IMG/VR virus record: IMGVR_UViG_3300020034_000022
Span: 1-52,338 of that record
Strand: one strand, 5' to 3'
Source: a virus
Taxonomy: Duplodnaviria; Caudoviricetes
DNA length: 52,338 bases
Shown here: piece by piece, positions 1-52,338 of the stretch
How positions within the stretch are numbered: the first letter of the stretch is position 1
Layout: each line of letters starts with the position of its first letter
Program-made: the position numbers and the translations under genes
The notes under the pieces: model-generated
What the model saw: the letters and a program-made list of their open reading frames with translations, nothing else
What the model was told of the DNA's origin: nothing
Databases searched by the model: none

Positions 1-52
1 CCAACAGAATTGTTAGCCATTCTGTTGGTCACGCCGTGTTTGAACGTCTCGC

Positions 53-289
53 ATGATAGAGCAATTTTTTATAGCCCTCTGCGGCGTAACCAGTGTGTAC
101 CTAAGTCAGGACGAACGGTATGCGTATAGGAGATGGGCGTGTATTGCGGGGCTTATATCACAACCATTTTGGCTGGCGGCTGCGTGGAAAGCGGATCAAT
201 ACGGAATTATGTTTTTAGCCTTCGTTTACGCGATTGGCTGGATGCGCGGGATAAACACTTACTGGATGAAACCGAGTGCGAACGATTAA
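53..289 (+). CDS. small membrane protein
   Basis: 78 aa with about three hydrophobic segments. Confidence 0.6.
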   Translation: MIEQFFIALCGVTSVYLSQDERYAYRRWACIAGLISQPFWLAAAWKADQYGIMFLAFVYAIGWMRGINTYWMKPSAND

Positions 290-290
290 C

Positions 291-594
291 GAGCGTGTCG
301 TGGTGTACGCGGCACCCCCAATTGCGTGGAAACGGCGTAAGTGGATAGACGCGGATAGCCGAAACAAAGAGATAGGCAACCTTGGCAACAAGGCGGAATC
401 CGAGACGCGCCTAGCGCGGTCTGCGACGTGCGACCACCTCCAACCGGTGCTGCTGCGGCCGATGGCAGTGGAGCTAGGCAATTGGAGCGAACGGTCAGTA
501 ATCAATCTGGCGCACGCTCACCCTATAAAGGCTGAATGGTGAATAGACTTAGAAAAATTAAGTTGCGCTTTCGGTGGGCAACCAGATTCAGGCT
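291..594 (+). ncRNA. candidate structured RNA (multibranch)
   Basis: GAGCGTG(291-297)/CACGCTC(513-519) encloses CGGAT/ATCCG, CCTTG-GCAA-CAAGG, CTCCAA/TTGGAG and GACC/GGTC stems; a second domain is closed by CTGAAT(532)/ATTCAG(586). Confidence 0.45.
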
Positions 595-645
595 GAGAAT
601 GTTTAGCGAACGTTTCTGGAAACGTGACGATATGAAATATACACG

Positions 646-1116
646 ATGGACGTATCGCTAATCAAATCTCCGCAAGGTGCGCTAGTCCCGATGTCCGAGG
701 ACGACGCCGAGAAGTTACGCCGTTACAAGTCAGGTTCGATTGTGCGCGGTGACTTTGCGGAGATGCGAAATGGGAAGTTCTTTCGTAAGTGGTGGATTCT
801 GGCGAAGTTTGCTTTTGATGTGTGGGCAGAAACCGTGCCGGCGCGTGAATACAAAGGCGTGGCTGTGCTCGCAGACTTTAAGAGATTCCGCCAAGACCTG
901 ACGATTATGGCCGGATTCTTCCGCCCTGTATTTGCTGCGAACGGTGAGGTACGTGTTGAAGCCGAGTCCCTAAAGTGGGCCAGCATGGACGAGAACCGAT
1001 TCGAGAAATTGTATAGCGCGACGATCAATGTAGTGCTGGAAAAGTTGTTACCTAAAGGCCGGTATTCGGAATACGAGTTACGCAATCTAGTTGAGCGAAC
1101 AATGGAGTTTTCATAA
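646..1116 (+). CDS. DUF1367-family phage protein (nin-region type)
   Basis: RNGKFFRKWW, FR.DLTI.AGF, SL.WASMDE..FE.LY motifs. Confidence 0.75.
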   Translation: MDVSLIKSPQGALVPMSEDDAEKLRRYKSGSIVRGDFAEMRNGKFFRKWWILAKFAFDVWAETVPAREYKGVAVLADFKRFRQDLTIMAGFFRPVFAANGEVRVEAESLKWASMDENRFEKLYSATINVVLEKLLPKGRYSEYELRNLVERTMEFS

Positions 1117-1523
1117 TGGAAATAACAGACGCATGGAACCCGTTCAAAAAACCGCCGTTACGGGCATTGGTACCGGAGAACGCGAGGCTGGCAAGTCCGA
1201 TAGGGTTTAGCTCAGACACTAAACGTGGGCCGCGGGCTGCATCCGTACCTTACGCAGAACGTGAACGGAAGGCTCAGTTAAAGGCCGATAAACGCCATCA
1301 AAGGCGTGTTGACTCCGGAATGGTAGCTCTGGAACAGACTTTAATGGCGTTTCTCAGGCAGGCCAAATCTATCCAGATGACCACGCGAGAACTCGCCGAG
1401 CTTGCCGGATGCGAGTCATGGATTGCCGGCCAACAACTCGCCTTGTTGAAGCGTGGTGGATTCATCCAAAACGAGGCTTACAAAGTTGGCGGGAAACCCG
1501 TTACGAAATGGTGGGTGCCGTGA
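1116..1523 (+). CDS. hypothetical protein with C-terminal winged HTH
   Basis: MTTRELAELAG...L..L...G.I pattern; TAATG coupling to upstream gene. Confidence 0.55.
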   Translation: MEITDAWNPFKKPPLRALVPENARLASPIGFSSDTKRGPRAASVPYAERERKAQLKADKRHQRRVDSGMVALEQTLMAFLRQAKSIQMTTRELAELAGCESWIAGQQLALLKRGGFIQNEAYKVGGKPVTKWWVP

Positions 1524-1846
1524 ACGTACGCCAGCGTGAACCCCGCATAGAGATGCCCAAGATACGCAAACACGCACGCGGGCAGGATTGCACGATGGGG
1601 AGTCCTGAATGCAACGGAGACTCTACAACAGTAGTCTGGGCGCATTCAAACATGAGCATGCACGGTAAGGGCGTGTGGTTGAAAAGCCACGATTTCAATG
1701 GCGCGTTCTGCTGTTCAGGGTGCCACGACTGGTACGACCGTCGAGTGATATTGAAAGATGACGTAGCGGATAGGGTTCATTACTTCCATAAGGCGCACGC
1801 GGGTAGTCTTTATATTCTTGTGCGCGACGGCATTCTGAAAACGTGA
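1520..1846 (+). CDS. DUF1364/YbcO-like putative Zn-binding nuclease
   Basis: ARGQDCT..C..TTVVWAH..K.HD..GAFCCSGCHD; GTG start overlaps the upstream stop (GTGA). Confidence 0.75.
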   Translation: MNVRQREPRIEMPKIRKHARGQDCTMGSPECNGDSTTVVWAHSNMSMHGKGVWLKSHDFNGAFCCSGCHDWYDRRVILKDDVADRVHYFHKAHAGSLYILVRDGILKT

Positions 1847-1926
1847 CCTGGCTCATGGCCTACGTGTTGACCTACACCAGTTTTATCGTAATCACGCTTT
1901 TCCTATTTGAGAAGGGGATTATCTGA
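1843..1926 (+). CDS. 27-aa single-TM microprotein
   Basis: MTWLMAYVLTYTSFIVITLFLFEKGII; coupled at both ends (GTGA, CTGA). Confidence 0.45.
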   Translation: MTWLMAYVLTYTSFIVITLFLFEKGII

Positions 1927-2444
1927 ACCTACGACCTGCCTATGCTGCAACAGGTTTCGCATCACTGGAATCCGACCCTAACAATGAGCGGCCTATAGAC
2001 AGAGTAGCCGCCGCGGGGATGGTTGACCCACTAGGACTGGCCATCTGGAAAATGCGCTATGGCCTTGAATCAGTGGCCTACAAAGAGGTCAGGAAGCAAC
2101 TGATTCTGCTTTATCGGGCAAAACGAAGTCAATTCGAGACGCAGGGGGTTGTAGAGGCGATAGTGGATAATTGCCTACATGAATTCATGGCAGACAATTG
2201 CAGGGTGTGTAAGGGGGCGACGGAGGTTCTTTTTGGAGAACTCAAAATGACTTGTCCCGAATGCGGCGGACTCGGAAAACATAGGTACTCCGACAAAGAG
2301 CGCGCAATATTTATGAAGATGGCGCAGGAGCGTGTAAAACACGGTACCAGAATATCCACTAACATTCACTGGCTGTTAAACGTAATCAACACCTTAGACG
2401 TAAAGGTTAATTTCCAGATGGCTAATCAGTTGGAGAGAAAATGA
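1923..2444 (+). CDS. Q-like late antiterminator (Zn-finger), probable CTG start
   Basis: CRVCKG...CPECGGLG; position after nin-like genes and before the late promoter; frame open back to CTG at 1923, preceded by GAAGGGG. Confidence 0.6.
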   Translation: MNLRPAYAATGFASLESDPNNERPIDRVAAAGMVDPLGLAIWKMRYGLESVAYKEVRKQLILLYRAKRSQFETQGVVEAIVDNCLHEFMADNCRVCKGATEVLFGELKMTCPECGGLGKHRYSDKERAIFMKMAQERVKHGTRISTNIHWLLNVINTLDVKVNFQMANQLERK

Positions 2445-2623
2445 AAACATTGTTGAGCATAGCATTGGCATTAACGCTATCAGGATGCGGATGGTTTGAC
2501 CGTGTGGCGGCAACGACTACCGGCTACTCAAAGGTGTGTGTTGATAAGATTCAATATATCCAGTTCACCAGTGGCGTAACTGTAGCCTACACACCTGACG
2601 GCAAGGTAAAGACGTGTTCATAA
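2441..2623 (+). CDS. small lipoprotein
   Basis: signal peptide with lipobox LSGC; two further Cys. Confidence 0.75.
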   Translation: MKTLLSIALALTLSGCGWFDRVAATTTGYSKVCVDKIQYIQFTSGVTVAYTPDGKVKTCS

Positions 2624-2659
2624 ACGAGCGCTGTCCATGAAACGTGAACAAGGGGAGAG

Positions 2660-2905
2660 ATGATGATTGCACAGATGAGATTTGAATACGAGAATCCAGA
2701 GGATTCGCAAAACTATATTTACGTCTATCCTGATGACGGAACGTTTAGGTGTGAGCCGAAAAAGGGCGCGATTAAAATCCAGATTGGTGATGAACAGGCG
2801 GTGGGTAGCTATAACTCTAGTTTCGATCTATACATCACGTTACCGCCAGCGCAGGTAACGGCATTGCGTGACTTTTTGACAAAGATGATTGAGGCTGCGA
2901 AATGA
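2660..2905 (+). CDS. hypothetical protein
   Basis: purine-rich SD; part of a packed operon. Confidence 0.55.
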   Translation: MMIAQMRFEYENPEDSQNYIYVYPDDGTFRCEPKKGAIKIQIGDEQAVGSYNSSFDLYITLPPAQVTALRDFLTKMIEAAK

Positions 2906-2945
2906 GCGACTATAGATTAATGAAGAAGGCGATCGGGGAGATTGT

Positions 2946-3206
2946 ATGAGCCATCTAGGAATAACGTTTGTATTGACCGACGACGAGGCTGCGGAACGCG
3001 ATATGCGCAATGCCGAGCCAGATGTTCCAATAGAGACTACGCCAGAACTTGAGGCGGCCACGGATGCGCTAATGGACGCTGTGCGATGGGCTTTTAACGA
3101 AGATCGCGGCGCCTTCGACAATGAACTGTGCGGATTCGATTTTGGATCGCCTTGCCGAGATAGGGTTAGGGAGGCGCTGAGAATTCTGTTGGAGAATAAA
3201 CCATGA
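2946..3206 (+). CDS. hypothetical protein
   Basis: GGGGAG SD; ATGA coupling to next gene. Confidence 0.55.
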   Translation: MSHLGITFVLTDDEAAERDMRNAEPDVPIETTPELEAATDALMDAVRWAFNEDRGAFDNELCGFDFGSPCRDRVREALRILLENKP

Positions 3207-3451
3207 GATATGCAGAACAACTTAGGTTAATGCTGGAGAAGCATCAGTGGGAGTTTCTGAATGACAGCGACAGATGCCCCGAAACGTGCGTTGAGTGCTA
3301 TGGAGAGGCGCACAAACCCGATTGCCCCCTAGCAGCCCTCCTAGTAGAACCCCCAATCACTCAGGAAGACTTCGACCACATCATGAGCGCTCCCGTAGGG
3401 GCTATAAACATGCTGGATGTGTGGCGGGAGAAGATGAAGGATAAGGAGTGA
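3203..3451 (+). CDS. hypothetical Cys/His protein
   Basis: C..C.....H...C motif; coupled. Confidence 0.55.
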   Translation: MRYAEQLRLMLEKHQWEFLNDSDRCPETCVECYGEAHKPDCPLAALLVEPPITQEDFDHIMSAPVGAINMLDVWREKMKDKE

Positions 3452-3648
3452 AGGAAATGGCAACGACAATTAGTACCGGATTTACTACTGAGCTAATAAT
3501 CCCAACATTCGACGAGTGGTACATGGAAAAGCACGGGCAATCGTTTGAGGATGACCAGAGACCTGATTGGCCTATTAAACATATTATTGGACGCTTGACT
3601 CAGGCTATGGGTGAATACGTTACTTATGTGGCGCGGATGGGGAAATAG
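3448..3648 (+). CDS. hypothetical protein
   Basis: coupled ORF with SD. Confidence 0.5.
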   Translation: MKEMATTISTGFTTELIIPTFDEWYMEKHGQSFEDDQRPDWPIKHIIGRLTQAMGEYVTYVARMGK

Positions 3649-3676
3649 TCCCAAAATACCCACCGTTCCGTAATTG

Positions 3677-3705
3677 TTGCTTTTTAAAAAAAGACGCTGT
3701 ACAGT
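3677..3705 (+). promoter_or_regulatory. sigma70-type promoter, probable late (pR'-like) promoter
   Basis: TTGCTT-17 bp-TACAGT at the start of an ORF-free region downstream of the Q-like gene. Confidence 0.5.
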
Positions 3706-4170
3706 CCTACCGCTGACTAGTGTATCCATGTACGATGCAGCGCGGCGATTGACGGTCGCAATATCGAAACAGCGATTGGTGTACGCCGAACGGGTCAAGG
3801 CCGAAAGGCCACAAGAGTAGTGGATACCCCGCCACCATATTCCACAGAATTAAACCTAGCAGGCGCTCCCCGCCTGTGTTAGGCCTATGCATTCGCACTC
3901 CACGCCACAAGACTATGACGCGCAATCTCCGCGGTCTGGAAGAAATGAGATCACCTTTACTGACAAACCGGGTGCCCTTACCTAAGCTGGCGAGGGATAA
4001 ACAGGAAAACTGGCAATTGACACTCCGCAAGGGGTAGGCGCATCGCCCACGATACGGGTTCCTGATAATAAACTGAGCTTCCGGACAACGAGCATCTAGC
4101 GTTGAACCCGCCTGCGTCTTGCCCCGCGGTTGTGGTAGGGTCAAGCCAGAGGGTTTGTCCAAACCTCGCT
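3706..4170 (+). ncRNA. candidate large structured RNA (~460 nt)
   Basis: no credible ORF; GTATCCAT/GTGGATAC, GGCC-GAAA-GGCC, CAGGCG/CGCCTG, ACTCC-GCAA-GGGGT, CGGGTTC/GAACCCG and GGTTT/AAACC stems. Confidence 0.5.
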
Positions 4171-4294
4171 TATTTAGATAGTTTTTTTAGATCGCAACTC
4201 CATCGTTCATAGCGTACAGCTATGACAAGGTTTGTCACCTTGGTTTGGCGATCTAACAAAACGATTTTCAGAAGCCGGGAACCCTCAACACCTA

Positions 4295-4441
4295 CTAGAT
4301 AGTAAATGGAGGGTTGCCCGTGCGTTCTGGAATAATGCTTTTGCAATCACCGCATTTGAGTTCGTCGGTAGCTTCGTCATAGACAAGCTCACTGCTGCCG
4401 CATTCAGGGCAACGAATAGGTTTCTGGGTATCGTTTTCCAT
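4295..4441 (-). CDS. 48-aa TFIIB-type zinc-ribbon protein
   Basis: CPECGSSELVYDEATDELKCGDC; TAAAAT lies 7 nt before the ATG. Confidence 0.6.
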   Translation of the reverse strand: MENDTQKPIRCPECGSSELVYDEATDELKCGDCKSIIPERTGNPPFTI

Positions 4442-4554
4442 GTTGGTGATTTTATACCTAAACCGGATTCGTGAATTGATGAGGAATTGCAACATTTGTC
4501 AAAAATCATTTGTTTCTAGAGTTTTTTGACGTAAGTATCAACTGGGAGATTTAG

Positions 4555-4839
4555 ATGGAATTAATCGAGTATCGGGTGCGCCCGGTGACGCGATATATCG
4601 TCACACGGTTTGAAAGAGACGTTGTAGGTTCGCACTGCGCTTATCAAGGAGAATTTGATAGCGATAAAACGGCTTACGCAGTTGCTTATGCGCTGTGTAA
4701 GGCTGACCACGAACGCAAGGGCTGGCCTATTGGTGACGAGCGTATTCAATATCCGTTGCCGATTGAGGCGAGTTCTGTAGATGCCGCTTTGGTCAATCGT
4801 GAAACATCGACAAAAGAGTTAGCCAGTTCAGATAGTTAG
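4555..4839 (+). CDS. hypothetical protein
   Basis: GGGAG SD; 94 aa. Confidence 0.65.
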   Translation: MELIEYRVRPVTRYIVTRFERDVVGSHCAYQGEFDSDKTAYAVAYALCKADHERKGWPIGDERIQYPLPIEASSVDAALVNRETSTKELASSDS

Positions 4840-4847
4840 TACGTCTT

Positions 4848-4922
4848 TGGCCGAAAAGCGGATGCAGGTATACCAAGGCCTCGCCGATGGCGGCGGAACA
4901 CCTGACGTAGCGAAGTAAGCCA
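4848..4922 (+). ncRNA. small structured RNA candidate with loop-E-like motif
   Basis: TGGC/GCCA stem, GAA opposite AGTA, CAGGT/ACCTG and CGCC/GGCG stems. Confidence 0.4.
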
Positions 4923-4965
4923 CCCCATTCCCCGGCTTCCGTGATCCTCCCCGCGGAAGTCTTTC

Positions 4966-4993
4966 GCCAGCCTTCGGGCTGGTTTTTTTATTT
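4966..4993 (+). terminator. intrinsic terminator
   Basis: GCCAGCC-TTCG-GGCTGGT followed by a T run. Confidence 0.9.
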
Positions 4994-5004
4994 CAGGAGC
5001 GTCA

Positions 5005-5190
5005 ATGCTGTATTGCCTATATGACAACGCCAAAGAGCGTCGTCTGGTGATCGACTGTGCGCTCGGTGACGGCGCTTCCATCAATACGGTGGAAGCGTCC
5101 TGCTGGCTTGACGCGAAGCAAAAGCTAGGATTTGAGCTTACTGCCCTCCAATCATACTTTTTGGAACGCGCTAACGCCAAGGAAGCGTAA
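5005..5190 (+). CDS. hypothetical protein
   Basis: AGGAG SD. Confidence 0.6.
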   Translation: MLYCLYDNAKERRLVIDCALGDGASINTVEASCWLDAKQKLGFELTALQSYFLERANAKEA

Positions 5191-5192
5191 CC

Positions 5193-5330
5193 GTGGACAC
5201 CGCGAAAGGCAAGTGTTCTACATGCCGGCACCGGATAGTCACTAAGCCCTTTACTGGATATTTCGGCTGCAAGTTGCAGAAGCCGTGGATTTACCACGCA
5301 CTTTGCAACATAGCGAAGTGGGCGCCATGA
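5193..5330 (+). CDS. 45-aa Cys-rich protein (absent from the ORF track)
   Basis: GTG start, CSTCRH...C...C; ATGA overlap with next gene. Confidence 0.5.
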   Translation: MDTAKGKCSTCRHRIVTKPFTGYFGCKLQKPWIYHALCNIAKWAP

Positions 5331-5752
5331 GCCGCTTTAAAAAGATGGTCGATACCAGACGGCTGTATTGCTTCGAGAATACCTACCTCACCGGGGCGTA
5401 TCTCCAAAAGCCGCGTTCTCTCCGCTTCCTGAAGACTTTAGCGGAAAAGGTGTGGGCCAAGCATGGCCGTAAACACGTCCGCGTGCCCTCCATTGCGATA
5501 GTTGAGGGCGCTAAATGGTCATCCTGCACCGGCTACTCAGAAATCGCTCTAGCCACGGCTACGAGCACCAGAAGGAACGTTCCTCACAATACGGTAGACG
5601 TTCTGATACACGAACTGACTCATGCAATGGGATTCGGCAACCCTCACGGGCCTGGATTCGCAAGAAAGTACGTTGAGCTCCTCGTTGAGTATGGGCGTTG
5701 CCACGAGGGTGAGTTGAAACTGGCTATGCGCCTTTTCAACATCAAACATTAA
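5327..5752 (+). CDS. zincin metallopeptidase (SprT/DUF45-like)
   Basis: LIHELTH...HGPGF motif. Confidence 0.75.
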   Translation: MSRFKKMVDTRRLYCFENTYLTGAYLQKPRSLRFLKTLAEKVWAKHGRKHVRVPSIAIVEGAKWSSCTGYSEIALATATSTRRNVPHNTVDVLIHELTHAMGFGNPHGPGFARKYVELLVEYGRCHEGELKLAMRLFNIKH

Positions 5753-5759
5753 GGAATAC

Positions 5760-6725
5760 ATGGCCGCAAAAGTGTTGAGGGACGATGATTTCATTGAAGA
5801 ATTCCAAAACATAGGTGCGAGGGGCATAGCCAGAAAATACAAGATGGACGCACGCAGTATCCATCGTCGCAGACGGGCTTTGGAGGGGCAATACAAGACG
5901 CACATTCTCCCGTCAGTGAAACCGCAATCACGGCAGTCCCCAACTAGGGAACTGGAAGAACATCCCGGCCGGCTATCAATAGATGTTCAGGATGGCACTG
6001 TTCTAATCGGCTCCGATTCGCATTACTGGCCGAACATAATTTCGACCGCACACAGAGCTTTTGTTTACTTCAACGAGAAGTTGAAACCAAAGTTTGTCAT
6101 CAAGAACGGTGATGAACTGGATTTCCCAAGAATATCAAGGCACGCCCCTATTCAGTGGGAGCAACAGCCTACGGTAATTCAGGAAATTGAGACTGCCCAA
6201 GATCGACTGCACGAGATTACCGAAGTCAACAAGAATGCCAAATACCTTTGGCCGCTTGGGAATCACGACGCACGCTACGAGACGAAATTAGCCACCGTAG
6301 CTCCGGAATACGCCCGCGTTCACGGCGTTCATCTGAAAGATCATTTCCCACGGTGGAAGCCGTGTTGGTCTGTATGGATAAATGACACGGTAGTTGTAAA
6401 GCATCGCTGGGCGAACGGAATACACGCGGTTTACAACAACACCGTAAAGTCAGGCAAGACGATAGTTACCGGGCATCTGCACTCGCTCAAGGTAACGCCA
6501 TGGTCGGACTACACGGGTACCAGGTACGGCGTTGACTGCGGCACGATGGCAGACCCATACGGCCCTCAATTTGAGGGCTACATGGAAGACAACGCTCGCA
6601 ACTGGCGATCCGGTTTTGTCGTGCTGACATTTTACAAAGGCAAGTTGATCTGGCCGGATGTGGTTCATGTTGAGGACGAGAAAAAAGGCTTAGTCAGTTT
6701 TCAGGGGAAAGTTTACGAGGTTTAA
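5760..6725 (+). CDS. calcineurin-like metallophosphoesterase with N-terminal HTH
   Basis: DSH, NGD..D, GNHD and GHLH motifs. Confidence 0.85.
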   Translation: MAAKVLRDDDFIEEFQNIGARGIARKYKMDARSIHRRRRALEGQYKTHILPSVKPQSRQSPTRELEEHPGRLSIDVQDGTVLIGSDSHYWPNIISTAHRAFVYFNEKLKPKFVIKNGDELDFPRISRHAPIQWEQQPTVIQEIETAQDRLHEITEVNKNAKYLWPLGNHDARYETKLATVAPEYARVHGVHLKDHFPRWKPCWSVWINDTVVVKHRWANGIHAVYNNTVKSGKTIVTGHLHSLKVTPWSDYTGTRYGVDCGTMADPYGPQFEGYMEDNARNWRSGFVVLTFYKGKLIWPDVVHVEDEKKGLVSFQGKVYEV

Positions 6726-7172
6726 ATGCACATCAGCGAAGCGGGCAAAGACCTCATTAAAGAATTTGAGGGCTGCCGGCTGAAGGCGTACGACGATGGT
6801 GTGGGTGTACAGACTATCGGCTGGGGAAGAACAACAAACGTATCACCAGGTGATACCTGCACCCAGGAACAAGCTGACGCATGGTTTGACGCAGAAGTAG
6901 AAGAGTTTGCGAACTATATCAGTCTGGCGCTACAAGTAGCCGTATCTCAAAACGAGTTCGATGCGATGGTAAGCCTCGCCTACAACATAGGCACGACGGC
7001 TTTTGTGAGAAGCACGCTGCTTAAAAAGCTGAATGCTAGAGATTTTAAAGGCGCCGCCGAACAGTTTGACCGCTGGAACCAAGCTGGAGGAAGTCCCATG
7101 GCGGGACTAACCAGACGCCGCGCCGCCGAAAGGAAATTATTTGAAAAACCCTATACCCAAAATTTCGCTTAA
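6726..7172 (+). CDS. endolysin, GH24 lysozyme
   Basis: FEGCRLKAYDD.VGVQTIGWG (E-D-T triad); GLTRRRAAE. Confidence 0.93.
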   Translation: MHISEAGKDLIKEFEGCRLKAYDDGVGVQTIGWGRTTNVSPGDTCTQEQADAWFDAEVEEFANYISLALQVAVSQNEFDAMVSLAYNIGTTAFVRSTLLKKLNARDFKGAAEQFDRWNQAGGSPMAGLTRRRAAERKLFEKPYTQNFA

Positions 7173-7356
7173 AGACGCCATCAAGCGCATAGAGCAGTTG
7201 GAGCGCGAGGTGGAGCAATGGAAGGCTGCGAAAGGTAGTGTATTCCAGCCGTTCAGCCAAGTGATTGATGCCGTGTCTAAGTCACCGCTTCCTGCGGCAA
7301 CCGTGACATTTACCAAACCGAAAGATGGCGTTATCTACGCCGTCGTGAACTCATGA
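7141..7356 (+). CDS. hypothetical coiled-coil protein
   Basis: TTG start; ATGA coupling downstream. Confidence 0.5.
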   Translation: MKNPIPKISLKDAIKRIEQLEREVEQWKAAKGSVFQPFSQVIDAVSKSPLPAATVTFTKPKDGVIYAVVNS

Positions 7357-7523
7357 AACAAGCCACGTACTGCGCAGTCTTCATGTGCCAAATGTTCCTA
7401 GCCCTGATATGGCTAGTCCGTCAATTCGTTCTGTGGGTACGTCCTTACTTATCGTTGCTTGGGATAGTCGGGATTGTCTGCGGGATGGTTTATCTATTTT
7501 TAGACTTTATGGAGCTTTTATGA
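7353..7523 (+). CDS. 56-aa two-TM protein, holin candidate (absent from the ORF track)
   Basis: MKQATYCAVFMCQMFLALIWLVRQFVLWVRPYLSLLGIVGIVCGMVYLFLDFMELL; ATGA overlaps at both ends. Confidence 0.55.
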   Translation: MKQATYCAVFMCQMFLALIWLVRQFVLWVRPYLSLLGIVGIVCGMVYLFLDFMELL

Positions 7524-7990
7524 AACTGCTTAAATTAAGCCTGCTCGTTATTTTACTTTCAGGCTGTGTGAGCACACCTGAACTTATCGTGGAAACCCCG
7601 ACCGAGCGTACCTCGCTATCTCTACATCTGACGAAATCCGCCAGTTTCGTAGACCACCTGAAGGGTGCGCAATCGAACCTCCAGCAAGCGCAAGCCATTG
7701 GCGTGTTGCGTGAGAACGATCCGGCCCTTGCATGTGTAACTCAAGTCCTCGCCAAGATCGCGCCAGAGACGGGGGATGCACCCAAGTCATTCGTACCCAA
7801 CTCCGGGAGCATTCTGGAAGACGCATCCATAGCGTACATCCTGAAACGGCAACTGGAAGACCTACGAAATCTCGGCCCGTCGCAACCCGACCCGACATGC
7901 CTTGGTTTGGTAGGACAGATCGTCTATGACGGCGCCGTAGCTGCGCGGAGGGGCTTGTCAGTATTGAACCCCATTCGAGGACTTCGTTGA
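7520..7990 (+). CDS. lipoprotein, possible o-spanin-like lysis accessory
   Basis: true start MKLLKLSLLVILLSGC after GGAG SD; lipobox. Confidence 0.65.
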   Translation: MKLLKLSLLVILLSGCVSTPELIVETPTERTSLSLHLTKSASFVDHLKGAQSNLQQAQAIGVLRENDPALACVTQVLAKIAPETGDAPKSFVPNSGSILEDASIAYILKRQLEDLRNLGPSQPDPTCLGLVGQIVYDGAVAARRGLSVLNPIRGLR

Positions 7991-8121
7991 CCCTCCCCTT
8001 AGTTACTTTTGTTATCGGCATGTTCTGCATATTCCTGGCGGGCATTAATGTGTCCGGTGGACCGCACTTTAGTTTCGGCTGGGCGGGCCTGTTCCTGGTG
8101 TTTCTGAGTCAGAAATTGTAA
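7987..8121 (+). CDS. 44-aa two-TM protein (absent from the ORF track)
   Basis: TTG start; coupled TTGA and TAATG. Confidence 0.5.
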   Translation: MTLPLVTFVIGMFCIFLAGINVSGGPHFSFGWAGLFLVFLSQKL

Positions 8122-8429
8122 TGATTAATAACGAAGAGGGGCGTCCGAGTGGTCTGGAGCGCCATGCCCAGACACTGATACAGATGCTTATCTTCGTTTT
8201 GGTCGTATGGATAGGCAACACCGTATTCGAGCTTAGTAAGACTGCTGTCAAGGTAGAGTCGCAAAGCGTCGCGGCTAATGCGTCCAGCGCTCGTGTTGAA
8301 CTCAAACTAAGCACCATGGAAACACAACTTCAGGTCGTGGACAGAAACGTGTACATCGTTACCTCGCGGCAGGAGGACTTTGAACGACGGCTCAAGGGCT
8401 TGGAAGCGCTGCGCGAACGGAAGCAATGA
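8121..8429 (+). CDS. single-TM coiled-coil protein (holin or i-spanin-like)
   Basis: one TM segment then a coiled coil, in the lysis cluster. Confidence 0.55.
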   Translation: MINNEEGRPSGLERHAQTLIQMLIFVLVVWIGNTVFELSKTAVKVESQSVAANASSARVELKLSTMETQLQVVDRNVYIVTSRQEDFERRLKGLEALRERKQ

Positions 8430-8710
8430 ACTGTATCGAATGCCTGTTAATGGGCATAGCGAATTTAGTGGCGATCCTCGCCGTATTGATGGCTGTAATA
8501 ACTTTAGGAGTACATATCATGGCAACACTTCAAGAATTGAAAGACGCAGTAGCAGCAGAAGCCGCTGAAGTAAAAGCTCGCGTGGATGCACTGGAAGCAG
8601 AAGTTCAATCACTAAAGGACATCATCGCGGCCGGTGGCACGATTACCGAAGCGCAATTGGATGAAGTGCTGGTGGGTGTTAAAGGCATTTTCACAGCACC
8701 GGCAGCTTAA
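8426..8710 (+). CDS. coiled-coil protein, paralog 1 (second start at 8519)
   Basis: similar to the next ORF; internal TTAGGAG-led ATG. Confidence 0.6.
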   Translation: MNCIECLLMGIANLVAILAVLMAVITLGVHIMATLQELKDAVAAEAAEVKARVDALEAEVQSLKDIIAAGGTITEAQLDEVLVGVKGIFTAPAA

Positions 8711-8713
8711 CCC

Positions 8714-8968
8714 ATGCCCGTAACCTTAACGATCACGGTTACGGGATATGAAACCATATTGGAGACAATGATGAGTGCATTTGACGACCTGAAAGCAGAA
8801 ATCGCAGCAGAGAAGGCGCAAGTTATGGCCGGCGTGAACCTATTGCTCGCCAACGTAGCTTCACTGGAAGCTTTGTTAGCTGATGGCGGACACGTAACGG
8901 CGGAACAGATTGCCGAGCTTCGCGGCGACATTCAAAACATTTTTACCCCGCCCCCGCCCACACCGTAA
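8714..8968 (+). CDS. coiled-coil protein, paralog 2 (second start at 8768/8771)
   Basis: LK..(V/I)AAE.A.V.A.V..L.A.V.SL...(I/L)A.GG..T..Q..E...IFT.P shared with paralog 1. Confidence 0.6.
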   Translation: MPVTLTITVTGYETILETMMSAFDDLKAEIAAEKAQVMAGVNLLLANVASLEALLADGGHVTAEQIAELRGDIQNIFTPPPPTP

Positions 8969-9046
8969 GTTGGCGGGGGTGGCTACAGTGGAGAGGATGG
9001 GGATGAACGAACCCTTAACACCGCAAGGTGAAAGCTGGGATACCTC

Positions 9047-9265
9047 ATGGTACGGCTGGATGTAATGTTCGACGCCACTAAATTCCTGGATAAGCTCGCA
9101 AGCGAAGGCGTGTACCTAGTCTTAAACGACGGTTTTCTATACGCGGCCGGCGTGAACGAGACAGCCTTCCAATTAGTTCAGGGGGATATTGCAAAGCACA
9201 AAGAGGAAATAGCCTTCCTGCTAATGCACGAGCAAGGCCTGGATAACTTGGGAGCAACACATTGA
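9047..9265 (+). CDS. hypothetical protein
   Basis: 72-aa ORF; start uncertain. Confidence 0.5.
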   Translation: MVRLDVMFDATKFLDKLASEGVYLVLNDGFLYAAGVNETAFQLVQGDIAKHKEEIAFLLMHEQGLDNLGATH

Positions 9266-9552
9266 TGGACGATCAAATAAAGCGTGAGTTCGATTACATC
9301 ATCGACGCATTCGATTTGCTTCCAGCATTAACTAGGAGAGCCGCAGTGAATCCATTTGCATACAAAGACGAGTTACTGCTTTACAAGAGTGGCCCCAATC
9401 AGCGCAGGTTTGACGAGATCGAGGCCGGCATATGTTCATGGCTGAAAACGCTATCCATTCCTGCGCTTAGGGACGATGACAAACTGAAGGCCTCGGCGAA
9501 ACAGTTGCGCAAGGTATTGGTTGAGAAACTTAGCCTTGGGCCGAGCGAATAA
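9262..9552 (+). CDS. hypothetical protein
   Basis: coupled ORF. Confidence 0.55.
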   Translation: MMDDQIKREFDYIIDAFDLLPALTRRAAVNPFAYKDELLLYKSGPNQRRFDEIEAGICSWLKTLSIPALRDDDKLKASAKQLRKVLVEKLSLGPSE

Positions 9553-9566
9553 ACAATTAGATAAAA

Positions 9567-9941
9567 ATGGGCATTAAGACAGGTAACCCGCGAGGCCGGC
9601 CAAAGGGTAGTCCGAACAAGCGCACCGCGGCGAGGGACAGGGCGGTGAAGGCCGTGGTGGAGAAGTTGGCCGAGGTTATACCGAACCTGTTTGATGGCGA
9701 CTCTCACGCCTATTTGATTTCTATATACAAAGACCCGGCGCAACCCATGATGTCACGTATAGATGCGGCAAAAGCAGCCATCAAGTATGAGCGGCCGGCT
9801 TTGTCCTCAATCGAGCACAGCGGAGGTTTCGACGTTGGAATTAGCAAACTCGCAGGCGAACAGTTGGACGAAGCAATTCAACGAACTGCCGCTGAAGCAT
9901 CAATTACTCTTGCTGCTACAGGAGAAGGCAAGGCGGGTTAA
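9567..9941 (+). CDS. terS: terminase small subunit
   Basis: GNPRGRPKGSPNK and RIDAAKAAIKY; directly upstream of TerL. Confidence 0.75.
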   Translation: MGIKTGNPRGRPKGSPNKRTAARDRAVKAVVEKLAEVIPNLFDGDSHAYLISIYKDPAQPMMSRIDAAKAAIKYERPALSSIEHSGGFDVGISKLAGEQLDEAIQRTAAEASITLAATGEGKAG

Positions 9942-11349
9942 GTTACGGAAGCTATTCACCTATTTCCCTGACACCGGTCCGCTAAGACGCGAACTTTACA
10001 GGCAGCATCTTGAGTTCTTCCGGCTTGGCGAGACACACCAGATACGAGCGTTTTTGGCCGGCAATCGGATAGGAAAAACTGAGGGCGGTGGTGGCTACGA
10101 GCTAACCTGCCATCTCACAGGACGCTATCCAAGTTGGTGGGAGGGCGCAAGGTTCACCGAATACGTTCGGGCCTGGGCCGCGGGTGACACCAGACAGACC
10201 ACCAAGGACATCATCCAGCAGAAGCTGTTGGGCGATTGGGGCAAGTTTGGGACGGGATTAATACCCGGCGAAGACATCATCAAGACTACGCCCATGCAGG
10301 GTGTGCCTGAAGCCGTGGGTACCGTGTGGGTACAGCACTACGACGAACACGGCAAGAAGGATGGCATATCCCGGCTGGGGTTTAAGTCGTTCGACCAAGG
10401 GCGAGAAGCCTTCCAGGGTACCGAACAAGAGGTTATCTGGCTAGATGAGGAAGCTGACGAGGGCATTCGTAATGAATGCATTCTGCGTCTGATGACCACT
10501 GACGGTCTGTTAATAGAGACATTCACGCCGCTGAAGGGGCTGACGAAGATCGTCATGCAGTATCTCCCCGCGGGTTACGAGGAAGGCATGGCGAGAGTAG
10601 TCACTGGTAACAGAGCAATGGTCATGGCCGGCTGGGATGACGTGCCCCACCTGACTGAAGCGCAAAAACAGTTGATGCGCGAGGAAACGCCGCCGCACTT
10701 AATCGAGGCGCGTTCCAAGGGCATACCAAGTATCGGCGCTGGCGCTATATATCCCCTGGCCGAGTCTGAGTTTGTTGTGGACGACATACCAATACAACCG
10801 TCGTGGCCGAGAGCATACGCCATGGATGTGGGCTGGAATCGTACCGCCACATTGTGGGGCGCACTAGACCCTATAAACAATATTACCTACCTGTACGCCG
10901 AGTATTACCGCGGGCAGGCAGAACCGCCGATTCATGCTGCTGCGATTAAGAATCGAGGTGACTGGATACCGGGGGTCATAGACCCCGCATCTTCTGGTTC
11001 TGGACAACAGGACGGCAAGAAACTGGCTGAGTTATACGGCACTGGATCAAAAGGCCAAGGCCTAGACCTTGCCTTTGCGAAGAACGATGTTGAGGCCGGT
11101 ATTGCCGAGGTTTGGAAGGGTCTTTCAACAGGAAGCGTTAAGGTATTCAAGAGTTTGCAACATTGGCGCACAGAGTATCGGATGTATCACAGAAACGAAA
11201 AGGGCGTCATAGTGAAAGAAAGCGATCATCTGATGGATTGCACGCGCTACCTGCTGTTGTCGGGAATGCGGCGTGCTGTTAAGCAATCGTCAGGGAATAT
11301 CCCTAAACCGGTGCGCCAGCGCGTACTGGATCGCGGAACGGGCCTGTGA
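9835..11349 (+). CDS. terL: terminase large subunit
   Basis: Walker A AGNRIGKT, Walker B IWLDEE, nuclease DVG...DHLMDCTRY; GGAGG-led TTG at 9835. Confidence 0.95.
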   Translation: MELANSQANSWTKQFNELPLKHQLLLLLQEKARRVKLRKLFTYFPDTGPLRRELYRQHLEFFRLGETHQIRAFLAGNRIGKTEGGGGYELTCHLTGRYPSWWEGARFTEYVRAWAAGDTRQTTKDIIQQKLLGDWGKFGTGLIPGEDIIKTTPMQGVPEAVGTVWVQHYDEHGKKDGISRLGFKSFDQGREAFQGTEQEVIWLDEEADEGIRNECILRLMTTDGLLIETFTPLKGLTKIVMQYLPAGYEEGMARVVTGNRAMVMAGWDDVPHLTEAQKQLMREETPPHLIEARSKGIPSIGAGAIYPLAESEFVVDDIPIQPSWPRAYAMDVGWNRTATLWGALDPINNITYLYAEYYRGQAEPPIHAAAIKNRGDWIPGVIDPASSGSGQQDGKKLAELYGTGSKGQGLDLAFAKNDVEAGIAEVWKGLSTGSVKVFKSLQHWRTEYRMYHRNEKGVIVKESDHLMDCTRYLLLSGMRRAVKQSSGNIPKPVRQRVLDRGTGL

Positions 11350-13670
11350 TCGAACCAGGTGCTTTACCTGCACAGTTAGACGAGTCGCAGTTAGCCGCTA
11401 TAGCTGAAGCTGCGCTCAAAAAAGAAGAAGAACGTATTGTCCGTCTTAATTCATTAGCACTATCTCTTGGGTCGAAGCGCCGTACCGCTATTGATAACCG
11501 GGCGGCAAGCGGTATAGAGCAGATATGGCTGGAAGACGAGGACGCTTTTGACGGCATTGATGACGCTAATCGCGCTCAAGAAGGCGCTCAAGGAACTCGC
11601 CATAGATTTCTAAAGCCTACGTCATCGGCGGGAAGAGTAATTACCAAAAACGATGACGTAGACGAGAACGCCTGTATTTTGCTGCCGAACATCACGGCAC
11701 CTTACGCGGAAGCTGGTGCGGCGAGCATTGCGGACATACTGCTCCCGTTGGATGAATGGCCGTTCGCGCTTGACCCAACGCCTGTTCCTGAGTTGACCCA
11801 GGTTCTGGAGCAGATGGGTGACATGCCTGATGAGCAGATGGTGCAAATGCCAGGTATGCAACAACCGGCCCAAGCGGGTGCGTTAAAGGCAGAAGCAGAA
11901 CAAGTCCTTCAAAAGGCTAAGAAATGTGCTGAGAAGGCGGAGACACGTATCAAGGACTGGCTTACCGAATGCCAGTGGCACGGTAAGTCGCGCCGGCAGA
12001 TTGATGATGCTGCTCGTGTGGGTACTGGAATTGTTAAAGGTCCGGTGCCGAGCATGAAAAAACAATACTCATGGCAGGAAGAGGGCGGCGTTAAGAAGTT
12101 AACTATCAAAGAAGAAATCAAACCGATTACAGATAACGTTGATTTCTGGAACCTATTTCCTGACTATCCCGCTTGTGGTGAGAATATTCACAACGGCTCG
12201 TTCGTATTTGAGCGAGGTGAAATCACCCATAAGACATTACAAGGATTACGCGGGCAAGATGGATGTATTGATAGCCAGATCGAACTGTGCCTGCAAGAAG
12301 GGCCGATTCAGGCCGAAGTATATCCTGGAGACAAACAGCCCAAGGACGGCACGTTCGAGATATGGTGGTTTCACGGCGCTTTAGAGCGTGAGGACGTAGA
12401 GGCTGCTGGTTGTGACTGTTCCGACCAGCCAGAAGGCTACATATCAATTCCCGCAGTGATTACGGTAGTCAATAACCGTATCATCCGGGCTGCTTTAAAC
12501 CATCTGGATAAAGGTAGCTTCCCTTACGACATTCTGACGTGGCGCCGTCGCCCCGGAATGTCGTAAGGGCAGGGTATCCCACGACAGATCAGACCGGCGC
12601 AGCGAGGATTTACGGCGTGCTTCCGCGCGCTAATGGAGAATGCTGGGCTTAGTGCTAAGCCGATGATTGCCGTATTACGGAAGTATCTATTCCCTCAAGA
12701 TCAATCATGGCAATTATTCGGCGGCAAGGTATTTGAGGTTAGCGCAGACGCTGACGTAAGAGATATTAAAGCCGCAATCACAACCCTACAGGTTGATAGC
12801 CGGCAGGCTGAGTTGCTGGGCATCATGCAGTTTCTGCTAAAGATGGCCGAGGATATTACCGGCCAACCGGCTTTGTTACAGGGGCAGCAGGGTAAGGCGC
12901 CGGACACGGTAGGCGTAACGACCATCCTGAATAACAACGCCAGTGTTACCCGTAGACGCATAGCACGTCAGTTTGACGACCAGGTGATTGAACCCGGCAT
13001 CGGTCGTTACTACGACTATCTCATGCAGTACGGTGAGGATGAGGAAGAAAAGGGATTGTTCGTAATAGATGCCCGCGCTTCTAGTGTGCTAGTGGAACGC
13101 GACACGCAGAATCAGGGAATCATGCAGTTAATGGGCGCATCCGTAAATCAGGCCTATGGCGCCAACCCTCGTAAAGTGTTTGCTGCCGCTTGCAAGGCGC
13201 TGAAGATTGCTCCCGATGACCTCCAGTATACCGACGAGGAATGGAAGCAGATTCAGGAGAACGCCGCCAAACAGCCGGCAGACCCACGCATACAGGTAGC
13301 TCAGATCAACGCCGAACTTAAAGCGCAAGTCGAAGCCGGCCGCATTCAGTCAGAGTCGATAGAAAATGAGCGTGATCGTCAGAACGCATTGATTATCGCG
13401 GCCATAGATGAGCGCATGAACAGCACCGAACTCACTTCAGCCGAGCGGCAGAACCTTGACAAGATCAAGGGTACGCTCTCAGGTAAGGTGATTGAGGTCA
13501 AAGCGCAGCAACAACTGACCCGCGAAAACATGGAGCATCAGAAAGATGTGACCGTGGCTGGGCATAAGATGGACCTGCATAAGCATCGCAATCCGTCGCC
13601 TGACGTGATTAAAAAGCCTGCCGTTGAACCCCCTGGCAGGGCCGCTGAAGGTCAGGCGTTCGTGCAATGA
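11346..13670 (+). pseudogene. portal protein interrupted by one in-frame TAA (12564-12566); pseudogene, recoded gene or sequence error
   Basis: ORFs 11346-12566 and 12633-13670 share a frame, and the gap reads *GQGIPRQIRPAQRGFTACFRAL; position after TerL; GTGIVKGP and WNLFPD motifs. Confidence 0.8.
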
Positions 13671-13849
13671 GCGAACTTGGGTCTAGCGATTTCAAGTCAG
13701 AGACGTGGTTGAGATTCATTAAGTATCTTGAGGATGAGCTTGCCGAGCGACGCGCTTATAACGAAGGGGTAACGCTTACCGACGTTGAAACCGCAGTCAT
13801 ACGCGGCGAGATAAAACATATCAAGAAGCTGTTGAGATTAGCGGGCTAG
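13667..13849 (+). CDS. small post-portal protein (Bbp19-like)
   Basis: ETAVIRGEIK..K.LL; typical position. Confidence 0.65.
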   Translation: MSELGSSDFKSETWLRFIKYLEDELAERRAYNEGVTLTDVETAVIRGEIKHIKKLLRLAG

Positions 13850-13867
13850 AAATACCCCGCCTTTGTG

Positions 13868-13895
13868 AACCCGCCTAGTGCGGGTTTTTTCTTTT
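13868..13895 (+). terminator. intrinsic terminator
   Basis: AACCCGC-CTAGT-GCGGGTT followed by a T run. Confidence 0.8.
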
Positions 13896-13904
13896 GGAGA
13901 GCGC

Positions 13905-14756
13905 ATGAGCGAAGAAGTTGTCGTCCCAACCGAACAGGAAGCCTCCGCCGCGATCAGCGCCGGGTATGCAAAGGTTAACCCGCCCGCTGAAGTAGTAAAG
14001 ACTGAAGCGGAGGTTGTTGAAACTCCACCCGAAAAGGTAGAGACGGTTGAGGCCGACCCATGGGAAGGCGTGCCGGATGTCGTTCGTAAGACGTTAGACG
14101 GCATCACTGGAAAACTAGGCTCTTTCGACGGTGACTTAAAGGCCACTGTCGGGCGTATCCAAGCCGAGAACACGAAGTTTGAAAAATTACTGGCTACTGC
14201 GCAATCGGTAGCCAAGACCGTAGAAGACGCGCCGACGCAAGCACAAATTGCCGTCGCCGCCACCACTGCGGAGTTGTGGCAAAAACAGAAGGATGACTAC
14301 CCCGAATGGGCTGAAGGAATGGAAGCTAAGTTCGCCGCCGAACGCGCCGACTGGCTGAAAAGCGTTCCGACAGTTGATGTCGAGGGAATTAACAAATCGG
14401 TTTCGACCGTATCGACCAAGGTGGACAACCAACGCCTTGAACAGATGAGTGAAGTGGTGGCGATCAAGTATCCGGAATGGGAGAAGACGGTTTCTTCGGA
14501 CAATCCCAAATTCGTTGCGTGGTACACGGCACAACCGCAGGAAGTTCAGGCGCTTGGGCAATCCGTCAGAGCACGCGACGCGATCAAGGTTCTTGATCTT
14601 TATACCGAACACGAAAAAGCCGAAACCGTACGCACCAAAAACCAAGCACGGCTCGCTGGAGTGGTAGCGCCTAAACAGGCGAACAGCGGCGGGCCTTCAA
14701 TCTTACCGGACGAAGCGGGCCTCTCAGTCGGTTACAACCGGGTGAAGCGCGCGTAA
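13905..14756 (+). CDS. capsid scaffolding protein
   Basis: acidic, helical; lies between portal and capsid; GGAGA SD. Confidence 0.7.
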   Translation: MSEEVVVPTEQEASAAISAGYAKVNPPAEVVKTEAEVVETPPEKVETVEADPWEGVPDVVRKTLDGITGKLGSFDGDLKATVGRIQAENTKFEKLLATAQSVAKTVEDAPTQAQIAVAATTAELWQKQKDDYPEWAEGMEAKFAAERADWLKSVPTVDVEGINKSVSTVSTKVDNQRLEQMSEVVAIKYPEWEKTVSSDNPKFVAWYTAQPQEVQALGQSVRARDAIKVLDLYTEHEKAETVRTKNQARLAGVVAPKQANSGGPSILPDEAGLSVGYNRVKRA

Positions 14757-14771
14757 CAAAGGACATTAATT

Positions 14772-15815
14772 ATGCCTATCCAAACCTACTCGACCAGTGC
14801 AGGTCGTATCAACGAAATCAAAGGCGAAATGCTCGCCATGGCCGAACCGACAATGGTTCTGGCGATGGGCGCCGAAATGAAGCGCATCCCCAAGAATAAG
14901 GGTGACAACATCAGCTATCGCCGTCTTATCCCGACTGGTGGCGCAACAACCAACTCCAACACGATCAATCGTTGGAGTGTTTCCGCAGTGGCGCATCTGT
15001 TGCAAGAAGGTGTGACGCCGAACGCTGAAACGCTGACGGATCAATACGTTAACGTTCAACTGAGCGAATACGGCGCGATTTACGGCTGGACCAACAAGAC
15101 GGCCGACTTGCACGAAGACGACATCCCTGGCGACATGAAGTCTATTCTCGCAAAGCGTATGGGTCTGGTGCAGGAAATGATTCGCTACGGCAGCATGAAG
15201 GCGTGCTCTAACGTCTCCTACGCCGGTGGTACGACTCGTGCCACGGTAGACGAAGCTATCTCCCTGCTGGTGCTGCGTCGTATGGCGCGTACCCTGTTGG
15301 CGAACCATGCCAATAAAAAGAGCAAGGTTATCGCTGCTGGCCCGGATTACGACACCTCGGCGATTGAAGAAGCGTTCATGGTGTTCGTGCATACCGACGC
15401 CGCGGCTGACGTGCGCGATCTACCTGGCTTTGTACCGGTGTCGAAATATGCTGGCTTCAAACCGCTTAGCCCCAAGGAAATCGGTTCGTGCGAGGAATTC
15501 CGCTTCATCCTCAGTCCTGAACTCGCGTCCTATGCCGATTCTGGCGCTGCGATTGCTTCGACCGGGCTGTATTCCACGACCGGCTCACTGATCGACGTGT
15601 ATCCGTTCATCGTTTGCGGTGAAGACGCGGTATTCGACATTGGCCTTAAAGGTGGTGATTCGTTCAACCTCTCCGTGATTCCGCATACGCAGAAGGACAA
15701 GAACGACATTCTTGGTCAGCGCGGCTATGTCGGCGCAAGCTTTTGGTCTGCGGTTCTTGTTGCCAACAATGGTTTCATGGGCGTGATCGAAGCCGGCGTT
15801 GATTCCCTGGCCTAA
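14772..15815 (+). CDS. major capsid protein, N4-gp56 family
   Basis: LQEGVTP, FVHTD...DVRDLPGFVPV.KY, EIGSCEEFRF, D.LGQRGYVG. Confidence 0.9.
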   Translation: MPIQTYSTSAGRINEIKGEMLAMAEPTMVLAMGAEMKRIPKNKGDNISYRRLIPTGGATTNSNTINRWSVSAVAHLLQEGVTPNAETLTDQYVNVQLSEYGAIYGWTNKTADLHEDDIPGDMKSILAKRMGLVQEMIRYGSMKACSNVSYAGGTTRATVDEAISLLVLRRMARTLLANHANKKSKVIAAGPDYDTSAIEEAFMVFVHTDAAADVRDLPGFVPVSKYAGFKPLSPKEIGSCEEFRFILSPELASYADSGAAIASTGLYSTTGSLIDVYPFIVCGEDAVFDIGLKGGDSFNLSVIPHTQKDKNDILGQRGYVGASFWSAVLVANNGFMGVIEAGVDSLA

Positions 15816-15839
15816 CCCTTAACAATTCAGGAGAAACAT

Positions 15840-16334
15840 ATGAGAAACGCAAATCGACGCACCATTAGTTATGTGGCTACGGGTCTGACCAAAGGAACGA
15901 CCTCTACCTACACCACGACCGCAACGAGCGAAACCGCAATCAACGGCAAGCGCTCCACCGGCTTGACCGCTCAAACCGATACCGCAACGCCGACAACCGA
16001 CGCCGGCACTGGATTGGCTTACCGGGCGCTGACGGACAACCAGGCGACGGTGCTGGTGTTCGGTGTTACTGCTGCTGGTGCAATTGCCGTATGCCAAGGT
16101 GGTATCGAGCCGACCGACATCGGCGTAACGACTACTGCTGGCGCCTTCCGTCTGGCGCCGCAGTTCCCTAACCTGCCAGACAATTTCTGCCCGATTGGTT
16201 ATCTGTTGGTGCGTACCGCACCTTCAGCGGTCGATTGGACGTTTGGCAGTTCAAGCTGGACGGCGACAGGCATAACAGCCTCCGCCGTGGTTGAAGTAGA
16301 CGGCCAACTGCCCGACCGTCCGCAGACCAGCTAA
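15840..16334 (+). CDS. putative capsid decoration protein
   Basis: Thr/Ala-rich, immediately after the MCP and before a terminator. Confidence 0.55.
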   Translation: MRNANRRTISYVATGLTKGTTSTYTTTATSETAINGKRSTGLTAQTDTATPTTDAGTGLAYRALTDNQATVLVFGVTAAGAIAVCQGGIEPTDIGVTTTAGAFRLAPQFPNLPDNFCPIGYLLVRTAPSAVDWTFGSSSWTATGITASAVVEVDGQLPDRPQTS

Positions 16335-16352
16335 TCGCAAGCCACTAAACAA

Positions 16353-16376
16353 GCCGCCCTCCGGGGCGGTTTTTTT
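16353..16376 (+). terminator. intrinsic terminator
   Basis: GCCGCCC-TCCG-GGGCGGT followed by a T run. Confidence 0.9.
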
Positions 16377-16396
16377 CGTACTAAGGAGACAACTGT

Positions 16397-16951
16397 ATGG
16401 CACGAGTGAAGTCAGGTGTTGAAAAGAAACCGCGTTCACCGGCTCAACTGGCGAACGACGAGCGGTTGCGCGAACGAAAGAACGTAGCACCAGTTGTTAT
16501 ACGCAAGATGACCGAATCACAGGAACAGACCGTAGGCCAAAGCGGTGTTCGTGAATTCGACAAGAACAATGAACTAACCAAATTACCTACGGTACAGACT
16601 GAGAAGAAAAGCGCGAAGTGGATGGAGGACATGGCGTTTGCCAATGAAATCGTCACCGTTCGCATCCAGCCTGACACTAACAAAGCATCCCATCCATTCC
16701 CCGAAGTCTGGGTGAACGGACGTGTTCAGCGTTTCGTGCGCGGCGAAGAACAAAAGGTTCGCCGTTGCTATGTGGAAAAACTGGCGCGCATGAAGCTGAC
16801 CTCCTACGACAACCTGAAAACCAAGGATGTCAACGGTGAGGATGTCTATCGCTACCCGCATACGACTGGATTGGTGTTCCCGTTCACCGTCGTAGGTGAC
16901 ACGCCCAAGGGCGATGCGTGGCTTAAACAAATTTTGCAGGAAGCAGGCTAA
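16397..16951 (+). CDS. hypothetical head-region protein
   Basis: TAAGGAG SD; 184 aa. Confidence 0.7.
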   Translation: MARVKSGVEKKPRSPAQLANDERLRERKNVAPVVIRKMTESQEQTVGQSGVREFDKNNELTKLPTVQTEKKSAKWMEDMAFANEIVTVRIQPDTNKASHPFPEVWVNGRVQRFVRGEEQKVRRCYVEKLARMKLTSYDNLKTKDVNGEDVYRYPHTTGLVFPFTVVGDTPKGDAWLKQILQEAG

Positions 16952-16969
16952 TCGTACGCCGTTGCAGTT

Positions 16970-16999
16970 GGGTATCCGAATTTCTCGGCTATCCCTTTT
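16970..16999 (+). terminator. possible weak terminator
   Basis: imperfect GGGTATCCGA/TCGGCTATCCC hairpin followed by TTTT. Confidence 0.4.
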
Positions 17000-17011
17000 A
17001 AGGAGATTCAC

Positions 17012-17521
17012 ATGGCAGACCGTATTCAGCAATATCTAAACAAATTACCCGACCGTCGTGTTTCAGTTGTGTTGCAGCAAATCTTTGGGCGCTTTATCTC
17101 AACGAAGGCTGACGATGGGGCGAGTCCTACGGTAGCGCTCAAGCCGGCGCGCGTCATTACGGCTGAAGGCGCACCGAGTTCCGTAGCTACTGCTGGTGCT
17201 GGAACGATTTCAGCGGCTCATGTTATGAGCGGTATCTATGTGCGTGACTGTGCTGGTGCGGGCCGTACAGACACTTTTGATACTGGAGCCGCAATCGTTG
17301 CCGCGGTTCCCAATGCGGCGGTAGGAGACGTGCTTCGTCTGTTGATTGTGAATGGTTCGGACGCGGCAGAAACAATCACCTTGGGCGTTCCCGCCAGCGG
17401 TGGGTTTGATACCAACCAAACCGCGACAGCACGGGTCATCCCGCAGTTCCATTCCAAACTCGTTCACATACGATTGACCAATGTAACGGCTGGCGCCGAA
17501 GCATACGTCGTTTACGCATAA
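17012..17521 (+). CDS. putative virion structural protein
   Basis: TAAGGAG SD; beta-rich C-terminus. Confidence 0.6.
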   Translation: MADRIQQYLNKLPDRRVSVVLQQIFGRFISTKADDGASPTVALKPARVITAEGAPSSVATAGAGTISAAHVMSGIYVRDCAGAGRTDTFDTGAAIVAAVPNAAVGDVLRLLIVNGSDAAETITLGVPASGGFDTNQTATARVIPQFHSKLVHIRLTNVTAGAEAYVVYA

Positions 17522-17530
17522 GGAATCCTC

Positions 17531-17878
17531 ATGGCAGCTATTGCGCCGACCCTCACCAGGCATGGCCCTGATGCCGCTCTTGTTTCGTGGCTGGCTGTAG
17601 GAAACGGAGACACGTTTGCGCCATTCAACCGGCTATCGCACTCCGGATTTACACGTAGGAGCGTACAGATAACAGGGACGTTTGGCAGCGCAACAGTTGT
17701 CATCAATGGTTCTATAGATGGGACTACTTACGCGGGACTGAGCGATGTTCAAGGCACTCTGGTAAGTAAAACGGCTGCTGGCTTTGAACAGCTTCAGGAC
17801 ATTACGCCTTTCGTTCAGCCGGCTAAGTCTGGCGGTACTGGCGAAAGTATCAACGTGTATATGTTCCTGGCCCGTTAA
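17531..17878 (+). CDS. putative virion beta-sandwich protein
   Basis: SVQITGTFGSATV...GS.DG; TAATG-coupled to the next gene. Confidence 0.6.
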   Translation: MAAIAPTLTRHGPDAALVSWLAVGNGDTFAPFNRLSHSGFTRRSVQITGTFGSATVVINGSIDGTTYAGLSDVQGTLVSKTAAGFEQLQDITPFVQPAKSGGTGESINVYMFLAR

Positions 17879-20800
17879 TGCTCGTCTCCGTCCGCGCCAA
17901 CAACATCAAGCGTGTCAAGTGGCGCACACCAACACCGGGCGGAGTAACGGTATCGTGGGCGAGTAATCCTACACCTTCATTTGTTGCCGGCTCCACGACT
18001 CCGTATGTCATATCGGGATTTGTAGATACCTATCTTGCTGCTACGGATTCAATCTCGCTGGCTCCGGGAAGTGCGGCTTTACCTACGGGTATTTCGCTTT
18101 CAGGGATTGGCGCATCACTAACGGCTGGTGGCAATCAGGTTGCTGGAAGTTACACGGGCATTAAGTTTCGCGTTACGCGTATCGGCGCCGCAACTCCAGC
18201 AGACACCGAACTAATAACCATTGTCGTAAATGCAGCGAGTGGTGTTGTTCGTCCCGGTCCAGGCCACGTCAAGATAACGATTACCTCTCCGTTGAGAGGG
18301 GCTTCGTCTATCACGGCTTCGACGCCGGTTCTTTATACAACTACCAATTGGGTGAACGGGCCGGCAGAGTTATTGGTAGATGGCATTGTTCACGATACCG
18401 CTACGGTGAGTTCGCCGGGATTGACCTTGGACCCCAGCGCTTTAACGGCTGGCCCCCACCTGATGTATATCCGCATCGTCCAACTATCGCCTTTAAGAGA
18501 TGGACGCTCTACGGATGTGGTGTTCATGAAAACACCGCTGCCGGCACTGACCAGTACCAGACCTGTAGGCGCTTCTGCATTCGGCCCGTACCTTTATTTC
18601 AATCTGCCGAATACCGGTACCAGAGGGCAGAGCTACGTTCGTTTCCAAGTTGGACCGTATGTATTCCGAGGGTCTACCAACCCCATAGCGATACGCTCGC
18701 AGACGCACAGCGGGGCAACGATAACCCCGTCAGGCCGTATCAAGTTCACGCTGGATAACGTGCCGTTTGGGAGCTTCATTGACCCCAATGCTACGGAGTG
18801 GGTAGGCAATTTCGATACCACCGGGATCCCCGAAGGCTCGCATTATCTTTCAGCAGTAGCGGAAGACAATAGTAAATGGTGTGAAGGTATCAACATCGAG
18901 GTTGACAACAATCTCGCCGCCGAGACAGGGGCTAGAGATGTTTGGGTTTCGTCAATTCTCTATGACCATGAATACAACATCGTTCCGCATGATGAGCGTG
19001 CTTTTAAAGTCACGTATCCCGGAACGTTTCAGGATTTTCAGGGCGATCCTATACCACAGCCGGGAAGGACGCGTACACCGTGGAGCACCTGGAGCACCGT
19101 AACCAACTGGAAAGATTTTTGGTCGCAGCCTGTTGGCGTGTGTATCCGTCAGGGCTGGCCGCGGCGTCTAAATGAGACTGCTGCTGGTTTTATCAATACC
19201 AACCAGTACATGCAGTACCCGTACTTCGGGCTGGATTCTCCCGGCATGCCTTTGTATGACGGGCCGAGAGGCGTTGCGACGTTCGGTCATGCATGGGCTG
19301 GTTTTACCCACGCCTTAACCGGAACCGTCTACGGCATCAGTACTCAAGGTGCTTTGTGGGTGCTGCATATATCAGGACGCAAGACGACAATAGCCGGCAA
19401 GCGTCGTCCGATCAACAGGCTTCCCAAGCCGTACGACGAACTGGAATTAGTGGGCAACTGGCTGGATGGACCTGTCGGATTTAACGAGCCGTGGGGTCTT
19501 GCTCACGATGCTCGTGATGGAGACATCACCCAAGCTAATACTTTTCTCAAGACGTTTCTAGTCACCGACACTTACAACCATTGCATCAGACTGGTTGACA
19601 TTACCCCGTTTGCATTGGACGGCGGACAGCCGACCATTACCACAATCGCGGGTAGCAAGACTTCAACCCCCGGATTTGTAGACGGGCCTTTAGCCACCGC
19701 CAGATTCGACGCTCCCTGGGACATCTGCGCAGACAACGCCAGACCCGGCGTGTTCTTCTGTACCGATTTTAACAACGGCGCTATTCGTGAAATCAACCTG
19801 AATACCGGGATGGTTTCAACCGTCGTCACTTCGGCTTTTCCGCGGCACGGTGGACGCCGAATACTGAATGCAGCCTTAGAACAGAACTACTACCCGCAAC
19901 CTGAGCATACGCACGTAGGCGGCACCTTCGGTGTGGGGCATCTGTCCTTTCCGCAGTCCATCAAGATGGACAGTCAGGGTCGGTTGTTGGTCACTTGCAA
20001 ATACGCCAAGGGACCGGCCACGGTTACGACTTATGGCGGCGGGGTTCTGGTTCGCGTTGATCTGGTGGCGCATACCATTAGCGATGCACTGTTCTCGCCG
20101 GCATGGGATTCCAATGTCCGTGATTGGTACATAGCTTTATCCGATGGTACTTGCGGACCGCTTGATTTTGTATACGGCACCCGTTGGGGCTATTCGTTCA
20201 TGCTTGAGCCGAATGGCTCCGGTGGTTATACCCAGCGCGGCGAAATTCCATTTACGTCTGATGGTACGTGGATACCGGGTTGCATAGAAGGCCCATCCCA
20301 TAGCACCACCATTGTTTCGTATCCATCGATGGTTACGTGTGCTGGTGGTCAACTGACGATCATGGGTACCGGTGCTGAGTGCGCCTACAGAATCACCAGG
20401 AAACTACCGACCGACCCGGTTTTTAATAACACGACATTTAGCGCTGGTTACAACTTATATACCGCGACATGGGGCATACGCCACGGCCTAAGAGGTCATG
20501 ACACTTTAGAGAGCCTTGGTTTTTCGCATATTCGTCAGTTTGACGATGCGACGCTGGGTGCCCTTCTAAGCTCTGGCTGGGGGCTGGAATATTCCCCTAC
20601 GTTTACCTCGCAGCAGATTGCCGACTTAATTTACTACATTCGCTGGCCGGTACCTTATGTCGCGCCGGAGCCTCCGGAAGACCCCGAAGACCCGCCAGTA
20701 GGCGCCATTGCAACCGTAATTCTTACATCGCCCGCACCCGGCGCGACGATCACGGGTTCGACTCCGGTGACGTACACCACGACGAACTGGACGGATGGCT

Positions 20801-23064
20801 CGGCGGTTCTTTATGTGGATGGTTATGAACATGCCAGAGCCACAGTCGCCAGTCCTACGCTGACCTTTAATCCCACCGGATTAGTCAACGAGCCGCATAC
20901 GATTTACATCGAGATTGAGCCGGTAACGCTGCTTAACGCTCGCTCCAACAATATCGTTGTGCTGACCACGATGACGGCTTGGCCGACGCTGGCCCCGTAC
21001 GCCGGCCAGCCGATGACCTACAGCACGTACATGTATTTTTTCACGCCGGCCACCCTGACCAAAGGGCAGTCTTACACCAGACATTATGTTTACCCATGGC
21101 CGTTTAGTGGCGCAGTCAATCCGGTTCAGGTACGCATACAACAACTAGGCGGCACGCCGAGAACAAGTCTACAACGCATAAAACTCTATGTGGACAACGT
21201 GCCCGTTGGCGGATTTATCAGTCCCGGTGCGGTTTCTGCTGGCGAAACCAAGTGGGACGGCAATATCGATGTGACCGGGTTAGCTCCGGGTTCCCATGTC
21301 ATTCATGCGGAAATGGAAGACGGCTCTACCTGGTGCGAAGCGACTTTACTTGCAATAGGAACTGCTCCTACAGGACCACAAAACGTATGGGCAATCAACG
21401 TCGCCTTTGATGCTATTTTCAACCTGCATCAACCGGAATCCAGACCGTTCAAGGTTTATTACGGCGGGACTCTGCCGCGACACCGCGGGCAATACAGACC
21501 GATAGGGGAGCGTGCCAGAACAGCATGGACCACCTTCCTTGCCGCCAGTAATTTCTGGGCAACGCCTTATTCGTCGTGCATTAACTTAGGCTCAACCATC
21601 CGCTTTGAGAAGACGACGACGGGCCATGTTCACACTTACACAGGCCAAAAATATCCCTACGCAAACTTAGCAACACAGGACATGCCGCTGTACGACGGGC
21701 CTATAGGTCAATTGTCTTTCGGCCATGCCTGTGGCGCTATAAACGATGTCAATGCCAATGTCTGGGGGATTAGTACAGAGGGCCGCTTCTGGAAGCAGGA
21801 TGAAACCGGCTGGCTAAGGACTTACGCCGGAATACATCGTTCTGATACGGTGACACCTACATCTCCTGGGGTATGTGAAGCCATCGGGAATTTCGTTGAT
21901 GGCATAAACCATTTTGAAGAGACATGGGGGATTGCTTCCGATATTCGGGATAACCCGGCAGACCTCAGAAACTTCTATTTAACAGACACCTATAACCACT
22001 GCATACGACTGGTGAATATCAACAACACCTTTGTTAAAGGTGGGGTTGCAAATATCACTACCGTAGCAGGGAGCAAGACAGGGACTTCGGGATTTGTCAA
22101 CGGCACGCTGGATGTGGCGAGGTTCAGTGCCCCGTGGGGTATTTGCGCCGACAGATTCAATGCGGGCATTTTTTACGTCACTGATTTTAACAATGCCGCG
22201 ATACGCAAGATTGACCTGAATACGGGTCTGGTTTCCACACTGGTAGTTTCATCCAGTCCCAATCCCGGCACTCTTGCAAGACCTGAAACCATCCCATCAT
22301 TCAGTCCGCCGACGCATTTACACGTCGGCGGGGCTTTCGGCGTGGCGACCTTGTACTGGCCGCAAGGCATCTGTCAGGACAGTCAGGGGCGTTTACTGGT
22401 TGGCTGTAAGTACGCAGGTTCCGCCAAAGGCGGATGCCTGGTGCGTATCGACATTCAGGCGCAGACCATTTCCAGCGCCTTATACAGCCCGCCATTCAAT
22501 GCGAATTCTCACGACTGGCAGTTAGCGGTAAATCATGACGGTACTACTGGTGATCTGGACACGGTTTACCTCACACGCTGGGGCGATAGTTTTGTGCTTA
22601 AGCCAGACGGTGCTGGTGGTTATACCGATTTCGGCCTGTTGATGACCAATGAAGCGGACGGACTTTACTCGCCCGGTGTTGGAGAAGGTCCGGCCTATAT
22701 CGGCTATCGCGTGGCGTATCCGGCCGCGATTAGCTGTGATTACGGATTCATTTTTGTGACGGGCATCGGCAGTGAATGCGCGTGGCGATATACCCGCAAA
22801 GAAGTCACCGACCCCGCCTTTACGATTACCCAGCACGACAAACACGAGCGCGGCTATCTGCTGTTCAGAGCGACGTGGGGTTCCAGACACGGCCGCGTAG
22901 GGGCGGATCACTTTGAGGGTCGAGGCATACACGAACTTAGACAGTTCAATGACGCGACCATGGGCCTCATTTTGCAGAACGGATGGGGCATAGGTTTTCT
23001 ACCTGAATTCACACCGACTGAATTATCCGACCTGATTTATTACATAAGGTGGCCGTTCGTATGA
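17878..23064 (+). CDS. 1728-aa protein: N-terminal module plus two tandem (Ig-like + NHL beta-propeller) units
   Basis: duplicated TDTYNHCIRLV, ARF.APW.ICAD, TDFNN.AIR and DLIYYIRWP; PEPPEDPEDPP linker. Confidence 0.8.
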   Translation: MLVSVRANNIKRVKWRTPTPGGVTVSWASNPTPSFVAGSTTPYVISGFVDTYLAATDSISLAPGSAALPTGISLSGIGASLTAGGNQVAGSYTGIKFRVTRIGAATPADTELITIVVNAASGVVRPGPGHVKITITSPLRGASSITASTPVLYTTTNWVNGPAELLVDGIVHDTATVSSPGLTLDPSALTAGPHLMYIRIVQLSPLRDGRSTDVVFMKTPLPALTSTRPVGASAFGPYLYFNLPNTGTRGQSYVRFQVGPYVFRGSTNPIAIRSQTHSGATITPSGRIKFTLDNVPFGSFIDPNATEWVGNFDTTGIPEGSHYLSAVAEDNSKWCEGINIEVDNNLAAETGARDVWVSSILYDHEYNIVPHDERAFKVTYPGTFQDFQGDPIPQPGRTRTPWSTWSTVTNWKDFWSQPVGVCIRQGWPRRLNETAAGFINTNQYMQYPYFGLDSPGMPLYDGPRGVATFGHAWAGFTHALTGTVYGISTQGALWVLHISGRKTTIAGKRRPINRLPKPYDELELVGNWLDGPVGFNEPWGLAHDARDGDITQANTFLKTFLVTDTYNHCIRLVDITPFALDGGQPTITTIAGSKTSTPGFVDGPLATARFDAPWDICADNARPGVFFCTDFNNGAIREINLNTGMVSTVVTSAFPRHGGRRILNAALEQNYYPQPEHTHVGGTFGVGHLSFPQSIKMDSQGRLLVTCKYAKGPATVTTYGGGVLVRVDLVAHTISDALFSPAWDSNVRDWYIALSDGTCGPLDFVYGTRWGYSFMLEPNGSGGYTQRGEIPFTSDGTWIPGCIEGPSHSTTIVSYPSMVTCAGGQLTIMGTGAECAYRITRKLPTDPVFNNTTFSAGYNLYTATWGIRHGLRGHDTLESLGFSHIRQFDDATLGALLSSGWGLEYSPTFTSQQIADLIYYIRWPVPYVAPEPPEDPEDPPVGAIATVILTSPAPGATITGSTPVTYTTTNWTDGSAVLYVDGYEHARATVASPTLTFNPTGLVNEPHTIYIEIEPVTLLNARSNNIVVLTTMTAWPTLAPYAGQPMTYSTYMYFFTPATLTKGQSYTRHYVYPWPFSGAVNPVQVRIQQLGGTPRTSLQRIKLYVDNVPVGGFISPGAVSAGETKWDGNIDVTGLAPGSHVIHAEMEDGSTWCEATLLAIGTAPTGPQNVWAINVAFDAIFNLHQPESRPFKVYYGGTLPRHRGQYRPIGERARTAWTTFLAASNFWATPYSSCINLGSTIRFEKTTTGHVHTYTGQKYPYANLATQDMPLYDGPIGQLSFGHACGAINDVNANVWGISTEGRFWKQDETGWLRTYAGIHRSDTVTPTSPGVCEAIGNFVDGINHFEETWGIASDIRDNPADLRNFYLTDTYNHCIRLVNINNTFVKGGVANITTVAGSKTGTSGFVNGTLDVARFSAPWGICADRFNAGIFYVTDFNNAAIRKIDLNTGLVSTLVVSSSPNPGTLARPETIPSFSPPTHLHVGGAFGVATLYWPQGICQDSQGRLLVGCKYAGSAKGGCLVRIDIQAQTISSALYSPPFNANSHDWQLAVNHDGTTGDLDTVYLTRWGDSFVLKPDGAGGYTDFGLLMTNEADGLYSPGVGEGPAYIGYRVAYPAAISCDYGFIFVTGIGSECAWRYTRKEVTDPAFTITQHDKHERGYLLFRATWGSRHGRVGADHFEGRGIHELRQFNDATMGLILQNGWGIGFLPEFTPTELSDLIYYIRWPFV

Positions 23065-24614
23065 TGATCGTTATACGCAGGCCTCTTGTTAGTAATGTGA
23101 AATGGGGTGTGCCAACAGGTGGTCCCGCAATAACGGTTGAATGGCAAACACAGCCCACGCCTAGCTTTATTGAAGGCACAACCACACCCTATCCGCTGGG
23201 TCAGCACATAGCGAATTACAACGCCGCCACGGACACGGTAACGCTTACGGGTTTAAGCGGCGGCTTACCGGTTTGGCTGCAACTGCTGGGCAATCAGTTG
23301 GCGCCTGATGGCACACAGTCGGCAGGGAATCCATGGACGAACCTGCAATTCAGGGTGACGCGCATCGGAGCGGTAGCCCCAGCCGATACCGGCTTTATTT
23401 CGGGAACCGTAGACGCGGAAGAGGAAGAAGAAGAATTGCCGGCATGGGTTCCGGCGCCCGGTGTCGTAGCGGCTATTTCGCTCAACACCATGAGCGCGGT
23501 CAATCCGGGTGCTGGTGTGTGGAATCCGAACGGCAATCAACAACGCATCTTGGAGGCTTGGGGTTCTGGTGGGTTCTCCCCGCATTTCGGGCCGCTGGGT
23601 GCTTACTTTGTATGTAACGGTGGCGATCAGGATTATTGGGGAAACGAAGTCTATGTTTTCCCATTAGCCGATACCACGACGACTGTAGGCTTCTTTCCTG
23701 CATTAACCTGGAAGCGCATCAACAGTCCTTCTGCGGCGATGAACGGAACGTCGTCCACGATAGACCCCGCCTTTAACATTACCTGGGGCGAGCATGGCGA
23801 CGGTACACCCGCCATGCCGCATACCTACGATCAGTTGGAATACCTCCCGCCAAGTGCTGGTGGAGGTGTTATGGGTTCGGCGCTTCTTGGGACCAAGAAC
23901 GTCGCTTATAAAACCAGCCACTTTCAGACCGCGCATAGATGCGATCTGGATACCGGTGTTTGGTCAAGAGCTTCTACCAATGCCTCAACCATGGCGGGAG
24001 ATATTGATTCTCCATCATGGGTGTATTACGCGGCGACTAATCGTGTTTACGGTTTTCCCAGCAAGGTAAGCCGGCCTTTCGACAGTAACTTTTATTGGCT
24101 GGATATTTCCAGCGGCTTGCCCGGAACATTCGCTTCCAGTGGCGTGCCGAGTCGTTTGATGCCGGCCTACGCCTGTGGTCGGGTGTGGACCGAACAGAAT
24201 CGTATCGTGCTGCTTGGGAATAATTACACGACGGTTCCGACGATCATGTATTTCACGATCTACAACCCGGCCAGTCCTTCGACGGAAGTTATTCCCACAT
24301 TGGTCGGTGACGCCATGCCCGCGGCACAGGCAGGTTCGTTTGATTGGGTGCCGGAACTCGGTGCTTTTTTCGTGCGGTCCTGTCAAGCGGCGGACGTACA
24401 GAAACTGTGGAAAGTAACGCCGAATCCCTCCAATCCGCTTGCCGGCACATGGACCGTCGAACTCATAACCATGACAGGTGTTGCGGTTACGGGATTCACG
24501 ATTAGCGGCATGTGGAAGCGGTTCTCGTATGCCGGTGCCGCTGGGATACCGTGCTTTTTGTGGGTCAACTCAGTGACCGGCGCGGTTTACGCCTATCGAC
24601 CTTTAGGAACATAG
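23061..24614 (+). CDS. protein with the same N-terminal module plus a kelch-like propeller domain
   Basis: FRVTRIGA..PADT shared with the upstream gene; poly-Glu linker; DYWGNEVY and HTYD. Confidence 0.7.
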   Translation: MMIVIRRPLVSNVKWGVPTGGPAITVEWQTQPTPSFIEGTTTPYPLGQHIANYNAATDTVTLTGLSGGLPVWLQLLGNQLAPDGTQSAGNPWTNLQFRVTRIGAVAPADTGFISGTVDAEEEEEELPAWVPAPGVVAAISLNTMSAVNPGAGVWNPNGNQQRILEAWGSGGFSPHFGPLGAYFVCNGGDQDYWGNEVYVFPLADTTTTVGFFPALTWKRINSPSAAMNGTSSTIDPAFNITWGEHGDGTPAMPHTYDQLEYLPPSAGGGVMGSALLGTKNVAYKTSHFQTAHRCDLDTGVWSRASTNASTMAGDIDSPSWVYYAATNRVYGFPSKVSRPFDSNFYWLDISSGLPGTFASSGVPSRLMPAYACGRVWTEQNRIVLLGNNYTTVPTIMYFTIYNPASPSTEVIPTLVGDAMPAAQAGSFDWVPELGAFFVRSCQAADVQKLWKVTPNPSNPLAGTWTVELITMTGVAVTGFTISGMWKRFSYAGAAGIPCFLWVNSVTGAVYAYRPLGT

Positions 24615-24616
24615 AA

Positions 24617-25354
24617 ATGGCATTAACACTCAAAGCCAGTGGTGTAGCGACAGCTTGTGTCCAGGTAATAGCCGTTGATGGATCGACCATTAAAGAATTT
24701 GTAAGCGGGGCAACTATCGGCAGTGGTTTAACCCAGACCGGTACGTTAGCAACGGGTTCTCGTACGTGGAACGGTCACGCCAGTACCGCCTATTTGCAAA
24801 CGAATGGAACGGACAACTCTCTGGAGATTACCTCTCCGCCGACGAATTCAAATCCCACGACGGTCATGTTTGTGTTCGCAGAAACGGGCGCTATCAGTGG
24901 CACATCGTTTTTGTCCGGCGACGGTGCCGGGGTAACTGTTTTCGGCCATTCGAGCGGGGTGTTTATTCTGGGCGACCCGTCTAACGCCACAGCCATTCAA
25001 GGTACGGTGGTTTCAACGACTTCGGCTTATAGCCTGTCGCTCTCCGCAAAAGCCACAAATGCATTCTCTTATTTTGCGCTGGAGGGCAACACCGCTGTAG
25101 CCGTAGACCGACTCGATGCGTCGCCTTCTGGAGCGCTGTCTTCGGACGTTGGCTTGAAAAATATCGGCACGTTTGCGGGCGGTGGACGGATGGCATTGAA
25201 GCTTATCGTTTCTCTAGTCATGAACAGAGACATAACGCTTGCTGAGTTCAATGCCATTCATGGTGATCCGATAGGTACCTTGTTTGATGGTGGCGGTGCG
25301 CCTCCGGAATTACACGTCCCTGTAAAGGGCACTGTTAAGCGATTTAGACAGTAA
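24617..25354 (+). CDS. LamG/concanavalin-like beta-sandwich protein (tentative)
   Basis: beta-rich with NR.ITLAE end pattern; start after AGGA SD. Confidence 0.5.
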   Translation: MALTLKASGVATACVQVIAVDGSTIKEFVSGATIGSGLTQTGTLATGSRTWNGHASTAYLQTNGTDNSLEITSPPTNSNPTTVMFVFAETGAISGTSFLSGDGAGVTVFGHSSGVFILGDPSNATAIQGTVVSTTSAYSLSLSAKATNAFSYFALEGNTAVAVDRLDASPSGALSSDVGLKNIGTFAGGGRMALKLIVSLVMNRDITLAEFNAIHGDPIGTLFDGGGAPPELHVPVKGTVKRFRQ

Positions 25355-25374
25355 CTATTTAGCACTCAACAAAG

Positions 25375-25396
25375 ACCGCCTTCTGGCGGTTTTTTT
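25375..25396 (+). terminator. intrinsic terminator
   Basis: ACCGCC-TTCT-GGCGGT followed by a T run. Confidence 0.85.
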
Positions 25397-25410
25397 ATTG
25401 GAGAAACACA

Positions 25411-27033
25411 ATGCGCTTCCTGCGAACCAATACGGCAGTAATTTTAACTGTTGGACCCTTTTACGACGCTGCCGATGGCGTAACACTGGAAAACTCTCTG
25501 ACCATTACCAACGAGAGAATCACGCTGACGGCAGATACGGACGCCGGCAGTGCGCCGACGTTGGTCCTGGATAACGTCACAGGGGCGACATCCGCAACCT
25601 CCAATGACCTGAACTATATAACGAGTCAGGACGCCGGATTGATGCAGCTTGAATTGTCGGCTGCGAATACAAACCGCTTGGGCCGGATGTTCCTGTCTAT
25701 TACAGACTCGACCAATCACGCTCCGGTATTCCATGAGTTCATGGTTTTACCCGCGATGATTTACGACGCATTCGTTCTTGGCACGGATGTTCTTGATTCG
25801 AGCGTGACGCAGATTCTTGGCACGGCTGTTTCAAGCCCTGCCACTGCCGGCATTCTGGATGTGAACGTCAAGAACATCGACAACGATGCGGCGAGCGCTT
25901 CCGGCACTGTGACCTTCCCGAACGGCACTGTTGCAAGTACGACCAACATTACCGCTGCTGCGGGTATCGCGGTGAGTTCGTTGGGCGCGAACGTTATTAC
26001 TGCTGCTTCCACCGCATCTGACTATCTGGTGGAGATGGAAAACACGGTATGGAACACCAACGTTTCGGCTCATACTGGTTTGGGTACTACAGGTGCAAAC
26101 ATTGACGTTCCGACGTCCAGCGTATCGGGTGGAACGTTTACCGATGCGGACTACGGCATTATCGACCGTGGCACGGCGCAGTCTGTGTCTTCCACCACGA
26201 TCCAACTGCGTGCGGCCGCTGCGTTCTCCAATGACCTGATTAACGCTGCCACAGTCCTAATTGCTTCGGCAACCTTGGGAACCGGTCAGTCGCGTCAGAT
26301 TACCGACTACGACGCGGCGACCGATACCGCGACGGTGGACGCCTGGGCCGTAACGCCTACGGGCACCGTGACCTACCGCGTCTTCGCTACCGCTCCGGCT
26401 TCTGCTACCGCAGTTCCTGATGTGAACGTGATTAACTGGAAAGGCTCTACGGCTCCTGCCATGACGGGCGACTCCTTCGCGCGCCTCGGTGCGCCGGCCG
26501 TAACCGTATCTGCTGACATTGCCGCGATTAAAGCGGTGGCGGACAGTGTTGATACCAAAGCGACCAATATCCAAGGACGTATTCCTACGTCTCTGGTAAG
26601 TGGTCGGATTGACGCATCTGTGGGGGCTATAGCGACGGATGCTATTACCTCCGGTGCTGTTGCTGCCAGTGCTGTGACAGAGCTTGCCAATGGCTTCCTG
26701 GACGCAACTATGTCCGGGCATACCTCTGGCGGGACTGTGGGCGGAACGCTTAACTCTGCTGCCGCTGCTGCCGATCCTCTGGCGGCGACTGTCGGCGGTT
26801 ACGGTCCGGGAACCTACGGTGCGTTGCTGGATGACATGCTTGATGCGGCTATCAGCACTCGTGCAAGTCAATCTTCGATCACCGCGGCAGGCGTTGTTGA
26901 GGCTGCGATTAAAGCCAAGACCGATAGCCTGACATTCACCAAAGCCTTAGAACTGGATGTCAACATACAGAGCGTCAACGACACCACGGTATCCGGTGTT
27001 GGCTCTGCGGGATCGCCTTGGGTCCCCGCCTAA
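25411..27033 (+). CDS. Ala/Thr-rich fibre-like virion protein
   Basis: 540 aa; repeated DVNV motifs; C-terminus GSPWVPA. Confidence 0.6.
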   Translation: MRFLRTNTAVILTVGPFYDAADGVTLENSLTITNERITLTADTDAGSAPTLVLDNVTGATSATSNDLNYITSQDAGLMQLELSAANTNRLGRMFLSITDSTNHAPVFHEFMVLPAMIYDAFVLGTDVLDSSVTQILGTAVSSPATAGILDVNVKNIDNDAASASGTVTFPNGTVASTTNITAAAGIAVSSLGANVITAASTASDYLVEMENTVWNTNVSAHTGLGTTGANIDVPTSSVSGGTFTDADYGIIDRGTAQSVSSTTIQLRAAAAFSNDLINAATVLIASATLGTGQSRQITDYDAATDTATVDAWAVTPTGTVTYRVFATAPASATAVPDVNVINWKGSTAPAMTGDSFARLGAPAVTVSADIAAIKAVADSVDTKATNIQGRIPTSLVSGRIDASVGAIATDAITSGAVAASAVTELANGFLDATMSGHTSGGTVGGTLNSAAAAADPLAATVGGYGPGTYGALLDDMLDAAISTRASQSSITAAGVVEAAIKAKTDSLTFTKALELDVNIQSVNDTTVSGVGSAGSPWVPA

Positions 27034-27036
27034 GCT

Positions 27037-27852
27037 ATGTCGTCATCTTGGGGCGGCTCCTGGGGTTCTAGCTGGGGGAATTCTTGGGGCACGATTACCG
27101 GCGATCCTTCGGCGCCGGTTGTCGGTACCCGTCCTACCGGTAAAACCTATCTGGAGTTATGCCAGATACTGCGGAGTGAGTGCAGCGTTTCAGGCGTAGG
27201 TCCAGTAACGGTCCTTAATCAAACCGGACTCTTGCAAAAGATATGCCGTTGGATTTCAGTTAGCTACATAGACATCCAACTTCGCTATCCAAACTGGAAC
27301 TGGATGCGGGCAGAGTTCACCTTGCCCACAGTCGCAGATGAATCTACTTATCCCTTCTGGGACTGTACCGATGTCAGGGCCGCGACGCCCATAACACGCT
27401 TCGCCAACTGGATCAATCGTGACGCAAGACTTCCTTTCAAGATTTACAAGGAATCTGATGGTGTTGCGAGCGAACAGTATTTGTTGCCGTTGGAATACGA
27501 ACGCTTCCGCGATATTTATATCTTCGGCGGACGACAGCAAGTACCGGGAAGGCCGGTTAATTACAGCGTCACCGATGACGAACAACTTATCTTCGGGCCG
27601 ACCCCGGACGATGTTTACATAGTAACCGGACATTATCAGCGCGGCCCTCAAGTATTAACACTGGACGCCGACGAACCAGACTTCCCCCTACGTTTCCATG
27701 ACCTGATTGTTTACTACGCCATGGAGCGTTACGCGACTAATTCTGTCGCCCCTGAAATGCTCGCCCGCGGTGCGCTGGAAGGCGGGCGGCTTCTAAGAGC
27801 GCTGGAACAGAACCAGCTACCGCAGATTAGATTAGGCAGGCCGCTCGTTTGA
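27037..27852 (+). CDS. head-tail adaptor (tail tubular protein A-like)
   Basis: TYLELCQ.LR.EC, W.WMR, GPTPD..Y, P.RFH.LIVY; N-terminal SWG repeats. Confidence 0.75.
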   Translation: MSSSWGGSWGSSWGNSWGTITGDPSAPVVGTRPTGKTYLELCQILRSECSVSGVGPVTVLNQTGLLQKICRWISVSYIDIQLRYPNWNWMRAEFTLPTVADESTYPFWDCTDVRAATPITRFANWINRDARLPFKIYKESDGVASEQYLLPLEYERFRDIYIFGGRQQVPGRPVNYSVTDDEQLIFGPTPDDVYIVTGHYQRGPQVLTLDADEPDFPLRFHDLIVYYAMERYATNSVAPEMLARGALEGGRLLRALEQNQLPQIRLGRPLV

Positions 27853-29933
27853 AAAACGCGGCCTACGCTCAACTGCAACAGGCAGTCTCAAGCGTAAATG
27901 TAAAGCCTGACTACATCCGTCTTATCGGTGGGCTGGATGAGGTAACACCTCCGTACGAACGCAAGCCAGGAGTCCTCCGCTTCAGTCTTAATTTCGAGGC
28001 GGATACGCTTGGTGGGTATCGTCGGATGTCAGGCTACGAGCGCTTCAACGGCATGCAGAAGCCGTCTGAAGGTACCTATGTCGTTCTGGCGATGCAGTTC
28101 ACAGGCATTGTTGCTGTGGGTGATGCTATTACCGGGTCTGTATCGGGAGCGACCGCAACCGCGATAGCAGTCACCAGCAGTCAGGTCATCGCTTCCGGTA
28201 TTACGGGAACGTTCCAAAGTGGCGACATTCTGTTTGTGTTGGGCGATCCACGAGGACTTGTCGTTTCCTCTCCGGTAATCGGTGGTGGCTCCAGCACCGC
28301 TTTGAAGGCGGAATATAAAGGTCTTACTGCGGATTACTACCGCCAGTTTATTACCGTCGTTCCAGGCTCAGACAGAATCTTGGGCGTATTTGAATACAAC
28401 GGACTGGTTTACGCATTGCGTAACAGTGTTTCCGGTTCGACAGCGGCTTTGTGGGTGGCAACCTCGTTAGGCTGGATACAAAAGAGTCTCGGCAGAGAGA
28501 TAGCTTTTACCTCCGGCTCCATAGAGATATTCGAGGGCGATACCATCATAGGGGCGACTTCTGCTGCTGAAGCGGTCGTTACCCGCGTGTATGTTCAATC
28601 GGGGACATGGGATGCCGGAACTGCTGCCGGACGAATCCTATTCGCATCCCAGACCGGGACTTTCGTTTCCGAGAATTTAGATACTGATGACGATACGAAC
28701 CTGGCAACGATAGCCGGAAACAGCGCAGCAATTTCCTTGCTGCCGAACGGTCGCTATAAATTTATCATTGAAAACTTCGGCGGCGCAAGTGGTACTCGTC
28801 GTGTCTATGGAGTAGACGGGGTTAATCCCGGATTTGAATTCGACGGCTCGGTATGGGTGCAGATTCATACTGGAATGGTAGTTGATGCGCCTACCCAGAT
28901 TTCCGAACACAAGAAGCAATTGTTTTTCGCCTTCGGCTCGTCGGCTCAACATTCCGCCCCCGGACAGCCTTACATCTTCAACGCGATTTTAGGCGCTGCG
29001 GAAATAGCGGTAGGCGATGACATTACCGGATTTTCTTCGCAGCCGGGTTCAGAAGGCGGCGGTGCTTTAGCGATATTCAGCCGCAATTCATTAAACGTTT
29101 TGTATGGCTCTGGTGTCTCGGACTGGAGCCTAACCCCGTATCGCAAAGAAGTCGGCGCGTACGCCAACACCATTCAGGACGTAGGTTTCACGATCTTCCT
29201 GGATGACCGTGGGATAACCGATTTACAGACCAGCCAGAACTACGGCAACTTTGCTCATACAGCTATATCCGACAGAGTAAGGCCGAGCATTACCCTGTTG
29301 CAACAGTCTTCGTGCGCGTCCTGTGTTTCAAGGGACCGCAATCAGTATCGGCTGTTCTTTTCAACTGGTAATGCTTTGTACGTGACGATAGCCGGCGGGA
29401 AAGTGGTGGGGATTACGCCTCACTTATTTCCTATACCCGTGCTCTGTGTTTGGCATGGCGAGACTTCAGACGGTGGGGAACGAATTTATTTCGGCTCTCA
29501 GGACGGTCATGTATTCCAGATGGACAAGGGAACGTCTTTTGATGGAACTGCGATAGATGCTCACCTTGATCTGGCTTACAACTTCCAGAAGTCTCCGCGA
29601 ATAGAAAAACACTATTGGGACTGCACCACGGAGATTTCAGGTGGTGGATATGCGGCCTTCAACCTCGGCTACAGCTTGGGTTATGGCAACACAGACATTC
29701 CGCAACCCGTAGACCAGAACGTAATAGCTAACTTCAGGCCTGCGATCTGGGATGAATTCGTGTGGGATGAATTCGTGTGGGATGGGGTAACCCTCATGCC
29801 AAGTACTTTAGAAATCGGTGGCGATGCGGAAAATATCTCTCTAGCTATTAAATCGAATTCAGCCATCTACGAGCCGTTCGTTATTACCGCCGCGCTTATT
29901 TATTACACCATGAGACGACGCACCAGACCGTAA
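27849..29933 (+). CDS. tail nozzle/stabilisation protein (tubular protein B-like)
   Basis: NFE....GGYRR..GYERF; 694 aa, follows the adaptor. Confidence 0.75.
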   Translation: MKNAAYAQLQQAVSSVNVKPDYIRLIGGLDEVTPPYERKPGVLRFSLNFEADTLGGYRRMSGYERFNGMQKPSEGTYVVLAMQFTGIVAVGDAITGSVSGATATAIAVTSSQVIASGITGTFQSGDILFVLGDPRGLVVSSPVIGGGSSTALKAEYKGLTADYYRQFITVVPGSDRILGVFEYNGLVYALRNSVSGSTAALWVATSLGWIQKSLGREIAFTSGSIEIFEGDTIIGATSAAEAVVTRVYVQSGTWDAGTAAGRILFASQTGTFVSENLDTDDDTNLATIAGNSAAISLLPNGRYKFIIENFGGASGTRRVYGVDGVNPGFEFDGSVWVQIHTGMVVDAPTQISEHKKQLFFAFGSSAQHSAPGQPYIFNAILGAAEIAVGDDITGFSSQPGSEGGGALAIFSRNSLNVLYGSGVSDWSLTPYRKEVGAYANTIQDVGFTIFLDDRGITDLQTSQNYGNFAHTAISDRVRPSITLLQQSSCASCVSRDRNQYRLFFSTGNALYVTIAGGKVVGITPHLFPIPVLCVWHGETSDGGERIYFGSQDGHVFQMDKGTSFDGTAIDAHLDLAYNFQKSPRIEKHYWDCTTEISGGGYAAFNLGYSLGYGNTDIPQPVDQNVIANFRPAIWDEFVWDEFVWDGVTLMPSTLEIGGDAENISLAIKSNSAIYEPFVITAALIYYTMRRRTRP
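29748..29784 (+). repeat. 15-bp tandem repeat, about 2.5 copies (WDEFV)
   Basis: TGGGATGAATTCGTG twice, then TGGGATG. Confidence 0.9.
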
Positions 29934-29951
29934 TGAACCAACACATCACAC

Positions 29952-29973
29952 AACCCGCTTCGGCGGGTTTTTT
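29952..29973 (+). terminator. intrinsic terminator
   Basis: AACCCGC-TTCG-GCGGGTT followed by a T run. Confidence 0.9.
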
Positions 29974-29991
29974 CATTTCTGGAGGCAGTTC

Positions 29992-32010
29992 TTGAGCAAC
30001 GAATATTACAACAAGACCGGAAGCCCAGGATTCCATTCAGACGGCAGTTCCATTGTTATCGCCAATGAATACGCTGCGATTGAGACGGGCTTTAACAAAC
30101 TCCCGGTAATGGCTGGGTCTGGCGGGCAGTCAGTATGGATCAATGCCGGTGGAACGCGGATGGAGACGAAGACAGCTTCCTCAACCCGCATCGCATTGGA
30201 CGTGCCGAATACGGCCGGTTTGGGTGCTGCTGGGATTTGGGGAATAGGCATTAGCGGGAATGCAGCCACGGCAACCCTCGCGTCTACGGCGGCTTTAGCG
30301 ACAGTCGCAACCACGGCTTTGAATGGCGGTGTGACCAGCGTAAACGGTCAGACCGGTGCTGTAACGGTAAGCGGTGTCGGCGCTGGCGTCACATCTATAA
30401 ACGTGGACGGTGGCGCCACAGGTCTTATTGCTACTGGTGGCCCGGTAACTTCAGTCGGAACCATAACGCTATCTGGTGTTTTAGAAGTCGCTAGCGGCGG
30501 TACCGGAGCGACAGACGCGCCCGGTGCGCGGGCTGTTCTGGGTGTCCCTTCCGTCATAGGAACAGACGCCAGCGGTGAATGGGCGATAGATATTACCGGG
30601 AATGCTGCCACCGCTTCAAACGGCGGGGTTACATCTGTCTCGGTAGACGGCGGCGCCCCGATGACTGGAGACGTTGCCTTTTCTACGGGTGGCGGCGGTG
30701 GTGGCGGTGGCGGGTCTGTTACGTCGGTAAACGTGTCCGGTGGGTCAACGGGTCTTGTATTTACTGGCGGCGCGATTACCACGTCAGGAACAATTGTAGC
30801 TGGTGGCACGCTGGCAATTACGGCAGGTGGCACGGGCGCGACTTCTGCTGCTGCTGCACGCACAGCCTTAAATGTTCCGGCTCGTGATGGATCTGGCGCT
30901 ACTGGAACCGCATGGCCGATAGGCATTACAGGTAATGCGGCAACAGCTACAAGCGCTACCACGGCCGGCAGTGCATCCACAGCGACCTTTGCTACCACGG
31001 CGGGCAATGGTGGTGTTACTTCCGTCAACGGCCTGTCCGGTTCGGTAACGATAACCAATATCGTCGGCAACGCCGCTACCGCAACGACTGCGGCGAACGG
31101 TGGCGTGACTTCGGTGAATGGCAGTACCGGCGCTGTAACAGTGACGAACATTTCTGGTAACGCTGCGACAGCAACGACTATTTCTGGCGTTGTCGCAATT
31201 GCGAACGGCGGCACTGCGGCGAGTTCTGCCGCTGCTGCGCGTACCAACCTTGCCGTTCCGTCACTGACGGGTACCGGTGCTTCTGGAACTTGGGGTATTA
31301 ATGTTTCTGGCAATGCTGCAACTGCTTCAAATGGTGGTGTGACCAGTGTTAATACTGGCACTGGCGCAATAAATTTTGTGGGCGCCATAGATGTGGTTGG
31401 CGGCACTAAGGCAATTTTAGTCAGTCAGGTGGGATCAACGATCACGCTTACCCGACAAATAACAGCCTCAGACAATAGCTCAATCCATCCGCACAGCCGT
31501 ATCGAAATGGCAAGACGCTGGTACGAATTCTGGAAGCCTAAATTTAAATGGCTGTGTGATATTCGTTTGGGTGACAAGGTTCGCGGTCAGAACGGTGCTG
31601 CCGAAGTCTTGGGTATCTGGCGCAACACCCTCATGGAAAGAGCGCTGTGGGCGGTGAACGGGGTTGCTTGCACGCCGGGACACATATTCCCTACGCCTAA
31701 CGGCTGGGGTGCCCCAAGTCCTAAACACTATATCGAAAACTCCCATGGCAAGAAACGTGCCGTTAAAGGCATGAACGGGGTCTTCATGACGGAATGTTTG
31801 ATAGGCGATCCGGACAATATCGAAAAGCTGGAGGTCGGTTCCAAAGTGTTAAGTGCTGATGGTTCATGGATAGAGATTGAGCGGCTCGAAGCCTTCAATG
31901 TTTCAGGCAAAAACAAACGCATCACCATGAATCAGGAAGTCTTAGCGCTCTATCTCGATAACAGTGATTTTTTCTATTCAGACGGAATCGCCGTCGCTAC
32001 GTTGGCATAG
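29992..32010 (+). CDS. tail fibre with C-terminal Hint domain
   Basis: GNAATA, GGVTSVNG and GGTGA..A..AR..L repeats; SIHPHSRIEMA...DIRLGDKV...TPGH. Confidence 0.75.
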   Translation: MSNEYYNKTGSPGFHSDGSSIVIANEYAAIETGFNKLPVMAGSGGQSVWINAGGTRMETKTASSTRIALDVPNTAGLGAAGIWGIGISGNAATATLASTAALATVATTALNGGVTSVNGQTGAVTVSGVGAGVTSINVDGGATGLIATGGPVTSVGTITLSGVLEVASGGTGATDAPGARAVLGVPSVIGTDASGEWAIDITGNAATASNGGVTSVSVDGGAPMTGDVAFSTGGGGGGGGGSVTSVNVSGGSTGLVFTGGAITTSGTIVAGGTLAITAGGTGATSAAAARTALNVPARDGSGATGTAWPIGITGNAATATSATTAGSASTATFATTAGNGGVTSVNGLSGSVTITNIVGNAATATTAANGGVTSVNGSTGAVTVTNISGNAATATTISGVVAIANGGTAASSAAAARTNLAVPSLTGTGASGTWGINVSGNAATASNGGVTSVNTGTGAINFVGAIDVVGGTKAILVSQVGSTITLTRQITASDNSSIHPHSRIEMARRWYEFWKPKFKWLCDIRLGDKVRGQNGAAEVLGIWRNTLMERALWAVNGVACTPGHIFPTPNGWGAPSPKHYIENSHGKKRAVKGMNGVFMTECLIGDPDNIEKLEVGSKVLSADGSWIEIERLEAFNVSGKNKRITMNQEVLALYLDNSDFFYSDGIAVATLA

Positions 32011-32018
32011 GGGTAAAC

Positions 32019-32873
32019 ATGGCCGGACTAATCTCAACCGCGATGGGTGGAACGACTGCTACCCCGATGCTAGGCGATAACCAGTTAGCCACGGCTAACG
32101 CTGTCGGTTACGACCCAGAAAAAAGAACGGTAGACGCAGCCAAAGAAACCGTCTCCGGTCAACTGGATACCCTGCTTAAGTCAGGTTCGCCTTATCTGGA
32201 GCGTGCCAAAGCAGGGGCTATGGGCACGGCGAACAAACGAGGATTGCTCAATAGTTCAATCGCAGCAGGCGCGGGTGAGGCGGCGGCGATAGATGCGTCC
32301 CTGCCTATAGCGAACGCTGATGCTAATGTTTACGGAACGGCTTCGAGAGACAACCAGCAAGCCGGTAATACCGCGTTGCAATTCGGTGCAGGCGCTACCA
32401 ATACCTCAAATCTCGCCAGTGCTGACGCGCAAAACAAGTCTGCATTGACCAATCAGATAGCGGGTAACGAGCGCACCTTGCAGGAACTACGTGGCACGCA
32501 GGCGAAAGAACTGGCCGGCATGGATGCGGCCTCGCAGAAAGAATTGCAAGGGATGCGGGGTACGCAGGCGGTTGATATTGAAAACATCAAAGCTGAAAAC
32601 CAGCTTGCCTTACAGGAACTGAAAGGCGGGCAGGCTGAAAGCATTGTTGGTATTGAAAACGAATACAAGAATTTGCTGCAAACGAATACTTTGGCGTCCG
32701 GTATTTATTCAAACCTGTTAGCAGCCATGACTACTGTTGCTAACAGTTCAACCATGGATACCGCGGCCAAACAACAGGCGGTGACGAATATGCAGGCTTG
32801 GTTGCAAGGCGGGCTTGGACTAATCGGCGGTATCTCAGGTCTTGACCTGCAATCACTCTTGGACTTCGGATAA
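32019..32873 (+). CDS. internal virion/ejection protein
   Basis: RGLLNSSIA.GA motif; Ala/Gln-rich; position. Confidence 0.65.
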   Translation: MAGLISTAMGGTTATPMLGDNQLATANAVGYDPEKRTVDAAKETVSGQLDTLLKSGSPYLERAKAGAMGTANKRGLLNSSIAAGAGEAAAIDASLPIANADANVYGTASRDNQQAGNTALQFGAGATNTSNLASADAQNKSALTNQIAGNERTLQELRGTQAKELAGMDAASQKELQGMRGTQAVDIENIKAENQLALQELKGGQAESIVGIENEYKNLLQTNTLASGIYSNLLAAMTTVANSSTMDTAAKQQAVTNMQAWLQGGLGLIGGISGLDLQSLLDFG

Positions 32874-34147
32874 TGACACTTCAAGACTTCGCACGGCAGT
32901 TAGGCTACACCACGACAGAGGATGAAGGCGGGCGTAATACCTGGTTCAACGGCGAGCAACGGCTTGGCGTAGAAGGCGCTTCAGACGATCCGCTGGCTAA
33001 CCTTGGCGAGTGGTATCAGCGGTTCTCCGGCGACAAGGATGCGCAAGGCCGTCAAATATGGGGCACAGAAGCATTTGAAAAACCCGGTGGCCCAGGCTCT
33101 ACATTTCAAGGACCGAACGGTGAATCTCGCTATCGTTTAGGCGCTGACAATTTGGATGCCAAATACCGTGCTGTCGGTGGGACTGACGCTGATTTAACCT
33201 ACGATGAAAAGACTGGTTACAGCATACCCATGGCGTTGCAGGACGAGTGGGCGAAGAAGTGGCAGAAAGACAGCATGTTGGAAAAAGTCGCCAACAATAT
33301 GCCGGTTATTCTGGGAAGCATATTGACTGGTGGTGCGGCAACTGCCGCCGCTGGTGGTGCGGCTGGCGGGCTTACTGCCAGTACGATAGGTGGTGCTGTC
33401 GGCGGCGCTACTTACGGCGGTTTCAATACCGGAAGTTTTGATGCGAAAGGTGCCGCGATTGGTGCTGCTACGGGTGCCGCAGGCGGGGCCGCGAAAAACC
33501 TTATCGGCGGTTTCCTGACGGAGTCAGGACTGTCGCTAAAAGACATGGGGATAGATACCGCATCATTTTTCGATAACCCGTCTTTCCAGAATGTTTCGAT
33601 GGATGCGAGTGATTTAGGAAGTTCTATTTCTCCAGAAGACATAGCCTCATTAAATGAAATGGCAGATACATTCGGTGCTGGCGCAACAACGACCAGCGGT
33701 ATCAGTCCGTCAGACATCGCCGGTTTGGATTCTGCCGTAAATGAATACAACGGGTATGGAACGCCAAGCACAACGAATGACTATGGCGTAAATTCTGGCG
33801 GCAATAGTTTGGGCGGTAATTATTCTTATGGCGTTGAGCCTACTGGTAGTGGTGTATTCAATGCCGCTGGCGCGGCCGCTGGTGGCGGAATAATCTCAGA
33901 AGCACTTAAATTTGTAAAAGAAAACCCGATGGCAAGTTCCATTGGAGCGAGTCTTGTCGGAGGACTTATTCAAGGCGCGATGGCTCCCGGTGCCGCGAAA
34001 GCCAAAGCCGAGGCTGAAGCGGAAGCATTACAACAACTGGAAGACCATCGTCGCACAGCAACCAGTCTTAACGGTGTGAACTTTAATGTGACACCAACAG
34101 GAAAAATGCTAAGAACACCCATGCAGCTAGACCGGAGACTACGATGA
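32873..34147 (+). CDS. internal virion/ejection protein with glycine-zipper helices
   Basis: GAAIGAATGAAGG-type segments; coupled. Confidence 0.6.
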   Translation: MTLQDFARQLGYTTTEDEGGRNTWFNGEQRLGVEGASDDPLANLGEWYQRFSGDKDAQGRQIWGTEAFEKPGGPGSTFQGPNGESRYRLGADNLDAKYRAVGGTDADLTYDEKTGYSIPMALQDEWAKKWQKDSMLEKVANNMPVILGSILTGGAATAAAGGAAGGLTASTIGGAVGGATYGGFNTGSFDAKGAAIGAATGAAGGAAKNLIGGFLTESGLSLKDMGIDTASFFDNPSFQNVSMDASDLGSSISPEDIASLNEMADTFGAGATTTSGISPSDIAGLDSAVNEYNGYGTPSTTNDYGVNSGGNSLGGNYSYGVEPTGSGVFNAAGAAAGGGIISEALKFVKENPMASSIGASLVGGLIQGAMAPGAAKAKAEAEAEALQQLEDHRRTATSLNGVNFNVTPTGKMLRTPMQLDRRLR

Positions 34148-34629
34148 TCGAGCAAGCCATGGCTGAAGGTATGCCGCAAGGTGCGCCACAAGAATCCCCC
34201 CAAGGTGCGCCGCAGGAGGCACAAGGCGAGAACGATCCCATGTTGAGGGCGACGCTGGCCGAGCGCAAGATTCTCTACACACAACCTACTTCGGACAAAG
34301 TTTTACAAATCTTACAGGGTTCACAAAATGCAGGAGAGTCATTGGCGGTTGCTGCGGGCATGGTACTTAAGGCTATGTCGCAGGCGACGAAGGGCGGTAA
34401 GTTGCCAGGGCAAATAGCCGAACCATTGATTGACGTGCTGCTGAAAGACCTCGCCGAGTTAGGAACTGCGGCTGGCATGACAGTCGCTCCTGAAGACGTG
34501 GAGATGGCGAAACAGGCGCTTACGGGTGGCGGACAACCTCAACAACCACAGCAGCCACAGGAAGCACAGCAACCACAAGCACAACCCGCACAGCCGCAAG
34601 GCTTAATCTCAGGCGCAATGGGAGCATAA
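34144..34629 (+). CDS. hypothetical internal virion protein
   Basis: Q/P-rich termini; coupled. Confidence 0.55.
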   Translation: MIEQAMAEGMPQGAPQESPQGAPQEAQGENDPMLRATLAERKILYTQPTSDKVLQILQGSQNAGESLAVAAGMVLKAMSQATKGGKLPGQIAEPLIDVLLKDLAELGTAAGMTVAPEDVEMAKQALTGGGQPQQPQQPQEAQQPQAQPAQPQGLISGAMGA

Positions 34630-34633
34630 GAAC

Positions 34634-35701
34634 ATGGGCGGAATTATTGCGAGCGGCCTTGCTGGTTTCGGTGGAGCCTTACAAAACGTAGGGATTCTGG
34701 CGCTTAAAGAACAGTTGGACGAACAACGCCAGACTAGACTTGCCGAGTTACAGGCTAAAAGCCGTGGTGAGGAACAGACTCGCGCTGGCGAGATTCATCG
34801 TGAGAACGCTACGCATGCGGATAATCTGCAAAACGCAGATCGTCGGGCTATCGGTGCCGAGGTTTCTAAATACGCTCAACCGCGTGAAGAAACGCTACCT
34901 CCAGATCAAGCCGGCCCGGTCGGTACTGTTACACCAACCCCACAGCATATCAATGAACGTGGCGGACTGATCGCCTCGCGTATGGGTAGGCCGGACATTG
35001 CGGCTCAATACCGCGCTGCCGGAGAACCGGGATTCCGTGAGCAACATCAGATCACGGGCGACGCACAAGCGGATCGTGACGCACGCCAAGCCGCTGCTGC
35101 CAAGGAACTGAAGCAAACACCTCCAGCAGAAGGCGCGTCCGTTGAACGTCTGCGTGAAGCGCAAGCCAATTACTACGATGGCGCTAAAACGGAGCGTGAC
35201 CTTGCCGCAGCCGCTAAATCCGGAGAAGGCAAACGAGACAAACCGAAAATCATCAAACTGGAAGACGGTAAGTTGGTCGATGAAAAGACCGGCGCTCTTG
35301 GTGAGATTAAACCTGGAGAGCCGGCCAAAAAAGGCGAGACTCGCTGGCTTGGTCCTAACGATTCTGACAAGCCCGAAACCAACTCACGTATTGTTTGGAC
35401 TCTGGACGGCAAGGTTCTTCCCGGTGGATTGGATGACCTGTATGGCGGTGGCCGTGCGCCGGCTGGCCCTGCCGCACAATCGGGAGCGCGTCCTCCTTCC
35501 CCCGCATCCATCCAAGCGGCGCAAGACGATCCAAGTCTTCACGCAGAATTTAGGAAAAGGTACGGCAAAGAGTTGGCGGATCGTTACCTGAAAGCGGCTC
35601 CCGCTAAAAACGATGCCGTTCCAGGTGCGAGACGCAGGCCAGATGGAACACTGCAATTTGACGACAAGGCTCCCCCTCGCGTTCCGTTCATAGGCGGTTA
35701 A
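34634..35701 (+). CDS. internal virion/ejection protein
   Basis: MGGIIASGLAGFGG N-terminus; position. Confidence 0.55.
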   Translation: MGGIIASGLAGFGGALQNVGILALKEQLDEQRQTRLAELQAKSRGEEQTRAGEIHRENATHADNLQNADRRAIGAEVSKYAQPREETLPPDQAGPVGTVTPTPQHINERGGLIASRMGRPDIAAQYRAAGEPGFREQHQITGDAQADRDARQAAAAKELKQTPPAEGASVERLREAQANYYDGAKTERDLAAAAKSGEGKRDKPKIIKLEDGKLVDEKTGALGEIKPGEPAKKGETRWLGPNDSDKPETNSRIVWTLDGKVLPGGLDDLYGGGRAPAGPAAQSGARPPSPASIQAAQDDPSLHAEFRKRYGKELADRYLKAAPAKNDAVPGARRRPDGTLQFDDKAPPRVPFIGG

Positions 35702-38700
35702 ATGGCAAGCATCTTTGACGAACTGGACAACCAGTTCTACAGCGCTAAAGACCGCATTCCTTCTGGCAGTCCGCGTGAGTTCGCTGATAGCGTCGCGCCG
35801 ATGTTGCAGCCGGTTGCCGACCGGCTTGGCGTTGACCCTTATTTACTCGCGGCGCAATTCGGCCTTGAAACAGGCTGGGGCAAAAGCGTAATCAGGGGAA
35901 CTAACAATCTAGGCAATATCAAGGATTTCTCTGGCTCTGGTGTTGCTGCAACGGACAACATGACGGGAAGCCGTGACAAGTATCGCGCCTACGATTCTCC
36001 CCAAGCATTTGCGGATGACTACGCGACACTCATTGAAAAACGCTATCCGAATGCTGTAGGCGCGGGAGATGACCCGGTAAAGTTTGCTAGTGCGTTAAAA
36101 GCCGGTGGATATGCGGAAGACCCGGCATACGTGTCTAAGATCGAAGCGGCGTACAAGGCTGTGAGAAACGGCGAAGCCAAGCCATCTAAAAGCGTCTTCG
36201 ATGATCTGGACGACCAATACTACAAACAACAAACGCCCAAGGCTCCGGTATCTATCAAGCGCTCTGCTGGCGAAGCCATATCTGACGTAACCAAATCCGT
36301 AGCGCAAGGCGTAGGTCAGACGATTGAGGGAATAGGTACGCTGTACGGCCTAGCTTCAGGCGATATGAACAATGGTCTTCGAGACCTCGGTAAAACCACT
36401 GGCGACTATTGGGAAAACGCTCGAAGTGAGGGATTGAAGGAACGCGAAGTTCAACGTAAGCAGCGCATAGATTCTGTCGAAACCAATGCCGGCAAGTTTG
36501 GCACAGCGATCTGGGAGACGGTTAAAGACCCTGCATTACTCTCTACGATCATCGGCCAGAATATCCCCATGCTGGTGCCTGGTGCGGTCATAGGCCGTGC
36601 GGGACGCGCTGTGGGGGCTGCTGCCGGCCTCGGAGAAAGAGGCGTCAATCTTGCAACAGTAGGCTCTGCAATAACGGGTAACGCCGTCATGCAAGGCTCC
36701 GACGTAGCAGGAGATGCGTACGACAGCGCCATGGCACTCCCGCAAGAACTGTGGGAAAAGAACAGCGCGTACCTGACGCTCAGCGAACAGGTAGGTCCGG
36801 CCAAAGCCAAAGAGTCGATGGCGCGTGACATGGCCCTGAAAGCGGGTGTCTACGGCGCTCTAATATCTGCCGGTGTAAATTCAATACCCGGTATGCAGTC
36901 TGTTGAAAAGCTGCTTACCGGAACGCTCCGCGCCAGCGGTCAAGGCGCCGTAAAAGGCGCTTTAGGCGGAACCCTGAAGGAAGCCGGAACCGAGGCGATT
37001 GAGGAAGGCGGCGGCAAAGCAGTGGGAAACCTTGCCCTCCAAGCCGTTGATCCTACCCGTCCTCTGGATAAAGACGTGGCGGAAGCGGCTGGATTAGGCG
37101 CTGCTGGCGGTGGCCCGTTCGGTGCTGTAGCCGGAGGGATACAAGGCCGCGTCGCGCCCGCAGCGCTCCAGCGCGAGCCTACCCTAGCGCCCACGGTCCC
37201 GCAGCGCGAGCCTGTCACGACAGCCGAAGGCGTCGCCCGCGTCCAAGCCGCCCCCACAGTAGAAGCCGCGGCAGAAGAAGCCGAACGCGCCATATTTGCC
37301 CCACTGGAAGGCGATGTAGGTAAGACCGTTGCTGAAGGTCTTTCCATTCCCCGTATCGCTGGACTACTTCCCGCTCCCAACGAAGCTCTACCAGTTACAG
37401 CACAAGGTCAGGCCATCACGCCTGAACAGGCGGCAACTGTTCAAAATCAACAACTTACAGAACGCCTTGACATAGACCGCGACGGACTCGGTTTAACGCC
37501 TGACGTACAACGTGCCCAAGTAGCTCGTGCGGAATCTGCACAAGCTGAAACAGCCATTCAAATCGCCTTCCAGCAGGCACAGGAACGCGCCGCAGCACGG
37601 CAGACGGCAGAGACATCCCAACAGGTAGAAGCGCCTGCCCCTGTAGCCGCGCCAGTTAGTGCAGAATCCACACAATCTCCTGTAATTTCACACCCCCCTG
37701 TGAATATTTCACACCCTGTTCAGGAAACGCGAACAGCGGCTAAGAATGAACAGCCAACATCCGATGTTGTTCCACAAAAGGCATCTGGCGGAGTGGGTGA
37801 CTTTGTAGGAACCGGTGCAAAAGCCAATATTCCGGCAGGAAAACAGCTAAAAGCACCGGATATTTCCACGTCCGAGACTATTCCGCAGAAAAGTCCAGAG
37901 GCAGACGGAATCCGCCCGCACCTTGAGACACTCGTCAAACGTCGCGCCGTAGCAAAACAACTCGGCTACGAACGCACATTTAACGCTGCCGTGGAGAAGG
38001 CTAAAGCGGCGATGAAGGGGGAAACGATCAATCCCCGCGTGTTCGAGACTTACGCCAAAGCGTTCGCCAAGGATGAGCAATCGGCTAATGCTATGCGGGG
38101 GATTGCGGCTGGTATAAAAACAAAGGCGTCGTCTGTGGACGCTGCGGCGAATCAGGCCGCAACATCTGCGGAGAATAAGCTGCCGGAGCCTACCGAGGCG
38201 CAGCGTGACGCTGGGAATTTCCCCATGGGTCATACCAATGTCGGTGGCTTGGACATCTCTGTTGAACATCCGGCCGGCACGAAGCGTCGCCCAGAGTGGC
38301 CTACGCTTGATTCACATTACGGTTACGTGAAAGGCGTCGCTGCGCGTGCTCCCGATAAAGAGCATGTAGACGTTTTCGTTAAACCCGGTACGGCTGAAGA
38401 TTATTCCGGTAGCGTGTTTGTGGTTGACCAAAACCACGAGGACGGAACCTACGACGAGCCGAAAATAATGGTAGGCCACGCCACAGAAGCAGAAGCACGC
38501 GAGGCGTATCTAAAGAATTATACGAAAGGCTGGAAGTCTCGTGTACGCGGTATCACTCCGCTTACGATGGACGAGTTCAAGGCCAAGCTGAATGACGCTA
38601 ACGGATTCAGCAAGCCGCAAGTTGCCGAAACCCCAGCGCCAGTCGAAGCCAAACCAGAACCCGCCAAGCTTGACAAACCCGCCACAGAAGTTGACAAAGC

Positions 38701-41700
38701 GCAAGACCTATTAGCCGGTATTTCCAAAGCCATCGCTGACGGCATGGCCGAGGGGATTAAGGCGGCTACGAATCAGTTTACGGAACCAGTTAAAAGCTCA
38801 CCTGAAGTGAGTGTTTCAGAGGAAAAGCAAACCAAACTCTCCCGCACAGAAGAACGCACGCCGGGTCTTGCCATCCGCGACGCCCAAGCCGTCTTCGACC
38901 GCGTAGCCAAGCGGTATAAGAATCTCCCTCCGGTCACTATCCTAAACAGTCCTGACGAATTACCCAATCGCGTAAAAGGCTTGCGTGAGGATATTCAAAA
39001 AGCACAAGCGTGGGAAGACGTAGAAGCTGCATATTACGATGGGGAAATCTTCGCCTTTGCGGATAATGTTAAAGACGAAGCACGTTTTGAGCATGTGCTA
39101 TTTACGCACGAACTCACCCACTATGGTTTAAGGGGTGTTCTAGGTACAACGCTGGACGCATCCTTAAACGGACTCATGGCCCGCAGTCCTGAACTGCGTC
39201 GTAAGGCTACCGAGCTTCGTAAAAAGTTAAACCTTGATTCCAACGTATCGGCTATGGAAGAAGCGTTAGCCGACATGCCGACGAGCGAACTCCTGCAACT
39301 GAAGGGTATCGACAAACTCTTATCTACATTAAGAAACTGGCTGAATAATCACGGCTTTACCAAACTTGCTGAACGCCTAGATACAATTCTAACCAATCGT
39401 ATTGGCGAAGAAAAAGCGGCTGATGCGTTGCTGAGTGATATTGTAAAAGCTGCTAGGGACTTTGCTAGAAACGGTAAACCCTCAAGCCAGATATACATGG
39501 GCGGCACTAGGTTTGCTGGTGTTTTCCCATCGCAGACTAACTCGCCTGAATTTAAGAAATGGTTCGGCGATAGCGTGGTGGTAGATGATGACGATAAGCC
39601 ACTGCGCGTGTATCACGGCACGCATGCCAACTTTGATACTTTCGTTGAAGGCAATAACCTAGAGAACTTTGGCGGATTATTCTTCACGAACGATCCTAGT
39701 GTAGCGTCTAGGTACGCTGGCGTTGATGAGAATTTTCCAGCGGCCGAAGTTGGTTCAATAATGCCGGTTTACCTAAAACTGGAAAATCCGCTAGTAATAG
39801 ATTTCAAAGGCAGTAAGGACGGCAGGGCTGATGCGCTGCTCAATGCGCGGGCTAATGGGCATGATGGGGCGATTCTTCGCAATAGCTTCGACGCTGGTGG
39901 TGTGCAAGACCAGTATGTAGTGTTCAATCCAGAACAAGTTAAATCCGCTATAGGCAATCGCGGTACGTTCGATGCGAACAATGCTGATGTGCGGTTTAGC
40001 CGTGCCTCATGGGACGCACCAGAACCGACCAAACTAGACAATGTAATTTACTCCCTGCAAGACAAACACATAGATACTCGAAGGGTAGTCCAAGCGATTA
40101 AGAAAAACGCAACAAACTTGGCCGACTCTGTAGACGTGTATCTTCAGGAAGAACTGTTCCACGGGCGCACGGCAAAATTAGTTGAAAGTTTCCTCTCCAA
40201 AGAGCTGAATCCGCTCATGAATCAGATGAGCATGAGAGGCATTAAATCCAAGGACGATATTAAAGCCTTCGAGAAATACCTACACGCCCGTCATGCTCAG
40301 GAACGTAACGAGCAAATAGCAAAAGTTAATCCGGCCATGCCTGACGGCGGGTCTGGTATGACGACCAAGGATGCTAAGGATTACATATCCAGCCTAGACC
40401 CTGCCAAGCAAAAGGGTTATGAAGCGCTGGCGAAAGCAGTTGATGCCATCAATGTAAAAACACGGCAGTCATTAGTAGACTATGGATTAGAGTCTCAGGA
40501 AACAATCGACGCATGGAACAATGCCTATAAGCATTACGTTCCGCTACAGCGCGAGGACATGGAAGGCGGGCCGGGACTCGGACAAGGCTTCACGGTTAAA
40601 GGCTCTGCCAGCAAACGTGCCACAGGTTCCAAGAAAACCGTTGTGGATATTCTGGCTAATATAGCCATGCAACGGGAAAAGGCGATTGTCCGTGGCGAGA
40701 AGAACAAAGTAGCAAATGCTCTAGTAGGACTTGCTACAGCTAATCCAAACGCTGACTTCTGGGAAGTGGATAACCCGCCTAAAATCAAATACATCGACCC
40801 GCGTACAGGGTTAGTCAATGAAGCCGTTGACCCCATGTATAAGTCACGAGATAACGTGGTTACGTCACGTACGCCTGATTCCACGGGGGCAATCGTAGAA
40901 CACGCAGTAATATTCGATGAAGGCGACGAACGAGCGGTACGCATGGCGAAGGCTCTGAAGAACCTGGACGCCGACCAGCTTGGCGAAGTGCTTGGTACTG
41001 TAGCTAAAATGACCCGGTACTTCGCTGCGATAAACACGCAATATAACCCCATCTTCGGCGTAGTGAACATCGTGCGTGATACTCAGGGCGCAATGCTGAA
41101 CCTTTCTACTACTCCGATAGCAGATAAGAAAGCCGAAGTCTGGAAGAACACGCTTTCAGCATTACGTGGGATTTACATTGATTTGAGAGATACACGGGCT
41201 GGTAATCAGTCCACGTCTGCATGGGCGCAGCTATTCGAGGAATTCCAGAACGAAGGTGGGCAGACGGGTTACAGGGATATGTTCCGCACGTCGAAAGACC
41301 GTGGCGAAGCTATCGAACGTGAAATTACCAAAGTCTCCGAGGGTAAGTTAAAACAGTTTGGACGTGGTGTATTCGATTGGCTGTCGGACTATAACTCCGC
41401 ACTGGAAAATGCGGTTCGTCTGTCAGCTTACAAGGTCGCTAAAGATGCTGGAATATCTAACCAGCAAGCGGCAAGCATCGCAAAAAATCTGACGGTCAAC
41501 TTTAACCGCAAGGGCCAGGTCGCCTTGCAAACTGGAGCCTTGTACGCATTCTTCAACGCTTCGGCTCAAGGTACTGCGAGACTTGCGGAAACCCTCAGAG
41601 GTCCGGCCGGCAAGAAGATTATATCCGGTGGAATTATGCTAGGCGTGGTGCAAGCGTTAGCCCTAGCCGCGGCTGGATTCGATGACGAGGAGCCGCCAGA

Positions 41701-42598
41701 CTTCGTACGTGAGCGTAACTTTATTATCCCGATAGGCGACAAGAAGTACCTGACCATCCCCATGCCTTTAGGCCTTCACTTCCTGCCAAACTTAGGACGC
41801 ATTCCTGCCGAGTTCGTGTTATCCGGATTTAAAAACCCGGCAAAGCGCATAGGATCGTTGTTCAACGTATTCGCTGACACGTTCAACCCGATAGGTAATG
41901 CGGGACTGTCATTGCAGACTATCGCGCCTACGGTAATTGATCCACTGGCAGCGTTGGCAGAAAACCGTGACTGGACGGGTAAGCCTATCGCCAAACAGAG
42001 CAACCCGCTCGCTCCTACCCCAGGACATAGACGCGCCAAGGATACCGCCAGCGCCTTCAGCAAAGCCGTCTCAGAGGGCTTGAATTGGGTATCCGGAGGG
42101 ACGGACTTCAAACCCGGATTCTTCAGTCCTACCCCTGACCAACTGGATTACCTGATAGGACAGGTCACAGGGGGTCTAGGACGCGAGGCGATGAAAGTTG
42201 AGCAGACCGTAGGCAGCGGGTTTACGGGAGAGGAACTGCCCCCCCACAAAGTCCCGCTGGTAGGCCGTTTCTACGGCGATTCTGAAGCGGGTTCCAGCCA
42301 AGCGGCGCCGTACTACGAAAACATTAAACGACTGAACGAGCACGAGGCTGAGATTAAGGGCCGTCGCAAGAGTGGACAACCAGTAAATGAGTATCTCAGT
42401 GACAATCCCGAAGCAATGTTATTCCAGCTAGGAAACAGTGTTGAGCGGAAAGTCGGCGAGCTTCAAAAACGCAAGCGTACCTTGCTGGAAAACGACGCCC
42501 CACGAGAACAGGTCAAAGCTATCGAGGAACAGATCAAGCAGCAGATGAAAACGCTCAACGAAAGAATACGCCGCGTTCAGGATCGAATAGCAGCATAA
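35702..42598 (+). CDS. 2298-aa polyvalent ejection protein: GH73 muramidase, PPase-like, HExxH peptidase, ART-like and LPD38-like domains
   Basis: LETGWG/NNLGNIK/GYAEDP.Y; HYGYVKG..HVDVF..VFVVDQ; HELTH; FKKWFGDS..VYHGT..QYVVF.PEQVKS; TVNFNRKG and EN.DWTGKPI. Confidence 0.85.
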   Translation: MASIFDELDNQFYSAKDRIPSGSPREFADSVAPMLQPVADRLGVDPYLLAAQFGLETGWGKSVIRGTNNLGNIKDFSGSGVAATDNMTGSRDKYRAYDSPQAFADDYATLIEKRYPNAVGAGDDPVKFASALKAGGYAEDPAYVSKIEAAYKAVRNGEAKPSKSVFDDLDDQYYKQQTPKAPVSIKRSAGEAISDVTKSVAQGVGQTIEGIGTLYGLASGDMNNGLRDLGKTTGDYWENARSEGLKEREVQRKQRIDSVETNAGKFGTAIWETVKDPALLSTIIGQNIPMLVPGAVIGRAGRAVGAAAGLGERGVNLATVGSAITGNAVMQGSDVAGDAYDSAMALPQELWEKNSAYLTLSEQVGPAKAKESMARDMALKAGVYGALISAGVNSIPGMQSVEKLLTGTLRASGQGAVKGALGGTLKEAGTEAIEEGGGKAVGNLALQAVDPTRPLDKDVAEAAGLGAAGGGPFGAVAGGIQGRVAPAALQREPTLAPTVPQREPVTTAEGVARVQAAPTVEAAAEEAERAIFAPLEGDVGKTVAEGLSIPRIAGLLPAPNEALPVTAQGQAITPEQAATVQNQQLTERLDIDRDGLGLTPDVQRAQVARAESAQAETAIQIAFQQAQERAAARQTAETSQQVEAPAPVAAPVSAESTQSPVISHPPVNISHPVQETRTAAKNEQPTSDVVPQKASGGVGDFVGTGAKANIPAGKQLKAPDISTSETIPQKSPEADGIRPHLETLVKRRAVAKQLGYERTFNAAVEKAKAAMKGETINPRVFETYAKAFAKDEQSANAMRGIAAGIKTKASSVDAAANQAATSAENKLPEPTEAQRDAGNFPMGHTNVGGLDISVEHPAGTKRRPEWPTLDSHYGYVKGVAARAPDKEHVDVFVKPGTAEDYSGSVFVVDQNHEDGTYDEPKIMVGHATEAEAREAYLKNYTKGWKSRVRGITPLTMDEFKAKLNDANGFSKPQVAETPAPVEAKPEPAKLDKPATEVDKAQDLLAGISKAIADGMAEGIKAATNQFTEPVKSSPEVSVSEEKQTKLSRTEERTPGLAIRDAQAVFDRVAKRYKNLPPVTILNSPDELPNRVKGLREDIQKAQAWEDVEAAYYDGEIFAFADNVKDEARFEHVLFTHELTHYGLRGVLGTTLDASLNGLMARSPELRRKATELRKKLNLDSNVSAMEEALADMPTSELLQLKGIDKLLSTLRNWLNNHGFTKLAERLDTILTNRIGEEKAADALLSDIVKAARDFARNGKPSSQIYMGGTRFAGVFPSQTNSPEFKKWFGDSVVVDDDDKPLRVYHGTHANFDTFVEGNNLENFGGLFFTNDPSVASRYAGVDENFPAAEVGSIMPVYLKLENPLVIDFKGSKDGRADALLNARANGHDGAILRNSFDAGGVQDQYVVFNPEQVKSAIGNRGTFDANNADVRFSRASWDAPEPTKLDNVIYSLQDKHIDTRRVVQAIKKNATNLADSVDVYLQEELFHGRTAKLVESFLSKELNPLMNQMSMRGIKSKDDIKAFEKYLHARHAQERNEQIAKVNPAMPDGGSGMTTKDAKDYISSLDPAKQKGYEALAKAVDAINVKTRQSLVDYGLESQETIDAWNNAYKHYVPLQREDMEGGPGLGQGFTVKGSASKRATGSKKTVVDILANIAMQREKAIVRGEKNKVANALVGLATANPNADFWEVDNPPKIKYIDPRTGLVNEAVDPMYKSRDNVVTSRTPDSTGAIVEHAVIFDEGDERAVRMAKALKNLDADQLGEVLGTVAKMTRYFAAINTQYNPIFGVVNIVRDTQGAMLNLSTTPIADKKAEVWKNTLSALRGIYIDLRDTRAGNQSTSAWAQLFEEFQNEGGQTGYRDMFRTSKDRGEAIEREITKVSEGKLKQFGRGVFDWLSDYNSALENAVRLSAYKVAKDAGISNQQAASIAKNLTVNFNRKGQVALQTGALYAFFNASAQGTARLAETLRGPAGKKIISGGIMLGVVQALALAAAGFDDEEPPDFVRERNFIIPIGDKKYLTIPMPLGLHFLPNLGRIPAEFVLSGFKNPAKRIGSLFNVFADTFNPIGNAGLSLQTIAPTVIDPLAALAENRDWTGKPIAKQSNPLAPTPGHRRAKDTASAFSKAVSEGLNWVSGGTDFKPGFFSPTPDQLDYLIGQVTGGLGREAMKVEQTVGSGFTGEELPPHKVPLVGRFYGDSEAGSSQAAPYYENIKRLNEHEAEIKGRRKSGQPVNEYLSDNPEAMLFQLGNSVERKVGELQKRKRTLLENDAPREQVKAIEEQIKQQMKTLNERIRRVQDRIAA

Positions 42599-42728
42599 AG
42601 GCGTAGTACACGGCTGGGGCAAGCAACAGCGCCCACATGACAAGGAGATGGTTTTCTCTCTGTCGCTCGTTGGTTCGAGTGAAATAGATGGCCAGGACGA
42701 TTAGCCATACTACCGCTAGGGCTTCCAT
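42555..42728 (-). CDS. 57-aa two-TM protein, probably leaderless (absent from the ORF track)
   Basis: MEALAVVWLIVLAIYF...LLVMWALLLAPAVYYAFMLLF; TATAAT lies 7 nt before the ATG. Confidence 0.55.
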   Translation of the reverse strand: MEALAVVWLIVLAIYFTRTNERQRENHLLVMWALLLAPAVYYAFMLLFDPERGVFFR

Positions 42729-42770
42729 GGGCCATATTATACGCCATGTACGCTGCGGAGAAGATGGGGA

Positions 42771-43028
42771 TTAAGTAGGTTTGCGCACGATTTTGTAACT
42801 GCTTTCAGAGCCTGATCCTATTATCTGAATCATCCCGCCTCCCCAAAAGTACATTGACGGGTAATGCTGGTAGAAATTGCCGGATAGGGGAGTTGCATAG
42901 AATCTGGCTAAAGTGTCCTCCCATGAATAGCCCTTCCTCACACTCACCGGCATCAAAGAAGAAGCTCTTACGATAGCCGGAGCGGTTAAGGTGGCAATGC
43001 ATACCGACAGGAAGGAGCGGCGGTTCAT
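42771..43028 (-). CDS. protein with twin-arginine-type N-terminus
   Basis: MNRRSFL followed by a hydrophobic stretch. Confidence 0.65.
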   Translation of the reverse strand: MNRRSFLSVCIATLTAPAIVRASSLMPVSVRKGYSWEDTLARFYATPLSGNFYQHYPSMYFWGGGMIQIIGSGSESSYKIVRKPT

Positions 43029-43225
43029 GGCTTCTGACCGCTTTTGTCTAGCTTTTTAGCATATCCCAAAATGGGCGCGTCCATTTTATCGAGTATTGGA
43101 TTCGCGCTCTCCATAAGATTGAGAAATGAAGCGAAATCCTCTGGACTCAACTCTGCTTTAGCAAGGGCTATAGACTGCTCTCGCAAATCTTTAAAAAAGT
43201 TACGCAACACTCGTTCACAATTCAT
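43025..43225 (-). CDS. hypothetical protein
   Basis: coupled at both ends. Confidence 0.55.
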   Translation of the reverse strand: MNCERVLRNFFKDLREQSIALAKAELSPEDFASFLNLMESANPILDKMDAPILGYAKKLDKSGQKP

Positions 43226-44532
43226 TTAGACCATCCCTCGTTCAATACTATAGGTAACGATGGCCGGCGCATGGCTTCCTTTTTGTCGGAGACTGACTTG
43301 CGCAGATTCCAGCCCAAGTCGCCACTAACATTTTCCAGAACATACTCGTACGCTTTTAAAATCAGTCCTTGCTGGCGAAGCTGGTCTAACAAGAACTCGA
43401 ATTTACTGCTACGCCATTCAAGATGCTGCCTTGACTGTTGTTTTATCGTGGCCTTGTGTTGCTTAACTTCCGCCAGCACCGCCTTGAGGCGGGATTCAAG
43501 TTCACCACTGCGGATACCCTCCTTTAAGCAGGCGGAGCGTGCGGCTTCCAGTTCGGCCTCGGCGAGTTCGGCACGCTTCTGAGTTCTTGCCATTTCATCA
43601 GCGAGAACAGTTACGGCTTGCAGCGGATTTGAGAAACAATATGCTTGCGGCCAGTAGCCCATTATGTAATCAACGATTTGCTTAATTTCTCCTTGCGCTT
43701 CGTCACGTTCGCGCAGAGCGGCGGCGAGTTCACGCTCAAGCTTTCGGCCTAAGTCTTGGAGAATAAACCTTCCCTTTGGCCTAACAATTTTGTCGTCAAC
43801 ATCGAACAGGCCGACAATTAAACCTCTGTCGCTTCGTGGCGTTTCCCCACCCTCACGCGCAGGCTCGGCTTGGGCTGCTGCGCCTTGCATGTGACTTAAT
43901 TTCGTTAAATAATCCGGAAGCGCCACTTCGTGCCTGGTAAACATTGGATACCCTTTGACTGGATTGTCCACGCAGCTGCACATCACGATCATTCCGTTGT
44001 AAACGCCTTCGTTGTAGCAGCGCATGTAGGGGTCTGGTTCGTCTCGTGCCGCTTCTGCAAACTGAGTTTTGAGTATGTCGGCGTGGCGTTCGATCAATGG
44101 CATGGCTGCTGCGGGCGGTGCGCGGCAGAGTGGGACATCGAAGAAACTCAAATCCTCTTGCGCACCGACTATGACTTTGTACCTATTTGTTATTACAGAT
44201 TCGGCGCTCGATGTCATCCAAGCCACCGGCTCGCCAGGTGGATGGCGGTAGAGCGGAACGCATCCATCGCCACAGTATTCGTTTCCATCCGCTTTTGGAT
44301 AGAATTCACATTCATCTTCATGCCAGTACCCGAATGGCTCGCCTCCTTCCATTGTTCTTACCTTATCTAAAAAGTCGCATGTAGGTTGCTCACTCGCTGA
44401 CGCGGCGAGGGCTGCGTCAATTTCGGTGACAATAAGTGTCGCTTCTGCGGCATCACAAGAATTCAGCAAATGATTCCTGATTTTTTGCAGCAGGTCCGGC
44501 AGCACTTCGCGTGCGGCGAGGGATTTGGTCAT
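43222..44532 (-). CDS. mosaic early protein (EPVAW segments, coiled coil; Ead/Ea22-like)
   Basis: two EP..W...PL.R.PP segments; ATGA-coupled start at 44532. Confidence 0.6.
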   Translation of the reverse strand: MTKSLAAREVLPDLLQKIRNHLLNSCDAAEATLIVTEIDAALAASASEQPTCDFLDKVRTMEGGEPFGYWHEDECEFYPKADGNEYCGDGCVPLYRHPPGEPVAWMTSSAESVITNRYKVIVGAQEDLSFFDVPLCRAPPAAAMPLIERHADILKTQFAEAARDEPDPYMRCYNEGVYNGMIVMCSCVDNPVKGYPMFTRHEVALPDYLTKLSHMQGAAAQAEPAREGGETPRSDRGLIVGLFDVDDKIVRPKGRFILQDLGRKLERELAAALRERDEAQGEIKQIVDYIMGYWPQAYCFSNPLQAVTVLADEMARTQKRAELAEAELEAARSACLKEGIRSGELESRLKAVLAEVKQHKATIKQQSRQHLEWRSSKFEFLLDQLRQQGLILKAYEYVLENVSGDLGWNLRKSVSDKKEAMRRPSLPIVLNEGWSK

Positions 44533-44744
44533 TTGAGCTTGCCATCCGCGTGCAGTTTGTTTAAAAGTAGAACTTGTGAATGCACGCATGATTCAAGCAC
44601 TGCAAGCGGCATATTTATGACAATGTCAGTTCTACCGTTAGCGAGACGTTCAACTACTTTTACTCGATCTTGATCGTTGTCGCCTGTGTTGCAAATATCA
44701 TCTGCGTATGGCTTCATCCACTTCGGCATTTTCCATTTTTTCAT
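44529..44744 (-). CDS. hypothetical protein
   Basis: coupled ORF. Confidence 0.55.
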   Translation of the reverse strand: MKKWKMPKWMKPYADDICNTGDNDQDRVKVVERLANGRTDIVINMPLAVLESCVHSQVLLLNKLHADGKLK

Positions 44745-45067
44745 TTCACCCTTCCTTTTTCGGCGTCAATAGCAGCGTCAGCTTCGTCACCTTGAAGCCA
44801 TGACGTTGTGATTTGCGATTCAACGGAATCTTCATCCTCGTCCTCGCAAAGCCAGTTATCCAAGGCGATAAATGGATGCCCGTTATCATCACGATCTGCC
44901 GTATTACGCAGCCAGCGATAACGCGCAGCATCGGCTTGCAGGGCGGCTACATAATCAAATACAGCCTTGCGCTTTGCGCCATAGCCAGCAATGGATGGCT
45001 TATCGGAGTCCGCAGCGTGCATCATTGCATTCAGCAGGTATTCAAACGTGCGATCAGGTGCAGTCAT
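44741..45067 (-). CDS. hypothetical protein (DAARYRWLR type)
   Basis: common phage early-gene motif DAARYRWLR...DAAID. Confidence 0.65.
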   Translation of the reverse strand: MTAPDRTFEYLLNAMMHAADSDKPSIAGYGAKRKAVFDYVAALQADAARYRWLRNTADRDDNGHPFIALDNWLCEDEDEDSVESQITTSWLQGDEADAAIDAEKGRVK

Positions 45068-45465
45068 GATTGCGTTCCTTTTTCGGCGTCGATTGCCAGA
45101 AAAACATCTATGTAGCCACGGTTAGGTTTGTCTCCACCTTGCGCTAATCCTGCTTTGTAAGCTCGGTATGCTTCGATCAGTAGCGCAGCATTGGCTTGCA
45201 GGGCGGCTATCTGCCAGTCAAGCTCCTTAAGTAAGTCGGCAACGCTGTCGCCGTGACCAGTTGCAAAACTGTTTTTTATCATCCATGCAGCAACTTCTTG
45301 CTTGGTGGAGGCCATCTGCTCGGTGGCGGCGAGGTGTAGGAGTTCGTACGACTGAACTAATACAAAACGCGGCTCAACGCCGGTTTCGCAACGGTATCCG
45401 TCTGCGTCATACAGTTTCGGCTCATCCGGCAGTCCTGCGGGCGCGGCTTGTTTCAAAATGGGCAC
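45064..45465 (-). CDS. hypothetical protein
   Basis: WMI..SFATGHGD motif; shares short repeats with its neighbour. Confidence 0.6.
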   Translation of the reverse strand: MPILKQAAPAGLPDEPKLYDADGYRCETGVEPRFVLVQSYELLHLAATEQMASTKQEVAAWMIKNSFATGHGDSVADLLKELDWQIAALQANAALLIEAYRAYKAGLAQGGDKPNRGYIDVFLAIDAEKGTQS

Positions 45466-46034
45466 TCGCTAGGGTTAGGCACTAAGTCTAATTCAGGCGT
45501 CTTTATCATGGCGTGACCCATTTCTGCCCGCCACTCTTGCCAAGCCGCAGAAATAGCGCCAGTTCCGGGAAAAATATCATCAAGCGTGTCAGTTGGTTCC
45601 GCCCCAAGCATTTCAAATGCCCAGCGTGCCACAGCTCGCGGCTTTGCTCCGGTGAGTCCTTTTTTCATGGTGATGGACTCCGATACCCAATCGCGCATGA
45701 CAATGCGGCCGCGAACTACCGGCTTACGAACAGCCCGCACTATTACCGGCTCCCAAGCGTAGGCAACGCTGACGTTTTTCTTGAACGCAGCAAACGGCTT
45801 TACCCATGCCATCAGGCGACAGTCGCTAGGAATGAGCGGCAGGATTCCCCCAAGCGTCGTGCTGGCGGTGTGCAGAACAAACCCATCGTAATCGGCTATC
45901 AGACGCGCCACTAATGCAACGTGGTCTACTTCGCCAGCGTAGTCGGCATGGTCTTTGTAAAGATGCGAGCAGCCGGGATATGGCGGGTCGGCGTAGGCGA
46001 TTCGTGCAATCGCGGCTGGTTTCATTTCAGACAT
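45453..46034 (-). CDS. small amino-DNA methyltransferase (beta-type motif order)
   Basis: DPPY near the N-terminus; DIFPGTG near the C-terminus. Confidence 0.75.
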   Translation of the reverse strand: MSEMKPAAIARIAYADPPYPGCSHLYKDHADYAGEVDHVALVARLIADYDGFVLHTASTTLGGILPLIPSDCRLMAWVKPFAAFKKNVSVAYAWEPVIVRAVRKPVVRGRIVMRDWVSESITMKKGLTGAKPRAVARWAFEMLGAEPTDTLDDIFPGTGAISAAWQEWRAEMGHAMIKTPELDLVPNPSECPF

Positions 46035-46036
46035 AT

Positions 46037-46351
46037 TTATCCTATGGGTGCGCGGTCAGGGGTGGCGTAAGGCCCGCACAATGCGTAAACGGCGTTTTGA
46101 ACTAAAGCGTCTGGATCAAAATCGCTCCCCTTGCCGTTCATCGTCGCGCCACGAATTGCGTAACGAATGGCGGCTATCACTTCTGCTTGGCTGTGATGAT
46201 CCAATATTGGATGCGGTGTATCGGCGCTGGTATCTCGCACTGAATCCCATTCTTGGCACCGAGGCGCATATAGCCAATGGTCTTTAGGGAGCGGAAACGA
46301 TACCGTGCTGAATGCTGAACCGTCAGGCAAAACCGTTACTTTGTTGTTCAT
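46037..46351 (-). CDS. hypothetical protein
   Basis: SD plus repeat-led start. Confidence 0.6.
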   Translation of the reverse strand: MNNKVTVLPDGSAFSTVSFPLPKDHWLYAPRCQEWDSVRDTSADTPHPILDHHSQAEVIAAIRYAIRGATMNGKGSDFDPDALVQNAVYALCGPYATPDRAPIG

Positions 46352-46382
46352 ATTTCTCTCTACGCTATCTAAATGCGTGCGG

Positions 46383-46508
46383 CTACATCATTAAATGCAA
46401 AAAGTGTTCCACCACAGCGCCAACGATGTAGCAAAGTAATCCGTAGCAAACTATTCGCAGAAGCGGGCGCGTCAGTGGCTTGCCGTCAATAAGGATTTCA
46501 ATGCTCAT
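46383..46508 (-). CDS. 41-aa single-TM protein (absent from the ORF track)
   Basis: MSIEILIDGKPLTRPLLRIVCYGLLCYIVGAVVEHFLHLMM; GAGG SD. Confidence 0.5.
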   Translation of the reverse strand: MSIEILIDGKPLTRPLLRIVCYGLLCYIVGAVVEHFLHLMM

Positions 46509-46537
46509 TTTTTCCTCTACGCTATAAATGCGGGTGG

Positions 46538-46921
46538 TCAGGGGGTGGCGGTATAGTTTTTGTGCTTCGCCGCCATGTGCCGCGCTAGCTGTGAGAATGT
46601 CCGGTTACAACAGGGGCACGTACCGGCAGCGACCCGTTTTTTAAGGTTCGCAGTCTTGCGCTCTAGCTTTACCTTTTCCGCTTCGGCTTCATTTAGGCGT
46701 GAACGGGTCGTAAAGTGTCTCGACTTTTCTTCCTCAAGCAGCCGTTGGTATTTTGCTGCGTCGGATTCTCTGTAAACCCGCTGGTGCCCGTTTGGGCAAT
46801 ACCATTCCTCGCCAGTCTTTTGTTTTTCTGCGCGCCAATCTTCGGGAGCCGCGAAAGATATGCCGCACTTCCCGCAATGCATGTCGGTAAGCTCAATGAG
46901 TTTCGTAACTGCGTATCCCAT
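46538..46921 (-). CDS. Zn-finger/coiled-coil protein
   Basis: CGKCG..WYCPNGH; CPCCNRTF..LARHMAAKH. Confidence 0.7.
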   Translation of the reverse strand: MGYAVTKLIELTDMHCGKCGISFAAPEDWRAEKQKTGEEWYCPNGHQRVYRESDAAKYQRLLEEEKSRHFTTRSRLNEAEAEKVKLERKTANLKKRVAAGTCPCCNRTFSQLARHMAAKHKNYTATP

Positions 46922-46939
46922 AAAATCCCCTCTACGCTA

Positions 46940-47200
46940 ACTGCAACAATGTTGATTTAATTGAACAAAAATTCGGGTAAAGCGGCCAAGAAGATTTCTC
47001 TACGTTGCCTCGTAACGCCTTGATTTTTATAGACCTGATTCCCGGAAATTGGGAAAGGTTTTGTAGATGACTGCCGAGAAAATTAGGCAGTGAAATCAGA
47101 GAATTACGTGCGATCAGTGCCCATTTGATGGGATAATAAAATGGCATTGTTTTATAAGGACTTTTTGACATTCGTTTGTTTAGTTCTCTCCGTTTGGATA
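46940..47200. other. probable attP region
   Basis: AT-rich, 3' of the integrase; IHF consensus WATCARN4TTR at 47013-47025 (-) and 47094-47106 (+). Confidence 0.55.
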
Positions 47201-48138
47201 TTCTTAATCGGGAAAACTACCTGTGGCTTTCTCAAATATCCGTCCGTCGTGCGCGAGTCCGAATGACCTAACCTGCCTTGCGCTGTCGGTGCGTCGTCGC
47301 TGGCCGACTTTGCGCGAATGTCATGGAATCGCACATCCTGAATACCGGCTTTCTTCGCGCCCTCGGCGAAGGCTCTGGATACCGTTATTTCGTTCATTGG
47401 CGTGCCGTTGCGGTTGCAGATGACCGTCAGCCCTCGGACGCCACCCGGCAACGTCCTGGCGCGTTCTATGACCACTTTAACCTCGTCTGAAAGCTGGTAA
47501 GTTATTGGCTTTCGGGACTTTGGCGGTTGGAAGCTCAGAATGCCGTCCTTAATGTGGCTGAATTTCATCGTCACCACGCCGGACACGCGCAGCCCCAGCA
47601 GGTACGCGAGGTCTGCGGCCACCTGATAGACCGGCTTTAACTTTTCGCGGATTGCCAAAAACTCACTGTCATTCAGGTATCTGTCACGCTTCGACTTGTT
47701 ATCGAGAGCCATTCCCTGGAACGGGCTTTTCAGAATGAAATCGCGGTCGGACGCCCACTTGTAAACCTGCTTTAGAAATAGCACGCCGTTGCGAGCGCTT
47801 TGCTTGTGCGGGTGTTCGTCAATGAATCTGAGCGCCAGTCCTTGCGTCATTTCCTGAATCGGGCAGTCAACGAAAACACGGTTAATCGTATCCTCGGACT
47901 GCCGGTAGGATTTCATGGTGTTTGGCCGCAGGGTTATTGGCCGGCTGGAAACGTACTTCGCCATCAGCCAGCCAACGGTGTTGCTCGTGGACGCGACGGC
48001 CTCAATCTCCATGTAGCGCCGATAGACGAGGTTCCAGTCTTTGCCCAATGGCTCCCACTTACGGGGCTTGCCACCATAGTCGTAGTAGTAGCGCGGCCCC
48101 TGCTTGCGCAGGCGTGGGAAATCCTTTTTCACCGACAT
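47152..48138 (-). CDS. int: tyrosine integrase
   Basis: GLRVS, K, FHDIRAK, LGH...T..Y catalytic set; N-terminal arm-binding domain. Confidence 0.92.
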   Translation of the reverse strand: MSVKKDFPRLRKQGPRYYYDYGGKPRKWEPLGKDWNLVYRRYMEIEAVASTSNTVGWLMAKYVSSRPITLRPNTMKSYRQSEDTINRVFVDCPIQEMTQGLALRFIDEHPHKQSARNGVLFLKQVYKWASDRDFILKSPFQGMALDNKSKRDRYLNDSEFLAIREKLKPVYQVAADLAYLLGLRVSGVVTMKFSHIKDGILSFQPPKSRKPITYQLSDEVKVVIERARTLPGGVRGLTVICNRNGTPMNEITVSRAFAEGAKKAGIQDVRFHDIRAKSASDDAPTAQGRLGHSDSRTTDGYLRKPQVVFPIKNIQTERTKQTNVKKSL

Positions 48139-48368
48139 AGTTTACTCAAAACCGTAAAGTCAGGTTTCCACGTTGGTTTTCTGGATTGCTGGCCGCCGTA
48201 AATGCCTTGGCAAACAGATAGATAGTGATCTCTCGGCAGCGATACCTTTCCGCGCACGATAGTCGCCATTGCAAAGCCGCGCTTGCGCAGTTCGGCTACC
48301 TGGCGCTGCGGCTTGCGGTAGCGCGTGAGGTTATTAATCTCGGCGTCGCTTAGAGTCAGGTCAGTCAT
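48129..48368 (-). CDS. DUF4224-like excisionase candidate
   Basis: LS..EI..LT.YRK..RQ...LR..G and PDF; overlaps the int start. Confidence 0.7.
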   Translation of the reverse strand: MTDLTLSDAEINNLTRYRKPQRQVAELRKRGFAMATIVRGKVSLPRDHYLSVCQGIYGGQQSRKPTWKPDFTVLSKLCR

Positions 48369-48396
48369 AGGTAGTCGCGGCTAATAACGGGGGCGG

Positions 48397-48633
48397 TCAT
48401 GGTTTGGCGTGTGACATTAGAATTGGTGCGGGCGGGCCAAAGTAGAAAACAGACTTGCTGCCGCATTCACAGCAAATAAATGTGTAGTGATCGCCGCCTA
48501 TCGAAATGCACTCTGACGTATCGTTCAACGGATTTCGGCAAGTCTTGCAATAGCATACGCACCCGCAGTCTTTAAGAATGCGACGCTCACGCCTAGCCGC
48601 TTGTAACTTAGCCCAATATTTTTTGATTGCCAT
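48397..48633 (-). CDS. Cys-rich Zn-ribbon protein
   Basis: CYCKTC...CCECG. Confidence 0.55.
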   Translation of the reverse strand: MAIKKYWAKLQAARRERRILKDCGCVCYCKTCRNPLNDTSECISIGGDHYTFICCECGSKSVFYFGPPAPILMSHAKP

Positions 48634-48863
48634 CACGTCTCCTGCGGCACTACGGGCGGCGGTGGTAGCGGCATCCAATATTTAAGTCCGTGAAGGTCGA
48701 GCTTCGGGTTTAACGGAGAAAACCACCACTCAGATTTTTTGGATTCATTTTCAGAATGCGGAAGCCAAGTAACTACTAGCGGGAGCATCCCAAACTTAAA
48801 GGCAATTATTAGGCTCCCATCCTTCGGCGCTGATTCAATCAGCTTCCATTCATTGCACATCAT
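48633..48863 (-). CDS. DUF551-like protein
   Basis: W..IESAPKDG...WMPLPPPP. Confidence 0.75.
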   Translation of the reverse strand: MMCNEWKLIESAPKDGSLIIAFKFGMLPLVVTWLPHSENESKKSEWWFSPLNPKLDLHGLKYWMPLPPPPVVPQET

Positions 48864-49083
48864 TTTTCTCCTGCACTACTGGCGGAATTATTGGTTGCCA
48901 GTGAGTAATCTGGCGCGATTCATCGCCTGCGTGTAGTCGCATATGCGAACGAATATCTTTGCCGGTAGGACAGGTTACGTATTTATCCTGCCAAATCACA
49001 ATTATTTGATTTCTGTTATCAGGCGGCAACCGTTTGCGCACATCCACCCACTGCTCGGCCAGCAGCTTTTCGAGGGCGGTCAC
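48850..49083 (-). CDS. DUF551-like protein
   Basis: WVDV..RLP...ITHWQPI.PP; GTGA-coupled start. Confidence 0.65.
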   Translation of the reverse strand: MTALEKLLAEQWVDVRKRLPPDNRNQIIVIWQDKYVTCPTGKDIRSHMRLHAGDESRQITHWQPIIPPVVQEKNDVQ

Positions 49084-49307
49084 TTGGCGGCCTTGGATTC
49101 TCTGTACGTCAGTATCGCCCGCACGATTCTTTCCTTGGGTGACAATTCCCACGCACGCGCAAACCGATTAGCTATACGCTGAATTTTCTCGTCATCATCG
49201 GTGGGGATTTGCTGAATCACATTGGCACCCTGCGCGACCAGCCGTTTATATTCAGTCTTGCTATGCGCTTGGATAGGCAATTCTTTCTCCGGCGTCGGGG
49301 AGGTCAC
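49080..49307 (-). CDS. hypothetical protein
   Basis: coupled ORF. Confidence 0.5.
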   Translation of the reverse strand: MTSPTPEKELPIQAHSKTEYKRLVAQGANVIQQIPTDDDEKIQRIANRFARAWELSPKERIVRAILTYRESKAAK

Positions 49308-49564
49308 TTGGTCTTGTGCGGTTCGTCAGTGAAGGGTTTGAGTGCTTCATCAAGTGCAGAATGACGTGCCTGCTGCCCCGTTTCAGGCTGCGGTTGTGCC
49401 TTCAACCACATTTCTTGCGCACACTTAATAGCCCACAAGTGCGTAACCATAAGTTCGTTAAAGCGCTCGCGGGATAAATCTCCGATAGCACCACTCACCC
49501 TGTAGTCACCATCACCGTAGCCGGCGCAAAATCCAACCTCAATTAGTGTGTTAAGTCTTGGCAT
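49304..49564 (-). CDS. hypothetical protein
   Basis: coupled ORF. Confidence 0.55.
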   Translation of the reverse strand: MPRLNTLIEVGFCAGYGDGDYRVSGAIGDLSRERFNELMVTHLWAIKCAQEMWLKAQPQPETGQQARHSALDEALKPFTDEPHKTK

Positions 49565-49786
49565 TTATTTCTCCACAAACGGGGCGACGGCGGCGCGTAG
49601 CGTTTTCATTTCACTTTCCGGCGCATATTTGATAGTGAACTCTACCTCACGTACCAGCGCGATAATGGCGGGGGCGAGATCTCGCAGACAATCTCGAAGA
49701 TCATCGTCAGCCTGATTTTTATCCAGTTCACTATCATGTCGTGCCCAAGTAGCGTCGTAGAGGGCCTCCAGCTTCAGCGCGGGCAT
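49565..49786 (-). CDS. hypothetical protein
   Basis: abuts its neighbours. Confidence 0.5.
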   Translation of the reverse strand: MPALKLEALYDATWARHDSELDKNQADDDLRDCLRDLAPAIIALVREVEFTIKYAPESEMKTLRAAVAPFVEK

Positions 49787-49797
49787 GGTCAGGCTGA

Positions 49798-50091
49798 TTA
49801 AGCGGTCGCAGGTTCAGGCTGGACATTAGGCTGTTTAGCGCCTTCGCCTAGCTGAATCTGCGTAGTCCCAAGACTTATATCTTTCTTGCCGTCCTGCGGA
49901 ACCTTGCTGATGTCGCTCACGTACTTGTGATACTCGATTTCAACCTGCACGCTTTGCAGGATGGTGTTCGCCATCATTGCGATACTGCGGGCGCGGGCTG
50001 GATTGCTCGATCCGTCACGCAGCGATTCCCATTCTTCAAACAGCGCGTCACGAAGTCCTACGGTATTACGCACCAATGTTTTGCTTGTCAT
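49798..50091 (-). CDS. hypothetical protein
   Basis: LRDALF.E...LR.G...ARA..IA motif; TAGGAG SD. Confidence 0.6.
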   Translation of the reverse strand: MTSKTLVRNTVGLRDALFEEWESLRDGSSNPARARSIAMMANTILQSVQVEIEYHKYVSDISKVPQDGKKDISLGTTQIQLGEGAKQPNVQPEPATA

Positions 50092-50803
50092 TTGCAAATC
50101 TCCTAATGTAGTCAGATAGAAAGTATTCAAACCTCAGCCCATTCTTTTTTCCGCCCCGGACTGTTGAAGGGCGGTTTCTACCCTCTACGTAATAGAAGGT
50201 ATAAATTCTTTTGCACCACTCGGCATTGCAATGATGAAGATAGTTGTCCTTGGATTCGCAGTAAGCCGGTTTTCCGCAAATGCTGCACATAACCCGCGTA
50301 GGGATTGGACAATAATTAACATGCGTCAATTCTCGTTCTGCTATTTGCCACCTTTGTGTAATTACATCACCATCAAAAATACCTAAAACCGAATGCTCAA
50401 ACCAGAGCAATGTCGAAAGGCGTTCCACAGTAATTTCTGGTCGAGATGAATGTTTATTTGCGAGCCTGACAAGACACTGCATTAAAACCTTTTTCGTGAT
50501 AAATCTGCCACGCGATATGCGGCGCAACACTTTCCAACACCAGTCTATTTTTCTGTGTCTGCTCCAGCGAGTCATGAAGTCTCGACGTTTGGGGTGTCGC
50601 GCCATCCTAAATTTGCACCATCCTTGGTGCTTAATATCTCTGCCGCACCCGCACAACACTTCATTTCCGGAAAGGACGAAATTTCGATAGTGAATTACCG
50701 TATTGGTGGCGCGACCAGTTTTTTCCTTAATGGTGCGCACGCTTGCCCCAGCCAACGTAAGCAAACGTATCTGATCGTACTCGTCACCGGAAATTAACCT
50801 CAT
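50066..50803 (-). CDS. HTH- and Cys-motif protein
   Basis: N-terminal HTH-like segment, CGCG, CSICG; AT-richer DNA. Confidence 0.55.
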   Translation of the reverse strand: MRLISGDEYDQIRLLTLAGASVRTIKEKTGRATNTVIHYRNFVLSGNEVLCGCGRDIKHQGWCKFRMARHPKRRDFMTRWSRHRKIDWCWKVLRRISRGRFITKKVLMQCLVRLANKHSSRPEITVERLSTLLWFEHSVLGIFDGDVITQRWQIAERELTHVNYCPIPTRVMCSICGKPAYCESKDNYLHHCNAEWCKRIYTFYYVEGRNRPSTVRGGKKNGLRFEYFLSDYIRRFANDKQNIGA

Positions 50804-50828
50804 CCTTCACTCCCTCGACAGCAGTTGG

Positions 50829-51518
50829 TTACAATTCCAGCGGCGGAATAATTGGCATCCAGTGGGTGGCATATCTTTCGCCGCCACCAAGAGAGCGCTC
50901 GACAGCATTTGTGTAAATGTTTTCAAATGTGGCCCAACCATCAAAAGTGTTGTCACTGCTATACATATACTTCCAACCTGCGCCCCATTTTGCATCTGCT
51001 ACCCGCTCGCCTTTTTCTAAAGATTTTTGCAAAACATATTTTTCCACTACCCACAAGTCAACAACCGTTCCATCCTTTGGGGCCGTCTCAATTGGTTGCC
51101 ACAAATCGTTAATGTGTTCGGTCATTTTAGAAAACTCCAGCTTGTGCTGATCGCAGTAATAACTGTATGCATCCTGTCGCGGTTTGTTGCACCAAGTACA
51201 CAACACCTTGTGATCGTATTCAAAATCGCAGAACCTTATTACTATTTTTCCGCCAGTGTCGTTCTTAATATGGCTCGCTACTTCGTCTGCAACCAGTTGC
51301 AAATCGCTGCATTCCGCATACAAATCGTTAGAATGCACACGTAGTACCGTTCCGTAGTATTCGCTGTCATAAGGCAATTGACCGGCCGAAGATTTTCTAC
51401 AACTGACATCAATAGAAATTCCCTGAATTTTGCAGCCCATACACAGGCACCCTTCAGTCCCAGCTAGTTCAAAAATGCTTAATTTCTTAAGAATTTTAAC
51501 GGCGGCTCTAGCGTCCAT
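50829..51518 (-). CDS. fusion protein with C-terminal DUF551-like domain
   Basis: WQPIETAPKDGT.VDLW...THWMPI. Confidence 0.65.
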   Translation of the reverse strand: MDARAAVKILKKLSIFELAGTEGCLCMGCKIQGISIDVSCRKSSAGQLPYDSEYYGTVLRVHSNDLYAECSDLQLVADEVASHIKNDTGGKIVIRFCDFEYDHKVLCTWCNKPRQDAYSYYCDQHKLEFSKMTEHINDLWQPIETAPKDGTVVDLWVVEKYVLQKSLEKGERVADAKWGAGWKYMYSSDNTFDGWATFENIYTNAVERSLGGGERYATHWMPIIPPLEL

Positions 51519-51521
51519 AGC

Positions 51522-51641
51522 TCAATCCTTAAAATAAATCGTCACAAGTGGATCGCCATGCCGCCACCAGCGTAGGTAATGTTTGTTGCACATACCTCGC
51601 GTCTTGGCGTGCGTTTTACAGTCCTTGATGTGACACGTCAT
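51522..51641 (-). CDS. 39-aa stand-alone Zn-finger (absent from the ORF track)
   Basis: C....C......RGMCNKHYLRWWRHGDP. Confidence 0.55.
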   Translation of the reverse strand: MTCHIKDCKTHAKTRGMCNKHYLRWWRHGDPLVTIYFKD

Positions 51642-51664
51642 GTTATTTCTATTGCCGTAGTTTC

Positions 51665-52338
51665 TCATTGGCGTGATTCCACAAACTGATATATAGCCGC
51701 AACGATAGGCGCGAATTCACCTACGCCGCCGTATCGTTTGCAAAACATAGCGAGCATTTCATACGCGCCGGCTATCTCGTTTTGCCTGCGCTGAATCTCT
51801 CTCTGTTTGGCTTCTTCTGCGTCTCTCTCAGCCTTGGCGATGGCTTCGGCGGCTTCCCGTTCCTTGCGTTTAACTTCTTCGGCGGCGCGTCTATCGGCTT
51901 CCAACAGGTCACGCTCCGCCTTTAGTTTCGCTTCCTCCGCTTCTCTCGCTTTACGTGCCTCGCGTTCCTGTTCCTCAATACGCATCCTGGAGGCTCGTTC
52001 GTCGGCTTCAATCTTGTCCTGCGCGGCTTTCTGCATTGCCTCCAGGTCAGCACGTTGGCGCTCAATCTCCGCACGGTCAGAAGCGAGACGAGCTTCCTCC
52101 GCGTCTCTGCGGGCCTTTTCCTCGGCGTCTATCTTGGCCTGTTCCGCTCTTGCAAGAGCTACCCGTTCGTGCATCTGGCGGTCTTCCTCGTCCTTAATCG
52201 GCTTGTGAAAAGCATCCTCGTACTCGGCTATCTCGGTTTCGAGTTCCTTGTAGCGGCCGTCGATCAACTTGCTTATGGTAAGTATCGGAGCCTTGCGTTC
52301 CTTGCGGGCTTCCTCTGCCTCACGTCTAATCGACCGGA
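51665..52338 (-). CDS. long coiled-coil protein, 5' end outside the window
   Basis: frame stays open to the window edge; E/R/A-rich. Confidence 0.7.
   Translation of the reverse strand, partial: RSIRREAEEARKERKAPILTISKLIDGRYKELETEIAEYEDAFHKPIKDEEDRQMHERVALARAEQAKIDAEEKARRDAEEARLASDRAEIERQRADLEAMQKAAQDKIEADERASRMRIEEQEREARKAREAEEAKLKAERDLLEADRRAAEEVKRKEREAAEAIAKAERDAEEAKQREIQRRQNEIAGAYEMLAMFCKRYGGVGEFAPIVAAIYQFVESRQ

Follow-up and report, generated by a model that had tools for sequence, protein, structure and literature searches.

The window analysed here is a linear virus record of 52,338 bases (CheckV completeness estimate 85%), whose portal gene is interrupted by one in-frame TAA (12564-12566). 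This stop is very probably the product of a single quasi-palindrome template-switch conversion of the Ripley/Lovett type and not a programmed feature. Such events, mutational or technical, are an established category and involve no recoding, editing or new genetic code; wherever the switch occurred, this phage has an intact portal gene in its working genome.

As the first-pass annotation had noted, the portal gene is a single 774-codon frame with one stop. The gene and its neighbours are as follows.

9763-11349, + strand: terminase large subunit gene, directly upstream of the portal gene (PF03237 Terminase_6N, E 8.1e-15; phrog_2, E 2.7e-29)
11346-13670, + strand: portal gene (T7/SU10 type), one 774-codon frame with a single stop, TAA
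12564-12566, + strand: in-frame TAA; TGG (Trp) in independent contigs and in the DNA of 10/10 relatives
14772-15815, downstream of the portal gene: major head protein gene (phrog_1357)

The stop stands in the peptide context PGMS*GQGIPRQ of the window translation, and both portal halves match phrog_332 (E 1.1e-9 and 8.9e-17) at contiguous profile positions, 26-272 and 276-536. The read-through protein, with X at the stop, matches PF23899 SU10_portal over residues 369-567, spanning the stop, with 45.2 bits and hence above the curated cut-off of 30; this match appears on the read-through protein only, and a Pfam search of each half alone returned 0 families. The frame 11346-13670 is therefore one portal gene with one nonsense codon. 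It resembles the T7 gp8 and SU10-type portals (phrog_332, PF23899) in having profile matches on both sides of the stop and a large-terminase neighbour, and in being collinear with, and similar in length to, relatives of about 750 aa, whereas the window copy alone has Ser-stop where its closest relatives have Pro-Trp. A search against profiles of solved structures with the portal alignment gave 0 matches at E <=0.001. The record has the terminase adjacency but lacks an uninterrupted portal gene of about 750 codons; the portal is uninterrupted in independent contigs of the sample and in the listed relatives. The GTG start of the portal gene overlaps the terminase TGA (GTGA, 11346-11349), and this overlap suggests that the two genes may be translationally coupled. 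The next ORF start after the stop is ATG 12633, with no GGAG-like Shine-Dalgarno motif by eye in the 20 nt before it, in agreement with the first-pass annotation. A split portal with restart at this ATG was considered and rejected, no split form being present among the relatives listed (best 120 of 419).

Two public runs, X1 and X2, from one sample had been flagged as a possible source of the record, and 98% and 95%, respectively, of the sampled words of the portal gene are present in them. Logan contigs of both runs span 11346-13670 (for X1 in a single 5194-letter record), with a depth over the gene of 7.3 and about 7. Window and contigs disagree at exactly 4 of 2325 positions, and the comparison shows no indels, joints or loose ends.

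12561: T in the window, C in the contigs
12565: A in the window, G in the contigs
12566: A in the window, G in the contigs
12569: G in the window, C in the contigs

By our own arithmetic, about 39 of the 2295 31-letter words overlap these four positions, which accounts for the 2% of words missing from X1. The contigs read CCG TGG GGC (Pro-Trp-Gly), that is, an intact portal in agreement with the family consensus; the four differences are directly observed, as are their positions and direction. As X1 and X2 come from the same sample, they provide one check independent of the assembler of the record rather than two, and minor alleles may be hidden in Logan contigs, which drop rare variants.

All four differences fall within one arm of an inverted repeat around the stop. 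A repeat search (and likewise a self-match) returned a 17-nt repeat of 94% at 12518-12534 / 12556-12572, the perfect 14-bp core of which, CCCTTACGACATTC / GAATGTCGTAAGGG, encloses a 21-nt spacer.

12521-12534, + strand: 5' arm CCCTTACGACATTC, codons of the conserved FPYDI motif; same in the contigs; putative donor or template of the conversion
12535-12555, + strand: 21-nt spacer (loop), identical to the spacer of the relative L006
12556-12569, + strand: 3' arm GAATGTCGTAAGGG, holding the putative converted tract (12561-12569), the stop and all 4 contig differences
12581-12586, + strand: ACGACA, a second, weaker pairing option for 12559-12564, unused in the minimum-energy folds

The 14-bp core is the sole perfect inverted repeat of at least 12 bp (loop 3-60) in the 52,338 bases of the window, and a perfect inverted repeat of at least 14 bp occurred in 0/40 first-order Markov simulations; the repeat is therefore far beyond chance. 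The predicted hairpin has a free energy of -21.4 kcal/mol as DNA (z -4.67) and -38.7 kcal/mol as RNA (z -4.48), with 0/200 shuffles as good in either case. The first-pass annotation had overlooked this repeat with its upstream partner, as well as the abnormal Ser (TCG) before the stop, and had placed the TAA opposite CC in a stem formed by TGTCGT and ACGACA. Both of these sequences are indeed present (12559-12564 and 12581-12586), but they do not form the main structure: whether folded as DNA or as RNA, the region is predicted to pair the TAA with the upstream TTA (12524-12526) and not to place it opposite CC. Within 12559-12586, the converted segment can also pair with the downstream CCCACGACA (12578-12586), with which the intact version would form 8/9 pairs (hand count), and the intact gene would offer this segment two competing partial partners, each containing ACGACA.

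Paired by hand, the arms of the intact version form 10/14 Watson-Crick pairs, two G.T pairs (12525/12565 and 12524/12566) and two mismatches (A.C at 12529/12561 and C.C at 12521/12569). These four non-Watson-Crick positions are exactly the four positions that differ, and the window reaches 14/14: its letters at 12561, 12565, 12566 and 12569 pair with 12529, 12525, 12524 and 12521, respectively, the 5' arm being unchanged. An imperfect inverted repeat is thus present in the intact version (and in relatives, with 7-11/14 pairs), and the changes are clustered in one arm, each of them (4/4) complementary to the unchanged other arm. Because all four changes perfect the palindrome, they carry the signature of a template switch. 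At the codon level, CCG TGG GGC turns into TCG TAA GGG, giving Pro>Ser, Trp>stop (two changes) and a silent Gly (GGC>GGG), and the silent change fits a mechanism that is blind to coding.

In quasipalindrome template switching, as described in PMC7202029, a polymerase departs from its template where it meets an imperfect inverted repeat, uses the opposite arm as template and then goes back; the signature is that the imperfect repeat turns perfect or more perfect, with several changes per event. The examples given there are phage T4 rIIB and yeast CYC1 (Ripley 1982), in which such mutations were first seen, and the E. coli thyA hotspot (Dutra and Lovett 2006). The portal site is like these examples in that an imperfect repeat is made perfect through clustered substitutions in one arm while the other arm is unchanged. 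The described cases are known from genetic reporters; here, by contrast, the sequence is a metagenome-derived record, and we infer the switch itself from its signature.

The event could have proceeded as follows. In the intact gene, the codons of FPYDI (12521-12534) and G-M-P-W-G (12556-12569) make up, by coincidence, the initial imperfect inverted repeat. A polymerase copying the + strand would arrive at GAATG (12556-12560), and its nascent 3' end would anneal to CATTC (12530-12534) in the upstream arm, which could belong to the nascent strand itself or to the sister template. About 9 nt (12561-12569) would then be copied from the upstream arm before a return to the correct template ahead of 12570, a position at which the authentic C is retained in the window, facing T 12520. 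In this way all four non-complementary letters would be replaced at once and the palindrome would become perfect. Short-range template switching is also reportedly seen as mutation clusters in genome comparisons, as fixed differences between eukaryotic genomes (PMC7954356; bioRxiv 10.1101/2021.11.26.470150). The portal site shares with these the local substitution cluster from what would be one inverted copy event, whereas here it is two assemblies of one sample that differ.

Ordinary point mutations that arose separately while a defective genome decayed, such as a tandem GG>AA plus two unrelated substitutions, are a very improbable source of the same letters. A decaying prophage is conceivable given the integrase of this phage (see below), but the sole four differences in 2325 bases lie within 9 nt and each makes a Watson-Crick pair; by our own rough arithmetic, the chance that four random substitutions would hit just these positions and letters is of the order of 1e-13. 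The remainder of the portal gene is identical to the intact contigs. Moreover, no other long frame is visibly interrupted in the crude ORF map, which is not a full check, in line with the earlier remark that no other gene looks decayed. The mutation routes proposed in the first-pass annotation do not hold either, since GG>AA through a UV-type CC>TT change leaves 12561 and 12569 unexplained, and TAY>TAA conflicts with the TGG of the relatives.

The possibility that no molecule ever had this sequence, the assembler having stitched fold-back chimeric reads from the quasi-palindrome into a false path, is also unlikely, though somewhat less so than independent mutation. The changes are missing from the independent assembly of the sample, and chimeric reads at inverted repeats are documented in PMC6941819 and PMC10908179. 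However, a single fold-back would leave authentic sequence on one side only, while the window is authentic on both sides of the 9-nt tract, with a spacer identical to that of L006 and a frame that continues downstream. In addition, the two classes of chimeric reads would share only the 14-nt arm, presumably shorter than the usual assembly word lengths.

The region around the stop has 419 homologous proteins at E <=0.001, the best 120 of which were aligned. Most of these proteins are uninterrupted and 716-817 aa long, a few are shorter partials, and their identity reaches up to 79%. Among the best 120 of 419, the column of the stop holds W in 87, A in 23, T in 9 and S in 1, the column before it holds P in 86, W in 33 and V in 1 (Ser, TCG, in the window), and the column after it holds G in 120/120. 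The statement in the first-pass annotation that related portals have an aromatic residue here (WG.G) is borne out by this Trp in 87/120, followed by the invariant Gly. The 29 closest of the 120 relatives read P/S-G/S-M/S-P-W-G, mostly PGMPWG and all with Pro before Trp, and the FPYD motif is conserved among the aligned relatives.

At the DNA level, 20 loci were found, and 10 of them, which cover the site, were used. L012 reaches to about query residue 413 only and gave no hit in the site motif search, L015, L016, L017, L022 and L023 cover the site incompletely, and L018-L021 (43%, with HWAG at the site) were excluded from the DNA alignment. All ten used loci (59-67% protein identity) have CCN TGG GGN, and a stop at this column occurs in 0/120 proteins (best 120 of 419) and 0/10 DNA loci. 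That the 29 closest proteins and all ten DNA loci read Pro-Trp-Gly indicates that the window version is the derived state. More distant searches returned little: a megablast of the portal gene against 50,697 phage records gave no match, and tblastn against the same records gave distant portals only, all below 60% identity (best 36.9%). A scan of IMG/VR gave one distant locus (L003, 33%), absent from the site motif search, and a scan of GTDB genomes gave one locus in a MAG (L024, 53%).

The homologous arms of the relatives form 7-11/14 Watson-Crick pairs (hand count). With G.U counted, 79.4% of the cells pair across relatives, a value reached by 245/500 shuffles, and the covariation of the arms is not above shuffles either (130/500 reach the observed value). 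No sequence but the window forms the pair 12529/12561 (1/9 distinct rows). Folded over the same 86 nt, 0/4 relatives have an exceptional hairpin (z -1.54 to +1.85), and the window hairpin is missing from the minimum-energy structures of all four. These unexceptional folds, together with the lack of covariation above shuffles, indicate that the hairpin is not a conserved element; the imperfect repeat is thus a by-product of the codons of two conserved peptide motifs. L006 (1520-1582) shares its 21-nt spacer with the window and forms 11/14 Watson-Crick pairs between the arms (hand count). It comes about as near to a perfect palindrome as this phage does in its intact form; the same hotspot may therefore exist in relatives.

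The first-pass annotation had offered hairpin-stimulated read-through as one option, and programmed read-through or bypass of the TAA would indeed yield a full-length portal, the frame going on past a stop that lies within a very stable predicted RNA hairpin (-38.7 kcal/mol, z -4.48). Against this, neither the stop nor a stimulatory structure is conserved in relatives: the stop is found in none of the proteins and DNA loci examined, the exceptional hairpin in none of the four relatives folded, and pairing and covariation do not exceed shuffles, while the TGG form is present in the same sample. The portal is present in 12 copies per virion. A rare read-through product would have no evident use for a protein needed in that number, and we consider the chance that the stop is read through by programme to be very slight.

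Smaller still, and close to negligible, is the chance of A-to-I editing of UAA to a Trp-like codon, also raised in the first-pass annotation, or of TAA reassigned as a sense codon. A>G accounts for two of the four differences, as editing would give, but the differences lie between DNA assemblies: the G form is in the DNA contigs themselves, alongside T>C and G>C changes. No deaminase was found among the 24 of the 59 mapped ORFs that were scanned against PHROGs, as the first-pass annotation had also observed for the window, and 0 RNA runs of the sample are on record. Nor does the window show the pattern of stop-codon reassignment, namely many in-frame TAA, few TAA terminators and a suppressor tRNA. 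TAA ends 28/58 other ORFs and is the commonest terminator (ORFs of at least 70 aa, greedy non-overlapping set of the crude ORF map), an ARAGORN search of the window gave 0 tRNA genes, and none of the other long frames in that map requires a TAA to be read through; the earlier statements that TAA is a normal terminator and that no suppressor tRNA is visible are thus confirmed.

The first-pass annotation had named in advance two findings that would speak against its unusual options, TGG in the sample and a sense codon without a conserved hairpin in all relatives. The independent contigs supply the former and all relatives examined the latter, and therefore read-through and A-to-I editing fall, whereas its ordinary options, a nonsense mutation or an error, stand.

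On the one hand, the switch could have taken place in vitro, during amplification or library preparation. On the other hand, it could have taken place in vivo, giving a recent portal-null variant of a presumably temperate phage. We regard the two as having roughly even odds. Library-preparation artefacts with palindromic context and multi-nucleotide substitutions are described by Tanaka et al. 2020 (PMC6941819) and Chen et al. 2024 (PMC10908179), where they appear as calls of low allele fraction with read-position bias, often on chimeric reads. The portal site shows the palindromic context and the multi-nucleotide substitution by which PMC6941819 characterises such artefacts, and its substitution likewise matches the opposite arm. 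It differs from the described artefacts, which are of low allele fraction, in that the change has entered an assembled consensus, where it is flanked by authentic sequence on either side. If the Logan contigs and the record were built from shared reads, two assemblers chose different alleles, and a substantial fraction of TAA reads is therefore needed. Such a fraction would exceed that of typical low-frequency library artefacts.

For an origin in vivo, the following gene bears on whether a portal-null variant could persist.

47155-48138, - strand: tyrosine-integrase-like ORF, 328 aa (phrog_1, E 3.5e-36)

This ORF suggests that the phage is probably temperate, and in the prophage state a mutant lacking the portal could be maintained. 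We regard it as possible, if somewhat short of an even chance, that the TAA allele is a template-switch mutant that arose in vivo and makes up an appreciable share of the soil population alongside the intact allele, perhaps in the form of a recently inactivated prophage. In that case the FPYD/MPWG codon pair, which is conserved across this portal family, would act as an inherent quasi-palindrome hotspot by which the portal gene is disabled again and again.

With the portal intact in the sample, the stop is of little biological import. Its use lies in the curation of viral sequence databases: where an essential gene contains a single nonsense codon, and this codon lies inside a perfect short inverted repeat that is imperfect in relatives, the pattern points to template-switch conversion and can be recognised from the sequence and a few relatives, and it should not be taken as evidence for a pseudogene or for recoding. 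If the switch took place in vivo, the record would provide a natural example, in an uncultivated phage, of a mutation class first described in phage T4 rIIB.

Two other large ORFs of the window were observed. ORF 17878-23064 (+), of 1728 aa, lies in the structural module and has no PHROG match at E <=1e-5. In the giant ORF 35702-42598 (+), of 2298 aa, the N-terminal parts are endolysin-like (phrog_3513, phrog_938), residues 293-968 give a DarB-like antirestriction match (phrog_10089), and the C-terminal region of 850 aa matches phrog_14770 (E 1.5e-202); the product is probably an ejected internal virion protein.
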